A stretch of DNA of 38,859 nt from an uncultured Bacilli bacterium (GTDB lineage: Bacteria; Bacillota_I; Bacilli_A; RF39; UBA660): positions 1 through 38,859 of the forward strand of contig CAKOHL010000001.1 in assembly GCA_934085635.1 (NCBI GenBank), written 5' to 3'. This document shows, one piece after another, positions 1 to 38,859 of the stretch (the first letter of the stretch is position 1; each line of letters begins with the position of its first letter). A program made the translations under genes and the position numbers. The notes under the pieces were generated by a model. That model searched no databases. It was not told the DNA's origin and saw only the letters and a list, made by a program, of their open reading frames with translations.

Positions 1-1361
1 GCACTTACTGTACCAGTTGAACCAGCTGTTAATGTAACAGTAAATCCATCTTTAAAATCTATAGTACAATAATCAGGTGCTTTTATGTTAGATAATTTAA
101 TACTAGATGTTTCATTATCCCACACAGCAGTTGTACCTTTATCACAAGTTATTGTATTTACTAAATTAGTTTTTAATAAATCTTCAAATTTATCACTAGT
201 TGCTTTACCATTAACTGTATAACCTATAATCGCTACATCAGTTTCTGGAGATAAGATATAAGGATCAGCTTCTGTTCCAGAATTAATAACGTGAGTTTTA
301 TTTTTTAAATATATTACAGCTCTTGCATTAGTACTAGCACTTACTGTTTCATTATATCCACTAGTAGTTACCTCTTTTAATCCTTCTTCAGAATTTACTA
401 TAAATGGCATTTTTCTATTTAAATAAGTATTTACCCCACCTATTTCATTAAATTCATAATCAGTTAATAAACCAATATTAGTAAAGTTAGTATTTGCTGT
501 ACAACTAGTAGAATAACAATTAAAGTAATTAGTTTCTTCAATATAAGCATCTATACCAGTTAAAGTATTATAAAATGTTGTTAAATCAGCGTTATAAGTA
601 CTAGCAGTAGTACTAATTAATGTTTCACTTATTAACTTAGTTACATAAGAACCATTTATATCATAAGAACCTACTATTCTCCATATATTTTTAGTTTTAT
701 CTTCATCTTCAGGAAATTGTACATAGTTTTTTAAATTACCACCACCATATAAACAATTAGTAGTATCACTAGTAGTACAACTAGTATCTCCTTCAACTAC
801 ATCAATTAATTTATTAGTTTTACTAAACGCAAGTTCTGTAAAAGGTCCAGTTACTGTTTTATATCCATCAGTTAAATTAATTTCAGCAATAGTTCTATAA
901 GTATATCCCCCAAATGCAGCAAAACTTACAGTAGCAGAACTAGAATTACCACTATTATCTATAACTATTCTAACTTTCTTAGAATAAGTATTTTCATCAT
1001 AACCTTTAATATCTCCACTAGCTTCCCAAGCAGTTCTATCTGTATATTGTACAGTAGCATTACTAGTAGTTTTATAACCCAAACTATACTTAGTATTTAT
1101 AGAATTTATACTTGTAATAGTTACTACATAATAACCGGTTTTACCACTAGGTATAGTTACACTATTATTATCAATAGTACTTCCAGTACTACCATCTTCT
1201 ACTATAGTTATTCCATAATTTAATTTAGAAATCAATAACTCTGTTGCTTTATAACTTCCATTATTTACTATAAATGTAGCATAAGAAAGCCCTAGTACTG
1301 AAGTAAATAAAACACACACAGCAATTAATAATCCCCTCTTAGTTCTAAGAAATTTGCGCAT
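1..1361 (-). CDS. Secreted/cell-surface protein, N-terminal 453 codons (3' end lies beyond window start; not in supplied ORF track)
   Basis: Hand translation of the minus strand from ATG 1361-1359 is stop-free to position 1: MRKFLRTKRGLLIAVCVLFTSVLGLSYA/TFIVNNGSYKATELL... The basic n-region, hydrophobic core and S-Y-A resemble a Sec signal peptide. A purine-rich AAGGATGTGG lies just upstream. The body is Thr/Ser/Asn-rich with closely spaced Cys pairs (SCTTSDTTNC, NCYSTSC). Confidence 0.7.
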   Translation of the reverse strand, partial: MRKFLRTKRGLLIAVCVLFTSVLGLSYATFIVNNGSYKATELLISKLNYGITIVEDGSTGSTIDNNSVTIPSGKTGYYVVTITSINSINTKYSLGYKTTSNATVQYTDRTAWEASGDIKGYDENTYSKKVRIVIDNSGNSSSATVSFAAFGGYTYRTIAEINLTDGYKTVTGPFTELAFSKTNKLIDVVEGDTSCTTSDTTNCLYGGGNLKNYVQFPEDEDKTKNIWRIVGSYDINGSYVTKLISETLISTTASTYNADLTTFYNTLTGIDAYIEETNYFNCYSTSCTANTNFTNIGLLTDYEFNEIGGVNTYLNRKMPFIVNSEEGLKEVTTSGYNETVSASTNARAVIYLKNKTHVINSGTEADPYILSPETDVAIIGYTVNGKATSDKFEDLLKTNLVNTITCDKGTTAVWDNETSSIKLSNIKAPDYCTIDFKDGFTVTLTAGSTGTVS

Positions 1362-1393
1362 AATTTCCACATCCTTATTTTAATCCTATATTA

Positions 1394-1422
1394 ATTTTAA
1401 TACAGGGCACCTTTAAAGTCAA
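1394..1422 (-). promoter_or_regulatory. Sigma-A-type promoter for the 1-1361 gene
   Basis: Minus strand TTGACT (1422-1417), 17-nt spacer, TAAAAT (1399-1394), about 30 nt upstream of the ATG. Confidence 0.4.
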
Positions 1423-1453
1423 GAAATGCTTACTTACTTTTTAATATTTTTAC

Positions 1454-1488
1454 ACAAAAAATACTTTTGAAAGTTAAATCAAAAGTAT
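1454..1488 (-). terminator. Rho-independent terminator after dtd
   Basis: Perfect 10-bp stem atacttttga/tcaaaagtat (1461-1470 / 1479-1488) with an 8-nt loop, followed on the minus strand by TTTTTTGTG. Confidence 0.7.
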
Positions 1489-1495
1489 CTATTTA

Positions 1496-1942
1496 TTAAA
1501 ATAATTCATCTGAATCTAAAACTATTGTAACAGGCCCATCATTATATATTTCTACTTTCATATCAGTCCCAAATATACCTGTTTCAGTATGCACTATTTC
1601 ACTTAATTTTTTATTCATATATTCATATAAAACTTCAGCTTCACTAGGAGCCATTGCATTTATAAAAGAAGGTCTTCTTCCCTTTTTAGTATCAGCATAT
1701 AAAGTAAACTGGCTAATATTTAATATACTACCATTAGTATCAAGTAAACTTAAATTCATCTTCTCATTCTCATCTTCAAAAACTCTTAAATTTACTATCT
1801 TATCTATCATCTTATCTACTATAAGTTCATTATCTCCAGGCTTAAACCCACTAAGTAAAACAAACCCATTATCTATTTCGCCATTAACTTTACCATCAAT
1901 AGTAACTTTACTATATCTACTTCTTTGTAAGATTACTCTCAT
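1496..1942 (-). CDS. dtd: D-aminoacyl-tRNA deacylase
   Basis: 148 aa. Typical Dtd N-terminus MRVILQRS, an SGFKPGD segment and the C-terminal NDGPVT motif. Start overlaps the rel stop; rel-dtd order matches B. subtilis. Confidence 0.9.
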   Translation of the reverse strand: MRVILQRSRYSKVTIDGKVNGEIDNGFVLLSGFKPGDNELIVDKMIDKIVNLRVFEDENEKMNLSLLDTNGSILNISQFTLYADTKKGRRPSFINAMAPSEAEVLYEYMNKKLSEIVHTETGIFGTDMKVEIYNDGPVTIVLDSDELF

Positions 1943-4086
1943 TATCTCTCCACCCTACTTATAAATTTCATATTGGATAAATCATTCATAAACTTATCTA
2001 AAAACTCTTTATTCTTTACTTTACATACAAGTTCATATATCTCTTCATTCTTACTTCTACCTTTATTATTAATAGATGAAACAATAACATCACTCTTAGT
2101 AGCTAAAGAAATTATATCTACTAAATTATCATTAGAAGAATCTATATACACTTTTATACTAACAGTATACCTTTCTACTCCCATATCATTCCAAGCAACA
2201 TCAATTATTCTTTCAGTATCATTTTCTATCTCTTTACAATCTTTTCTATGTACACTTATACCATTACCTTTAGTAATATATCCTACTATTTCATCTCCAT
2301 AAACTGGTTTACAACAATTAGCTAAATTAGTAAGAATATCATTATATCCCGCTATTAGAATATTACCACTATTATTATTAGTATGTACATTCTTATTTTC
2401 AAGAAGTTTTTCAATAGTATCATCTTTCTTAGGATAAACTATTTCAATAAGTTTATTTACTACAGCTTGAGGAGTATATTTTAAAGAAACTATACCTAAA
2501 CAAATATCATTCATATCATCTGCTTTCAACTCAGTACATAATTTCTCTATATTAGCATTAGTAAGTAATTCATTTACACTATACTTTCTCTTCTTAATCT
2601 CTTCTTTAATTATCTCATTACCAGTAAGTATACTCTTTTCTTTCTCTTTCTTATAGAAATAACTCTTAATTCTAGACTTAGCACTTTCAGTCTTTACAAA
2701 CTTAAGCCAAGTTTTAGAAGGACTCTTCCCAGCTTGTGTTCTAAGTTCAACTATATCTCCATCTTGAAGTAAATAATCTAAACTAACTTGTTTACCATTT
2801 ACTAAAGTACCTATTAAAGTATTACCAACCTCTGAATGTATCTTATAAGCAAAATCGACTGGAGTAGACTTATCAGGAAGTTCTATAATATCTCCTTTAG
2901 GAGTAAATATATATATAAATTCTTTACTAATATTATTTTGAAAATTCTTAAAGAAATCAGTATTTCCTTCTATATCATTTACTTCAATCAAAGTCCTAAA
3001 CTGAGCAAGTTTAGTTTCAAGTTCATTAGTTTTACTTCCATCAATATGTTCCTTATAAGACCAGTGAGAAGCAACCCCGTGCTCTGCTATTTCATTCATC
3101 TCATAAGTACGTATCTGTACTTCATATACTTTACCATCAACTCCAAATACTGTAGTATGTAAACTTTGATACATATTATTTTTAGGATTAGCTATAAAAT
3201 CTTTAAATCTCTTTGGTATAGGTCTAAACTTAGAATGAATAAGTCCAACTACCAAATAACACTCTTCAGTTTTTTCAAGAAGTACTCTAAGTCCAAGTAA
3301 ATCATATATTTGATCCCACTTTCTACCAGAAGCAAGTTTATTATAAATACCCCTAACAGACTTAACTCTATAAGTAAGTTCATACTTAATCTCGTGTTCA
3401 TTAAGTATTTCCATTATTTCATCTCTCATCTTATATAAAGAATTCTCAAGTTCCTCTTTACTAGCATTAATCTTCTCTAATATTTCTTTATACTCTACTG
3501 GATGAGTAAGTCTTAAACAAATATCCTCAAGTTCACTCTTCATACTTTTAATACCAAGCCTATGCGCTATAGGTATAAAAATATTTTCTGTCTCAGAAAC
3601 AACCTCTTTAATATGTTCTTCATCTAAAGGATCTATAGTTCTTAAATTATCAAGTCTATCAGCAAGTTTAATAAATAATGTTATAGGATTCTCAGAAAGA
3701 CCTACTACTATTCTTCTATACTTATCTTTATCATTATCTTTATTAAAAGTCCTCTTAAGTCTACTTATTTTAGTAATAGAAGAAAGAATACTAAACACTT
3801 CTTCTCCAAACTCTTTTTTAACTTCTTCCTCAGTCATCTTTTCTAAGGTAAGCGCTTCGTGAATTAAACCGCACCCAATTGTAAGAGCATCCATCTTAAG
3901 TTCAGCAAGAATTATACTAACTCTCAAAGGATGACAAATATACTCTTCCCCTGATAATCTATTCATTCCATCATATATAATAATAGCTTTCTCATAATAT
4001 TTATTTACTATATTTATTCTATCTTCATCCATATATGACTTCAAAATAGTAATTAATTTTTCATAATCTTTTTCCTTAGTTTCCAT
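1942..4086 (-). CDS. relA: Bifunctional (p)ppGpp synthetase/hydrolase (RelA/SpoT family)
   Basis: 714 aa. HD hydrolase region (YICHPLRVSIILAEL, LIHEAL), synthetase region (YRVKSVRGIYNKL, DLLGLRVL, YQSLHTTV), TGS region (IYIFTPKGDIIELPDKSTPVDFAYKIHSEVGN) and an ACT-like C-terminus. Confidence 0.95.
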   Translation of the reverse strand: METKEKDYEKLITILKSYMDEDRINIVNKYYEKAIIIYDGMNRLSGEEYICHPLRVSIILAELKMDALTIGCGLIHEALTLEKMTEEEVKKEFGEEVFSILSSITKISRLKRTFNKDNDKDKYRRIVVGLSENPITLFIKLADRLDNLRTIDPLDEEHIKEVVSETENIFIPIAHRLGIKSMKSELEDICLRLTHPVEYKEILEKINASKEELENSLYKMRDEIMEILNEHEIKYELTYRVKSVRGIYNKLASGRKWDQIYDLLGLRVLLEKTEECYLVVGLIHSKFRPIPKRFKDFIANPKNNMYQSLHTTVFGVDGKVYEVQIRTYEMNEIAEHGVASHWSYKEHIDGSKTNELETKLAQFRTLIEVNDIEGNTDFFKNFQNNISKEFIYIFTPKGDIIELPDKSTPVDFAYKIHSEVGNTLIGTLVNGKQVSLDYLLQDGDIVELRTQAGKSPSKTWLKFVKTESAKSRIKSYFYKKEKEKSILTGNEIIKEEIKKRKYSVNELLTNANIEKLCTELKADDMNDICLGIVSLKYTPQAVVNKLIEIVYPKKDDTIEKLLENKNVHTNNNSGNILIAGYNDILTNLANCCKPVYGDEIVGYITKGNGISVHRKDCKEIENDTERIIDVAWNDMGVERYTVSIKVYIDSSNDNLVDIISLATKSDVIVSSINNKGRSKNEEIYELVCKVKNKEFLDKFMNDLSNMKFISRVER

Positions 4087-6284
4087 TATGCATTTATTCC
4101 TTTTATTAACCTTTCTTGTGGCTCATCATCTAAAACATCTTTCTTAATTTTAGGATGCTTAAACTTATGTACTTCAAGTCTATATAAAATATAAGGTGCT
4201 ATATATAAACTACTAAATGTACCAAAAGTAAGTCCAAATAATATTGTTAAATTAAATTCTCTAACTCCATTAGTATTCATAAGAAGTAAAACTATAACTG
4301 CTATTAAAGTTGTTAAACTAGCAAGTAAATTTCTCTTTAAAGTTAAACTAGTACTAGTATTAATAACATCTCTAATCTTATCTTCATTAATATTTTTAAT
4401 ACTCTTCATCTTATCTCTTATCATATCAAACACTATTATAGTATTATTTATTGAATAACCAATTATAGTAAGAATACCTGCTATAAATATAAAGTTAATC
4501 TCTATCTTAAATATTGCAAACAATGATATAGTTACTAAAACATCACTAAGAATCGCGCAAATACCACTAATACTATAATTACCAGCAAACCTAAATGCTA
4601 TATAAATAAGAATTGCAAGTCCAGCAAATAATAGTGACTTAATTGCATTAACAGTTAAATCTCTTTTAACTAAATTACTTATACTTGATATATCAGCATC
4701 TAACTTTAATTCTTCAAAATTCTTCTTAACTATTTTAATTTCATCACTACCTAGTGATTCACTTATTTTAATATAATACTCTTTATCAGATACCTTAGAT
4801 TCTTCTGTAATAGTATATTTATCTAATTTCTCATAAATCTTATCTTTATCTATAGTCTCACCACTTTTAACAGTAATTGCACTTCCTCCTTTAAAGTCTA
4901 CTCCAAAATTAAGCCCAGAAGTAAATGTTACTATAATTCCGACTATTATTATAATAGATACAATAGCTATATTATATTTAGAATATTTTAAATTATCTCT
5001 AACCTTAGCCTTCTTACATTTACCTAAAAGTATCTTTTCATTATTATCAAACTTATCTGTACTTATAAAATTAGAAAGTAAAAATCTATTAATTAATACC
5101 ATACTAATGCCAGTAACTATAATAGTTAAAATAAGCATAGTAGCAAAACCTTTAACACTAGATTCTCCAAGTATAAATAATACTAAAGCAGCTATAAAAG
5201 TAGTCAAATTGGCATCAATTAAGGACACTAAACTACGTTTATTACCATCTAAATAAGCATTCTTTAAGCTCTTACCATTACTTACTTCTTCTTTAATTTT
5301 CTCAATTGTAATAATACTTGAGTCAACAGCCATACCAATACCTAAGATAAGGGCTGCAATACCAGTTAATGTAAGTACTCCATCTATCAAAGTATAAAAC
5401 ATAAATACAAGTCCAACATATAAAACTAAACTTACAAAGCTTACTACTCCTGATAATCTATAATTAACAATCATAATAACAGAAATAATAAGTAAAGTAA
5501 TAAGTCCAGCTTTAGCTATTAAATTTAGAGTATTACTTCCATATGAAGCATCAACGCTTTTAGTACTTATCTCAGTTAACTTAGCTCTTAAACTACCAGA
5601 ATTAATTAAATCAACCAAAGTATTTGCTTCTTCTTCAGTAAAATTACCTTGAATAACTACATTACTTGAAAACCCTTCTTTAACAGTAGCAGCACTTATA
5701 CATTTAGTACTACTTTCCCCACATTTAGCTGTTTTATAAGAGTCTCCCTCTTCAAAATCAAGCCATATTGTAATAAGTTTATCATCACTTTCACTTATAC
5801 TTTTAGTAACTCTATAAAAAGTATCTTTATCTTTAATAGAAAGAGCAACAACTGGTTTACCAGTTTGCCTATCATAATCCAAACTAGCCCCAGGAGATGC
5901 AAGTACACTTGATGACATAACTTCCTCATCAGAAGTATTTCTAAAAGTTAAAACTGCTGGAGTAGTAAGTCTTTCTCTAGCTTCATCTTCATTTTGTACA
6001 CCAGGAAGTTTAACCCTAATTTTGTCTCCCTCAATAATAATTTCAGGTTCACTTACACCAAGTGTATCTATCCTATTTCTTATAGATTTATAAGTAGCTT
6101 TAATATCCGAATCCTTAAGTTCACTTCCATCTAAACTCTCAACTAAATAAAGAACTTCAAATCCACCCTTTAAATCTAATCCATAATTAATTTTCTTAAC
6201 AAATGTAAGTATCAAAAGTACTCCAATAATAAAAGCACTCAAAAGATACAAAATACTCTTAGTCAATGTTGTCTTTTTTTTCAT
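4086..6284 (-). CDS. secDF: Protein translocase subunit SecDF (fused)
   Basis: 732 aa multi-TM protein with the duplicated signatures GLDLKGGFEVLY (SecD) and GVDFKGGSAITV (SecF). Size and fusion match Bacillus SecDF. Confidence 0.9.
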   Translation of the reverse strand: MKKKTTLTKSILYLLSAFIIGVLLILTFVKKINYGLDLKGGFEVLYLVESLDGSELKDSDIKATYKSIRNRIDTLGVSEPEIIIEGDKIRVKLPGVQNEDEARERLTTPAVLTFRNTSDEEVMSSSVLASPGASLDYDRQTGKPVVALSIKDKDTFYRVTKSISESDDKLITIWLDFEEGDSYKTAKCGESSTKCISAATVKEGFSSNVVIQGNFTEEEANTLVDLINSGSLRAKLTEISTKSVDASYGSNTLNLIAKAGLITLLIISVIMIVNYRLSGVVSFVSLVLYVGLVFMFYTLIDGVLTLTGIAALILGIGMAVDSSIITIEKIKEEVSNGKSLKNAYLDGNKRSLVSLIDANLTTFIAALVLFILGESSVKGFATMLILTIIVTGISMVLINRFLLSNFISTDKFDNNEKILLGKCKKAKVRDNLKYSKYNIAIVSIIIIVGIIVTFTSGLNFGVDFKGGSAITVKSGETIDKDKIYEKLDKYTITEESKVSDKEYYIKISESLGSDEIKIVKKNFEELKLDADISSISNLVKRDLTVNAIKSLLFAGLAILIYIAFRFAGNYSISGICAILSDVLVTISLFAIFKIEINFIFIAGILTIIGYSINNTIIVFDMIRDKMKSIKNINEDKIRDVINTSTSLTLKRNLLASLTTLIAVIVLLLMNTNGVREFNLTILFGLTFGTFSSLYIAPYILYRLEVHKFKHPKIKKDVLDDEPQERLIKGINA

Positions 6285-6571
6285 AATAATGTTCCTTCCT
6301 CTTTAATTATCTCAATATCTCTCTTCTTAAGAATATCAAAAACATAACCCTTTATATCATTCTCTTTTAAATCCATAATATCTGTAACCATTTCAGACAA
6401 AGTCAAATCTTCTTTCTTAAGCCAAACATTCTCACTCAAATAATTCCAAATATCTTCTTCTTTAATATAAGAAACGTGATTCCTTTTAAGCTCCATTCTC
6501 TTAGAATAAAGAGCAGGTTTAATTCTATTATATAATTCCTCTAAATTTCTAAATTCTGAACTACCATTCAT
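6281..6571 (-). CDS. ComN-like post-transcriptional regulator family protein
   Basis: About 96 aa. Pattern IKPALYSKRMEL...EEDIWNYLSENVWLKK resembles B. subtilis ComN/YrzD, which also sits immediately upstream of secDF. Likely start is ATG 6571 (GGTGG 5 nt upstream) rather than the track's TTG at 6583. Confidence 0.55.
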   Translation of the reverse strand: MNGSSEFRNLEELYNRIKPALYSKRMELKRNHVSYIKEEDIWNYLSENVWLKKEDLTLSEMVTDIMDLKENDIKGYVFDILKKRDIEIIKEEGTLL

Positions 6572-6613
6572 TTTAACCACCAACCAAATTAAGTATACTA
6601 CATTTTACACAAT

Positions 6614-6643
6614 TTGAAAAGAAGACTTTTTCCTAAAGTCCTC
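6614..6643 (-). terminator. Rho-independent terminator closing the comEC-downstream cargo region
   Basis: Minus strand GAGGACTTT-AGGAA-AAAGTCTTC (one G.U pair) followed by TTTTC. Lies between the DUF1016 fragment and comN. Confidence 0.5.
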
Positions 6644-6842
6644 TTTAATCTATGTAAACGCCCTAACTAGACGTATACCTTATTATATGTAAAGTATGAA
6701 TATATATGACTTTTATTATCTCCATTTATATTTAATGTATTTTTTAAATTAATTATTAATATTTTAATTGTATCACTAATGCTTATACTTACTCTTTTAC
6801 CATCGTAATTCTGATGGTGTAATTTTTCTTTTTTTCCAAGCA

Positions 6843-6982
6843 CCTATATATTGCCATATTTTCCTCCAGCTTCAGTCAATAATCTACCTATTTCAAAATA
6901 TGTAATACCCTTATACCTTTCCTTTGAATAATCTTTTACTTTTGTATATGTTTCATTATCTATTAATTTATTCTTTTGTCAT
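6843..6982 (-). pseudogene. Frameshifted 5' fragment of a second DUF1016/YhcG nuclease gene
   Basis: About 130 nt here aligns with the 5' end of the intact gene (roughly 6846-6975 vs 7746-7875; tttcaaaatatgtaata..cctttgaataatcttttacttttgtatat is nearly identical). ATG 6982-6980 reads M-T-K-E-stop. The shifted frame gives KNKLIDNETYTKVKDYSKERYKGITYFEIGRLLTEAGGKYGNI-stop, matching residues 9-50 of the full protein. Confidence 0.8.
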
Positions 6983-7002
6983 ATAATCACATCCTATAGA
7001 TA

Positions 7003-7896
7003 CTATATCACAATAACATATTCTCTTATAGCAATTCTTTCATCTGAACAATATTCTATAACAAATTTATTTTCCCGTTTACAAATTAATATTCCCATTG
7101 TATTATTATTAAATTGTTCTTTTACATTCTTGTCTATATAATTCATATATTTTTGAACTTGTGATATGTATTCTACTTTAAACACAGTTACCTTTAATTC
7201 AACAACTACATAACAGTTATATTTTATATTAAATAACAACAAATCAACATAATGATTTCTATCACCTATCTTAAGCTTGTATTCATTACCTATAAAACTA
7301 AATGAATTACCAAGTTCTTTCATAAATGATTCAATATCTTCTAAAATTAAATTATGTAATGCTTTTTCAGTGGCTATTTCTATATTGTTCTTATTCCTAA
7401 TTAATATAGGATTAGGTACTAAATCTTTTATTTCAATCTCATTATTAAGTATTAGCTGATTTCTAGTTTCACTTGGTAATCTTTCATATTCTTTATTTTT
7501 AATTTTTTCTCTTAATTCTCTTTTTGATAAATTCCTTTTAAAAGCAATGTTTACATAATATAACAATTCATTTTCATCTTTAATAGATAATAATTCAGAA
7601 TAATGACTCCAAGATAATTTGGTCGCCAGTGGCGACCATTTTTCATCTTTGAACATTCTATAATATTGTCTAATACGTCTTAATGTTCTTTCATTATATT
7701 TTTTTCCAAACTCAACAACCAATCTATTTGAATAATTTTTTAAGATATTATCTCCATATTTACTACCTGCTTCATCTAATAGTTTTCCAATTTCAAAATA
7801 TGTAATAACTTTGTATCTTTCCTTTGAATAATCTTTTACTTTTGTATATATTTCATTATCAATCAATTTGTTTTTTATCTCGCTATAATAATTCAT
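7003..7896 (-). CDS. DUF1016 / YhcG-family PDDEXK nuclease
   Basis: 297 aa. N-terminal YhcG signature (YFEIGKLL..., RRIRQYYRMF, LSWSHYSELLSIKD, NLSKRELREKI). C-terminal PD-(D/E)xK-like core (HYVDLLLFNIKYNCYVVVELKV). RBS GGAAGGAAG 13 nt after the stop of the comEC pseudo-copy. Confidence 0.85.
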   Translation of the reverse strand: MNYYSEIKNKLIDNEIYTKVKDYSKERYKVITYFEIGKLLDEAGSKYGDNILKNYSNRLVVEFGKKYNERTLRRIRQYYRMFKDEKWSPLATKLSWSHYSELLSIKDENELLYYVNIAFKRNLSKRELREKIKNKEYERLPSETRNQLILNNEIEIKDLVPNPILIRNKNNIEIATEKALHNLILEDIESFMKELGNSFSFIGNEYKLKIGDRNHYVDLLLFNIKYNCYVVVELKVTVFKVEYISQVQKYMNYIDKNVKEQFNNNTMGILICKRENKFVIEYCSDERIAIREYVIVI

Positions 7897-7909
7897 ATCT
7901 TCTTCCTTC

Positions 7910-8479
7910 CTACGGACTGCAAGTTACTTTTTTTAACTTATTATTTTTAATCTTAAACATAACACTCCCATCTTCATCTGTTCTATATATTTTTGTGTTT
8001 ACTAAATTATTTAATACTGACTCTTTAGGATGACCATATCTGTTATTCTTACCAACACTAATAATCGCGTATTTAGGCTCTGTTTTATTTATAAAATATT
8101 TACTACTACTTGTTTTAGATCCATGATGTCCAACTTTTAATACATCAATATCTGATAGATTATACTTTTCTAAAATATCTTTTTCTTTATCTACCCCAGC
8201 GTCTCCCATAAACATAAATTTATATCCATTAAGTTCAGTATAAATAACATTACTATTATCGTTTTCGTTATCATATTCTTTTGTTTGTAAAAAATATAAT
8301 TTGTTATCATCTATATTTAACTCTTTAATACATGAATAATATTTTGTATTATTTTTATCTAATACCTTAATTAATTCCTTTTCTAAATCATTGAACTCGC
8401 CACAATTAAAAATAACTTTTTCTACTTTAAAGTTATTAACCAAATTTATTGCTTCGCCCATATGATCATAATCCCCGTG
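7910..8479 (-). pseudogene. Displaced 3' fragment of comEC (metallo-beta-lactamase domain only)
   Basis: The 183-aa ORF aligns along its whole length with the C-terminal ~185 aa of the intact ComEC (FMGDAG, LKVGHHGS, ISVGKNNRYGHPKESVLNNLVNTKIYRTDEDGS). Homology stops at ccccgtg (8473-8479), and an in-frame TGA lies 3 codons upstream of the HGDYDH codons. The ~525 N-terminal residues are absent. Confidence 0.85.
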
Positions 8480-8514
8480 TGGTGATTTTCAATTAGTAAG
8501 TCGAATTTAAGTAA

Positions 8515-8539
8515 AGAAAAAAGATTACATAATGTAACC
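8515..8539 (-). terminator. Rho-independent terminator after the 571-aa gene
   Basis: Minus strand, immediately after the TAA stop: GGTTACATTATGTAATC hairpin followed by TTTTTTC. Confidence 0.55.
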
Positions 8540-10255
8540 TTAATCTAATGTCTGGTAAGCTTTTTTAATATCAGCATTTGCCATTTCTATTTGTCTTTTT
8601 TTATCTAAAAACATATTTATTATCTCTTCAGGTTTTTCCACCGTATATCCTTGTTTTCTAGCATAATCAACCCAATATGGAGATTTCAATACTTTTTCAA
8701 ATTCACTATCTAAAGTTTTTGTTACTATATCTATACAATATATTGCAGTTTTTGGAGCATCAACTGATATTTCATCAATATGGTTCATAATTCTACCTAA
8801 ATACGAAATCAATTTATCACTATTGAAATGTTTTTCAAGTAATTCAGGTGCAACATCTCTATAACCATTATTTATTGTATAAATTGATTCTAAAATACTT
8901 TTTAATATTTTAGAATCATCATATCTACTTTCAAATAATTCTAAATTTTTTTCGATTTTTTCTATATTATTTAATAAACACTTTTGACAATCTACTACTA
9001 CAATAGGAATATTAAAATCTTTTGCTGCTTTTAAACTTTCAAGCCAAATTGGATCACTACTAAAATCTTCCTTTGTTTTTAAGTATACTATATAATCTGG
9101 ATTAATCCTTTCTAACTTACCATTTATTACTCTTCTTCTAGAACGATAAACTTCATTATTCGTAAATCTTGTGTTATTTATTAAACTATCAGGTGTTCTA
9201 AATTCAACGTCAGCAATTAATTTTTTTTGATGAAATGGATTTGTAACATTCAAATCTTTATATATTCCACCAGTACCTAGATCATTTGCGCCTAATAATG
9301 ATAAATTGTTTCTACCAAAATTATTAAAGCCAAACAAACAGTGCTTTACATGTGTTTTTATGCTACTGCTGTTAATAATTGAATTACACATATAATCAGT
9401 AGCAATACTTGGACAATTCCATGCGTCTTTAAAATTTTCAGGTGTTTCGTATTCTGTTGCCATACCATACGAATAAATACACATATTAAAATCTAATCCA
9501 GCATCATATATATTAATACCATCAACGTTACCAATTTGTTTTTCATTTGTTGGTGAATAAAACTTTTCATCATATATTTTTGAGTAAAAATTTCTAAGAA
9601 CAGAATCTATATTAATTAGAAAACTTAAATTCTCATATGCAATTCTATCGCTACCTTTACCTTCAATAATATTTTTAATATCAAGTAAAAAATCTTTTTC
9701 CTCTGATTCAGGTAAATTTTCTATATCCTTACCATATCTCATATATAAATTATAAGCTTTATCATATGACATTCCATATTTGTTTAATAATAATATATTT
9801 GGATCATTTGTTTCGTTATTTTTACTATTCTTGTCATCTCTAATTATTTGTAAATTATTTAGATCATCAACAGAATTTATACCGAAATAATTAGCTCCAT
9901 TACTAATTACAAATAATAATTTTTCTATTTGAGACTCGCTCAATTCATTTTTACTAACATCATCTATTAAATTTGAAAAATGTTTATTTTTTAAAAAATG
10001 ATAATAATTTGCACATAATGAAATCCAATCTTGATTTACACTTTCAGCATAACTAATAATCTTTGATATATTTTTAATGTTATGTTCAGATAGGTTAATT
10101 ATATTTTCTTGTGCTTCTTTATTTAAAGCAAATGTTTCTAAAACATATAAAGGTAAATATTTTATGGTAATTTCATTTATAAAACCACTTATTAGTGTTT
10201 TTTCTATTTCTTTATTGCTGGTTTTTAAATAATTTATTATACTATTAACATCCAT
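8540..10255 (-). CDS. Hypothetical 571-aa cytoplasmic protein, no family recognised
   Basis: Long uninterrupted ORF with ATG start and RBS-like TATAGGATGTGAT 3 nt upstream. No signal peptide or TM segment. The N- and C-terminal thirds look helical. The Cys/His/Gly-rich centre (FNMCIYSYG, HVKHCLFGFNNFGRNNLSLLGANDLGTGG, NEVYRSRRR, PIVVVDCQKC) matches no motif I know. Confidence 0.6.
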   Translation of the reverse strand: MDVNSIINYLKTSNKEIEKTLISGFINEITIKYLPLYVLETFALNKEAQENIINLSEHNIKNISKIISYAESVNQDWISLCANYYHFLKNKHFSNLIDDVSKNELSESQIEKLLFVISNGANYFGINSVDDLNNLQIIRDDKNSKNNETNDPNILLLNKYGMSYDKAYNLYMRYGKDIENLPESEEKDFLLDIKNIIEGKGSDRIAYENLSFLINIDSVLRNFYSKIYDEKFYSPTNEKQIGNVDGINIYDAGLDFNMCIYSYGMATEYETPENFKDAWNCPSIATDYMCNSIINSSSIKTHVKHCLFGFNNFGRNNLSLLGANDLGTGGIYKDLNVTNPFHQKKLIADVEFRTPDSLINNTRFTNNEVYRSRRRVINGKLERINPDYIVYLKTKEDFSSDPIWLESLKAAKDFNIPIVVVDCQKCLLNNIEKIEKNLELFESRYDDSKILKSILESIYTINNGYRDVAPELLEKHFNSDKLISYLGRIMNHIDEISVDAPKTAIYCIDIVTKTLDSEFEKVLKSPYWVDYARKQGYTVEKPEEIINMFLDKKRQIEMANADIKKAYQTLD

Positions 10256-10280
10256 TCTATCACATCCTATAATTATTATA

Positions 10281-12413
10281 TCATATTAATTTATAATTAG
10301 GTAAACAAGTTCCTATTTTTAATTCATTATTTTTAATTTTAAACATAATGCTACCATCTTCATCAGTTCTATATATTTTTGTGTTTACTAAATTATTTAA
10401 TACTGATTCTTTAGGATGACCATATCTGTTATTCTTTCCAACACTAATAATAGAATATTTAGGATTGATACTTTTAATAAATTCTTCACTACTACTTGTA
10501 TTCGAACCGTGATGACCTACTTTTAAAACATCTATATTTTTCAAATTATATTTTTCTAATATATCTTTTTCTTTATTAATACCTGCATCACCCATAAATA
10601 AAAATTTATAATTATTATAATTTAAATAAATTACACTAGAGTTATCATTTTCATTATCAAATAAATCTGTATTCAAAAAAATTAATTTAGCTTCATCGAA
10701 ATGAGCCTCACTTATGCATTTATAATAATTAATCTTATTCGCTTCTAGTACTTTAATTAGTTCCTTTTCAAGATTATTATAGTCCCCACAGTTAAAAACA
10801 ACATTGCTAACGCGAAAATTATTAACTAAATTTATTGCTTCGCCCATATGATCATAATCCCCGTGAGTAATAATTAAATAATCAAGTTTACTAATTCCGA
10901 GTTTTCTCATAAAAGGTATAGTACTTGATCTAACAATTGAACTAGTTTTACCTTTCGCCCATTCTTCTTTTTTATAAGTAGTCTTGCCTCCAGTATCAAT
11001 AAGTATATTCGTTTTGGTATAACGACTTGTAAGCAAAATAGAATCTCCCTGCCCGACATCTAAATAATAAATATCAGTTGAAGTCTTAAAAAGAGGCTTA
11101 ATCTTAACTAAGACAAGAAGAAGCATTAAAACTAAAAGCAATACTTTCTTTCTAACTTTAACAAAAATAGCAAATGTCATTACAAAGATAACTACAAACC
11201 AGATGCTAACTTTAGGGAAATAAATAATTATCTTAAATTTATTAAAAAATGTACTAAGTATTTCTAGTATATCGGTAAAAAAATACAAAACTTTAGAAGC
11301 AAATGGAAAAACAAAAGTAAACAAAGTAAATGGAAAAATAATAAAACTTACAAATGGGACGAACACTAAATTAAGAACTGTACCTAATAAATTAATGTAT
11401 CCAAAATAATAAATGCTTACACTCATAGTCCCAATAAAACTAACTAGACTTACTTTAAATAATCCTTTCAAATAACCTTTGTCACTAATTAAGTCTGATG
11501 AAATCATTAGAAAAAAAGCAGCAAGAAACGATAAAATAAAGCTAATCTTATAAATTATAAATGGATTAATTATAACTAAAGTACTGAAAACTAAATAAAG
11601 TACATTAACTTGTTTAACATTAAAATAAAACACTTTATTAATTCCAAGTAGGAAGAAAAGTAAAGAGGCTCTTAAAATAGATGGAGAAAAATTAGTAATA
11701 AATGAAAACATCATTAAAAAAATAAACACAAATATGTAACTCATAAACTCGCTTATCTTAAACCTCTTTAGTACAAATAAAATAAGTGCACTAAAAATAC
11801 TAACGTGAAGCCCTGACAAAGCAAATAAATGACTAATTCCATTTTCTCTATAAGAAGTAATTACTTCTTCATCTATATAAGTTGTCTTACCTAATATAAA
11901 AGCATAAATATAACTCTTATCTTGGAATCTCTCTGCTCTTTTGTATAGATAATTCTTGAGATTATAAAAAATATTAATATTCTTATTATTAAGTCTAATA
12001 CTATCTACTTTTAATAAATAATATATTTTTTCATTATATAAATATTTCTTATAATTAAACATATATGGTAAAGTATTATTCTTAGCCTCTTCTAAAGTTC
12101 CGCTCACTTCTACTTTAGAACCAATAAGTAAATTTGATTCAAAGTATTTTTTCTCATCTAAAGATTTAATATAGTATGTAGCTTTTAACTTTTCTTTACA
12201 TTTCAAAATTAAATCAAGTTTGTCTCCACTTATTTTATACTCTTTTAGAATACATTTAAAACTAGTATCATCTTGATCATATTTACTCTCATACTTTTTA
12301 ATTTTAGTCACACATAAACTAAACAAAAGCGCTAAAATAACTAGAAACCTATAAAGATAATCACACAGTAATATTTTCCTTAATACTATCATAAAGTTTA
12401 TCCCCAATACCAC
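10281..12413 (-). CDS. comEC: DNA internalization competence protein ComEC/Rec2
   Basis: 710 aa. Multi-TM competence domain (GISHLFALSGLHVSI) plus a C-terminal MBL domain (YLDVGQGDSILL, ITHGDYDHMGEA, FMGDAG, KVGHHGS). Follows comEA. The true start is probably ATG at 12392 (track start 12413 is GTG inside comEA). Confidence 0.9.
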   Translation of the reverse strand: MVLGINFMIVLRKILLCDYLYRFLVILALLFSLCVTKIKKYESKYDQDDTSFKCILKEYKISGDKLDLILKCKEKLKATYYIKSLDEKKYFESNLLIGSKVEVSGTLEEAKNNTLPYMFNYKKYLYNEKIYYLLKVDSIRLNNKNINIFYNLKNYLYKRAERFQDKSYIYAFILGKTTYIDEEVITSYRENGISHLFALSGLHVSIFSALILFVLKRFKISEFMSYIFVFIFLMMFSFITNFSPSILRASLLFFLLGINKVFYFNVKQVNVLYLVFSTLVIINPFIIYKISFILSFLAAFFLMISSDLISDKGYLKGLFKVSLVSFIGTMSVSIYYFGYINLLGTVLNLVFVPFVSFIIFPFTLFTFVFPFASKVLYFFTDILEILSTFFNKFKIIIYFPKVSIWFVVIFVMTFAIFVKVRKKVLLLVLMLLLVLVKIKPLFKTSTDIYYLDVGQGDSILLTSRYTKTNILIDTGGKTTYKKEEWAKGKTSSIVRSSTIPFMRKLGISKLDYLIITHGDYDHMGEAINLVNNFRVSNVVFNCGDYNNLEKELIKVLEANKINYYKCISEAHFDEAKLIFLNTDLFDNENDNSSVIYLNYNNYKFLFMGDAGINKEKDILEKYNLKNIDVLKVGHHGSNTSSSEEFIKSINPKYSIISVGKNNRYGHPKESVLNNLVNTKIYRTDEDGSIMFKIKNNELKIGTCLPNYKLI

Positions 12414-13086
12414 TTACTTTTTTTATGTCTTCAATAGAATTAAAATTACCATTAGCCGTCCTATAATCAATTATCTTCTCAGCCTTACTCTCCCCAATAT
12501 TAGAAAGTTTCATAAGTTCCTCTTTAGTAGCAGTATTAATATTTACTTTTTGGTTATTTTCTAAACTATTAACAGTATTATCTTCTTCACTTTTCACGTT
12601 ATCGTTAGTAATGAGTTCACTTTCACTAATAGAAGCCGAATTTTTAGAATCATTATTTATTTTGACTTCAGTAATATTATTTCCTGAACTTACTTTTTTA
12701 ATTTCACTAGTACTATTTACAATAATCACGTTTTCATCTTTTAAAATTCTACTTAAATTAATATATTTAGTATAAGCTTTCTTAGTTAAACCACCTGATG
12801 CATTAATTGCATCAATAACCCTAGAATTTTCTTTAAGCTTATAAACTCCCGGTTTCTTAACTTCTCCCTTAATATCCACCAAAATATATTTTTCTTCACT
12901 TACATTAGAACTTTCTTCTACTTTTTCTAAATTATCACTTATAAGGTTAACATCATCGTCTTCTAAAAGAACTTTATCTTTCTTAAAATAACTATTCCAA
13001 ACAAGAAAACAAATGGTGCCTAAAAGAAGAACTATAATTAAAAGTTCAAGCTTTCTCTCACTAACATAATTCTTTATTTTTTCCAT
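12361..13086 (-). CDS. comEA: Competence protein ComEA (DNA receptor)
   Basis: 241 aa. N-terminal TM anchor, SLBB-like segment (VDIKGEVKKPGVYKLKENSRVIDAINASGG) and C-terminal tandem helix-hairpin-helix (VNINTATKEELMKLSNIGESKAEKIIDYR...IKKVSGIGDKLYDSI). Confidence 0.9.
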   Translation of the reverse strand: MEKIKNYVSERKLELLIIVLLLGTICFLVWNSYFKKDKVLLEDDDVNLISDNLEKVEESSNVSEEKYILVDIKGEVKKPGVYKLKENSRVIDAINASGGLTKKAYTKYINLSRILKDENVIIVNSTSEIKKVSSGNNITEVKINNDSKNSASISESELITNDNVKSEEDNTVNSLENNQKVNINTATKEELMKLSNIGESKAEKIIDYRTANGNFNSIEDIKKVSGIGDKLYDSIKENITV

Positions 13087-13106
13087 ACCTCACCTCCTTC
13101 AAAAAC

Positions 13107-13135
13107 AATTTAACACACTTTCAAAATAATGTCAA
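13107..13135 (-). promoter_or_regulatory. Sigma-A-type promoter of comEA-comEC
   Basis: Minus strand TTGACA (13135-13130), 17-nt spacer, TAAATT (13112-13107), then GAAGGAGGTGAGGT and the ATG. I saw no competence-specific box. Confidence 0.5.
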
Positions 13136-13166
13136 AACCCCTAAAAACTGAATTTTCTAGGGGTTT
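13135..13166 (-). terminator. Rho-independent terminator after dnaE
   Basis: Minus strand AAACCCCTA - 14-nt loop - TAGGGGTTT, followed by a T-rich run that merges into the comEA -35 element. Confidence 0.6.
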
Positions 13167-13236
13167 ATTTAAAACATTCTAATCTTTTATAATAGAAGAA
13201 TAAATATCAAAATTAAATATCACAAGAAAAAATTTT

Positions 13237-16128
13237 TTACATTTTTTCTAATTTATTTGCAATTAACTGATAGTCTCCCATTCTCTTCTCAACTTTAGCT
13301 CTAACTTTAATTACATCTCCCTTTTTAAGTCCAGCATACTCTTTATACATATTAGGAAAAATAACCAAAGTAGACCTAGCAGTTTCATCACTAACAGTAA
13401 GAAAAACCATCTTATCTTTTTTCTTAGTTTCTATCTCTTTTGCACTTTCAACAAGAACAAGAGCATTAACCATCTTATCAAATTGCTTGCTAATGTTGCA
13501 TAAAAGGCACATACCATCTCTATTATATTTAGTAACTGGATGATTCTCTATATAAAATCCATAGCTATTTATCTCTTGTTCATAAAGTTCATTTTCATCA
13601 TACTCTTCATAATTTATAATCTCAGGAACACTTACAAGAGATTCATCTAAATCATTTAAAAGCTTAGCATACTCAGTTAAAGAAGTAATGTTCTGAATCA
13701 TCGTCCTTCTTGTTAACCCAAATGAGTCAAGCGCTCCGGCATAAATAAGAGATTCAATCACATTAACTTTAAGACGTTTATACATTCTCTTAAAGAAATC
13801 AATAAAACTAGTAAACTCTCCATTTTCTCTTTCTTTCAAAATAGCATTCACTGACTCTTTTCCAACATTTTTAATAGTAGTAAAAGGTAAATAAATAGTT
13901 TTATCAATTGTTACATATATGTCACTACTCTTATTAATATCTGCGAAAATAAAATCAAGTTTAAACTTCTTAGCTTCATTTATATAAAGATTAGTCTTAA
14001 CCTCATCGTGAGTAACCATATCTAAAATAGTAGTCATAAAATATTCTGGGAAATAAGCCTTTAAATAAGCCATAGAATATGCTAAATATGCATAAGCAAC
14101 AGAGTGTCCTTTATTAAAACCATAATTAGCAAACTTTAAAACCAAATCATAAATTTGATTAGCTTTATCCTCAGAAACACCATTATTAATTGCCCCAGTC
14201 ACAAACTTTTCTCTATACATAAGAATAGCTTCTTCTTTTTTCTTACTCATAGCACGCCTTATTATATCTGCTTCACTATATGTAAAGGAACCAATTCTTT
14301 TTAATATCTCAATTATTTGTTCCTGATAAATAATTATACCATTTGTACTTTTTAAAATACTTTCAAGTTCTGGCACTATATATGTAGGTTTCTCTCTTTT
14401 AAACTTAACATTAATATATTTAGGTATCATATCTCTAGGCCCTGGCCTATAAAGGGCTATTGCACTAATAACTTCATCAAAACTATCAATTTTAAGTGCC
14501 TTCAAAAACTGCACCATACCAGAACTCTCAAACTGAAATATTCCAGTAGTATTAGCATTATAAAACACACTAAGAGCTTTTTTATCGTCAGTAGGAAGTT
14601 TATTAATATTAATATAAATACCTTTTTCACTTTGTACCTTTTTTAATACCTTATCAACAATAGTCAAGTTTTTTAAAGCAAGGAAATCTATTTTCAAAAG
14701 ACCTAAACTTTCTAAATATTCCATAGTATATCCACTAAGCAAACAATAACCATTATTATAAATAGGTACTTTATCCATCAAAGGCTTATCACTAATAATA
14801 ACACCTGCCGCGTGCACACTAGTATGTCTTTTAAGGCCTTCAAGCCTCTTACATATCCTAACTAAAAAAGCATAATCCTTATTCTCTTTAATCAATTTAT
14901 TAAACGCATCATTTCCTATAGTTTCTTTAAAAGAATTTTCTAAATTAATACTCTTAATTAGATAATCAATTTTACCACCAGGCATATTAAGAACCCTACC
15001 AACATCTCTAAGCACTGCTTTAAGCTGAAGAGTACCAAAAGTAATAATATTACTTACTTTATCTATCCCATACTTTTCTTTAACATAATTTACAACTTCA
15101 TCTCTTCTCAAATACTCAATATCAGTATCTATATCTGGCATAGTAATTCTATCCTTATTAAGAAATCTTTCAAAGATCAAATCATACTTAAGTGGATCTA
15201 TTTCAGTAATACCAAGAGAATAACTAACTAAACTAGCACACGCACTACCTCTTCCAGGCCCAATTACTATTTTATTTTTCTTGGCATAAAGTATAAAATC
15301 ATAAACTATAAGAAAATAATCAGAAAAATGCATACTCTTAATAACATTAAGCTCCATATTAATTCTATCTAAATATTCCCCACTAACATTCCCATCAAGT
15401 CTTTTATTAAGCCCTTTAAAAGCAAGATTAGTTAAGACTTCATCGCTATTACTTGAATACTTAGGTAGTTCATATTTTACCTCAGGCATCACTATATTAA
15501 TTAAACTAGCAAACTCATAAGTAGTCTTAGCATCACTTTCACTCACCATATAATTTAAAGAATTATCATAACTATAATTATCTTTATCATCAATAGTCTT
15601 AGAATCTCTAATCATATTTAAATACATCAAATACTCTTTGTCGTCTTCTTCTAAATAAAGCGATTCTTTCATATAAACTACTTTATCAGTAAACACTAAA
15701 GCACTAGTCTTTTCAGCACTATTGCTATAACATAAATATAAATCACTAAACACCTCAAAATACTTAGTAAAATTTTCATAATCTTTAGTAACGCATATAA
15801 TTCCATCTAAATGTTTCTTTAAAATTTCTAGAGTTATCTCACTAGTGTTTCTTATACTAACTAAATTAAGTAAATTTACATACCCATCATAATTTTTAGC
15901 ATACAAAATCATCTTAAAATCCTGAACTTCAAAATAAACACCTATTATAGGTTTAATATTATACTTATTACACTCTTTAAAAAGTTCCATAGTACCAAAC
16001 ATATTACTATCAGTAACACCTACAGCATTAATACTATTATTATTTAAATATAAACAAAGTTCATCTATTTTAATCAAACTAGACAAAAGTTCATAATGAG
16101 TTTTAACATTTAATGGTATATAATTCAT
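13237..16128 (-). CDS. dnaE: DNA polymerase III alpha subunit, DnaE type
   Basis: 963 aa. PHP domain start (YIPLNVKTHYELLSS), GPGRGSACASLVSYSLGITEIDP, PDIDTDI, HAAGVIIS, FNKGHSVAYA, OB-fold C-terminus. Confidence 0.95.
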   Translation of the reverse strand: MNYIPLNVKTHYELLSSLIKIDELCLYLNNNSINAVGVTDSNMFGTMELFKECNKYNIKPIIGVYFEVQDFKMILYAKNYDGYVNLLNLVSIRNTSEITLEILKKHLDGIICVTKDYENFTKYFEVFSDLYLCYSNSAEKTSALVFTDKVVYMKESLYLEEDDKEYLMYLNMIRDSKTIDDKDNYSYDNSLNYMVSESDAKTTYEFASLINIVMPEVKYELPKYSSNSDEVLTNLAFKGLNKRLDGNVSGEYLDRINMELNVIKSMHFSDYFLIVYDFILYAKKNKIVIGPGRGSACASLVSYSLGITEIDPLKYDLIFERFLNKDRITMPDIDTDIEYLRRDEVVNYVKEKYGIDKVSNIITFGTLQLKAVLRDVGRVLNMPGGKIDYLIKSINLENSFKETIGNDAFNKLIKENKDYAFLVRICKRLEGLKRHTSVHAAGVIISDKPLMDKVPIYNNGYCLLSGYTMEYLESLGLLKIDFLALKNLTIVDKVLKKVQSEKGIYININKLPTDDKKALSVFYNANTTGIFQFESSGMVQFLKALKIDSFDEVISAIALYRPGPRDMIPKYINVKFKREKPTYIVPELESILKSTNGIIIYQEQIIEILKRIGSFTYSEADIIRRAMSKKKEEAILMYREKFVTGAINNGVSEDKANQIYDLVLKFANYGFNKGHSVAYAYLAYSMAYLKAYFPEYFMTTILDMVTHDEVKTNLYINEAKKFKLDFIFADINKSSDIYVTIDKTIYLPFTTIKNVGKESVNAILKERENGEFTSFIDFFKRMYKRLKVNVIESLIYAGALDSFGLTRRTMIQNITSLTEYAKLLNDLDESLVSVPEIINYEEYDENELYEQEINSYGFYIENHPVTKYNRDGMCLLCNISKQFDKMVNALVLVESAKEIETKKKDKMVFLTVSDETARSTLVIFPNMYKEYAGLKKGDVIKVRAKVEKRMGDYQLIANKLEKM

Positions 16129-16164
16129 ACTTCTCTCCTATAAATATTATAATATATTTACAAA

Positions 16165-16190
16165 CAAAAAAAAAGAAGGATTTACCTTCT
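16165..16190 (-). terminator. Rho-independent terminator after the pilin gene
   Basis: Minus strand AGAAGG-TAAAT-CCTTCT followed by TTTTTTTTTG. Confidence 0.6.
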
Positions 16191-16201
16191 AATTTAATTA
16201 A

Positions 16202-16681
16202 CTATTTTGAAAAGTTACAAGTAGTTGTTCCACTATCAACTGTACAAGTAATTTCTTCTTTACCACCATCTACTATAGCAGAAGTTTTACCATCTTCTTT
16301 AAGCATATCAACATTTTTACTTGTTAAATTATAGTTTGAATTAGCAACTAAGAAGTTATTTATTTTACCATCTTTAAAATCTACATAGTAAGTCATTGCA
16401 CTACTAGCACCTGTCATTGCTACACAATTTGTAGCAGTTTTAGTAGCAGCTGAAACTTTATTACAAAATGCTGTAGGTGCTGTACCAGCAACTGATTCAT
16501 TTAAATATGTAGTTTCAGCATTTTTCCAAATACTTTGAGCATCTACTTTAAATGCATCTCTTCTACCACTTGTAAACATATTAATAATATTTGGTGTAAC
16601 TAATAACATTAATATTGCAAGTATTGCTATAACAGCTAATAATTCAACTAGTGTAAAACCTTTCTTATTTAATTTCTTCAT
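16202..16681 (-). CDS. Type IV pilin / ComGC-like pseudopilin with prepilin leader
   Basis: Class III signal: MKKLNKKG/FTLVELLAVIAILAILMLLV (G-F-T-L-V-E cleavage/methylation motif). Two C-terminal Cys pairs (FCNK...TNC, ITCTVDSGTTTC). Start taken at the ATG 9 nt downstream of the track start because AGGAGAGG sits 9 nt before it. Confidence 0.85.
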   Translation of the reverse strand: MKKLNKKGFTLVELLAVIAILAILMLLVTPNIINMFTSGRRDAFKVDAQSIWKNAETTYLNESVAGTAPTAFCNKVSAATKTATNCVAMTGASSAMTYYVDFKDGKINNFLVANSNYNLTSKNVDMLKEDGKTSAIVDGGKEEITCTVDSGTTTCNFSK

Positions 16682-16745
16682 TCCAATCATCCTCTCCTTC
16701 TATCAAGATATACTTGGAAAATATACCTCTCTTTACCATAGTTAC

Positions 16746-16775
16746 ATTATAGCAAATATTTTTTATCATAGTCAA
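16746..16775 (-). promoter_or_regulatory. Sigma-A-type promoter of the pilin gene
   Basis: Minus strand TTGACT (16775-16770), 18-nt spacer, TATAAT (16751-16746). Confidence 0.5.
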
Positions 16776-16808
16776 TACTTTTAAATCAAAATATGTAAAA
16801 TGTGTAAA

Positions 16809-17030
16809 CTACTCTTTAGTAACATTCATAAATGCATTAATCAAATCAAGTCCAGTACTAACCTTATCAACCTTATCTTTAAATCTAAGACCATACCTTT
16901 CCTTCATTTCATTCTCCATATTTACAAGTGCTTCATTTCTATTAAGCCATTTATACCATGCAGAATTTTCTCTTAAGTATCTAAGCAAATTAGCATCACT
17001 ATATATCTTTTCTTTAACCTCATATTTCAT
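16809..17030 (-). CDS. YlbE-like small protein
   Basis: 73 aa. YLRENSAWYKWLNRN resembles the B. subtilis YlbE pattern (REQPxWYRxLxR). Paired with a YlbD-like gene as in Bacillus. Confidence 0.5.
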   Translation of the reverse strand: MKYEVKEKIYSDANLLRYLRENSAWYKWLNRNEALVNMENEMKERYGLRFKDKVDKVSTGLDLINAFMNVTKE

Positions 17031-17410
17031 TAATCATCAAAAAACCTTTCTATCTCACTTTCTCTCTTTTTCTTCTCTTTCTTTTCTTCTCTCTTTTCAC
17101 TTCTAGAAGACATAATTTCTTCTAAAAATCCAAGTGCTTTCTCAAGAGAAGAAATATTATCTTCAAGTTTATCTAAATCAACATTCTTTAAATTACCTAA
17201 AATATTCTTAACCCCATCACCAAGTTTACTCTCTTCCTTAACAGTCTTACTCTTAAAACTATTCCAAACACTAGAATCACTTCCATAAATATCAAAAGTT
17301 TCAAAAAGTTTCTGATACGTAGTTGCCCCTTCATTAACATAATAAGATAAATGTGGATTTTTCTTCAAAAACTCTTTAAACTCTTCTTTTTTATCCATAT
17401 AACCACCCAT
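17030..17410 (-). CDS. YlbD-like (putative coat protein family) protein
   Basis: About 122-126 aa. FKEFLKKNPHLSYYVNEG...YQKLFETFDIYG resembles the YlbD N-terminus. Acidic/lysine-rich tail. Likely start is the ATG at 17398. Confidence 0.5.
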   Translation of the reverse strand: MGGYMDKKEEFKEFLKKNPHLSYYVNEGATTYQKLFETFDIYGSDSSVWNSFKSKTVKEESKLGDGVKNILGNLKNVDLDKLEDNISSLEKALGFLEEIMSSRSEKREEKKEKKKRESEIERFFDD

Positions 17411-17416
17411 TTAATA

Positions 17417-18100
17417 TTATTCATTAAACTTATTATTTTGCATATTTTCATAATAACTAAAATATGAATCACTGCCTATAATTAAGTGGTCTATAACTCT
17501 TACTTGCATCATTTTACCTATCTCTATAAGCTTATCAGTAGTCTCATCGTCCTGCATACTAGGAGTTACGTCCCCACTAGGATGATTATGACAAAGCACT
17601 ACAAATGAGGCATTTTCTTTAAGGGCCTCCTTAAAAATCTCTCTCGGACTAATATTAATTTCATTAATCGTACCAATAAAAAGTTCTTTCTTCAAAATAA
17701 GTCTCATCTTAATATCAAAAAGTAAAATAATAAACTTCTCCTGTGTAAAATCTAAATAATCAAGTTTAACATAATTATACATATCTTCTACATTCCTAAA
17801 CTTAACCTTAGTATAAGCAAATAGTCCTCTCTTAGCAAGTTCAAAAGAAGCTATAATAATTGATGCTTTAGAAAGTTTAATACCTTTAACTTTCATCAAA
17901 CTATTCAAAGTCATTTCCTTAAGTCCTTTTACTCCACCAATCTCTTTAAGAATTTTATTTGAAAGTTCATTAACAGACTCATCCTTATTCCCCGTCCTCA
18001 AAATAATACTTAATAATTCTGAATCACTAAGTGCTTTAGGCCCGAGCCTTCTTAATTTCTCTCTAGGTTTCTCTTCATCAACAACATCTTTTAATTTCAT
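17417..18100 (-). CDS. radC: RadC-family JAB/MPN domain protein
   Basis: 227 aa. N-terminal HhH-like region (PREKLRRLGPKALSDSELLSIILRTG) and JAMM motif HNHPSGDVTPSMQD. Confidence 0.9.
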   Translation of the reverse strand: MKLKDVVDEEKPREKLRRLGPKALSDSELLSIILRTGNKDESVNELSNKILKEIGGVKGLKEMTLNSLMKVKGIKLSKASIIIASFELAKRGLFAYTKVKFRNVEDMYNYVKLDYLDFTQEKFIILLFDIKMRLILKKELFIGTINEINISPREIFKEALKENASFVVLCHNHPSGDVTPSMQDDETTDKLIEIGKMMQVRVIDHLIIGSDSYFSYYENMQNNKFNE

Positions 18101-18146
18101 ATTCTCCTTTCTGAATATGAAAAAGTTAATAGTTACCTATATAATA

Positions 18147-18605
18147 CTATTTCTTCTTATTATTATCAAGCACTTTATTAAGTTCTTTAAGTCCCTCTTT
18201 AACTAAAGTATCAGTTTCATTTTGACTACTAGTATTTTTAATTACCTCATCTAACTTAGTAATATATTTATCAAAATCTTTATTATTTAACCTAACTACT
18301 TTCTTATAATTAGAAGAAGTAAGACTATACATTCTAATAATCTTATCATACACTTCCTCACTTTTAGTAACACCTATAAAAAGTTTAAAAAGTCCCTCCT
18401 CTTCTCTCACTATATAATTTTCATACTTCTTACTTAACATAGACAAATTATCATAACTCTTAAAAGCCCCGACTTGCACCAAATAATACGTACAATCACT
18501 TTCCTTCTTACTCTTATAAATTTTAAAAATAACTAAACTAAAAACAATACTTACTAAAACTAAAACAAAAAATATTTTCTTATTCATAACATTCACCAAT
18601 AACAT
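18147..18605 (-). CDS. Membrane-anchored SPOR-domain protein
   Basis: 152 aa. One N-terminal TM helix, then a SPOR-like fold signature YYLVQVGAFKSYDNLSMLSKKYENYIV...FKLFIGV. Confidence 0.6.
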   Translation of the reverse strand: MLLVNVMNKKIFFVLVLVSIVFSLVIFKIYKSKKESDCTYYLVQVGAFKSYDNLSMLSKKYENYIVREEEGLFKLFIGVTKSEEVYDKIIRMYSLTSSNYKKVVRLNNKDFDKYITKLDEVIKNTSSQNETDTLVKEGLKELNKVLDNNKKK

Positions 18606-18632
18606 TATAAATGAGAGAATATGAATATTTTG

Positions 18633-18669
18633 TCAAAAAAAATAAGTCCGATTAATTTTCAGACTTATT
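18633..18669 (-). terminator. Rho-independent terminator after rpmF
   Basis: Minus strand AATAAGTC - 13-nt loop - GACTTATT followed by TTTTTTGAC. The first stem arm overlaps the last rpmF codons. Confidence 0.55.
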
Positions 18670-18861
18670 AACTTTAACTGCTTCTTTACCTTTATAGAAA
18701 CCACACTTAGTACAAGCACGATGTGGCATTAAAGGCTCTCCACAATTAGGACAAGTAACAACTGTTGGAGCCTCTTTCTTTAAATGAGTTCTTCTAGCTC
18801 TTTTAGCAGTCTTACTTACACGTCTTGCTGGAACAGCAAATAATTGTAAATCAAATTTCAT
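18652..18861 (-). CDS. rpmF: 50S ribosomal protein L32 with an 8-residue N-terminal extension
   Basis: 69 aa. [18 protein letters not shown] plus a CPNCGE...CTKCG zinc ribbon is canonical L32. It is preceded by MKFDLQLF, and there is no alternative in-frame start next to AVPARR. Start overlaps the yceD stop. Confidence 0.9.
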
Positions 18862-19346
18862 CTTTTCTCCTCCATATCTAACATTGATTTTAATTCACCA
18901 AAAGGTAAATTAGTGTTATCATCATTTTCTTCTATCAAGCTCCATCCATTTCCTTCACTTAAAAATTCTGCATTTTCCTTTACTACACGAAGTGGAACTT
19001 CCAGTACAATATTTTCCCATACAATTCCAAAAATATCAAGTGAATTTTGCAAAATAATTGGTTTTTCGTCCTCATTTGTCGTTTCACTGACGTTTTTATC
19101 AATAAATATGTCAATTGGATACACTACTTCTTCTAAACTTCTAGCACATAAAAGAACCATATCTCCAGTAATATTAAGAGTCAAATGATAAATATCATCA
19201 TTAATTCTCTCAATACTACCTTTAGCCCTTACATTACTAAGTCTTTTAATTGAAGTATCTTTAATATCATCATCCGTAAAATTTACTATTTCATCAAAGT
19301 CAATTTTCTCTAATGTTCCATTTTTTAACTTACTAATATCTAACAC
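18858..19346 (-). CDS. ylbN: YceD/YlbN (DUF177) family ribosome-maturation protein
   Basis: 162 aa acidic protein directly upstream of and overlapping rpmF, which is the conserved yceD-rpmF arrangement. Confidence 0.75.
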
Positions 19347-19457
19347 TTTATACCTCCATCCCTAATAATTATACTACATTTTCATGTTTATATCTAGCAC
19401 AAGTTAATAGTATTGAAAAAACGCTAGCTATTTAGTAAAATATACTTGGTGATTTAC

Positions 19458-20579
19458 GTGAAAATAGTAGGAATAGTTGCAGAATATAATCCACTTCATA
19501 ATGGACATATATATCAAATAAAATTAATAAAAAAAATGTTTCCAGAAAGCATAATTATAGTAAGTATGAGTGGTAACTTTACAGAAAGAGGAGAATTAAG
19601 CGTACTTGATAAATACACTAAAACCTTACTAGCGCTTCAAAATAAAGTAGACATTGTATTGGAAATACCTTTCGCATATTCTAACCAGTCCGCTGACACT
19701 TTTAGTTATGCTGCCCTTAAAATGCTAAACGAATTTAAAATAGACGCACTTGTATTTGGAAGTGAATCAGCTAACAAGGACTTCTTATATGAAATAGCAA
19801 ACTTACAGATTAATAATGACAAATTTGATTCACTTGTCAAATCGTACATAAGCGAAGGGAATAACTACCCCACAAGTTTAAGTAAAGCTATAAAAGATTT
19901 AACCGGAAAAACAATAAAAGAAAGTAACGACTTATTAGGAGTTAGCTACATAAAAGAAATAATTAGAAACAATTACAAAATAGAAATACTTCCTATAAAA
20001 AGAACAAATGACTTTTATAAAGCTAATGACACTAACATAATAAGTGCATACAAAATAAGAGAATACTTAAGTGAAAATAAAAGTGTTAAAAAATACATTC
20101 CAAACTATAGTGAAAACTTACTTAAAAAAATACCTTATGATAAAATATTTACCCTACTAAAATATAAAATAATAAGTGAAAAAGAATCACTATATAAATA
20201 TCACTTAGTAACAGAAGGAATAGAAAACAGAATATACAAAAGTGCTATTAAATCAAATAGTTACGAAGAATTAGTAAACAGTATTAAAAACAAAAGAATC
20301 ACAAGCTTAAGAGCAAATAGAATACTAATGAACATTTTAGTAGGATTCACTAAAGAAGAAAGTTTAAAATATAAATCATTAAACTATATTAGACTTCTAG
20401 GCTTAAGTAAAGAAGGTAAAAAATACTATAGTAAAATAAAAAAAGACATAAATATTCCAATCTATACAAAATATACTAAAGAAAATAATGAAGAACTAGA
20501 ACTTAAAGCAACTAGAATATATAATCTAATCACAAACACTAAAAACAATGAATTAAAAGAGCACACCATAACCCTATAG
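19458..20579 (+). CDS. tmcAL: tRNA(Met) cytidine acetate ligase (YlbM/TmcAL family)
   Basis: KIVGIVAEYNPLHNGHIYQI nucleotidyltransferase HxGH motif. About 373 aa. Divergent from ylbN-rpmF as in B. subtilis. GTG at 19458 (GGTGA 5 nt upstream) is preferred over the track's TTG at 19446. Confidence 0.85.
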   Translation: MKIVGIVAEYNPLHNGHIYQIKLIKKMFPESIIIVSMSGNFTERGELSVLDKYTKTLLALQNKVDIVLEIPFAYSNQSADTFSYAALKMLNEFKIDALVFGSESANKDFLYEIANLQINNDKFDSLVKSYISEGNNYPTSLSKAIKDLTGKTIKESNDLLGVSYIKEIIRNNYKIEILPIKRTNDFYKANDTNIISAYKIREYLSENKSVKKYIPNYSENLLKKIPYDKIFTLLKYKIISEKESLYKYHLVTEGIENRIYKSAIKSNSYEELVNSIKNKRITSLRANRILMNILVGFTKEESLKYKSLNYIRLLGLSKEGKKYYSKIKKDINIPIYTKYTKENNEELELKATRIYNLITNTKNNELKEHTITL

Positions 20580-21422
20580 TGTGCTTTTTGGTTCAAAATT
20601 AACAGTTACATATCTAACTCTTAAATTACTTTTCTTTAAATCTCTTTTAATATTCTTCTCTATTAAATAAATATCTTTAAGCTTAGCATCTTCATCATAA
20701 ACAACATCTATAACCCCTTTATAATAAGAACCATACTTAATTAAAGATACTCTTTTAACTATAACATTACTCTTACTAACTACCCGCATAACTTCTCTAA
20801 TTATATTCTTATCAAGCTCGACTTCTCCAAGTATACTCTTAATATTACTAATAAAAATTTCTAGCCCTACTTTAATAGTCAAAACAGCTATTACTATAGA
20901 ACCGATTAAATCAGCATACCTAAAAAAAGGCAAATTAATTAAAGAAAACACAACAAATATAGATGCAATAAGAGAATTCAAAGAATCAAACTTACTCTCA
21001 GTAGCATTAGTTAATATAATTGTGCTATTAAGTAAAGTTCCCTTTTTCTTTAAATAATTAGAAAGTAAATATTTAATAAAAGCAGTAAAGAATAAAACTA
21101 TTAAAGCATACGCGTTTTTAACCTTAGTTTCAAATTTAAAAGCAGCAATTATTATACTAACCCCCAAAGATATAATAAATATGCTCATAATAATACTCGT
21201 TAAATACTCAAGTTTCCCATGACCATAAGGATGACTCTCATCAGGTTTTTTATTAGAAAGTTTACTTCCTATAATTCCAATAATATCAGTAGACAAATCA
21301 CTAAAAGAATGTACTGCATCTGACAAAAGGGTTTTAGATCCACTAATAATACCATTAACAAACTTTAAAATTGTTAAAAATAAATTAACAAACAAACTCC
21401 TAAGCAAAACCTTACTTTCCAT
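20574..21422 (-). CDS. Cation diffusion facilitator family transporter
   Basis: 282 aa, about 5-6 TM segments, HSFSDLSTD and HPYGHGKLEY motifs, cytoplasmic C-terminal domain. Confidence 0.85.
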   Translation of the reverse strand: MESKVLLRSLFVNLFLTILKFVNGIISGSKTLLSDAVHSFSDLSTDIIGIIGSKLSNKKPDESHPYGHGKLEYLTSIIMSIFIISLGVSIIIAAFKFETKVKNAYALIVLFFTAFIKYLLSNYLKKKGTLLNSTIILTNATESKFDSLNSLIASIFVVFSLINLPFFRYADLIGSIVIAVLTIKVGLEIFISNIKSILGEVELDKNIIREVMRVVSKSNVIVKRVSLIKYGSYYKGVIDVVYDEDAKLKDIYLIEKNIKRDLKKSNLRVRYVTVNFEPKSTL

Positions 21423-21433
21423 TACGAGCCTCC

Positions 21434-24061
21434 TTACTTAGCATCGTACCAGTTATCTCCAATTTCTTCTTCTACTTTAAGTGGCACTAATATTTTATAT
21501 GTATTTTCCATAACATTTGCTACAAGTTCTTTAACTAGTGCTAGTTCACTCTTAGGTACTGAGAAAACAAGTTCATCGTGTACTTGAATTAACATCTTGG
21601 TATTAAGGCCTCTTTTAATAATTTCACTATCTATCTCTATCATAGCCTTCTTAATAATATCAGCACTAGACCCTTGCACTGGAGTATTAAGAGCCATTCT
21701 CTCTCCACTCTTTCTAATCATATAATTAGTATTATTAAGTTCTTCAATAACTCTTCTTCTACCAAAAATAGTTGTAACATATCCATCATCCTTAGCCTTT
21801 TTAACTATCTCTTCCATATAAGCTTTAACACCAGGATACATACTTAAATACTTATCAATATATACCTTAGCCTCCTTAGAACTTAAACTAAGATTCTCTC
21901 CAAGACCAAATCCACTAATACCATAAACAATACCAAAAATAACAGCCTTAGCAGTTCTTCTCTGATTCTTAGTAACTTCACTAATAGGAATCCCATAAAT
22001 ATCACTAGCAACCTTAGTATGAATATCTTCGTGACTCTTAAATGCATTAATTAAGGCTTCATCCTTAGAAATATGCGCTAGCAATCTAAGCTCTATCTGA
22101 CTATAATCACTAGTTAAAATAACATCCCCAGGATTAGGTAAAAACGCTTTTCTAATTCTCTTTCCATCCTCAGCTCTAATAGGAATATTCTGAAGATTAG
22201 GCTCAGTACAAGAAAGTCTACCAGTTCTAGTAACAGCTTGTTTAAAAATAGTATGAATCTTACCATCATCTAAAACAAACCTCTTTAAACTCTCCATATA
22301 CGTATTAATAAGCTTAGACAAATTTCTATACTCAAGAATAAGTTCAATAATGGGACTCATATCATAATATTTCATTAAAGTATCATGATCTGTCTTATAA
22401 TTATCTTCACTCTTTCTCTTCTTATAAGGCATTCCCATCTTCTCAAATAAAATAGCACCAGTCTGTTTAGAACTTAATATATTAAATCTTTCTCCAGCAA
22501 GCAAAAATATCTCTTCTTCTACATTAGTAATTCTACTCTCTAAGTCTTCCCTAATATTATCAAGTTCACTTAAACTAACTCTAATACCATTCATTTCCAT
22601 TCTAGCAAGAACAGGAATAAGAGGAATCTCTATATTTTCATAAAGTTCAAGACTATTCTCGCTCTCAAGCAAACTCAAAAACTCACTCTTAGTATTGGCT
22701 ATAAACTTAACTTTAGAAATTAAATTATTAATTAAAATATCATCTAAAACTATAACATTTTCATCTTTAATCATAGTCTCATAAAACATAATATTATATC
22801 CCTTAGTATTAGCAAGATATGCAATATCATCTTTAGTATTCTGATTTAATAAATAACTAGCTATCATAGTATCATACTTTAAATTATTAAGTTTAATACC
22901 ATACCTCTCTAAAAAACATATACTCTTCTTGGCATCATAAGTACTAGTAGCATAAGTAAAAATATCTTTATTTAAAATAATAGCCTCTTCATCAAGTACA
23001 TAATATTGATTCATATACTCTAAAACTAAATAAATAGGTTTAGCCATATGATAATTTTCTCTACTTACTTCTAAATAAAATGCAAACTCTTTATCAATAT
23101 TAAGTTTCTCTTTAACTCTTATATATGGCATTATATTAGCTTCTACTTCTCTCTTAGAAGAAAAATCAAGTTCAAGTTGCCCTTCTACTTTATTAACAAG
23201 AGTTTCTAACTTTTTAATAAAACTATAAAACTCAAATTCTCTATATAACTTAGTAAGCTTTTCTATATCAAAACCATTAAACTTAATATCCTCAAAAGTT
23301 AAATTAATAGGTACATCTTTGTAAATAGTAGCCATCTCTTTACTAAAAAATGCACTTTCTTTACCTAATATCAACTTTTCTTTAGTCTTACCCTTAACTT
23401 TATCTATATTATCATATAAATTCTCTATAGTATCAAACTCATGAAGTATATTAAGCGCTGTTTTCTCGCCTATCCCCTTAACTCCGGGTATATTATCAGA
23501 AGCGTCTCCCATAAGTGCTTTTAAATCAACCATTCTAACAGGCTTAAGACCATAAGTATCAAAAAACACTTTTTCATCCATTAAAATATAATCTTTCTGT
23601 TTCAAAAGTTTAACATTAACATCAGAACTAATAAGCTGTAATAAATCCTTATCACTACTTACAATTGTAGCATCATATTCTTTATCAATATCAGCCATCT
23701 TAGCAAATGTACCAATAATATCATCAGCTTCATAATTATCACAACTAACCCATTTAATCCCCATTGCATCTAACACTTCATATGCCTTAGGAAACTGAAC
23801 AAGTAAATCCTTTGGTGTCTCTATCCTACCAGCTTTATAGTCCTTATACTTCTCGTGTCTAAAATTCTTCCCTTTATCAAAAGCAACTACTATATACTCT
23901 GGATTTTCTTCATTAACTATCTTATTCATCATATTAACAAAACCAAAAAGAGCATTAGTAGGAAAACCACTACTATTTCTCATCAAACTACCACTATATG
24001 CAGTTGCATAATAACTTCTAAATAACAAATTGTTGCCATCTATCAAAATTGCGCGTTTCAT
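21434..24061 (-). CDS. polA: DNA polymerase I
   Basis: 875 aa. 5'-nuclease domain (DASDNIPGVKGIGEKTA) and polymerase motifs (LTSDYSQIELRLLAH, RRTAKAVIFGIVYG, QVHDELVF). Confidence 0.95.
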   Translation of the reverse strand: MKRAILIDGNNLLFRSYYATAYSGSLMRNSSGFPTNALFGFVNMMNKIVNEENPEYIVVAFDKGKNFRHEKYKDYKAGRIETPKDLLVQFPKAYEVLDAMGIKWVSCDNYEADDIIGTFAKMADIDKEYDATIVSSDKDLLQLISSDVNVKLLKQKDYILMDEKVFFDTYGLKPVRMVDLKALMGDASDNIPGVKGIGEKTALNILHEFDTIENLYDNIDKVKGKTKEKLILGKESAFFSKEMATIYKDVPINLTFEDIKFNGFDIEKLTKLYREFEFYSFIKKLETLVNKVEGQLELDFSSKREVEANIMPYIRVKEKLNIDKEFAFYLEVSRENYHMAKPIYLVLEYMNQYYVLDEEAIILNKDIFTYATSTYDAKKSICFLERYGIKLNNLKYDTMIASYLLNQNTKDDIAYLANTKGYNIMFYETMIKDENVIVLDDILINNLISKVKFIANTKSEFLSLLESENSLELYENIEIPLIPVLARMEMNGIRVSLSELDNIREDLESRITNVEEEIFLLAGERFNILSSKQTGAILFEKMGMPYKKRKSEDNYKTDHDTLMKYYDMSPIIELILEYRNLSKLINTYMESLKRFVLDDGKIHTIFKQAVTRTGRLSCTEPNLQNIPIRAEDGKRIRKAFLPNPGDVILTSDYSQIELRLLAHISKDEALINAFKSHEDIHTKVASDIYGIPISEVTKNQRRTAKAVIFGIVYGISGFGLGENLSLSSKEAKVYIDKYLSMYPGVKAYMEEIVKKAKDDGYVTTIFGRRRVIEELNNTNYMIRKSGERMALNTPVQGSSADIIKKAMIEIDSEIIKRGLNTKMLIQVHDELVFSVPKSELALVKELVANVMENTYKILVPLKVEEEIGDNWYDAK

Positions 24062-24178
24062 AATTCACTTCCTCTAACTTATTGTATCAAAAAAAAAGCA
24101 ACTTAAAAAGATTAAATTACTTTTTTACATTAATAACATTTACTTATTCTAATATCTTCTCTTGGTGATATAATTGTA

Positions 24179-25063
24179 ATGGTGAGGTATATGATTATTT
24201 CAAAGGAATATACATTAAAAAGTGATAAACTTACAAAAAGGTATTATGCTATTGGAATTGCAGATACCCATTTTGGAAAGATTATTAATAGCAGACTCAT
24301 AACTGAATTAAAAGAATTTATTTTAAAAAGCGAAAAGAAAATAGATTTTATTTTAGTATCCGGAGATATTATGGATGCTAAATATTATCTAAATGATAAA
24401 GTATTTAATTTAGTAAAAAGTATTTTTGATGATTTAAGTTTACTTAGTAAAGCTCCAGTTTTAATGTCTCTTGGCAATCACGATTTAGATTTTTGTAATT
24501 CTAAAAATTATGAAATGATTATTAAAAGATTTATGAACTTAAAAAATAACAGTAATTTAATACCTTTAAATGATAATGATTTTAAATATGATGATTTTGA
24601 TATTTTTGGCACTACATTACCAAGAGAATCATATTTATCTAAAAATTTATTTGGAGAAAATGGAATTATTTTAAATGATAAACTTAAAAAAGTCATTACT
24701 AATAAAAAGTTATATAATATAAATTTAATACACGACCCACTTTCTGTATACTATTCTTATTTATCTAATAATGAGAACATAAATAAATTTGACTTATTCT
24801 TTAGTGGTCATTTACACGGAGGATATTTAAGAAAAAAAACACTTATGAATAACAGTGTTAAGTATGGTTACGTTGAATATTTCAGAAATTTCAAAACTTT
24901 TATTAAAGTTCCTTTTGTAAGTGGAAAGCATACTTTGAGTAATACCGAGTTAATCGTAAATGAAGGATTTAGAAGATATAACGCTCTTATTTCTTCTAAT
25001 ATTTATACCACTCCTTTTATATCAGCTATAGATTTTGTTCCAAAAAGAAAAGCGCTTATATAG
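24179..25063 (+). CDS. Calcineurin-like metallophosphoesterase
   Basis: 294 aa. Motifs IADTHFG, SGDIMD, LGNHD, GHLHGG in canonical order. Start is uncertain (ATG 24179 or 24191). Confidence 0.75.
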   Translation: MVRYMIISKEYTLKSDKLTKRYYAIGIADTHFGKIINSRLITELKEFILKSEKKIDFILVSGDIMDAKYYLNDKVFNLVKSIFDDLSLLSKAPVLMSLGNHDLDFCNSKNYEMIIKRFMNLKNNSNLIPLNDNDFKYDDFDIFGTTLPRESYLSKNLFGENGIILNDKLKKVITNKKLYNINLIHDPLSVYYSYLSNNENINKFDLFFSGHLHGGYLRKKTLMNNSVKYGYVEYFRNFKTFIKVPFVSGKHTLSNTELIVNEGFRRYNALISSNIYTTPFISAIDFVPKRKALI

Positions 25064-25066
25064 CGC

Positions 25067-26434
25067 TTACCACATATCTTCTATTGTTCCTTCTCCATTT
25101 GGATATATTCCAGTCATATCTATTGTATATGTTAAATTTGGATCATTAACTATTCCTGTCCATCTTTCATATACATAAACTTTTAATTTTGGTGGAAGGC
25201 TTTCAGCTGTATAGATATTTTTATCATCAAAACCTATTATTATAGCAGCGTGTCCATCCCTTGCAATAAAGTCTCCTACTTGGTAGTCTCCATTTTTCAT
25301 AAAGTCATAAGTTAATTGAATATGTGGACCCATATCTGATAGTTCGTTTGCCACGTCAGTTCTATCTCCTGCTCCAACATCTCCTACATCAAATCCACCA
25401 TTTAACATAGCCCAAGTGGCAAAACCACTACAAGTAAATCCATTAGGTCTCATTAGATATCCACCTCTTAAACCACTAAGAAATGAATCATGTAAATCAC
25501 ATCCCCATATTTGAGGACCAGTTGCTGTGCTTTTACCTGTTAATTCACTAAATTTATATTCATTTAAGTATAAACCTTTATGATAATATCTTCCTTCAGC
25601 ATCTATACCATTTGCAACAGTTGTACCCATTCTTCCATTTTCATTAAAATATTTAATTGTATAAGGAAATTCAAGTGTAATAAATCTTGCTGCAGCTGCA
25701 ACCCCTGCCCTTGTTCCTACACCAGCTTCTTCTACTCTTGAAGCAAGTATTTTATCAAGCAGTTCATTTTCTTCTTTAGTATATCTTCCACAAGGTAAAA
25801 ATGGTTTATTTGTATTAATTACAGGACTTACTATCAAATCGGTTACTACAACATTATAAGTCTTTGAGTTACCATCTTTTAATGTTGCTGTTACTTTAGT
25901 TTTTCCAACTTTTAAAGCAACCATAGTGTCATTTTCTACTTTTAATACACTAGGGTCTTCTACTTTATAAGTAACTTTTGTATCAAAACCTTTTGGATAA
26001 TCAAAAGTAAACTTAAATGCTTTCTTACCATTAGAAGCTAAGTAATATGTTTCTAGTTTATCAATTGTACTACTAAATGTTCCTTCATATTTACTTTCTA
26101 TAGTAAAAGTCTTTTTAATAAATAGACTATCATTCTTAAGATATATAGTATATTTTCCTGGATTTAAATCAAAATTACATTCATTTATATCTACATATTC
26201 TTTATTATCTAAACTACATTTTAAATTCTTAACATCATCATTATAAGAAACTTTTACATTATATTTATTATCAGCATTTACTGTATTAGGATAATCTACA
26301 CTAATTTTAGATGTATTTAAATCATCTTTTTTAATAAATATAGCTATACACACAAAGATTGCCATTAATATAAGGAATAATATACTCACATTCCTCTTTT
26401 TTATCTTTTTTCTACTTCTCGCCACTTTAATCAC
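25067..26434 (-). CDS. Membrane-anchored NlpC/P60-type cysteine peptidase with Big_2-like domain
   Basis: 455 aa. N-terminal TM anchor, Ig-like segment (KVTYKVEDPSVLKVENDTMVALKVGKTKVTATL) and C-terminal catalytic pair context GFTCSGFATWAML ... DGHAAIIIG. Confidence 0.65.
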   Translation of the reverse strand: MIKVARSRKKIKKRNVSILFLILMAIFVCIAIFIKKDDLNTSKISVDYPNTVNADNKYNVKVSYNDDVKNLKCSLDNKEYVDINECNFDLNPGKYTIYLKNDSLFIKKTFTIESKYEGTFSSTIDKLETYYLASNGKKAFKFTFDYPKGFDTKVTYKVEDPSVLKVENDTMVALKVGKTKVTATLKDGNSKTYNVVVTDLIVSPVINTNKPFLPCGRYTKEENELLDKILASRVEEAGVGTRAGVAAAARFITLEFPYTIKYFNENGRMGTTVANGIDAEGRYYHKGLYLNEYKFSELTGKSTATGPQIWGCDLHDSFLSGLRGGYLMRPNGFTCSGFATWAMLNGGFDVGDVGAGDRTDVANELSDMGPHIQLTYDFMKNGDYQVGDFIARDGHAAIIIGFDDKNIYTAESLPPKLKVYVYERWTGIVNDPNLTYTIDMTGIYPNGEGTIEDMW

Positions 26435-26499
26435 TCCAATTAATTTTACTACTTAATTTTATCAAAATTACGTGAAAGTTTCAACCTAATTAGTCTAAG

Positions 26500-26534
26500 T
26501 TTTTAAACAAGTGAAGCCAGCTCATGCCGGCTTC
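26500..26534 (-). terminator. Terminator hairpin after the second bacteriocin-like peptide gene
   Basis: GC-rich 9-bp stem (26513-21 / 26526-34), loop 4 nt, starting 4 nt after the stop codon. The odd pair is G.U in the minus-strand RNA but A/C in the plus-strand RNA, so it fits minus-strand use. The U-tract is weak (UUGUUU). Confidence 0.5.
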
Positions 26535-26537
26535 ATT

Positions 26538-26699
26538 TTATTCTAAAGGACAAGTTTGTCCATAACGACTTCTTAGAAGTCCACTCCCTAATCTTCTTCC
26601 AAAATCATATATAGTTGTAAATGCTTTAACTACTGCATTTATAAGTGAGGAAGAAAAACTTATTCCCCCTACTACTTTAACTAGTTCTTCGTTATTCAT
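26538..26699 (-). CDS. Double-glycine-leader peptide 2 (class II bacteriocin-like), 53 aa; not in ORF track
   Basis: Hand translation: MNNEELVKVVGG/ISFSSSLINAVVKAFTTIYDFGRRLGSGLLRSRYGQTCPLE. RBS GAAAGGAG 5 nt upstream. Leader has E(-8) L(-7) V(-4) GG. Cationic mature part of 41 aa. Confidence 0.8.
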   Translation of the reverse strand: MNNEELVKVVGGISFSSSLINAVVKAFTTIYDFGRRLGSGLLRSRYGQTCPLE

Positions 26700-26711
26700 A
26701 CTTACTCCTTT

Positions 26712-26843
26712 CTATTTACCACATCTCACTGGATTCATGACTCCTTCATAGAATCCCATAATAAATGAAGCAATTACTCCTGCAATTCCCCATAATCCCC
26801 AGGATACTCCTCCTTCTACTTTCATTAATTCCTCTTTAGTCAC
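26712..26843 (-). CDS. Double-glycine-leader peptide 1 (class II bacteriocin-like), 43 aa; not in ORF track
   Basis: Hand translation from GTG 26843: (M)TKEELMKVEGG/VSWGLWGIAGVIASFIMGFYEGVMNPVRCGK. AAGGAG overlaps the end of the ABC gene, with 4 nt between its TGA and this GTG. The leader parallels that of peptide 2. The mature part is hydrophobic with GxxxG-like motifs. Confidence 0.75.
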   Translation of the reverse strand: MTKEELMKVEGGVSWGLWGIAGVIASFIMGFYEGVMNPVRCGK

Positions 26844-26847
26844 AATA

Positions 26848-28869
26848 TCACTCCTTTTCTAAAATAATTTTTTTATTAAATAATTTCTCTATTTCCTTTT
26901 TATGAGAAACATATATTATAGTTTTATTCTTATAATATTTAAAAAGATTTAAAACTATATTCTTTTCCAAATTATAATCTACTTCACTTAAAGCCTCATC
27001 AATCAATAAATAATTACTTTCTTTAAGTAAAGCACGCGCTAAGATTATTCTTTGTCTTTCACCACCACTCAAATTAAAACCATCTTCTTCTATCAGAAAA
27101 TTTTCTTTCAATGATTTACTATTAATTATTTCATCTACCTTAGTTATTTTAATAATACTTTTATACTTATTTTCATTAATATTTCTTCCCATTAAAATAT
27201 TACCTTTAAGAGTATCATTAAATAACTTCTCATTTTGCCCGACATATGTAAAACTTTTTCTTATAGAGTCATCACTTATATCTTTTAAATTAACCGTTCC
27301 CACTTTAATAGTACCTTCATAATCATTAAAATATTTAAGTAATATTTTTAAAAGTGTACTTTTACCACATCCACTTTTACCCACAAGAACTAGCTTATCT
27401 TTTTCTTTTATTACTATATTAATGCCTTTAAAAATGTAATCACTTACTTTATAAGATAAACCACTTATACTTATATCTCCATTAATTAAATTTCCATTAT
27501 TTGAAGATTTATATTCTTTTAATATACCATTTACTTTATCAATGTTTTGATAAGCATAACTAAACTCAGGTAAGTAATCTATTATAGATTTCATAGCACT
27601 TATATAATTAGTATAAAGTACATATACTAACATTATATTTCCTACACTGAAGGACTTTAAGACAAGTGCTGAATACATTAATATCAAAACGTTACTTATA
27701 TCTAATAAAGAATTTTTAAATATACCTATAGTTATGTTACAAAAATTGTACTTATTTGTTTCTATACAATTATCTTTATAGGAATCATAAACTCTTTTTT
27801 TAAATATATTAGTTACATTTAAATTACTAATCGTTTCAAGTCCTTCTATACTTTCTATCAATTTTGAATTATATATACCTTTACTTTCTTGCACACATCT
27901 TATTTTCTTTTTAAAGTGTTTAGTATATATAATTGTAATTAGTAAGTATATAGAAAACATTATAAGTGAGATTAACACTAGTTTAATACTTATATAGGCC
28001 ATAAATACTAGGGTACTTATAAGAATTAAAATATTCACAAATGAGTTATAGAATAATTCTAATATTAAATCTTTAATTAGCATTAAATCATTAAGTCTGC
28101 TCAGGATTTCTCCAGTAGTTTTATTTTTGTGGTAACTATATGGAAGATGAAATAGTCTTAAGAGCATTATATCTATAATAGATAGTTCTATTTTTTTATT
28201 TAAATTATTTAAGATAATGTTTCTAATTAAATCAAATAAACCTTTAGTTATTATTATCATAATAAATATAAAAGAATATTTATATATATAATTAGTATTA
28301 TCAAAAAGTAATTTATAAAATATAGATGCTAACATACTAAATATAATTACTATAGAAGATATTACAATTATTAAACTTAACTCTTTTTTATTTTTTAGTA
28401 TACTTTTTATTATTACTTTTAATAGTTCATTTTTCTTTTCTACTTTGGGTAATTCTTTAGTTTTTACTAATTTAATAACAGTGCCTTCATATATAGATGC
28501 AAATTTTTCATAAGTCATTTTAATTAGCCCAACGCTAGGATCCATTATTTCTAATTTTTTCTTATGATTATCTATTTTATATATAACAATAAAATGATAG
28601 AAGTTATTTTTCTTTATGTGTGCGATTAAGGGTATATCAAATTCTTTTATTAATTCTTTAAAGGAAACTTTTTCACCCATTCCATCAAAGCCAATCATTT
28701 TAGCACCACTAATTAAGTCATAGGCATTTGTACCCATTTTAGTTGTATTTATTAGCCTTCTTACATCTTCTATGAACATATTACCACCATAGTACCTTAT
28801 AAGTGATAATAACGAAGCTGCTGCACAGTCATATTTATCTTCTTGTAATACCTCCACTTTCTTAGTCAT
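26848..28869 (-). CDS. Peptidase C39 domain-containing bacteriocin/peptide ABC exporter
   Basis: 673 aa. N-terminal C39 cysteine protease (QEDKYDCAAASLLSLIRYYGG), 6-TM domain, Walker A GKSGCGKST, signature LSGGERQRI, Walker B LLIDEALS. RBS AGGAGGG. Confidence 0.9.
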   Translation of the reverse strand: MTKKVEVLQEDKYDCAAASLLSLIRYYGGNMFIEDVRRLINTTKMGTNAYDLISGAKMIGFDGMGEKVSFKELIKEFDIPLIAHIKKNNFYHFIVIYKIDNHKKKLEIMDPSVGLIKMTYEKFASIYEGTVIKLVKTKELPKVEKKNELLKVIIKSILKNKKELSLIIVISSIVIIFSMLASIFYKLLFDNTNYIYKYSFIFIMIIITKGLFDLIRNIILNNLNKKIELSIIDIMLLRLFHLPYSYHKNKTTGEILSRLNDLMLIKDLILELFYNSFVNILILISTLVFMAYISIKLVLISLIMFSIYLLITIIYTKHFKKKIRCVQESKGIYNSKLIESIEGLETISNLNVTNIFKKRVYDSYKDNCIETNKYNFCNITIGIFKNSLLDISNVLILMYSALVLKSFSVGNIMLVYVLYTNYISAMKSIIDYLPEFSYAYQNIDKVNGILKEYKSSNNGNLINGDISISGLSYKVSDYIFKGINIVIKEKDKLVLVGKSGCGKSTLLKILLKYFNDYEGTIKVGTVNLKDISDDSIRKSFTYVGQNEKLFNDTLKGNILMGRNINENKYKSIIKITKVDEIINSKSLKENFLIEEDGFNLSGGERQRIILARALLKESNYLLIDEALSEVDYNLEKNIVLNLFKYYKNKTIIYVSHKKEIEKLFNKKIILEKE

Positions 28870-28928
28870 ATTTCGCCCTCCTATAATACTTATACGATAA
28901 AAGTATGAGAATTACTTTTTTTATTTTA

Positions 28929-28976
28929 TTTGACACAAGATTTTACACACAAGTTTTACACTTTCTTGCATATGCA
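28929..28976. promoter_or_regulatory. Direct repeats and a 10-bp palindrome upstream of the ABC exporter
   Basis: TTTGACACAAG (28929-39), TTTTACACACAAG (28941-53) and TTTTACAC (28954-61) occur at 12-13-nt spacing, followed by the perfect palindrome TGCATATGCA (28967-76). Function not established. Confidence 0.3.
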
Positions 28977-29013
28977 TATATTTCAAAATTTTGCACAAAT
29001 TAATAAAAAGGAC

Positions 29014-29042
29014 TTGATATTATTCAAAAATTATTGTATACT
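29014..29042 (+). promoter_or_regulatory. Sigma-A-type promoter of tRNA-Arg
   Basis: TTGATA (29014-19), 17-nt spacer, TATACT (29037-42), about 20 nt before the tRNA 5' end. Confidence 0.55.
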
Positions 29043-29062
29043 TTAAAGGTATTAAGTGATTT

Positions 29063-29139
<77 letters not shown>

Positions 29140-29150
29140 TTTAAAAAATT

Positions 29151-29181
29151 AACTCTAGGTTATAAGCCTAGAGTTTTTTTT
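29151..29181. terminator. Bidirectional rho-independent terminator (tRNA-Arg / gerM)
   Basis: AACTCTAGG - 7-nt loop - CCTAGAGTT, followed by TTTTTT on the plus strand and AATTTTTT on the minus strand. Confidence 0.75.
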
Positions 29182-30106
29182 AATACTTTGTAATCATTTC
29201 ATCCCCTACATAAAACACTACTTCATTTACATCATAATTATCTTTTACACTTTTTCCTATTGTATATACTACTTCTTCCAATATATTTTTATCATACATA
29301 GAATAAAATATCTTATCATTAAAAGTTAATTTCATAACATCTTCTTCTTTTTTATAATCAAGTAATTCTGCTTTAGAATTAAGATAACTATTTAAATTAC
29401 TTTGATAAAGCACACTACTTTTAAGTTCACTTACTATTACACTTATTTTATCTTCATTATTATTTGTTATTTTAGTTACTGGTACATAATATACCTCTTT
29501 ATCATTCAGTTTACTATAATATACTGTCGTTTTAGTTAAATCATATAAATTATTTATATCATAATCTTTATTAATTCCATAACTTCTATCTAATACATTA
29601 GGCAAAAGTTGATTAGAATTAGGTAACCTTTCTAATACTTTGTTTTCTACTTTAATTACTACACTCTTAACTTCTTCACTTGATGTTAAAGTATAAATAA
29701 TCGCTTCTATCATTTTTTCTTCCATACTAGCAGTTACACTTAATATTTCTTTTGAAAAATCAACTGTACATACCCCATTATCAACTACTAATGAAAGCAC
29801 TTTTGTATTCATAGGAACCACTCCTACGAAATTTTTAGGAACTTTCTCATTATTATCTTTTTTTATTAATAATTCCATTTTATTTTTTAATTTTTTTACT
29901 AAATCAGTTTCTTTATCTAATACTGATACTTCACTTACAAAATTATTTGAATCAAGTAAAAATACTTCTGTGTAATCTTTTTCATCATAATAATTAATAC
30001 TCTCATCTATTTTAAGGGTCTTACTAGGAAAAAAGTAAAGTAATCCAATTACAAATAATGCACTTGTAGTAACAGCTAGTTTTCTAAAACCAAATCTTTT
30101 TAACAT
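29180..30106 (-). CDS. gerM: GerM-like (GerMN domain) protein
   Basis: About 308 aa. N-terminal TM/signal anchor and two GerMN-like units (e.g. VCTVDFSKEIL...MIEAIIYTLTSSEEVKSVVIKVENK). Likely start is ATG 30106 (GAGGAG 7 nt upstream). Confidence 0.6.
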   Translation of the reverse strand: MLKRFGFRKLAVTTSALFVIGLLYFFPSKTLKIDESINYYDEKDYTEVFLLDSNNFVSEVSVLDKETDLVKKLKNKMELLIKKDNNEKVPKNFVGVVPMNTKVLSLVVDNGVCTVDFSKEILSVTASMEEKMIEAIIYTLTSSEEVKSVVIKVENKVLERLPNSNQLLPNVLDRSYGINKDYDINNLYDLTKTTVYYSKLNDKEVYYVPVTKITNNNEDKISVIVSELKSSVLYQSNLNSYLNSKAELLDYKKEEDVMKLTFNDKIFYSMYDKNILEEVVYTIGKSVKDNYDVNEVVFYVGDEMITKY

Positions 30107-30157
30107 ATAAACACTCCTCAAGATAATTATATTATTTATATTTAAAAAAATGACAAT

Positions 30158-30373
30158 TTAGTCATTTTCTATTTCAATTTCACCAAGTTTAATTAATTCG
30201 ATAACCGCGGATGTACGAGATTCGACTTCTAATTTTTGCATAACATTAGATATGTGATTTCTCACTGTTTTTTCACTTATAAATAATTTATCAGCAATAT
30301 TCTTTGTTGTATAATTTTTTACTAAAAGTGAAAACACCTCTTTTTCTCTCGTGGTTAAAATATTTTTACTCAT
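30158..30373 (-). CDS. gerE: GerE-type LuxR-family HTH transcription regulator
   Basis: LTTREKEVFSLLVKNYTTKNIADKLFISEKTVRNHISNVMQKLEVESRTSAVIELIKLGE is very close to my recollection of B. subtilis GerE (…ELFISEKTVRNHISNAMQKL…). A 71-aa product from ATG 30373 (AAGGTGG upstream) matches GerE size. Confidence 0.8.
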   Translation of the reverse strand: MSKNILTTREKEVFSLLVKNYTTKNIADKLFISEKTVRNHISNVMQKLEVESRTSAVIELIKLGEIEIEND

Positions 30374-30422
30374 AGACACCACCTTATTCACTATAGTATT
30401 CTATGAGAAAACTTAAGTTTTG

Positions 30423-30914
30423 CTATTCAAACTCAACTGTTATGTACATTTTTTCTTTATATTCTTCTTGTATACATCTCATTATATTGTTTGCTAAACT
30501 TGCATCGTGTTCCTTGGAACTAATTACAACCTTTATATTATCTTTATTAATTTCAATATAACTTTTAATTCCAAATTTAGTTTCTATCTTCTCTTCTAAA
30601 CTACTTTCTTTAGATACATTTATGTTAAGAAGTTTAAGTTCTTCAAACGCTTTATTTTTATCTTCAGGAGTTGTACTTTCATTAGTAAGTATCTCTTCTA
30701 GTTTATCTACTTCTAGTGCAACTTTTTCATCCCTATTAGCACGCATTGCGATTAAAGCATCTCCTTCTGTAACATTTACATTTACTTCTTTTTTAATATC
30801 TTCTCCAGTTATTTTCCCTTTTAATAAGTCATTGGGCATAGTTACATAATATACTCCAAGAATAAGAACTAAAGAGAAAAGTGTTAAAAACCACATACTT
30901 TGTTTATTAATCAT
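30423..30914 (-). CDS. spoIIIAH: SpoIIIAH-family protein
   Basis: 163 aa. N-terminus NKQSMWFLTLFSLVLILGVYYV parallels B. subtilis SpoIIIAH KKQTVWLLTMLSLVVVLSVYYI. The C-terminal YscJ/FliF-like part ends ITVEFE (cf. VAVTFEP). Confidence 0.75.
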   Translation of the reverse strand: MINKQSMWFLTLFSLVLILGVYYVTMPNDLLKGKITGEDIKKEVNVNVTEGDALIAMRANRDEKVALEVDKLEEILTNESTTPEDKNKAFEELKLLNINVSKESSLEEKIETKFGIKSYIEINKDNIKVVISSKEHDASLANNIMRCIQEEYKEKMYITVEFE

Positions 30915-30968
30915 TTATTACCCCTCCTAAAGAATATTATGAACTTACAATAAAAAAAGAACATATTT

Positions 30969-31526
30969 CTATGCTCTTGAAGAATATTTTCCATCACTAG
31001 TTGTTATGATTATTTCTTCTCCATTTTCTATAAATAATGGTACTTTTACTGTATATCCAGTCTCTATAGTAGCGTCTTTTTGTGCACCACTAGTTGTGTT
31101 ACCTTTAACTGCCATTTCAGTTTCTATAATTTTATAACTTACTTTTTCTGGAAGACTTATACCAATTACTTCTCCTTCATAGCTCATTACTTCAACATTT
31201 AATCCTTCTTTTAAGAATTTAATATATTCAGCAACTTTACTTTTAGGTAATTCTAATTGATCATAAGTATTATTATCCATAAATACATAAGTATCTCCAT
31301 CATTATAAAGATAACTTAATGCTTTTTTAGTTACATTTGCTTTTTCTAGTTTAATACCAGCATTGAAAGTTATTTCTTGAGTAGTATTAGTTCTTAAATT
31401 TTTTAATTTAGTTTTAACAAAAGCACTACCCTTACCTGGTTTTACGTGTTGAAATTCTACTACTTGATATACATTACCTTCATAACTGATAGTCATACCA
31501 TTTTTGATATCATTAACGTTAAACAT
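30969..31526 (-). CDS. efp: Elongation factor P
   Basis: 185 aa. KNGMTISYEGNVYQVVEFQHVKPGKGSAFVKTKLKNL is a canonical EF-P N-terminus including the modified-Lys loop. Confidence 0.95.
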   Translation of the reverse strand: MFNVNDIKNGMTISYEGNVYQVVEFQHVKPGKGSAFVKTKLKNLRTNTTQEITFNAGIKLEKANVTKKALSYLYNDGDTYVFMDNNTYDQLELPKSKVAEYIKFLKEGLNVEVMSYEGEVIGISLPEKVSYKIIETEMAVKGNTTSGAQKDATIETGYTVKVPLFIENGEEIIITTSDGKYSSRA

Positions 31527-31528
31527 AA

Positions 31529-31699
31529 TTAATCAGCCTTTCTTTCTTTATGTGCAGTTGTTTTATTACATCTAGGACAGAACTTGTTTATTTCAAGTTT
31601 ACCTTCAGTATTCTTTTTATTCTTACTAGTTAAGTAATTTATTTCTTTACATACTGTGCATTGAAGTGCTACGCCTTCTCTGTTTTCTTTTTTTGCCAT
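31529..31699 (-). CDS. rpmG: 50S ribosomal protein L33 (zinc-ribbon form), 56 aa; not in ORF track
   Basis: Hand translation: MAKKENREGVALQCTVCKEINYLTSKNKKNTEGKLEINKFCPRCNKTTAHKERKAD. CxxC...CxxC and YxTxKNK are L33 hallmarks. RBS AAGGAGG. The stop is 2 nt before the efp start. Confidence 0.85.
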   Translation of the reverse strand: MAKKENREGVALQCTVCKEINYLTSKNKKNTEGKLEINKFCPRCNKTTAHKERKAD

Positions 31700-31785
31700 T
31701 TTGAATTGCCTCCTTTTTTTACACTCAAAATTATAACAAATATTTTGCTAGTTTACAAGAACTTTGGAGATTTAATCAAGTTTTT

Positions 31786-31814
31786 TTGAAAAAAATGTGC
31801 TTTTATGATAAAAT
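31786..31814 (+). promoter_or_regulatory. Sigma-A-type promoter of the SDR-ynbB operon
   Basis: TTGAAA (31786-91), 17-nt spacer, TAAAAT (31809-14) with TG at the extended -10 position. About 24 nt upstream of the ATG. Confidence 0.45.
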
Positions 31815-31837
31815 ACTCAAAGAAGTGAGGGGATTTT

Positions 31838-32572
31838 ATGAGGAAAGTAGCTTTAGTAATCGGGTCTAGTATAGGTCTTGGGGCAAGCACGGCTTATGAG
31901 CTTGCAAGTGAAAATTATGATGTAGTTATCACATATTTAAGTCATAAAGATGAAGCACTTAGTTTAGAAGATATGATTAAAAAAGAATACGAGGTAGATA
32001 CGCTTACTATTAAGTGTGACATTACTAATGAAGAAGATTTAAAAAATGTACTTAATGAAATAAAGTCTAAATTTAATAGATTAGATGTACTTGTTAATAA
32101 TGCAGGTATTTCTATGGATAATGATTTTAATTTAAAAACTAAAGAAGAATTCACGTGCGTAGTTAATACTAACTTAATCGGACCTTTCTTGTCTAGTAGA
32201 ATTTTTGGTAATTATATGATGGAAAATGGCTCTGGAGTAATAATTAATGTATCTTCTAATAATGGTATTGATGACTATTATATAGAAAGTATTGATTATG
32301 ATGCTTCCAAAGCTGGGCTTATTAATTTATCACATAATTTGGCTAAATATTTTGACGGCACTGTCAGGGTTAATACTGTGTGCCCTGGCTGGATAGATAC
32401 ACCTATGAATAGTTCTTTAAGTGAAGAGTTTAAAAACGAAGTCAAGGAAAAGATTATTATGAAAAGATTTGCAAGCACTAGTGAAGTTGCAAATTTGATT
32501 TGCTTTTTAAGTAGTGATAAAGCTAGTTATATTAATGATGCAGTTATAAGAATAGATGGAGGAAAAAGATGA
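31838..32572 (+). CDS. Short-chain dehydrogenase/reductase (FabG-like)
   Basis: 244 aa. Gly-rich NAD(P) site VIGSSIGLG, NNAG, catalytic YDASK. Confidence 0.8.
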   Translation: MRKVALVIGSSIGLGASTAYELASENYDVVITYLSHKDEALSLEDMIKKEYEVDTLTIKCDITNEEDLKNVLNEIKSKFNRLDVLVNNAGISMDNDFNLKTKEEFTCVVNTNLIGPFLSSRIFGNYMMENGSGVIINVSSNNGIDDYYIESIDYDASKAGLINLSHNLAKYFDGTVRVNTVCPGWIDTPMNSSLSEEFKNEVKEKIIMKRFASTSEVANLICFLSSDKASYINDAVIRIDGGKR

Positions 32573-33795
32573 TAATAGTAAATAAAAATTTAAAAGTTAT
32601 AAGTGATGCTGAAAAGAAACTTAAAAATGTTTTTGAGGATATTGATAGGCAAGAATTAATTAATAGTAAAAAAGTTATTGATGCTTTTCATAAGTTTAAG
32701 TTAAATGAAACTGATTTTTCTGGCACTACTGGATATGGATATAATGACATTGGTAGAGATAAAATTGAAGGAATCTTCAGTGAAATATTTAGATGTGAAG
32801 ATACTTTAGTTAGGAGAGAATTTGTAAGTGGTAGTCACGCTTTAAGTATTAGTTTAAGCGCCCTTTTAAGACCAGGAGACACATTTTTAAGTGTAAGTGG
32901 ATTACCTTATGATACAATGCACGAAGTAATTGGTATTACAAAAAACTCAAGTTCTCTTAAAAGTTATAATATTAATTATAAACAGATTGATTTAATAGAT
33001 AATGACTTTGACTATGAAAAGATTAAAGGTAGTTTAGATGGAATTAAACTTGTTTATATTCAAAGAAGTAAAGGTTACTCTTTAAGAAAAAGTTTAACTA
33101 TTGATAAAGTTACTAAAGTTATTAAACTTGTTAAGAGTATTAATCCTGAAATTATAATATTTGTAGACAATTGCTATACTGAATTTGTTGAGAACTGCTT
33201 CCCTACTGAAGTTGGAGCAGATGTTATGGTGGGTTCACTTATTAAGAATCTTGGCGGGGGTGTGTGCACTCACGGAGCATATGTTGCAGGTAAAAGAAAG
33301 TACATTAATTTAGTTAGTGAAAGACTTTATTTACCTGGAGAAGGAAAAGAAGTTGGACCTAGTTTAGATTCTAATAGAATGTTTTTAATGGGACTTTACT
33401 TAGCACCAAGGGCTGTTAGTTCTAGTCTTAAAACATCAGCTTTATATAGTAAAATTTTAGAAGATAAAGGTTACGAAGTTAGTCCTAGATATAATGAAGA
33501 AAGATGTGATATCGTTTTAACAGTATATTTAAAGAATGAAGAAAATCTTATTAATTTTGCAAAATGTGTTCAAGAGATGGGTCCTGTTAACTCGTTTTAC
33601 ACACCTGTTGTAAGTGATATGCCTGGTTATAAAGATAAAATTATAATGGCTAGTCCAGCATTTACTACTGGTTCTAGTATCGAACTATCAGCTGATGCAC
33701 CACTTAGAGAACCTTATGCTTTATTTGTTCAAGGTGGGCTTACTTATAGTTATTCTAAATTAGTACTCCTTAATATACTAGATAATTTAAAATAA
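32569..33795 (+). CDS. ynbB: YnbB-family PLP-dependent enzyme (Met gamma-lyase-like / aluminium resistance protein family)
   Basis: 408 aa. GTTGYGYNDIGRDKIE, FVSGSHAL and the PLP-lysine context GSLIKNLGGG are typical of this family. ATGA overlap with the SDR gene. Confidence 0.75.
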   Translation: MIIVNKNLKVISDAEKKLKNVFEDIDRQELINSKKVIDAFHKFKLNETDFSGTTGYGYNDIGRDKIEGIFSEIFRCEDTLVRREFVSGSHALSISLSALLRPGDTFLSVSGLPYDTMHEVIGITKNSSSLKSYNINYKQIDLIDNDFDYEKIKGSLDGIKLVYIQRSKGYSLRKSLTIDKVTKVIKLVKSINPEIIIFVDNCYTEFVENCFPTEVGADVMVGSLIKNLGGGVCTHGAYVAGKRKYINLVSERLYLPGEGKEVGPSLDSNRMFLMGLYLAPRAVSSSLKTSALYSKILEDKGYEVSPRYNEERCDIVLTVYLKNEENLINFAKCVQEMGPVNSFYTPVVSDMPGYKDKIIMASPAFTTGSSIELSADAPLREPYALFVQGGLTYSYSKLVLLNILDNLK

Positions 33796-33821
33796 AAAAG
33801 TGCAATTAATTGCACATTTTT
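33795..33821. terminator. Bidirectional terminator between ynbB and nusG
   Basis: Perfect 16-nt palindrome GTGCAATTAATTGCAC (33800-15), flanked by AAAAA on one side and ATTTTT on the other. Confidence 0.7.
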
Positions 33822-34359
33822 AACATTTACTAATTTGAACTAAGTCTACTTCTACTGGTGTTTCTTGTCCGAATAAGTCTATTAATACATTTAGCTTTTC
33901 ATTTTCAAGATCAATACTTTGTACTTTACCAAACATTCCATTAAATGGACCATCAACGATTTTAACTGAATCCCCTTCATTTAAGTCAGTTTCTATATCT
34001 AGTCTACTTATACCTTCACTAGCAAGTATCTTATCTATTTCTTGAGGAGATAAAGGAATTGGTTTAGCACCTTTACCACTTGAACCTATGAATCCAGTTA
34101 CTCCTGGAGTATTTCTAACTGCATACCAAGCTTCATCGCTCATTATCATTTCAACTAGAACATATCCTGGAAACATTTTCTTTGTTTTTTCTTTTTTAAC
34201 CCCATCTTTAATTTCTACTTCTTTTGTTTCAGGTACTATTACTCTAAAAATATTATTTTCCATTCCCATAGAATCTTTTCTCATAAGAAGGTTTTCTTTA
34301 ACTTTACTTTCATGTCCTGAATAAGTATTAACTACATACCATAATTTTTGATTATCCAT
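33820..34359 (-). CDS. nusG: Transcription termination/antitermination factor NusG
   Basis: 179 aa. NGN start WYVVNTYSGHESKV and KOW motif GDSVKIVDGPFNGMFGKV. Follows secE. Confidence 0.95.
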   Translation of the reverse strand: MDNQKLWYVVNTYSGHESKVKENLLMRKDSMGMENNIFRVIVPETKEVEIKDGVKKEKTKKMFPGYVLVEMIMSDEAWYAVRNTPGVTGFIGSSGKGAKPIPLSPQEIDKILASEGISRLDIETDLNEGDSVKIVDGPFNGMFGKVQSIDLENEKLNVLIDLFGQETPVEVDLVQISKC

Positions 34360-34360
34360 A

Positions 34361-34552
34361 TTAACCCACTAATCCTTTCAAGAAAGTAAATAATACATCT
34401 AGTAGATAGAAATATAATCCAAAGAATACCATTAAAGTTAAAACCATTACAGAATATTTAGCCATATCTTTTCCACTAGGCCACCTTACCATTTTTCTTT
34501 CTTTTTCAACACCTTTAAAAAATGCTTTTATTTTACTCATAAACTCCTCCAT
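34361..34552 (-). CDS. secE: Preprotein translocase subunit SecE
   Basis: 63 aa. Single C-terminal TM helix after a KVRWPS-type motif (MVRWPSGKD). Lies immediately upstream of nusG. Confidence 0.85.
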   Translation of the reverse strand: MEEFMSKIKAFFKGVEKERKMVRWPSGKDMAKYSVMVLTLMVFFGLYFYLLDVLFTFLKGLVG

Positions 34553-34642
34553 TTTGTTTTATAAAAAAAACACTTTCGTGCTTCGTAATTCAAATATACT
34601 ACAAAAAGTAATAAATTTCAAGTATTTTTAGTGTTTTTTTCT

Positions 34643-35812
34643 TTAAAGTAAGTCACTAGTCGTGTCTTTTTCATCTAAGTCTATTACTAATATATTTTTA
34701 ATAGCTTCATCAAGTAATTCCATATCAAGTTTTTCTTCTTCCTTTTTTGCAACATCAAGACTTGGATTTATTACTGGATGAGTTGGTACAAATACAGTAC
34801 AACAATCAATATATGGAAGTATACTTATTTCATAACTACCTATTTTTCTTGCAATATTCATTATTTCTAGTTTATCAAAACTTGCAAGAGGTCTTATTAT
34901 TGGATAATTTGTTACATCATTTACTACTCTCATACTTGTTAGTGTTTGACTTGCTACCTGACCGATGCTTTCTCCATTAACTATTGCAGTTAAATTTCTT
35001 CTTTTAGCTACTCTTTCAGCAATTCTATACATTTGTCTTCTCATTAAGGTAATCATATAATCACCTTTCATATTTGTATAAATACTTTCTTGAATCTTAG
35101 TAAAAGGTACAACTAAAAGTTTACCAGTATTGCCATATCCTTTAAGAATCTTAGCAAGACTTATTACTTTTTCTCTTGCTTCTAAACTAGTATGAGGTAA
35201 ACTTTCAAAATATATAAAATCTAACTTAACTCCTCTTTTCATTGTTTCGAATCCTGCAACAACTGAGTCAATTCCACCACTTAGCATAAGAAGTGCTTTT
35301 CCTAAAGTACCAACTGGATAACCACCTAGTGCTTTAATACCGTTTTTATAAATGTAAACTCCTTCACGTCTAATCTCTATATTAATAAGTACTTCTGGAT
35401 TATGTACATCTACTTTTAAGCCTTTAACATTCTTTAGTAAGAATCCACCTACGTTTCTTGATAATTCCATACTATTAATTGGATAAGACTTATCACTTCT
35501 ATTAGTCTCTACTTTAAATGTTTTATCTTCTTCTAATAAAGATGCAGATATTTCACATATATTTTCAAATTCTTTATTCTCTGTAAATATACATTTTACT
35601 ACTTCGTGAATTCCAAATACATTAGTTAACCTATTAATAGCCTCATCTACTTCACTTACATATACAAACATTCTATAATAGTCCTTTTTAATAACTGGCT
35701 TTAAGTCACTTAATATATGAAGTATATTTTTTTCTAAAGTATTTATGAAGAAATTTCTATTATCTTTTTTAGTAGTTAATTCTGCATATTTTATCATTAT
35801 TACTTCTGTCAT
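34643..35812 (-). CDS. thiI: tRNA 4-thiouridine(8) synthase ThiI (no rhodanese domain)
   Basis: 389 aa. THUMP-type N-terminal half and PP-loop LMLSGGIDS. Paired with a cysteine desulfurase as in B. subtilis nifZ-thiI. Confidence 0.9.
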   Translation of the reverse strand: MTEVIMIKYAELTTKKDNRNFFINTLEKNILHILSDLKPVIKKDYYRMFVYVSEVDEAINRLTNVFGIHEVVKCIFTENKEFENICEISASLLEEDKTFKVETNRSDKSYPINSMELSRNVGGFLLKNVKGLKVDVHNPEVLINIEIRREGVYIYKNGIKALGGYPVGTLGKALLMLSGGIDSVVAGFETMKRGVKLDFIYFESLPHTSLEAREKVISLAKILKGYGNTGKLLVVPFTKIQESIYTNMKGDYMITLMRRQMYRIAERVAKRRNLTAIVNGESIGQVASQTLTSMRVVNDVTNYPIIRPLASFDKLEIMNIARKIGSYEISILPYIDCCTVFVPTHPVINPSLDVAKKEEEKLDMELLDEAIKNILVIDLDEKDTTSDLL

Positions 35813-35814
35813 AT

Positions 35815-36939
35815 TTACTCCTTTAATAGTAGTTCATTATATGTTTTATGAAAAGCTACTATAAATTCTTCTATTTCTTTTTTAGTTGTTAAATGGCTTA
35901 TACTTATTCTTATACTTGTTGTATTTATGCTTTTATCACTAGTTATATATTTTAGTATTGAACTAGGTTCATTACTCGAACAAGCTGTTGTAGTACTTAT
36001 ATAAACTCCATATTTTTCTATTGCTCTTACGAATGTTTCACTTTTTATTTTAATTAAACTTAAGTTAAATATTTGAGGCACACATAAGTTATTAGAATTT
36101 ATATGTACAGGTAAATCTTTTAAACCGTTATAAACCATCTCATTAAGACTTTCTACTACTTTTATGTTTGCTGGTAAGTTTTCTGTAATAATTCTTACTG
36201 CCTTAGCAAAACTTACTATTAATGGAAGAGCTGGCGTTCCTCCTCTATAAGGGCAATTTTCTGTAAGACCATATATAAGTGGTTCAATTTCAAGATTATT
36301 TCTTTTATATAAAAGTCCTATTCCTTTAGGTGCATATATTTTATGGGAACTCATACTAGCTAAATCTACATCACTTAAATTAATATTAATTTTACCAAGT
36401 GCTTGTGTCATATCACTATGAAATATTACTTTAGGATTTTTTTTATTAATTATTTGTCTTATTGTTTTAAGAGGCGCTTTTAATCCTACTTCACTATTTA
36501 CAGCACATACACTTACTAATATTGTATCTTCTCTTATTAGACTTTCTAATTCTTTTAAATCAATACTTCCATCACTCTTAAGTGATACATAACTTATTTC
36601 AAATCCCTTAGTACTTAAAAATTCCATTGTTTCAGTAACACTTTTATGTTCATAATGAGTTGTTATAATGTGTTTACCACGATTACTATATTTAAATGCT
36701 ACACCTTTTATTGCAGTGCTATTGCTCTCACTACTCCCACTTGTATAAATAAGTTCATTAAATTTACATCCTAAACACTCAGCTATTTGCTTACTTGCCT
36801 TTAGCATTAATTCTTTACTCTTTACACCTAAATTATGTATTGAGTTAGCATTTCCTATATATTCAGTTGTTGTCTTTACGTATGAATCTAATACCTCAGG
36901 AAGTACTGGTGTTGTAGCACTATAGTCCAAATATATCAT
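35815..36939 (-). CDS. Cysteine desulfurase (NifS/NifZ type)
   Basis: 374 aa. Class V aminotransferase fold, PLP lysine SSHKIYAPKGIG, active-site Cys loop TTTACSS. Confidence 0.9.
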   Translation of the reverse strand: MIYLDYSATTPVLPEVLDSYVKTTTEYIGNANSIHNLGVKSKELMLKASKQIAECLGCKFNELIYTSGSSESNSTAIKGVAFKYSNRGKHIITTHYEHKSVTETMEFLSTKGFEISYVSLKSDGSIDLKELESLIREDTILVSVCAVNSEVGLKAPLKTIRQIINKKNPKVIFHSDMTQALGKININLSDVDLASMSSHKIYAPKGIGLLYKRNNLEIEPLIYGLTENCPYRGGTPALPLIVSFAKAVRIITENLPANIKVVESLNEMVYNGLKDLPVHINSNNLCVPQIFNLSLIKIKSETFVRAIEKYGVYISTTTACSSNEPSSILKYITSDKSINTTSIRISISHLTTKKEIEEFIVAFHKTYNELLLKE

Positions 36940-36946
36940 ATTCCAC

Positions 36947-38596
36947 CTACATTTCTTGAATAACAGTTAATATTACTGGTTTACTTTCAGTTAATTTATA
37001 TAAGTAAGAACCAACATCATCTCTAATGTCATTTCTAATTTTAGAATAATCAGCATATTTTCCATTATGTGTATTATTTTTAATAATTTCTAAACTTTTC
37101 TTTTTAATTTCTTCTATTACATCTAAGTTATCTTTAGCAAATATAAATCCTCTTGATAATACTTCTGGTCCATTAATTATTTGTTTAGTCTTTTTATCAA
37201 CCGTTGCACTTATTAATATTAATCCATTATTACCAAGCATTTCTCTATCTTTTAAAACTAGTTCTCCTACATCACTAGAGCTTTTACCATCTATTAAAAT
37301 ATCATCTACTTTAATATGTTCACCTTTATCCACAAATGTACCATCTTCTATATATACTACATCTCCATTTTCTTTAAGGAATATATTTTCATTTGGTATT
37401 CCAACTAAACTAGCTAGTTTAGCATTAGCAACCTGATAACGATATTCCCCTTTTATAGGCATATAATATTTAGGATTAAATATTTTAACCATTAGCATTA
37501 AATCTTGACTAGAAGCGTGAAGACGTACATTTTTATTTTTTGGTACATCAAATATATTAATCCCGTGAATAGCTATTTCATTTTTAATTTTTACACTTGT
37601 AAGTTCTTGTGCTTCATATGATGGATCAGCAAAACATATTGAATCATTTACTTCTAGTGACACATATTTATCATATCCATTTACTATTCTTGATAAATTA
37701 TAGTATGGAGCTTCTCTATCATTACTCACTAGTATTACAGTATTTTTTTCTTTTAAATCTTTTAAGTCACCAATCATTCCATTTGGAACATCTAGGTATC
37801 CTTCACGAATTGCCATTTCTATAATAGTTTGTAAGTATTTACCCATTACTACTACTTTTCTATCAGTACCCTTTACTGCATCAAATATATTTTGTATAGT
37901 AAGTAAATGAAGTGGAAGTATACTAAATATTAATCTTCCTTCACTCTTTTCTACAGCATTTTTAAAGTACTTGTCAAGTTTATGATTAGGACTTGTAAAT
38001 CCAGTCTTTTCACTAAATACACTTTCTTGCATTAATAAAAGTACCCCTTGTTTACCAATATAAGCAAGTTTACCTAAATCCATATCATAAGCACCTTTCA
38101 TAGTTGAATCAATTACATAATCTCCCATATACACTATTGCACCATCTGGTGTGTTTATACTAAAACCTACACTTTCAGGAACACTATGACTCACACTAAA
38201 AGGAAATACACTAAATTCTTTAAAGTCTATCTTTCTATGAGGTTTTATAATATGTAAGTTTCTAATACTTATCTCAGCTTCTTTTGCTTCTATTTCAAGT
38301 ATTTTAGATGTATAATTTGTTGCAAATATATGAATCTCTGGTATTTGTTTTAAAAGGTCAGTAACTGCTCCCATATTTTCATAATGTGCGTGACTTATAA
38401 ACAAACCTACTATTCTTTTTTTATTTTGAAGTAAATACTCGAAATCAGGTATAACATAGTCTACTCCAAGCATCTTTTCACTTGCATATTTAAGTCCTGC
38501 ATCAAATAATAATATTCTATTATTGATTTCTATTACATATAAATTTTTACCATTTTCATTTAATCCCCCAAGACTAAATACTCTTATTTTATTCAT
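36947..38596 (-). CDS. rnj: Ribonuclease J family protein with degenerate metal-ligand motifs (J2-like)
   Basis: 549 aa. Overall RNase J architecture (MBL + beta-CASP + C-terminal domain; SVSHSVPES, MGDYVID). However, motif II reads SHAHYENMG instead of HGHEDHIG, and HASSQDL / PIKGEYR replace HxSGHGSQ / PIHGEYR. Confidence 0.85.
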   Translation of the reverse strand: MNKIRVFSLGGLNENGKNLYVIEINNRILLFDAGLKYASEKMLGVDYVIPDFEYLLQNKKRIVGLFISHAHYENMGAVTDLLKQIPEIHIFATNYTSKILEIEAKEAEISIRNLHIIKPHRKIDFKEFSVFPFSVSHSVPESVGFSINTPDGAIVYMGDYVIDSTMKGAYDMDLGKLAYIGKQGVLLLMQESVFSEKTGFTSPNHKLDKYFKNAVEKSEGRLIFSILPLHLLTIQNIFDAVKGTDRKVVVMGKYLQTIIEMAIREGYLDVPNGMIGDLKDLKEKNTVILVSNDREAPYYNLSRIVNGYDKYVSLEVNDSICFADPSYEAQELTSVKIKNEIAIHGINIFDVPKNKNVRLHASSQDLMLMVKIFNPKYYMPIKGEYRYQVANAKLASLVGIPNENIFLKENGDVVYIEDGTFVDKGEHIKVDDILIDGKSSSDVGELVLKDREMLGNNGLILISATVDKKTKQIINGPEVLSRGFIFAKDNLDVIEEIKKKSLEIIKNNTHNGKYADYSKIRNDIRDDVGSYLYKLTESKPVILTVIQEM

Positions 38597-38697
38597 AAGT
38601 TATCACTCCTTTTCATAATATATAAATTAAAATAATAGTTCAAATGACTACATAAATATACCACAAATTAGTGTTTTAGTCAATTGTTAGTGTAACC

Positions 38698-38722
38698 AAA
38701 AAGAGCAAAATTAACTTTGCTC
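38698..38722 (-). terminator. Rho-independent terminator after the upstream partial gene
   Basis: Minus strand GAGCAAA-GTTAAT-TTTGCTC followed by TTTTTGG. The stop codon lies inside the loop/stem. Confidence 0.6.
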
Positions 38723-38859
38723 CCTATTTTTTATACAAGTAAATTCTATATTATATTTTTTAAAGATTAATACTTTTTTAACACTTATATCAGCTGCACA
38801 TATTTTATCATCTAGTTTTATTTCTTTTAAGTATCCTTTACTTTCTAACTCTTCACTAG
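38711..38859 (-). CDS. C-terminal 48 codons of an unidentified protein (5' end beyond window)
   Basis: Open frame from the window edge: ...SEELESKGYLKEIKLDDKICAADISVKKVLIFKKYNIEFTCIKNREQS-stop. Followed by a terminator. Confidence 0.4.
   Translation of the reverse strand, partial: SEELESKGYLKEIKLDDKICAADISVKKVLIFKKYNIEFTCIKNREQS

Follow-up and report, generated by a model that had tools for sequence, protein, structure and literature searches.

Large serine integrases, which pair attP with attB and attL with attR strictly, direct Listeria phages A118/phi10403S into comK and B. subtilis SPbeta into spsM. Accretion-mobilisation is known from the CIMEs of ICESt1/ICESt3, from tandem islands at tRNA genes and from tycheposon arrays, where tyrosine integrases act on long segments of identity. 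The S. pyogenes prophages Phi1207.3 and Phi10394.4 encode serine recombinases and are inserted at a GA dinucleotide in comEC (PMC4260502). In the T6SS effector-immunity arrays of V. cholerae, incoming modules displace older 3' ends downstream and leave orphan 3' fragments (PMC5361080). Restriction-modification insertion with long target duplication (Nobusato 2000; Furuta 2010) has been described mostly in competent species (PMC2853133).

We analysed a comEC locus in a 38,859-nt stretch of DNA from an uncultured Bacilli bacterium, here called the window (Table 1), together with related loci. As with the comEC, comK and spsM prophages, temperate phages with a large serine recombinase gene adjoining attP use a short crossover within coding sequence, and the gene is split in the lysogen; comEC is also the target of Phi1207.3. 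In contrast to those prophages, the target here is the codons of the HxHxDH motif, and the locus retains integrase-less scars, replacement 3' ends and cargo, which have not been described there. Because of the replacement 3' ends, comEC is intact without excision of a phage. Like CIMEs, tRNA islands and tycheposons, the locus has tandem cargo between att-type sites, with no recombinase of its own and an autonomous relative that supplies the integrase. It differs from them in its large serine integrase with an apparent 2-bp crossover and in the regenerated 190-codon gene end, which lies in each cassette and not in attP. As in integrons, genes of diverse function, mostly single and in one orientation, are stacked at a fixed site and bounded by recombination sites; unlike in integrons, the recombinase here is phage-borne and of the serine family, and most cassettes hold the 3' end of the target gene. 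[quoted passage not shown] Restriction-modification insertions likewise place nuclease-type genes between direct repeats of the target, hundreds of base pairs long, with no mobility gene, but here the repeat boundary bears a phage attachment arm, which provides a mechanism for this case.

Table 1. Features of the comEC locus in the window.
Feature	Coordinates	Strand	Basis or remark
Intact comEC, 710 aa	10281..12413	-	Pfam: DUF4131, Competence and Lactamase_B domains
attB-type core in comEC, CACGGGGATTATGATCAT, HGDYDH codons	10848..10865	-	attP/attL/attR/attB comparison
Last ~54 comEC codons, part of the p571 unit	10281..10443	-	Begins at the S-type junction position
Cargo gene p571, 571 aa	8540..10255	-	Sole ORF in the insert
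Terminator-like hairpin GGTTACATTATGTAATC plus T-run, end of the p571 cassette	8516..8539	-	Read from the sequence
Phage attP P arm, AAATTCGACTTACTAATTGAAAATCACCA	8480..8508	-	26/29 to attP of L092/L144
attR-type junction core, B' side, CACGGGGATTATGATCAT	8462..8479	-	Homology edge and att comparison
Displaced comEC 3' end, intact 183-aa ORF	7910..8461	-	Starts at the Met after HGDYDH
DUF1016/YhcG PD-(D/E)XK nuclease gene	7003..7896	-	Pfam; PADLOC PDC-S02
Remnant like the comEC tail and intergenic region upstream of p571	6986..7021	-	81% to 10259-10294
Displaced 5' fragment of a second DUF1016 gene	6849..6976	-	83% nt to 7749-7876

Every feature named in the initial annotation was found where it had been placed. 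The two comEC copies form direct repeats at a distance of 2386 nt, and their ungapped nt identity over 7910-8479 is 77%; at 2000 random offsets, identity averaged 31% and never exceeded 39%. The lower ORF matches ComEC residues 523-705 without a gap (136/183 identical, 74%; E=2e-94). We confirmed the identical block (8442-8479 = 10828-10865; 38/38), the three mismatches in the 98-nt block (7968-8065 versus 10354-10451), and the in-frame TGA three codons before the motif in the lower copy (TGA AAA TCA CCA CAC GGG). Identity falls abruptly from 100% at 8450-8479 to 43% at 8480-8509 and 20% at 8510-8539, and thus comEC homology breaks off sharply, at the first codon of HGDYDH. The 29 nt past this edge, which had been overlooked, are conserved and not derived from comEC. 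The DUF1016 5' fragment had also been missed; it appears to be the leftover of an older cassette.

We recovered attP, attL and attR from independent assemblies. The attP of L092 and L144 (the same phage, in free form in L144) reads ATTCGACTTACT-TTTTGACAAT-CACCACAT-GGAGGT-ATGTGGT-T-AGTAAGTCGAAT and is an imperfect inverted repeat with outer arms ATTCGACTTACT / AGTAAGTCGAAT and inner arms ACCACAT / ATGTGGT. At 4955-5027 of L092, it adjoins the gene for a 473-aa large serine recombinase (ORF 3540-4961; Resolvase, Recombinase and Zn_ribbon_recom domains; PHROG 95 integrase) that is at most 36% identical to those of deposited phages. The phage also encodes a repressor, tail genes, a holin and an M23/LysM lysin. 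At attL (L093, L136 and L137), a truncated comEC ends ...CATGGAG, followed at once by GTATGTGGTTAGTAAGTCGAAT, with an integrase alongside; comEC is cut to 480 to 513 aa at this junction (L093, L136-L141). An identical integrase protein was found in four host backgrounds (L138-L141), abutting a 480- to 507-aa comEC with comEA before it; ftsW adjoins comEA in L139-L141 and not in L138. At attR (L145, L146 and L147), the P arm and CATGG come after the phage end and are joined to (A/C)GAT..., the 183-aa ORF and holA. True lysogens carry comEC split into an N-terminal ORF of ~500 aa and a C-terminal ORF of 183 aa. These phages form a family of temperate siphoviruses from uncultured gut/rumen Bacilli. 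Judged from the junctions, their large serine integrase evidently uses the H-G-D codons of HGDYDH, the ComEC metallo-beta-lactamase motif, as attB. The crossover would be 2 bp, the CA of the His-517 codon (10864-10865) and of CAYGG. The window cores read CACGG and the known phage sites CATGG; we put this difference down to the host His codon, which would place the crossover at the CA.

The P arm occurs once in the window (chance expectation, 0) and directly abuts the core at 8479, at the same joint position as in the lysogen attR. Its AA variant is also present in L150. The recovery of attP, attL and attR, together with the P-arm match, identifies the lower copy as an attR-type scar: this 3' copy and the 29 nt upstream of it are a junction between a phage P arm and a bacterial B' arm. 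The phage itself is absent from the window, and exactly at the core the N-terminal part of comEC continues in frame into a replacement 3' end, after which come p571, the terminator and the P arm. The initial annotation had seen here the footprint of an element that targets comEC and remakes its 3' end, which the phage att junctions support. It had also remarked on the absence of an integrase or transposase. We too found no recombinase within the insert, where p571 alone is encoded (ORF and Pfam scan), but the attR explains this: a phage carrying a large serine integrase that acts in trans accounts for the recombinase missing at the locus. With no integrase inside the insert, we rejected a self-integrating island that remakes its target's 3' end (tRNA, trmE or dusA type). 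Nothing specific speaks for natural transformation, which had been offered as the delivery route; the sharp edge is the mark of a site-specific crossover, apparently of 2 bp, and not the border of a recombination tract. The ~10 nt before the P arm in arrays (CTTTRYTTAA) are unlike the sequence before the P arm in the recovered phage, so the donor phage lineage of the scars is not among the recovered phages. We consider it probable that the reading as a whole is correct, namely, that the locus holds a phage attR scar and a replacement 3' end with cargo and that cassettes are picked up and deposited through att sites.

The p571 protein had no match in Pfam, PADLOC or PHROG, and its AF2 model (pLDDT, 92.8) had none in PDB or BFVD. 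Horizontal acquisition of the replacement 3' end and cargo, as had been proposed, was upheld: p571 is ~99% nt identical to a copy in another species (L043) whose ComEC N-terminus is 34% identical. Outside p571, identity to L043 drops to 78-93% within the flanking repeats; in the comEC tail it climbs from about 10443 and is 90-93% nt over the final ~120 nt (10281-10386). The upper 3' copy is a mosaic. The blocks from which mosaicism had been suggested are real, but their cause is homologous exchange among repeats, and the 98-nt block begins where a second ("S-type") junction class begins in other genomes. The lower copy and DUF1016 are 86-88% identical in amino acids to those of dozens of species, and the lower copy reaches 86% with the comEC of other species over 183 residues and 88% over residues 1-133. 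To call the lower copy the displaced resident end was too simple, since with DUF1016 it belongs to a pan-species mobile module.

Across species, the last ~190 codons of ComEC are ~85% identical and the N-terminal 510 residues ~35%, with a step-up in conservation at H517 to which purifying selection contributes. Pairwise identities of the N- and C-terminal parts hardly correlate (r~0.1, versus 0.52-0.65 between halves of the N-terminus), and pairs with 97% identical C-termini have N-termini that are 29-42% identical. Between species, tracts of >90% nt identity extend over ~1.5 kb, with the core at one end and the DUF1016 stop at the other. Codon identity, taken where the residues are identical, is 0.70 in the 3' module and 0.58 in the N-terminal part; the substantial synonymous divergence of the 3' module indicates that most exchanges are old. 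These comparisons indicate that residues 1-516 are lineage-specific, that residues 517-710 are a replacement 3' module and that the history of the last ~190 codons is decoupled from that of the remainder of the gene.

The set of 80 loci comprised the best 80 of 301 matches to the lower copy and so carries ascertainment bias; T1/T2 scars were present in about half of the related-species loci with a full-length comEC (33/72). The P-arm motif occurred 78 times in 90 loci, always on the comEC strand and each time followed by the core. Downstream of comEC, we found arrays of tandem units (comEC 3' end, cargo and P arm), mostly of one gene each, whose boundaries are the P-B' and P-P' sites of T1/T2 phages. 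Species share cassette units even where identity between their ComEC N-termini is only ~35%. A Pfam scan of 20 in-array cargo representatives, which covered the larger cargo ORFs, revealed no recombinase. DUF1016 is the commonest cargo (42 loci) and starts 15 nt past the comEC stop in most species; the comparison with relatives that had been proposed showed that many species have this "empty" layout, in which DUF1016 comes straight after comEC, and that others hold different cargo. Other cargo includes p571, Bro-N and many more, and cassettes without DUF1016 keep identical junctions; hairpins specific to each cargo precede the P-arm motif at other loci too. At the core, the P arm of L020, L026, L028 and L036 adjoins intact ORFs with only 48-56% identity to the mobile form, a divergence too great for homologous recombination. 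Arrays also contain complete P-core-P' sites, including hybrid sites in which several distinct P arms are joined to one P' arm. "Beta" cassettes consist of a P' arm, one gene and a P arm, which would make one complete site in a circle. We found no phage genome with a cassette beside attP among the phage contigs examined.

Homologous recombination alone, with the comEC 3' end as portable homology and RecA swapping repeat-flanked cassettes after transformation or transduction, would explain why the ~99% nt p571 tract ends within the flanking repeats and why some inter-species tracts begin within the repeat, at residues 41, 48 and 136. The halves of the 3' segment also correlate weakly (r 0.16-0.23), pointing to mosaicism, and homologous recombination is the explanation given in the literature for Neisseria minimal mobile elements and T6SS effector-immunity arrays (for T6SS, PMC5361080). 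We nevertheless judge it an unlikely sole cause. It leaves unexplained the phage P arm before each internal copy, the exact core joints to such diverged 3' ends, and the P-core-P' hybrid sites. Homologous recombination is better regarded as a further layer of change, acting on arrays of site-specific origin.

It is very improbable that the DUF1016 PD-(D/E)XK nuclease acts as a free-standing homing endonuclease, cutting comEC alleles that lack it and spreading with a co-converted 3' tract, even though it is the commonest cargo, lies so close to the comEC stop, travels with the comEC 3' end in the highly similar ~1.5-kb tracts and belongs to a family of predicted nucleases linked to defence loci. 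The same junctions are shared by p571, Bro-N and many other cassettes without DUF1016, so the expected linkage to the nuclease does not hold; moreover, a phage att site forms the junction, target duplications are not a product of homing, and a literature search on the DUF1016 family gave no biochemical evidence. Had the comEC 3' end been duplicated in tandem long ago within the lineage, with later divergence and an insertion of p571, direct repeats like those observed would result, and an assembly artefact could mimic them. Both explanations are hardly credible, being refuted by the related loci and by the attP and att-junction comparisons: the lower copy is nearer to the comEC of other species (up to 86-88% aa) than to its neighbour in the window (74%), the same architecture and 29-nt motif recur in many independent assemblies from different studies, and this motif is a phage attP arm. 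The earlier argument that divergence speaks against a recent tandem duplication held up.

In the att-based reading that we prefer, the phage integrase and its directionality factor would pick up and deposit cassettes by recombining attL with a non-cognate attR, for which the distal scar, an inner phage-borne attR and the attR on a circular cassette are candidates. Such a reaction would restore comEC and leave the older 3' end as a scar. Among the routes considered, attP x attR is non-canonical for large serine integrases. The recent arrival of the p571 allele would have been a homologous replacement with end-points within the flanking comEC-derived repeats.

We rejected an integron proper, as there is no IntI, attI or attC, no integrase lies beside comEA/comEC in the window or the loci, and the cassette ends are phage P arms. 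More tentatively, and as a possibility that we hold somewhat less probable than its opposite, uncultured gut/rumen Bacilli may host an integron-like cassette system in which large serine integrases of phages act in trans, cassettes are captured at the HGD codons of comEC and form arrays, phages spread them via non-cognate att sites, and homologous recombination shuffles them. The cassettes of such a system would be single genes that bring with them either a phage P arm and a replacement comEC 3' end or a whole attP. If this is true, the C-terminal ~190 residues of ComEC would be swapped and homogenised, as a side effect of the system, across species that are ~35% identical in the remainder of the protein.

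We found that residues 523-705 of ComEC align without gaps to the 183-aa ORF (136/183 identical; E=2e-94). At the DNA level, the two copies of the comEC 3' end, spaced 2386 nt apart, are 77% identical (random-offset mean, 31%) and share a 38-nt block without differences at their upstream edge and a second block of 98 nt with 3 mismatches. Copy-to-copy identity is 100% at 8450-8479, 43% at 8480-8509, and 20% at 8510-8539, with the repeat edge falling on the first codon of HGDYDH, a metal-binding motif. The lower copy, which holds the 183-aa ORF, has an in-frame TGA three codons upstream of HGDYDH. The alignment, blocks, edge, and TGA had all been described correctly in the initial annotation.

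Features of the comEC locus in the window and arm motifs preceding comEC fragments
Feature	Position	Strand	Sequence or context
comEA	12361-13086	minus	
comEC, 710 aa	10281-12413	minus	
p571, 571-aa ORF	8540-10255	minus	
183-aa ORF, comEC fragment	7910-8461	minus	
DUF1016/YhcG nuclease gene	7003-7896	minus	
Post-transcriptional-regulator gene and secDF	same locus	minus	
T1 motif			AAATTCGACTTACTTTTTGACAATCACCA; upstream of residue 1-3 fragments
T2 motif			AAATTCGTATGCATAAACGTATGTCACCA; upstream of residue 1-3 fragments
S motif			TATGTACTAACTAC-TYAATACCA; upstream of residue 133/134 fragments

Other assemblies, too, have homologues of the p571 protein (73-94% identity) downstream of comEC. In all five loci examined (L001-L004 and L043), the homologue is followed by a comEC fragment with the same start position, and in such loci more comEC 3' fragments alternate with other small genes. 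Scanning one genome per species, we found relatives of the 183-aa ORF in 301 genomes and used the best 80 as our locus set, a choice that carries ascertainment bias. These 80 are MAGs of uncultured gut and rumen Bacilli and include 'Mycoplasma sp. CAG:877', 'Clostridium sp. CAG:1000', and 'Clostridium sp. CAG:433', and we take them to belong to the order RF39 in GTDB. The commonest layout in the sampled loci is comEC, 15 nt, and DUF1016. At least one additional downstream comEC 3' fragment or scar (an attR-type junction without phage) was present in 41 of the 72 loci with a full-length comEC, and some loci hold three tandem units. We found no description of such a system in the literature on comEC with DUF1016, RF39 comEC, or comEC integration sites.

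We sorted 91 internal comEC fragments by their first residue, counted along the 183-aa ORF: it is 1-3 in 56 of them and 133/134 in 16. Directly upstream of the fragments starting at residues 1-3, we found one of two conserved motifs, T1 and T2, that do not derive from comEC. T1, T2, and S occurred 78 times on the comEC strand of 90 loci; the opposite strand of these loci gave a single match, with 1 mismatch, to the short S motif. In the 90 loci, the core, CAYGGNGAY..., comes after every T1 and T2, and a GTTGG junction comes after S; this pairing is kept even where the remainder of the comEC fragment is deleted. The window holds a T1 variant once, at 8480-8508, where none is expected by chance. 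The P-arm motif is also joined at the core to diverged, 'native' 3' ends, which are too different for homologous recombination to have made those joints.

The T1 motif was also considered as a promoter (TTGAAA-16-TATGAT, 8492-8465). Our scan lists the site, and promoter-like sites were no commoner than in shuffles; T1 is explained as an att arm. In the T1 P arm, TTGACA (TTGAAA in the window) lies 16 nt upstream of a TATGAT made by GAT-TAT-GAT codons, and the 183-aa ORF starts at the Met after HGDYDH; this arrangement, seen with T1 in many loci, could conceivably provide an outward promoter for the displaced fragment or the next cargo gene. We also observed a composite junction of a T1 or T2 P arm, the core, TAGMCATTWC, the S motif, and the final 51 comEC codons (locus L003, 3400-3640 and 6100-6345; locus L054, 2211-2330). 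It seems to propagate as a unit, recurring in three places.

Scanning viral contigs for T1 plus core, we found the temperate phage L092, and a second contig, L091, terminates at the motif. The L092 attP continues as an imperfect inverted repeat, ATTCGACTTACT TTTTGACAAT CACCACAT GGAGGT ATGTGGT T AGTAAGTCGAAT, and directly adjoins genes for a large serine recombinase of 473 aa and for an S24 repressor; L092 further carries siphovirus tail genes, a holin, and an M23/LysM lysin. A free phage form (attP) is found in L144. In the attL contigs L093, L136, and L137, comEC is cut after ...CATGGAG and followed by GTATGTGGTTAGTAAGTCGAAT and the integrase gene. In the attR contigs L145-L147, P arm-CATGG|(A/C)GAT... 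adjoins the phage end, and a 183-aa ORF and holA come next. A second phage family (L138-L141) has one identical integrase protein in four different host backgrounds, and its P' arm is an inverted match of the outer part of T2. A guessed P' arm for the T2 type had given spurious matches only, and the actual one came from these lysogens. The S-type arm had no match in the scan of viral contigs; a phage of this type would target GTTGGnAAGAA at ComEC residue ~658.

After the P arm, scars read CATGG or CACGG, and host B arms vary as far as the base that precedes CA. The most likely crossover is therefore this CA, in the codon for His-517. That 8480-8508, 8462-8479, and the 183-aa ORF form an attR-type junction is well supported by these comparisons. 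The initial annotation had noted that the insert holds no integrase or transposase; this was confirmed and follows from the junction being an attR-type phage site, and the agent to be added would be a phage large serine integrase acting in trans. The precedent for comEC-targeting serine-integrase prophages is S. pyogenes Phi1207.3/Phi10394.4, inserted in comEC via serine recombinases (PMC4260502). The present integrase is at most 36% identical to those of deposited phages. A single-sequence query for the comEC 3' module in IMG/VR phage contigs found nothing, and a profile query found only ComEC-like MBL genes of other taxa with at most 54% identity. All eight of those inspected were uninterrupted, and we therefore do not claim targeting of other phyla.

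The comEC-targeting phage (L091 1384-3748; L144 8890-11182) has, near the attR end, what look like defence genes of the moron type: one for an EcoRI-like adenine methyltransferase and one for a GmrSD/HNH (DUF262) nuclease. A GmrSD homologue with 95% identity (P0209) belonged to a related phage at other loci and was uninformative for comEC. In the true lysogens L145 (10263-10382) and L146 (10128-10247), the 183-aa fragment after attR is followed by a short comEC fragment (residues 19-58), and thus an older scar was present in the host beforehand.

In a lysogen, the prophage is expected upstream of attR, with comEC split. In the window, the comEC N-terminal part is fused in frame at the core to a different 3' end, and p571, a terminator, and the P arm come after it. 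Across loci, this unit of comEC 3' end, cargo, and P arm (a cassette) carries many different genes: DUF1016, Bro-N, an M9-like peptidase, WDGH, FGase-like, Fic, VanZ, and C39-like proteins, weak radical-SAM and DUF488-like matches, and unknowns. We found no recombinase among 20 in-array cargo representatives searched against Pfam. About 17 species share the 3' half of the Bro-N gene, a stretch of ~380 nt, at >90% nt identity; at locus L060 (10649-11036) this half is the sole Bro-N remnant, and ~17 other loci share the segment. Of a second DUF1016 gene, the window retains a displaced 5' fragment of 128 nt (6849-6976; 83% identical to 7749-7876), preceded by a 36-nt remnant (6986-7021) like the comEC tail and the region upstream of p571; together they look like an older cassette, mostly deleted. 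A perfect GC-rich 19-nt palindrome, TGGTCGCCAGTGGCGACCA (7620-7638), lies within the AT-rich DUF1016 ORF; it was flagged as terminator-like on both strands and codes for part of a conserved WSPLAT stretch.

A metagenome scan for complete attP-like sites found arrays with P-core-P' sites between single genes and no free phages. The order in L150, one such array, is comEC, DUF1016, a 147-aa gene, P-core-P', an esterase-like gene, P-core-P', an HTH gene, and a P arm joined to a comEC fragment. In these arrays, one and the same P' arm is joined to several different P arms. Hybrids of this kind are the expected products of site-specific exchange between att sites that are not cognate: when attL recombines with attR on another molecule, the result is a restored attB and an attP-type site. 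We favor a model with canonical reactions only, in which a prophage excising with a distal attR scar would take up the cassette in between and, after integration in a new host, excision with the inner attR would deposit it. This would restore comEC, and the 3' end native to the host would persist as a scar. Another route might be integration at attL of a circular cassette with an attR-type site. Because we found no cassette-carrying phage genome among the viral contigs scanned, we infer the pick-up and deposit step, and the account of how cassettes are built and moved is a reasoned one.

Other explanations fared less well. If DUF1016 were a homing nuclease or recombinase that drives the rearrangement, it should accompany the junctions; the same junctions occur in cassettes without DUF1016, and for either role the literature offers predictions only. 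Template and variable repeats like those of DGRs were considered; reverse transcriptase is absent, and the copies do not differ specifically at adenines. For Xer/dif mimicry, dif-like arms are absent. Intron-like signals (TACTAAC in the S motif) were considered from the sequence and dropped.

The window and L043 p571 genes are ~99% nt identical, whereas the ComEC N-termini are 34% identical. In the flanks, identity drops to 90-93% over the ~120 nt at the end of comEC and to 78-92% across the P arm, core, and lower copy. Since identity falls inside the flanking repeats, the recent p571 event appears to be a homologous replacement with end-points in the comEC-derived repeats; a single-copy recipient is excluded because it would have given two identical copies in the window. 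On its left, the ~99% tract ends at the S-type junction position, where the 98-nt block also starts. Residues 523-655 of the upper copy are at most 73% identical to any sampled copy, and the lower copy is 86-88% identical to many. These patterns suggest that homologous exchange is a second layer over the site-specific junctions. The p571 protein had no match in Pfam, PADLOC, or PHROG. Its AlphaFold (AF2) model, of very high confidence (pLDDT 92.8; pTM 0.90), had no significant match in PDB or BFVD and is possibly an undescribed fold. A distant homologue directly follows comEC without scars in locus L007, and others (37-46% identical) lie elsewhere, after a GH25 muramidase gene (L008-L010); p571 may be a one-time chromosomal neighbor of comEC that was later captured.

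We compared mean pairwise identity per column in 69 full-length ComECs. It is 0.2-0.5 to residue ~510 and ~0.85-0.9 from H517, a jump midway through the Pfam Lactamase_B domain. When the N-terminal part is halved, the pairwise identities of its halves are correlated (r 0.52-0.65), whereas those of the N-terminal and C-terminal parts are not (r ~0.1), and pairs with 97% identical C-termini have N-termini just 29-42% identical. Otherwise unrelated species share ~1.5-kb tracts, >90% nt identical, that span the HGDYDH codons through the DUF1016 stop. Where residues are identical, codon identity is 0.70 in the 3' module and 0.58 in the N-terminal part; because synonymous divergence is still considerable, most exchanges would be old, with selection also contributing. 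The conservation step, the uncorrelated identities, and the shared tracts point to a comEC 3' end with a history of its own. In several loci, the array ends in an intact, far more diverged 3' copy (48-56% identical to the common form), and those of the closest hosts, L020 and L026, are mutual best matches. These terminal copies look like the original native comEC ends.

The initial annotation was right in kind in proposing a targeted insertion that regenerates the comEC 3' end with horizontally acquired cargo, as the scar and the ~99% p571 match to L043 indicate; nothing singles out natural transformation, its suggested delivery route. The parts are of known kinds, namely serine-integrase prophages in competence genes and integrase-less elements accreting at att sites. 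We found no literature description of their combination, in which cassettes with replacement gene ends occur in about half of the related species sampled and part of ComEC is homogenized. An unexplained duplication of a gene end, with no integrase, thereby becomes a defined system that is testable in vitro: it has sequences for attB, attP, attL, and attR, an integrase candidate, and P arms of two or three types. The 183-aa ORFs annotated downstream of comEC in these MAGs are att scars, not a new gene family. A horizontally traveling module can form part of a housekeeping gene, by which comEC gene-tree/species-tree analyses are misled. If the cassette reading holds, large serine integrases go beyond switching genes on and off: they would build and spread cargo arrays while repairing their target gene, which bears on gene flow in an abundant uncultured gut lineage and on design rules for serine-integrase landing pads.

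Follow-up and report, generated by a model that had tools for sequence, protein, structure and literature searches.

Elements that stack up at the end of a target gene are known from CIME/IME accretion, e.g., ICESt1/CIME in the fda gene of Streptococcus thermophilus (reviewed in PMC5704250), and prophages have been described in competence genes, namely the Listeria comK phage and the pneumococcal comYC and ssbB phages (PMC7397523, PMC12637031). Integrons hold diverse, mostly unassigned ORFs in one orientation on a fixed platform, bounded by recombination sites and varying in cassette number between strains. In mitochondria of Allomyces macrogynus, atp6-ORF360 is a mobile endonuclease ORF with a replacement C-terminus that encodes a GIY-YIG homing endonuclease, and the host 5' part, foreign in-frame 3' part, nuclease and displaced native 3' part follow one another.

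We analyzed 38,859 nucleotides of DNA from an uncultured Bacilli bacterium (hereinafter, the window), in which an ORF of 571 codons (hereinafter, X) adjoins the competence gene comEC. A preliminary description had flagged this locus as unusual, and this was borne out: the region belongs to a family of tandem cassette arrays, located downstream of comEC at a phage attachment (att) site, without an integrase gene, in a group of uncultured gut Bacilli. We found no literature that treats DUF1016 and comEC together or that describes comEC as a hotspot for cassettes. We consider it probable that comEC contains the att site, that integrase-less cassette arrays have built up there, that X is one of their mobile passengers, and that the integrase acts in trans.

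The arrays resemble CIME/IME accretion in integrase-less elements with att-type bounds, tandem stacking at one gene, a recombinase that would act in trans, and a target gene that is kept intact at each insertion while its older 3' end is displaced downstream. However, CIMEs and IMEs involve tyrosine recombinases, duplications of tens of bp and several kb of decayed ICE, whereas the arrays have att arms of phage large serine recombinases, a duplication of 570 bp of coding sequence, and units of 1-2 genes with a conserved promoter; their left junction is B-B' (the intact gene), not attL. The competence-gene prophages likewise employ a site-specific phage recombinase that targets a conserved motif in such a gene, and one contig (L101) shows a prophage junction in comEC itself. 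Those prophages split and inactivate the gene, whereas in the arrays comEC is intact and is followed by short integrase-less cassettes and displaced 3' ends. All of the integron features listed above recur in the arrays, as do single ORFs that are promoter-less or have a short leader. Nevertheless, array cassettes possess their own extended -10 box and terminator; IntI tyrosine recombinase, attI and attC hairpins are absent from the arrays, and their repeat is a coding gene end plus a phage att arm. Identity with integrons was accordingly rejected: there is no recombinase gene, and cassette ends consist of a terminator, a phage P arm and a comEC segment. The Allomyces layout is the same as that of the arrays, but the boundary in the arrays is the crossover core of a serine integrase, and DUF1016 is dispensable for unit structure. 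Arrays of orphan C-terminal domains like those of polymorphic toxins were also considered and rejected because the comEC' copies are homologous to one another rather than alternative domains.

The attachment site in comEC and the units downstream of it

The features of the window are as follows, in the direction of transcription.

10866-12413, minus strand: host-derived 5' part of comEC (aa 1-516), with Pfam DUF4131, the Competence domain and the first metallo-beta-lactamase (MBL) motifs
10861-10865, minus strand: attB-type junction core CACGG, codons His517-Gly518 in the MBL motif HGDYDH, joining the host and mobile parts of comEC
10281-10865, minus strand: comEC' (aa 517-710), the mobile 3' part, which continues the reading frame of the host part and opens cassette unit 1
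10275-10295, minus strand: DUF1016 relic, the last ~21 nt of a deleted gene, recognized by comparison with intact DUF1016 ends
10275-10285, minus strand: extended -10 box TATGATATAAT, overlapping the comEC stop and lying inside the DUF1016 relic
10259-10268, minus strand: ribosome-binding site of X, AGGATGTGAT, read from the sequence
8540-10255, minus strand: X, 571-aa cargo ORF; helical arms at the N-terminus (1-231) and C-terminus (423-570) flank a central alpha/beta domain (240-422)
8512-8541, minus strand: intrinsic terminator of X, with a 9-bp stem, UUA loop and U-run (-7.6 kcal/mol, z = -2.45)
8480-8508, minus strand: leader V1 (AAATTCGACTTACTAATTGAAAATCACCA), 29 nt, the P arm of a phage attP; with the CACGG that follows, the attR-type junction closing unit 1
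7910-8479, minus strand: displaced comEC 3' fragment (aa 517-705), a second copy; first element of cassette unit 2
7003-7896, minus strand: DUF1016/YhcG PD-(D/E)xK nuclease (PF17761, DUF1016_N, 6.9e-26; PF06250, YhcG_C, 2e-34; PADLOC PDC-S02)
6849-7002, minus strand: cargo slot of unit 2, comprising the DUF1016 stop, a degenerate promoter/RBS junction and a dead fragment of a second DUF1016 gene (repeats D2/D5, tblastn and reading of the sequence)

Pairwise identity between comEC genes steps sharply at aa 504-517. For 23 full-length genes from 21 lineages, codon 517 separates a median identity of 37.5% on its upstream side from one of 78.2% on its downstream side (r = 0.08), and the step was sharp, without a gradient after it, across the 21 lineages. 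Against the 22 other genes, the 5' part of the window comEC, which ends in the B arm of the att site when B arms are aligned, is 28-42% identical, and comEC' is 54-75% identical at the amino acid level. At the nucleotide level, 10281-10865 is 88% identical to locus L011, starting exactly at the junction boundary, and 94% identical to L010 over its last 160 nt. A 1-nt deletion has removed the TAA stop of comEC' in the window, so that the comEC ORF extends for 5 more codons. Among the fetched loci, none was a same-species locus sharing the window 5' part, as would serve direct mapping of breakpoints. On these comparisons, the last 190 codons of comEC are evidently exchanged between very different gut bacteria, i.e., part of an essential competence gene appears to behave as mobile DNA across lineages in which the rest of comEC is ~38% identical. 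comEC stays intact because the first comEC' segment fuses in frame to the host 5' part.

The displaced fragment is 75% identical to 10281-10865 in amino acids and 79-85% in nucleotides, and 94% identical in nucleotides to the corresponding fragment of L010 down to about 7966. It is open from Met523 as a 183-aa ORF (7910-8461) that matches only the C-terminal 130 positions of TIGR00361 (82.8 bits; cut-off, 190). We therefore rejected this ORF as a ComEC/Rec2 gene: it lacks the full DUF4131, Competence and MBL architecture and is a displaced gene fragment.

Leader V1 occurs once in the window, with a chance expectation of none, and is carried by at least 80 metagenome loci. It proved to be half of an imperfect palindromic attP beside a large serine recombinase gene in a viral contig (L100). 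This attP (ATTCGACTTACT...ACCACAT GGAGGT ATGTGGT.AGTAAGTCGAAT) is of the ~50-bp class, with inverted arms and a short core, and ends at the stop of the recombinase gene. The 473-aa recombinase contains the domains Resolvase (PF00239, 1e-32), Recombinase (PF07508, 1.6e-6) and Zn_ribbon_recom (PF13408, 2.5e-7); it is encoded in phage contigs, and neither the window nor any array locus contained a recombinase gene. In L101, which has the same recombinase, the attL consists of the comEC B arm (TTAATAATAACT), CATGGAG and the P' arm. Conversely, the attR-type junction consists of the P arm, CAYGG and comEC from aa 517 onwards; it is seen at 8475-8508 in the window and at more than 70 distinct repeat starts, and every array junction after the first is of this type. 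The core is thus common to the attP, the attL and the array junctions. Four more phage contigs encode recombinases that are 65-73% identical and have in common an attP core, CCACATGG, with arms like those of leader V2; the V2 leader itself was not found in viral contigs. At least three P-arm variants are present in the arrays and match different phage attP sites, and in L042 shuffled half-sites (V1-P', V3-P' and V3-comEC') surround single-gene cassettes. Together, these junctions show that comEC in this group of gut Bacilli contains a predicted attB for temperate phages with large serine recombinases, the core CAYGG falling in the His517-Gly518 codons.

With the leader identified as the P arm of a phage attP, and the phage integrating at His517-Gly518, the window can be shown to comprise two predicted cassette units: (i) comEC', X, terminator and leader; (ii) comEC' and DUF1016. 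In general, a unit begins with a comEC 3' segment (aa 517-705), which DUF1016 mostly follows, and continues with one cargo gene, a terminator and the 29-nt P arm; this architecture was recovered both in independent loci reached through X and in at least 80 loci reached through the leader alone. DUF1016 is the usual first gene (51 of the 82 leader-bearing loci) and X a rare cargo (5 of 82); the 93 cassettes hold at least 50 unrelated clusters of cargo genes. The window DUF1016 begins 13 nt past the stop of the displaced comEC fragment, and the block of leader, comEC' and DUF1016 is 71-82% identical in nucleotides in dozens of loci. The dead second DUF1016 of unit 2 is a 5' fragment (aa 8-49) with a premature stop. 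Annotated genes include DUF1016 (PDC-S02), RhuM/Bro-N (PDC-S13), a viperin-like radical SAM protein (weak pVip), ADP-ribosylglycohydrolase, 2'-5' RNA ligase, a HAD RNA-repair domain, NUDIX and HD; both DUF1016 and RhuM are known to accompany R-M/BREX loci (PMC9881135). The arrays amount to a catalogue of at least 50 mostly uncharacterized small genes that would travel like phage morons. The short repeats of the 655 class are deletion derivatives. Array hosts have not lost comEA or a pilin-like gene, and their comEC is intact.

Proposed mechanisms of unit movement

We suggest that units would be inserted, lost and spread when a serine integrase, provided in trans by helper phages, recombines them at the shared core, and that homologous recombination between the 570-bp comEC' repeats would add gain, loss and exchange among related strains. 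Serine integrases have been reported to recombine only attP with attB, or attL with attR together with an RDF (PMC3783163). A P-B' circle that entered B-B' in one step would break this rule, which counts against the mechanism. A canonical alternative is that a helper phage would excise through another attR and so carry units with it. This predicts phage genomes with comEC' units, yet IMG/VR scans found no comEC' units or attR-type junctions in viral contigs. One of two routes is needed for the array, namely, a P-B' x B-B' exchange, which is non-canonical, or excision of the phage at alternative attR sites, and it presents a concrete puzzle for the directionality rules of serine integrases. Also against the whole reading are the absence of a recombinase gene from the window and the array loci, the failure to find X on phages, plasmids or viral contigs, the lack of a defence model that matches X, and the position of so many cargo genes between the DUF1016 end and the terminator and P arm, for which the reading does not account. 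The attP/attB pairs found here are candidate orthogonal integrase tools.

A further, tentative extension of this mechanism is that the loci are an undescribed integron-like gene-capture platform run by phage large serine integrases. If so, the HGDYDH codons of comEC would be the place where single-gene cassettes, with att half-sites and a conserved extended -10 promoter, are taken in, shuffled and exported; each event would swap in a new functional comEC 3' end, so that competence stays intact; and the genes collected would be those of phage conflict, X being a founding member of a family of enzymes with a new fold.

The units could also be explained by an ancient phage scar with a duplication, followed by unit gain, loss and spread through RecA-dependent recombination after natural transformation, no site-specific machinery operating today. 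Such a history would fit the size and identity of the array repeats (570-1,460 bp, 70-94%), the strain-level unit indels by which L001 and L002 differ, the origin of the 655-class repeats by deletion, and the competence-related genes retained by the hosts. Nonetheless, we regard it as unlikely. The junction lies at codon 517 in 21 of 21 lineages with no identity gradient after it, and because the host 5' parts are ~38% identical, there is no left-hand homology between lineages. The P-arm variants matching different phage attP sites and the half-site shuffling in L042 also speak against it.

A second alternative invokes homing, i.e., the DUF1016 nuclease would cut a naive comEC at HGDYDH, and repair would copy in the replacement 3' end together with the nuclease gene. 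DUF1016, a predicted nuclease, is the only gene conserved in the units, its start lies 13-45 nt past nearly every comEC' stop, and the order of parts matches the atp6 precedent of Allomyces. However, the leader corresponds to an arm of a phage attP rather than to a scar of the target, an attL with the same core exists, and there are cassettes without DUF1016 in L042 and in the X units. Moreover, the intact hybrid comEC retains the putative target sequence, and a resident DUF1016 nuclease would therefore cut its own genome. Homing, which we rate as very improbable, and models of pure Campbell-type or homologous recombination both lost weight with the identification of the leader as an arm of a phage attP.

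The 571-aa protein and its neighborhood

With regard to X as a passenger of these units, several elements of the preliminary description were confirmed. The 571-aa ORF on the minus strand is real; the comEC stop (TGA, 10281-10283) and the X start (ATG, 10253-10255) leave a gap of 25 nt that contains no stable structure (folding z = 0.31), and a hairpin with a U-run follows the gene. This terminator was undetected by a consensus terminator scan, for which the hairpin is too AT-rich, and is conserved among the X units of L002, L008, L010, L011 and L047. The extended -10-like sequence noted at the comEC stop (TGATATAAT) is present as well, and is what remains of the final codons of a DUF1016 gene that was deleted: the window has TATAAATTAATATGATATAAT where intact DUF1016 genes end in TATGAATTAGTGTGATATAAT, and L008 retains DUF1016 directly upstream of X. 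The X unit of the window is evidently a canonical unit minus DUF1016, which was lost by deletion. The extended -10 motif TRTGnTATAAT is found at 45 of 66 DUF1016 ends, i.e., before cargo genes, and the ribosome-binding motif of X also stands ahead of many different cargo genes. The comparison shows that the relic in unit 1 supplies X with a predicted extended -10 promoter. X is probably transcribed both from this promoter and by read-through from comEA-comEC, which is possible because no terminator separates comEC from X. Hence, the proposal that X is wired into the comEA-comEC transcript stood with regard to read-through, but not with regard to dependence on it, X having its own conserved promoter.

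If X were a competence accessory, co-transcribed with comEA-comEC and acting, by itself or jointly with the DUF1016 nuclease, on DNA that enters the cell, the short, terminator-free gap and the repeated position after comEC would be in keeping with this role: X follows comEC in the window, L008, L010-L012 and L004/L014, the last of which have no visible repeats and the order comEA-comEC-X-holA. Nevertheless, this role appears highly doubtful. X adjoins comEC because comEC contains the attachment site of a phage integrase, which leaves the specific link to DNA uptake that had been suggested without support; the same slot is filled by at least 50 unrelated, interchangeable genes, and 77 of 82 leader-bearing loci are without X. 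The earlier view of X as cargo was upheld. X also has its own promoter. A functional module of X and DUF1016 was likewise not upheld, because the two genes lie in different units, with a terminator, a junction of the attR type and a displaced piece of comEC between them, and the X unit itself arose by loss of DUF1016. The 0.6 kb between them, previously given as a mere distance, holds the second comEC 3' copy and the 29-nt att arm.

A survey of neighborhoods contradicted an exclusive linkage to comEC, X being found in at least five genomic contexts. Homologues with 37% and 46% identity in two lineages share the synteny miaB-like, 285 aa, GH25, X, glmM, M23, and X starts 1-8 nt after the GH25 gene in both; more distant homologues are located between infC and serS, or inside an integrative mobilizable element with integrase and Mob genes. 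An ORF of ~97 aa lies downstream of the distant relatives. A pattern-limited scan hit X in 5 of 185,579 species-representative genomes, and none was found on phages, plasmids or IMG/VR viral contigs. The X block with both flanking comEC pieces is 94% identical in nucleotides to that of a genome in which the 5' part of comEC shares 32% identity with the window, and the alignment shows apparent horizontal movement of the block together with both pieces. Given this transfer and the conserved promoter, X is, on present comparisons, a horizontally moving passenger and not a partner of comEC or DUF1016. An orphan ORF thereby becomes a defined passenger of a widespread integrase-less cassette array of uncultured gut Bacilli. 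The conserved position after GH25 near glmM in distant lineages could reflect a cellular role and counts against this reading; that X is a housekeeping or cell-envelope gene of the clade, present in the array by chance, is nonetheless the least likely explanation, since the synteny kept in those two lineages is set against the few genomes hit, the at least five contexts, the near-identical X block in hosts with dissimilar comEC 5' parts, and the relative inside an integrase/Mob element.

X has no transmembrane or signal-like segments (maximum Kyte-Doolittle value, 1.22), as had been described. An earlier view of it as Cys/His/Gly-rich was overstated: the central domain contains 3.1% C, 1.6% H and 5.8% G, and the whole protein 1.4%, 1.4% and 3.7%, respectively. 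The lack of a known family also held, as no match was obtained against Pfam, NCBIfam, PHROGs or PADLOC (at E<=0.1, none of the PADLOC 2.0 defence-protein models was hit), nor in sequence-profile searches of PDB with close and diverse alignments. The structural model is confident (AF2 pLDDT, 92.9; pTM, 0.91), yet Foldseek gave no match better than E 0.4 for the full model against PDB and BFVD, or for the central domain alone against PDB. A PD-(D/E)xK fold of the central domain was considered and judged to be noise: TnsA and BamHI appeared only at E = 2-4 with probability <=0.06, and conservation within the superfamily reaches just 53% for D387 and 28% for K393, the candidate residues. C306, C423 and C426 lack superfamily-wide conservation, for which reason a four-Cys zinc site was dismissed as a family feature.

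We found 86 homologues of X, and a module of ~520 residues recurs in 766 clusters (E<=1e-3) with the conserved residues C290, S292, D325, T362, P386 and Y388; by source names, none of these proteins is named or studied. Among the array genes, X thus combines a confident but unmatched fold with a large superfamily. It may be a cytoplasmic enzyme of phage-host or mobile-element conflict or defence, although we hold this to be only a possibility; as a guess, the helical arms would hold a substrate or partner against the alpha/beta core with Cys290, Ser292, Asp325 and Tyr388, and X would compare with the morons that temperate phages bear beside attR. The multidomain proteins of the superfamily have in common with X the module and its conserved residues, but are mostly longer (600-2,200 aa) and bear tandem helical repeats on the N-terminal side of the module; in ~15% of the large relatives, a C-terminal HD phosphohydrolase domain is fused.

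The X gene and its flanks

The 571-aa X gene lies directly downstream of comEC, within the following set of features:

4086-6284: secDF, a native gene beyond the array
6281-6583: ComN-type post-transcriptional regulator (PF13797), a native gene past the array that overlaps the secDF start
7910-8461, minus strand: second copy of the comEC C-terminus, a 183-aa ORF between X and DUF1016 with a TIGR00361 C-terminal match
8478-8508, minus strand: non-coding leader, single copy
3' of X, minus strand: hairpin with a 9-bp stem, then UUUUUUCUUU (-7.6 kcal/mol, z = -2.45)
8540-10255, minus strand: X ORF, 571 aa
10281-12413, minus strand: comEC ORF, with its TGA stop at 10281-10283

The sequence confirmed the X ORF of the preliminary description, the 25 nt between the comEC TGA and the X ATG, the lack of a hairpin in this gap, which folds no better than shuffled sequences (z = 0.31), and the terminator after X, although the AT content of the latter is too high for the consensus terminator scan. 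That description was largely correct at this level, but incomplete, because the second comEC C-terminus at 7910-8461 had been overlooked. This region is 79-85% identical in nucleotide sequence to comEC positions 10281-10865, and the duplication starts abruptly at the HGDYDH codons. On the distal side of the intact DUF1016 gene, there are a dead 5' fragment of another DUF1016 gene, a hairpin, and comN-secDF; with these native genes, the inserted material is seen to end at about 6600-6850. The AT-rich DUF1016 gene itself contains a perfect GC-rich palindrome, TGGTCGCCACTGGCGACCA (8-bp stem, 7620-7638), that was flagged on both strands by the terminator scan and is missing from all 107 other loci.

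Chimeric comEC genes, cassette arrays and the phage attachment site

We compared 23 full-length comEC genes from 21 lineages, with less than 60% identity to each other in the 5' part. The median pairwise identity was 37.5% for aa 130-505 versus 78.2% for aa 517-705, and the correlation between the 5' and 3' identities was 0.08; for example, the genes of loci L031 and L063 are 29.5% identical in the 5' part versus 94.1% in the 3' part. The per-position identity steps up between aa 504 and 517 and then remains flat, non-motif positions included; within the same MBL domain, it is 17-24% for aa 481-500 and 72-77% for aa 531-570. This step and the lack of correlation between the two parts indicate that the last ~190 codons of comEC come from a shared mobile pool (comEC'), joined to each host gene at one point.

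Every long comEC fragment opens with the same 29-nt leader, located right after the terminator of the preceding gene. The short fragments (aa ~650-705) derive from long ones by internal deletion. The leader has two common variants of identical length, V1, AAATTCGACTTACT(TTTT/AATT)GACAATCACCA, and V2, AAATCCGTATGCATAAACGTATGTCACCA. A scan for V1, independent of X, yielded at least 80 metagenome loci, nearly all of which are organized as comEA - full comEC - DUF1016 - 0.35-1.4 kb - leader - comEC aa 517-705 - (DUF1016 ...), often in several tandem copies, with DUF1016 beginning 13-45 nt past the comEC stop. The leader-comEC'-DUF1016 block of the window is 71-82% identical in nucleotide sequence to dozens of loci. 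Among 93 cassettes, the ORFs ending just ahead of a leader form at least 50 clusters with no relation to each other.

The junction between the host and mobile parts of comEC is a phage attachment site, for which we distinguish the following sequences: (i) attP, in the viral contig L100, in which an imperfect palindrome, ATTCGACTTACT TTTTGACAATC ACCACAT GGAGGT ATGTGGT T AGTAAGTCGAAT, has the V1 leader as its left half and adjoins the stop of the gene for a 473-aa protein that combines Resolvase, Recombinase and Zn_ribbon_recom domains; (ii) attL, in the viral contig L101, which begins with a comEC B arm, TTA ATA ATA ACT CAT GGA G (L-I-I-T-H-G), joined at this common core to the palindrome's right half, with genes for the same recombinase and an Xre-type repressor next to it; (iii) attR-type sites, represented by the array junctions, leader-CAYGG-comEC'; (iv) attB, the native comEC sites, aligned for 23 hosts. 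Four more phage contigs encode 65-73% identical recombinases and carry palindromic attP sites with the common core CCACATGG and V2-like arms; in two of the four, a terminator is directly ahead of the P arm, as in the arrays.

The large serine recombinases encoded by the IMG/VR contigs L100/L103 and L104-L107 form one temperate-phage family (65-100% identical, attP core CCACATGG). All of these presumably target the HGDYDH codons of comEC and, with their att sites, could serve as orthogonal integrase/att pairs.

In the comEC array locus L042, single-gene cassettes are bordered by V1-core-P', V3-core-P' and V3-core-comEC', and the half-sites are shuffled about one fixed core. It should be noted that positions 5591-7460 of this locus contain a complete attP-like palindrome and the third left-arm variant (TTTTCGACACTTAAAAATTGG) within the array; the cassettes encode an esterase and an Xre-type HTH membrane protein and have a TGnTATAAT box apiece, and the comEC' fragment past them contains a G9 homopolymer. 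No recombinase gene was found in the window or any array locus.

Phage serine integrases acting in trans would recombine these sites, creating the codon-517 junction and allowing units to be gained or lost. Large serine integrases are reported to recombine only attP with attB, or attL with attR in the presence of an RDF (PMC3783163); therefore, direct insertion (P-B' x B-B') would be non-canonical. A canonical route can be drawn on paper, in which a phage would (i) integrate at the intact attB of an array, (ii) leave via the distal attR, thereby carrying units, and (iii) in a new host, excise through the proximal attR, leaving the units behind. This route predicts phage genomes with comEC' units, and none were found in two scans of IMG/VR. 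Among related strains, the 570-bp repeats surely also undergo homologous recombination, which adds to unit turnover; it cannot account for a fixed junction in hosts without left-hand homology.

The arrays are akin to accretion arrays and integron-like platforms. The closest frameworks are the integrase-less tandem accretion of CIMEs at a gene end (PMC5704250) and the targeting of competence genes by MGEs (PMC12637031, PMC7397523). The literature searched contained neither a link of DUF1016 or cassette arrays to comEC nor a description of a mobile comEC 3' end with an att-bounded, integrase-less array. With this mobile 3' end of comEC and an array of cassettes that lack an integrase but are delimited by att arms of serine integrases, the locus is more interesting than first proposed, for a reason other than the one given then.

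Origin of the X unit and settings of X homologues

In 45 of 66 units, DUF1016 ends with ...GAATTAGTG TGA-TATAAT; here a perfect extended -10 of the Gram-positive type (TRTGnTATAAT) spans the stop codon, and an RBS and the cargo ATG come next. The locus L008 (X 85% identical) has DUF1016 directly upstream of X in this form, whereas in the window and in loci L010, L011 and L077 all that is left of DUF1016 between comEC' and X is its last ~21 nt (TATAAATTAATATGATATAAT vs TATGAATTAGTGTGATATAAT). In the window, a 1-nt deletion relative to the L010 copy removed the comEC TAA stop, and therefore the ORF runs through five extra codons (N-Y-K-L-I, 10281-10298) into the DUF1016 relic, ending K-L-I-stop where DUF1016 had ended E-L-V-stop. 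Given the relic and the conservation across units, the extended -10-like box already noticed over the comEC stop is real and conserved, and is in all likelihood the cargo promoter inherited from the deleted DUF1016.

Close X homologues are found downstream of comEC with variable neighbors. In L010 (X 98%) and L011 (90%), comEC fragments flank X on both sides; in L001-L003 and L012 (73%), X belongs to a run of small genes that separates comEC from rpsO; in L004/L014 (49%), the gene order is comEA-comEC-X-holA, with no visible repeats. Horizontal spread of the units is evident from the window block 7964-10443, which is 94% identical in nucleotide sequence to L010, whereas the 5' protein parts of comEC are 32% identical. 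Three cassettes set apart two assemblies of one species: in the comparison of L001 142-2208 with L002 2847-4913, the assembly in which comEC is split into 282- and 392-aa ORFs has the three additional cassettes, which points to strain-level comEC inactivation and cassette turnover.

Homologues with 37-46% identity are downstream of a GH25 gene in a conserved miaB-like ... glmM neighborhood. In L005 (6739-9761) and L009 (6719-9719), X begins 1-8 nt past the GH25 muramidase gene, in a block with miaB-like, a 285-aa ORF, glmM, M23 peptidase, CYTH and ileS that could be a prophage lysis module remnant or a cellular operon.

The X protein family and its possible role

X has no hydrophobic segment (maximum Kyte-Doolittle 1.22), in agreement with the predicted lack of TM helices. 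The protein, described as Cys/His/Gly-rich in its central region, is not notably rich in these residues (Cys 1.4%, His 1.4%, Gly 3.7% overall; central Cys 3.1%). As proposed, X matches no known family: no match was found in Pfam, NCBIfam, PHROGs or PADLOC at E<=0.1, or in PDB sequence-profile searches with close and diverse profiles. None of the 86 detectable homologues (about 74 full-length, 36-98% identity) has a Pfam domain or an informative name, and searches of INPHARED phages, PLSDB plasmids and IMG/VR did not detect X. The AlphaFold2 model (38 input sequences; pLDDT 92.9, pTM 0.91) is confident and places an alpha/beta domain (240-422) in the center between two helical arms, one N-terminal (1-231) and one C-terminal. 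Foldseek detected no neighbor in PDB and BFVD for the model (best E 0.4, TM <= 0.17), nor did a structure search with the central domain alone (best E 0.85). X represents an uncharacterised family with an unmatched fold.

An exhaustive profile search detected the ~520-residue X module in 766 clusters, mostly in 600-2,200-aa proteins, with tandem helical repeats as N-terminal extensions of the large ones and a C-terminal HD domain in about 15% of them. Polar residues C290, S292, D325, T362 and Y388 are conserved superfamily-wide, and E368 and D422 reach about 77%; no His is conserved superfamily-wide, and the CxxC pair 423/426 is restricted to the X subfamily.

About one third of the 45 cargo families carry Pfam domains: ADP-ribosylglycohydrolase, 2'-5' RNA ligase, HAD_SAK_2, NUDIX fused to Bro-N/RhuM (PADLOC PDC-S13), HD, radical SAM (pVip models at 1e-14), GNAT, nucleotidyltransferase, Acyl_transf_3, peptidase S41 and IS transposase. 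DUF1016 corresponds to PADLOC PDC-S02; beside R-M/BREX genes that programmed inversions target, DUF1016 and RhuM rank with the most enriched annotations (PMC9881135). The pool looks like accessory/moron genes of phage-host conflict, most of which, X included, have no assigned function.

X was rightly called cargo. It travels as a cassette of one gene that has a promoter of its own, in a slot common to nucleotide/RNA-modifying and defence-candidate genes. The protein is cytoplasmic and has a deep conserved set of pocket-type residues (C290, S292, D325, Y388), and its relatives are fused to HD phosphohydrolases or have a small downstream ORF partner on a mobilizable element. On this contextual evidence, we tentatively suggest that X might be a phage/MGE conflict enzyme (defence or counter-defence), the helical arms of which bind a macromolecular substrate or trigger. 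Alternatively, X could originate from a cell-envelope or prophage-lysis module, consistent with its position beside GH25 in distant lineages. That X takes part in DNA uptake or partners with DUF1016, as raised in the preliminary description, is very improbable: the comEC slot is common to the cargo clusters and X has its inherited -10, while its unit is a DUF1016-loss derivative and, among the matches listed, DUF1016 is present in 51 of 82 leader-bearing loci versus 5 for X.

Still more remote relatives (690-715 aa) are encoded either between infC-rplT and serS or within an integrase/RepA_N/Mob element, and every one is followed by a ~97-aa ORF. In L015 (10182-10472) and L017 (10145-10438), this conserved ORF of about 96-97 aa has no Pfam match, and no such partner is next to X in the window; together with the 705-714-aa X relatives that precede it, it could form a two-gene system.
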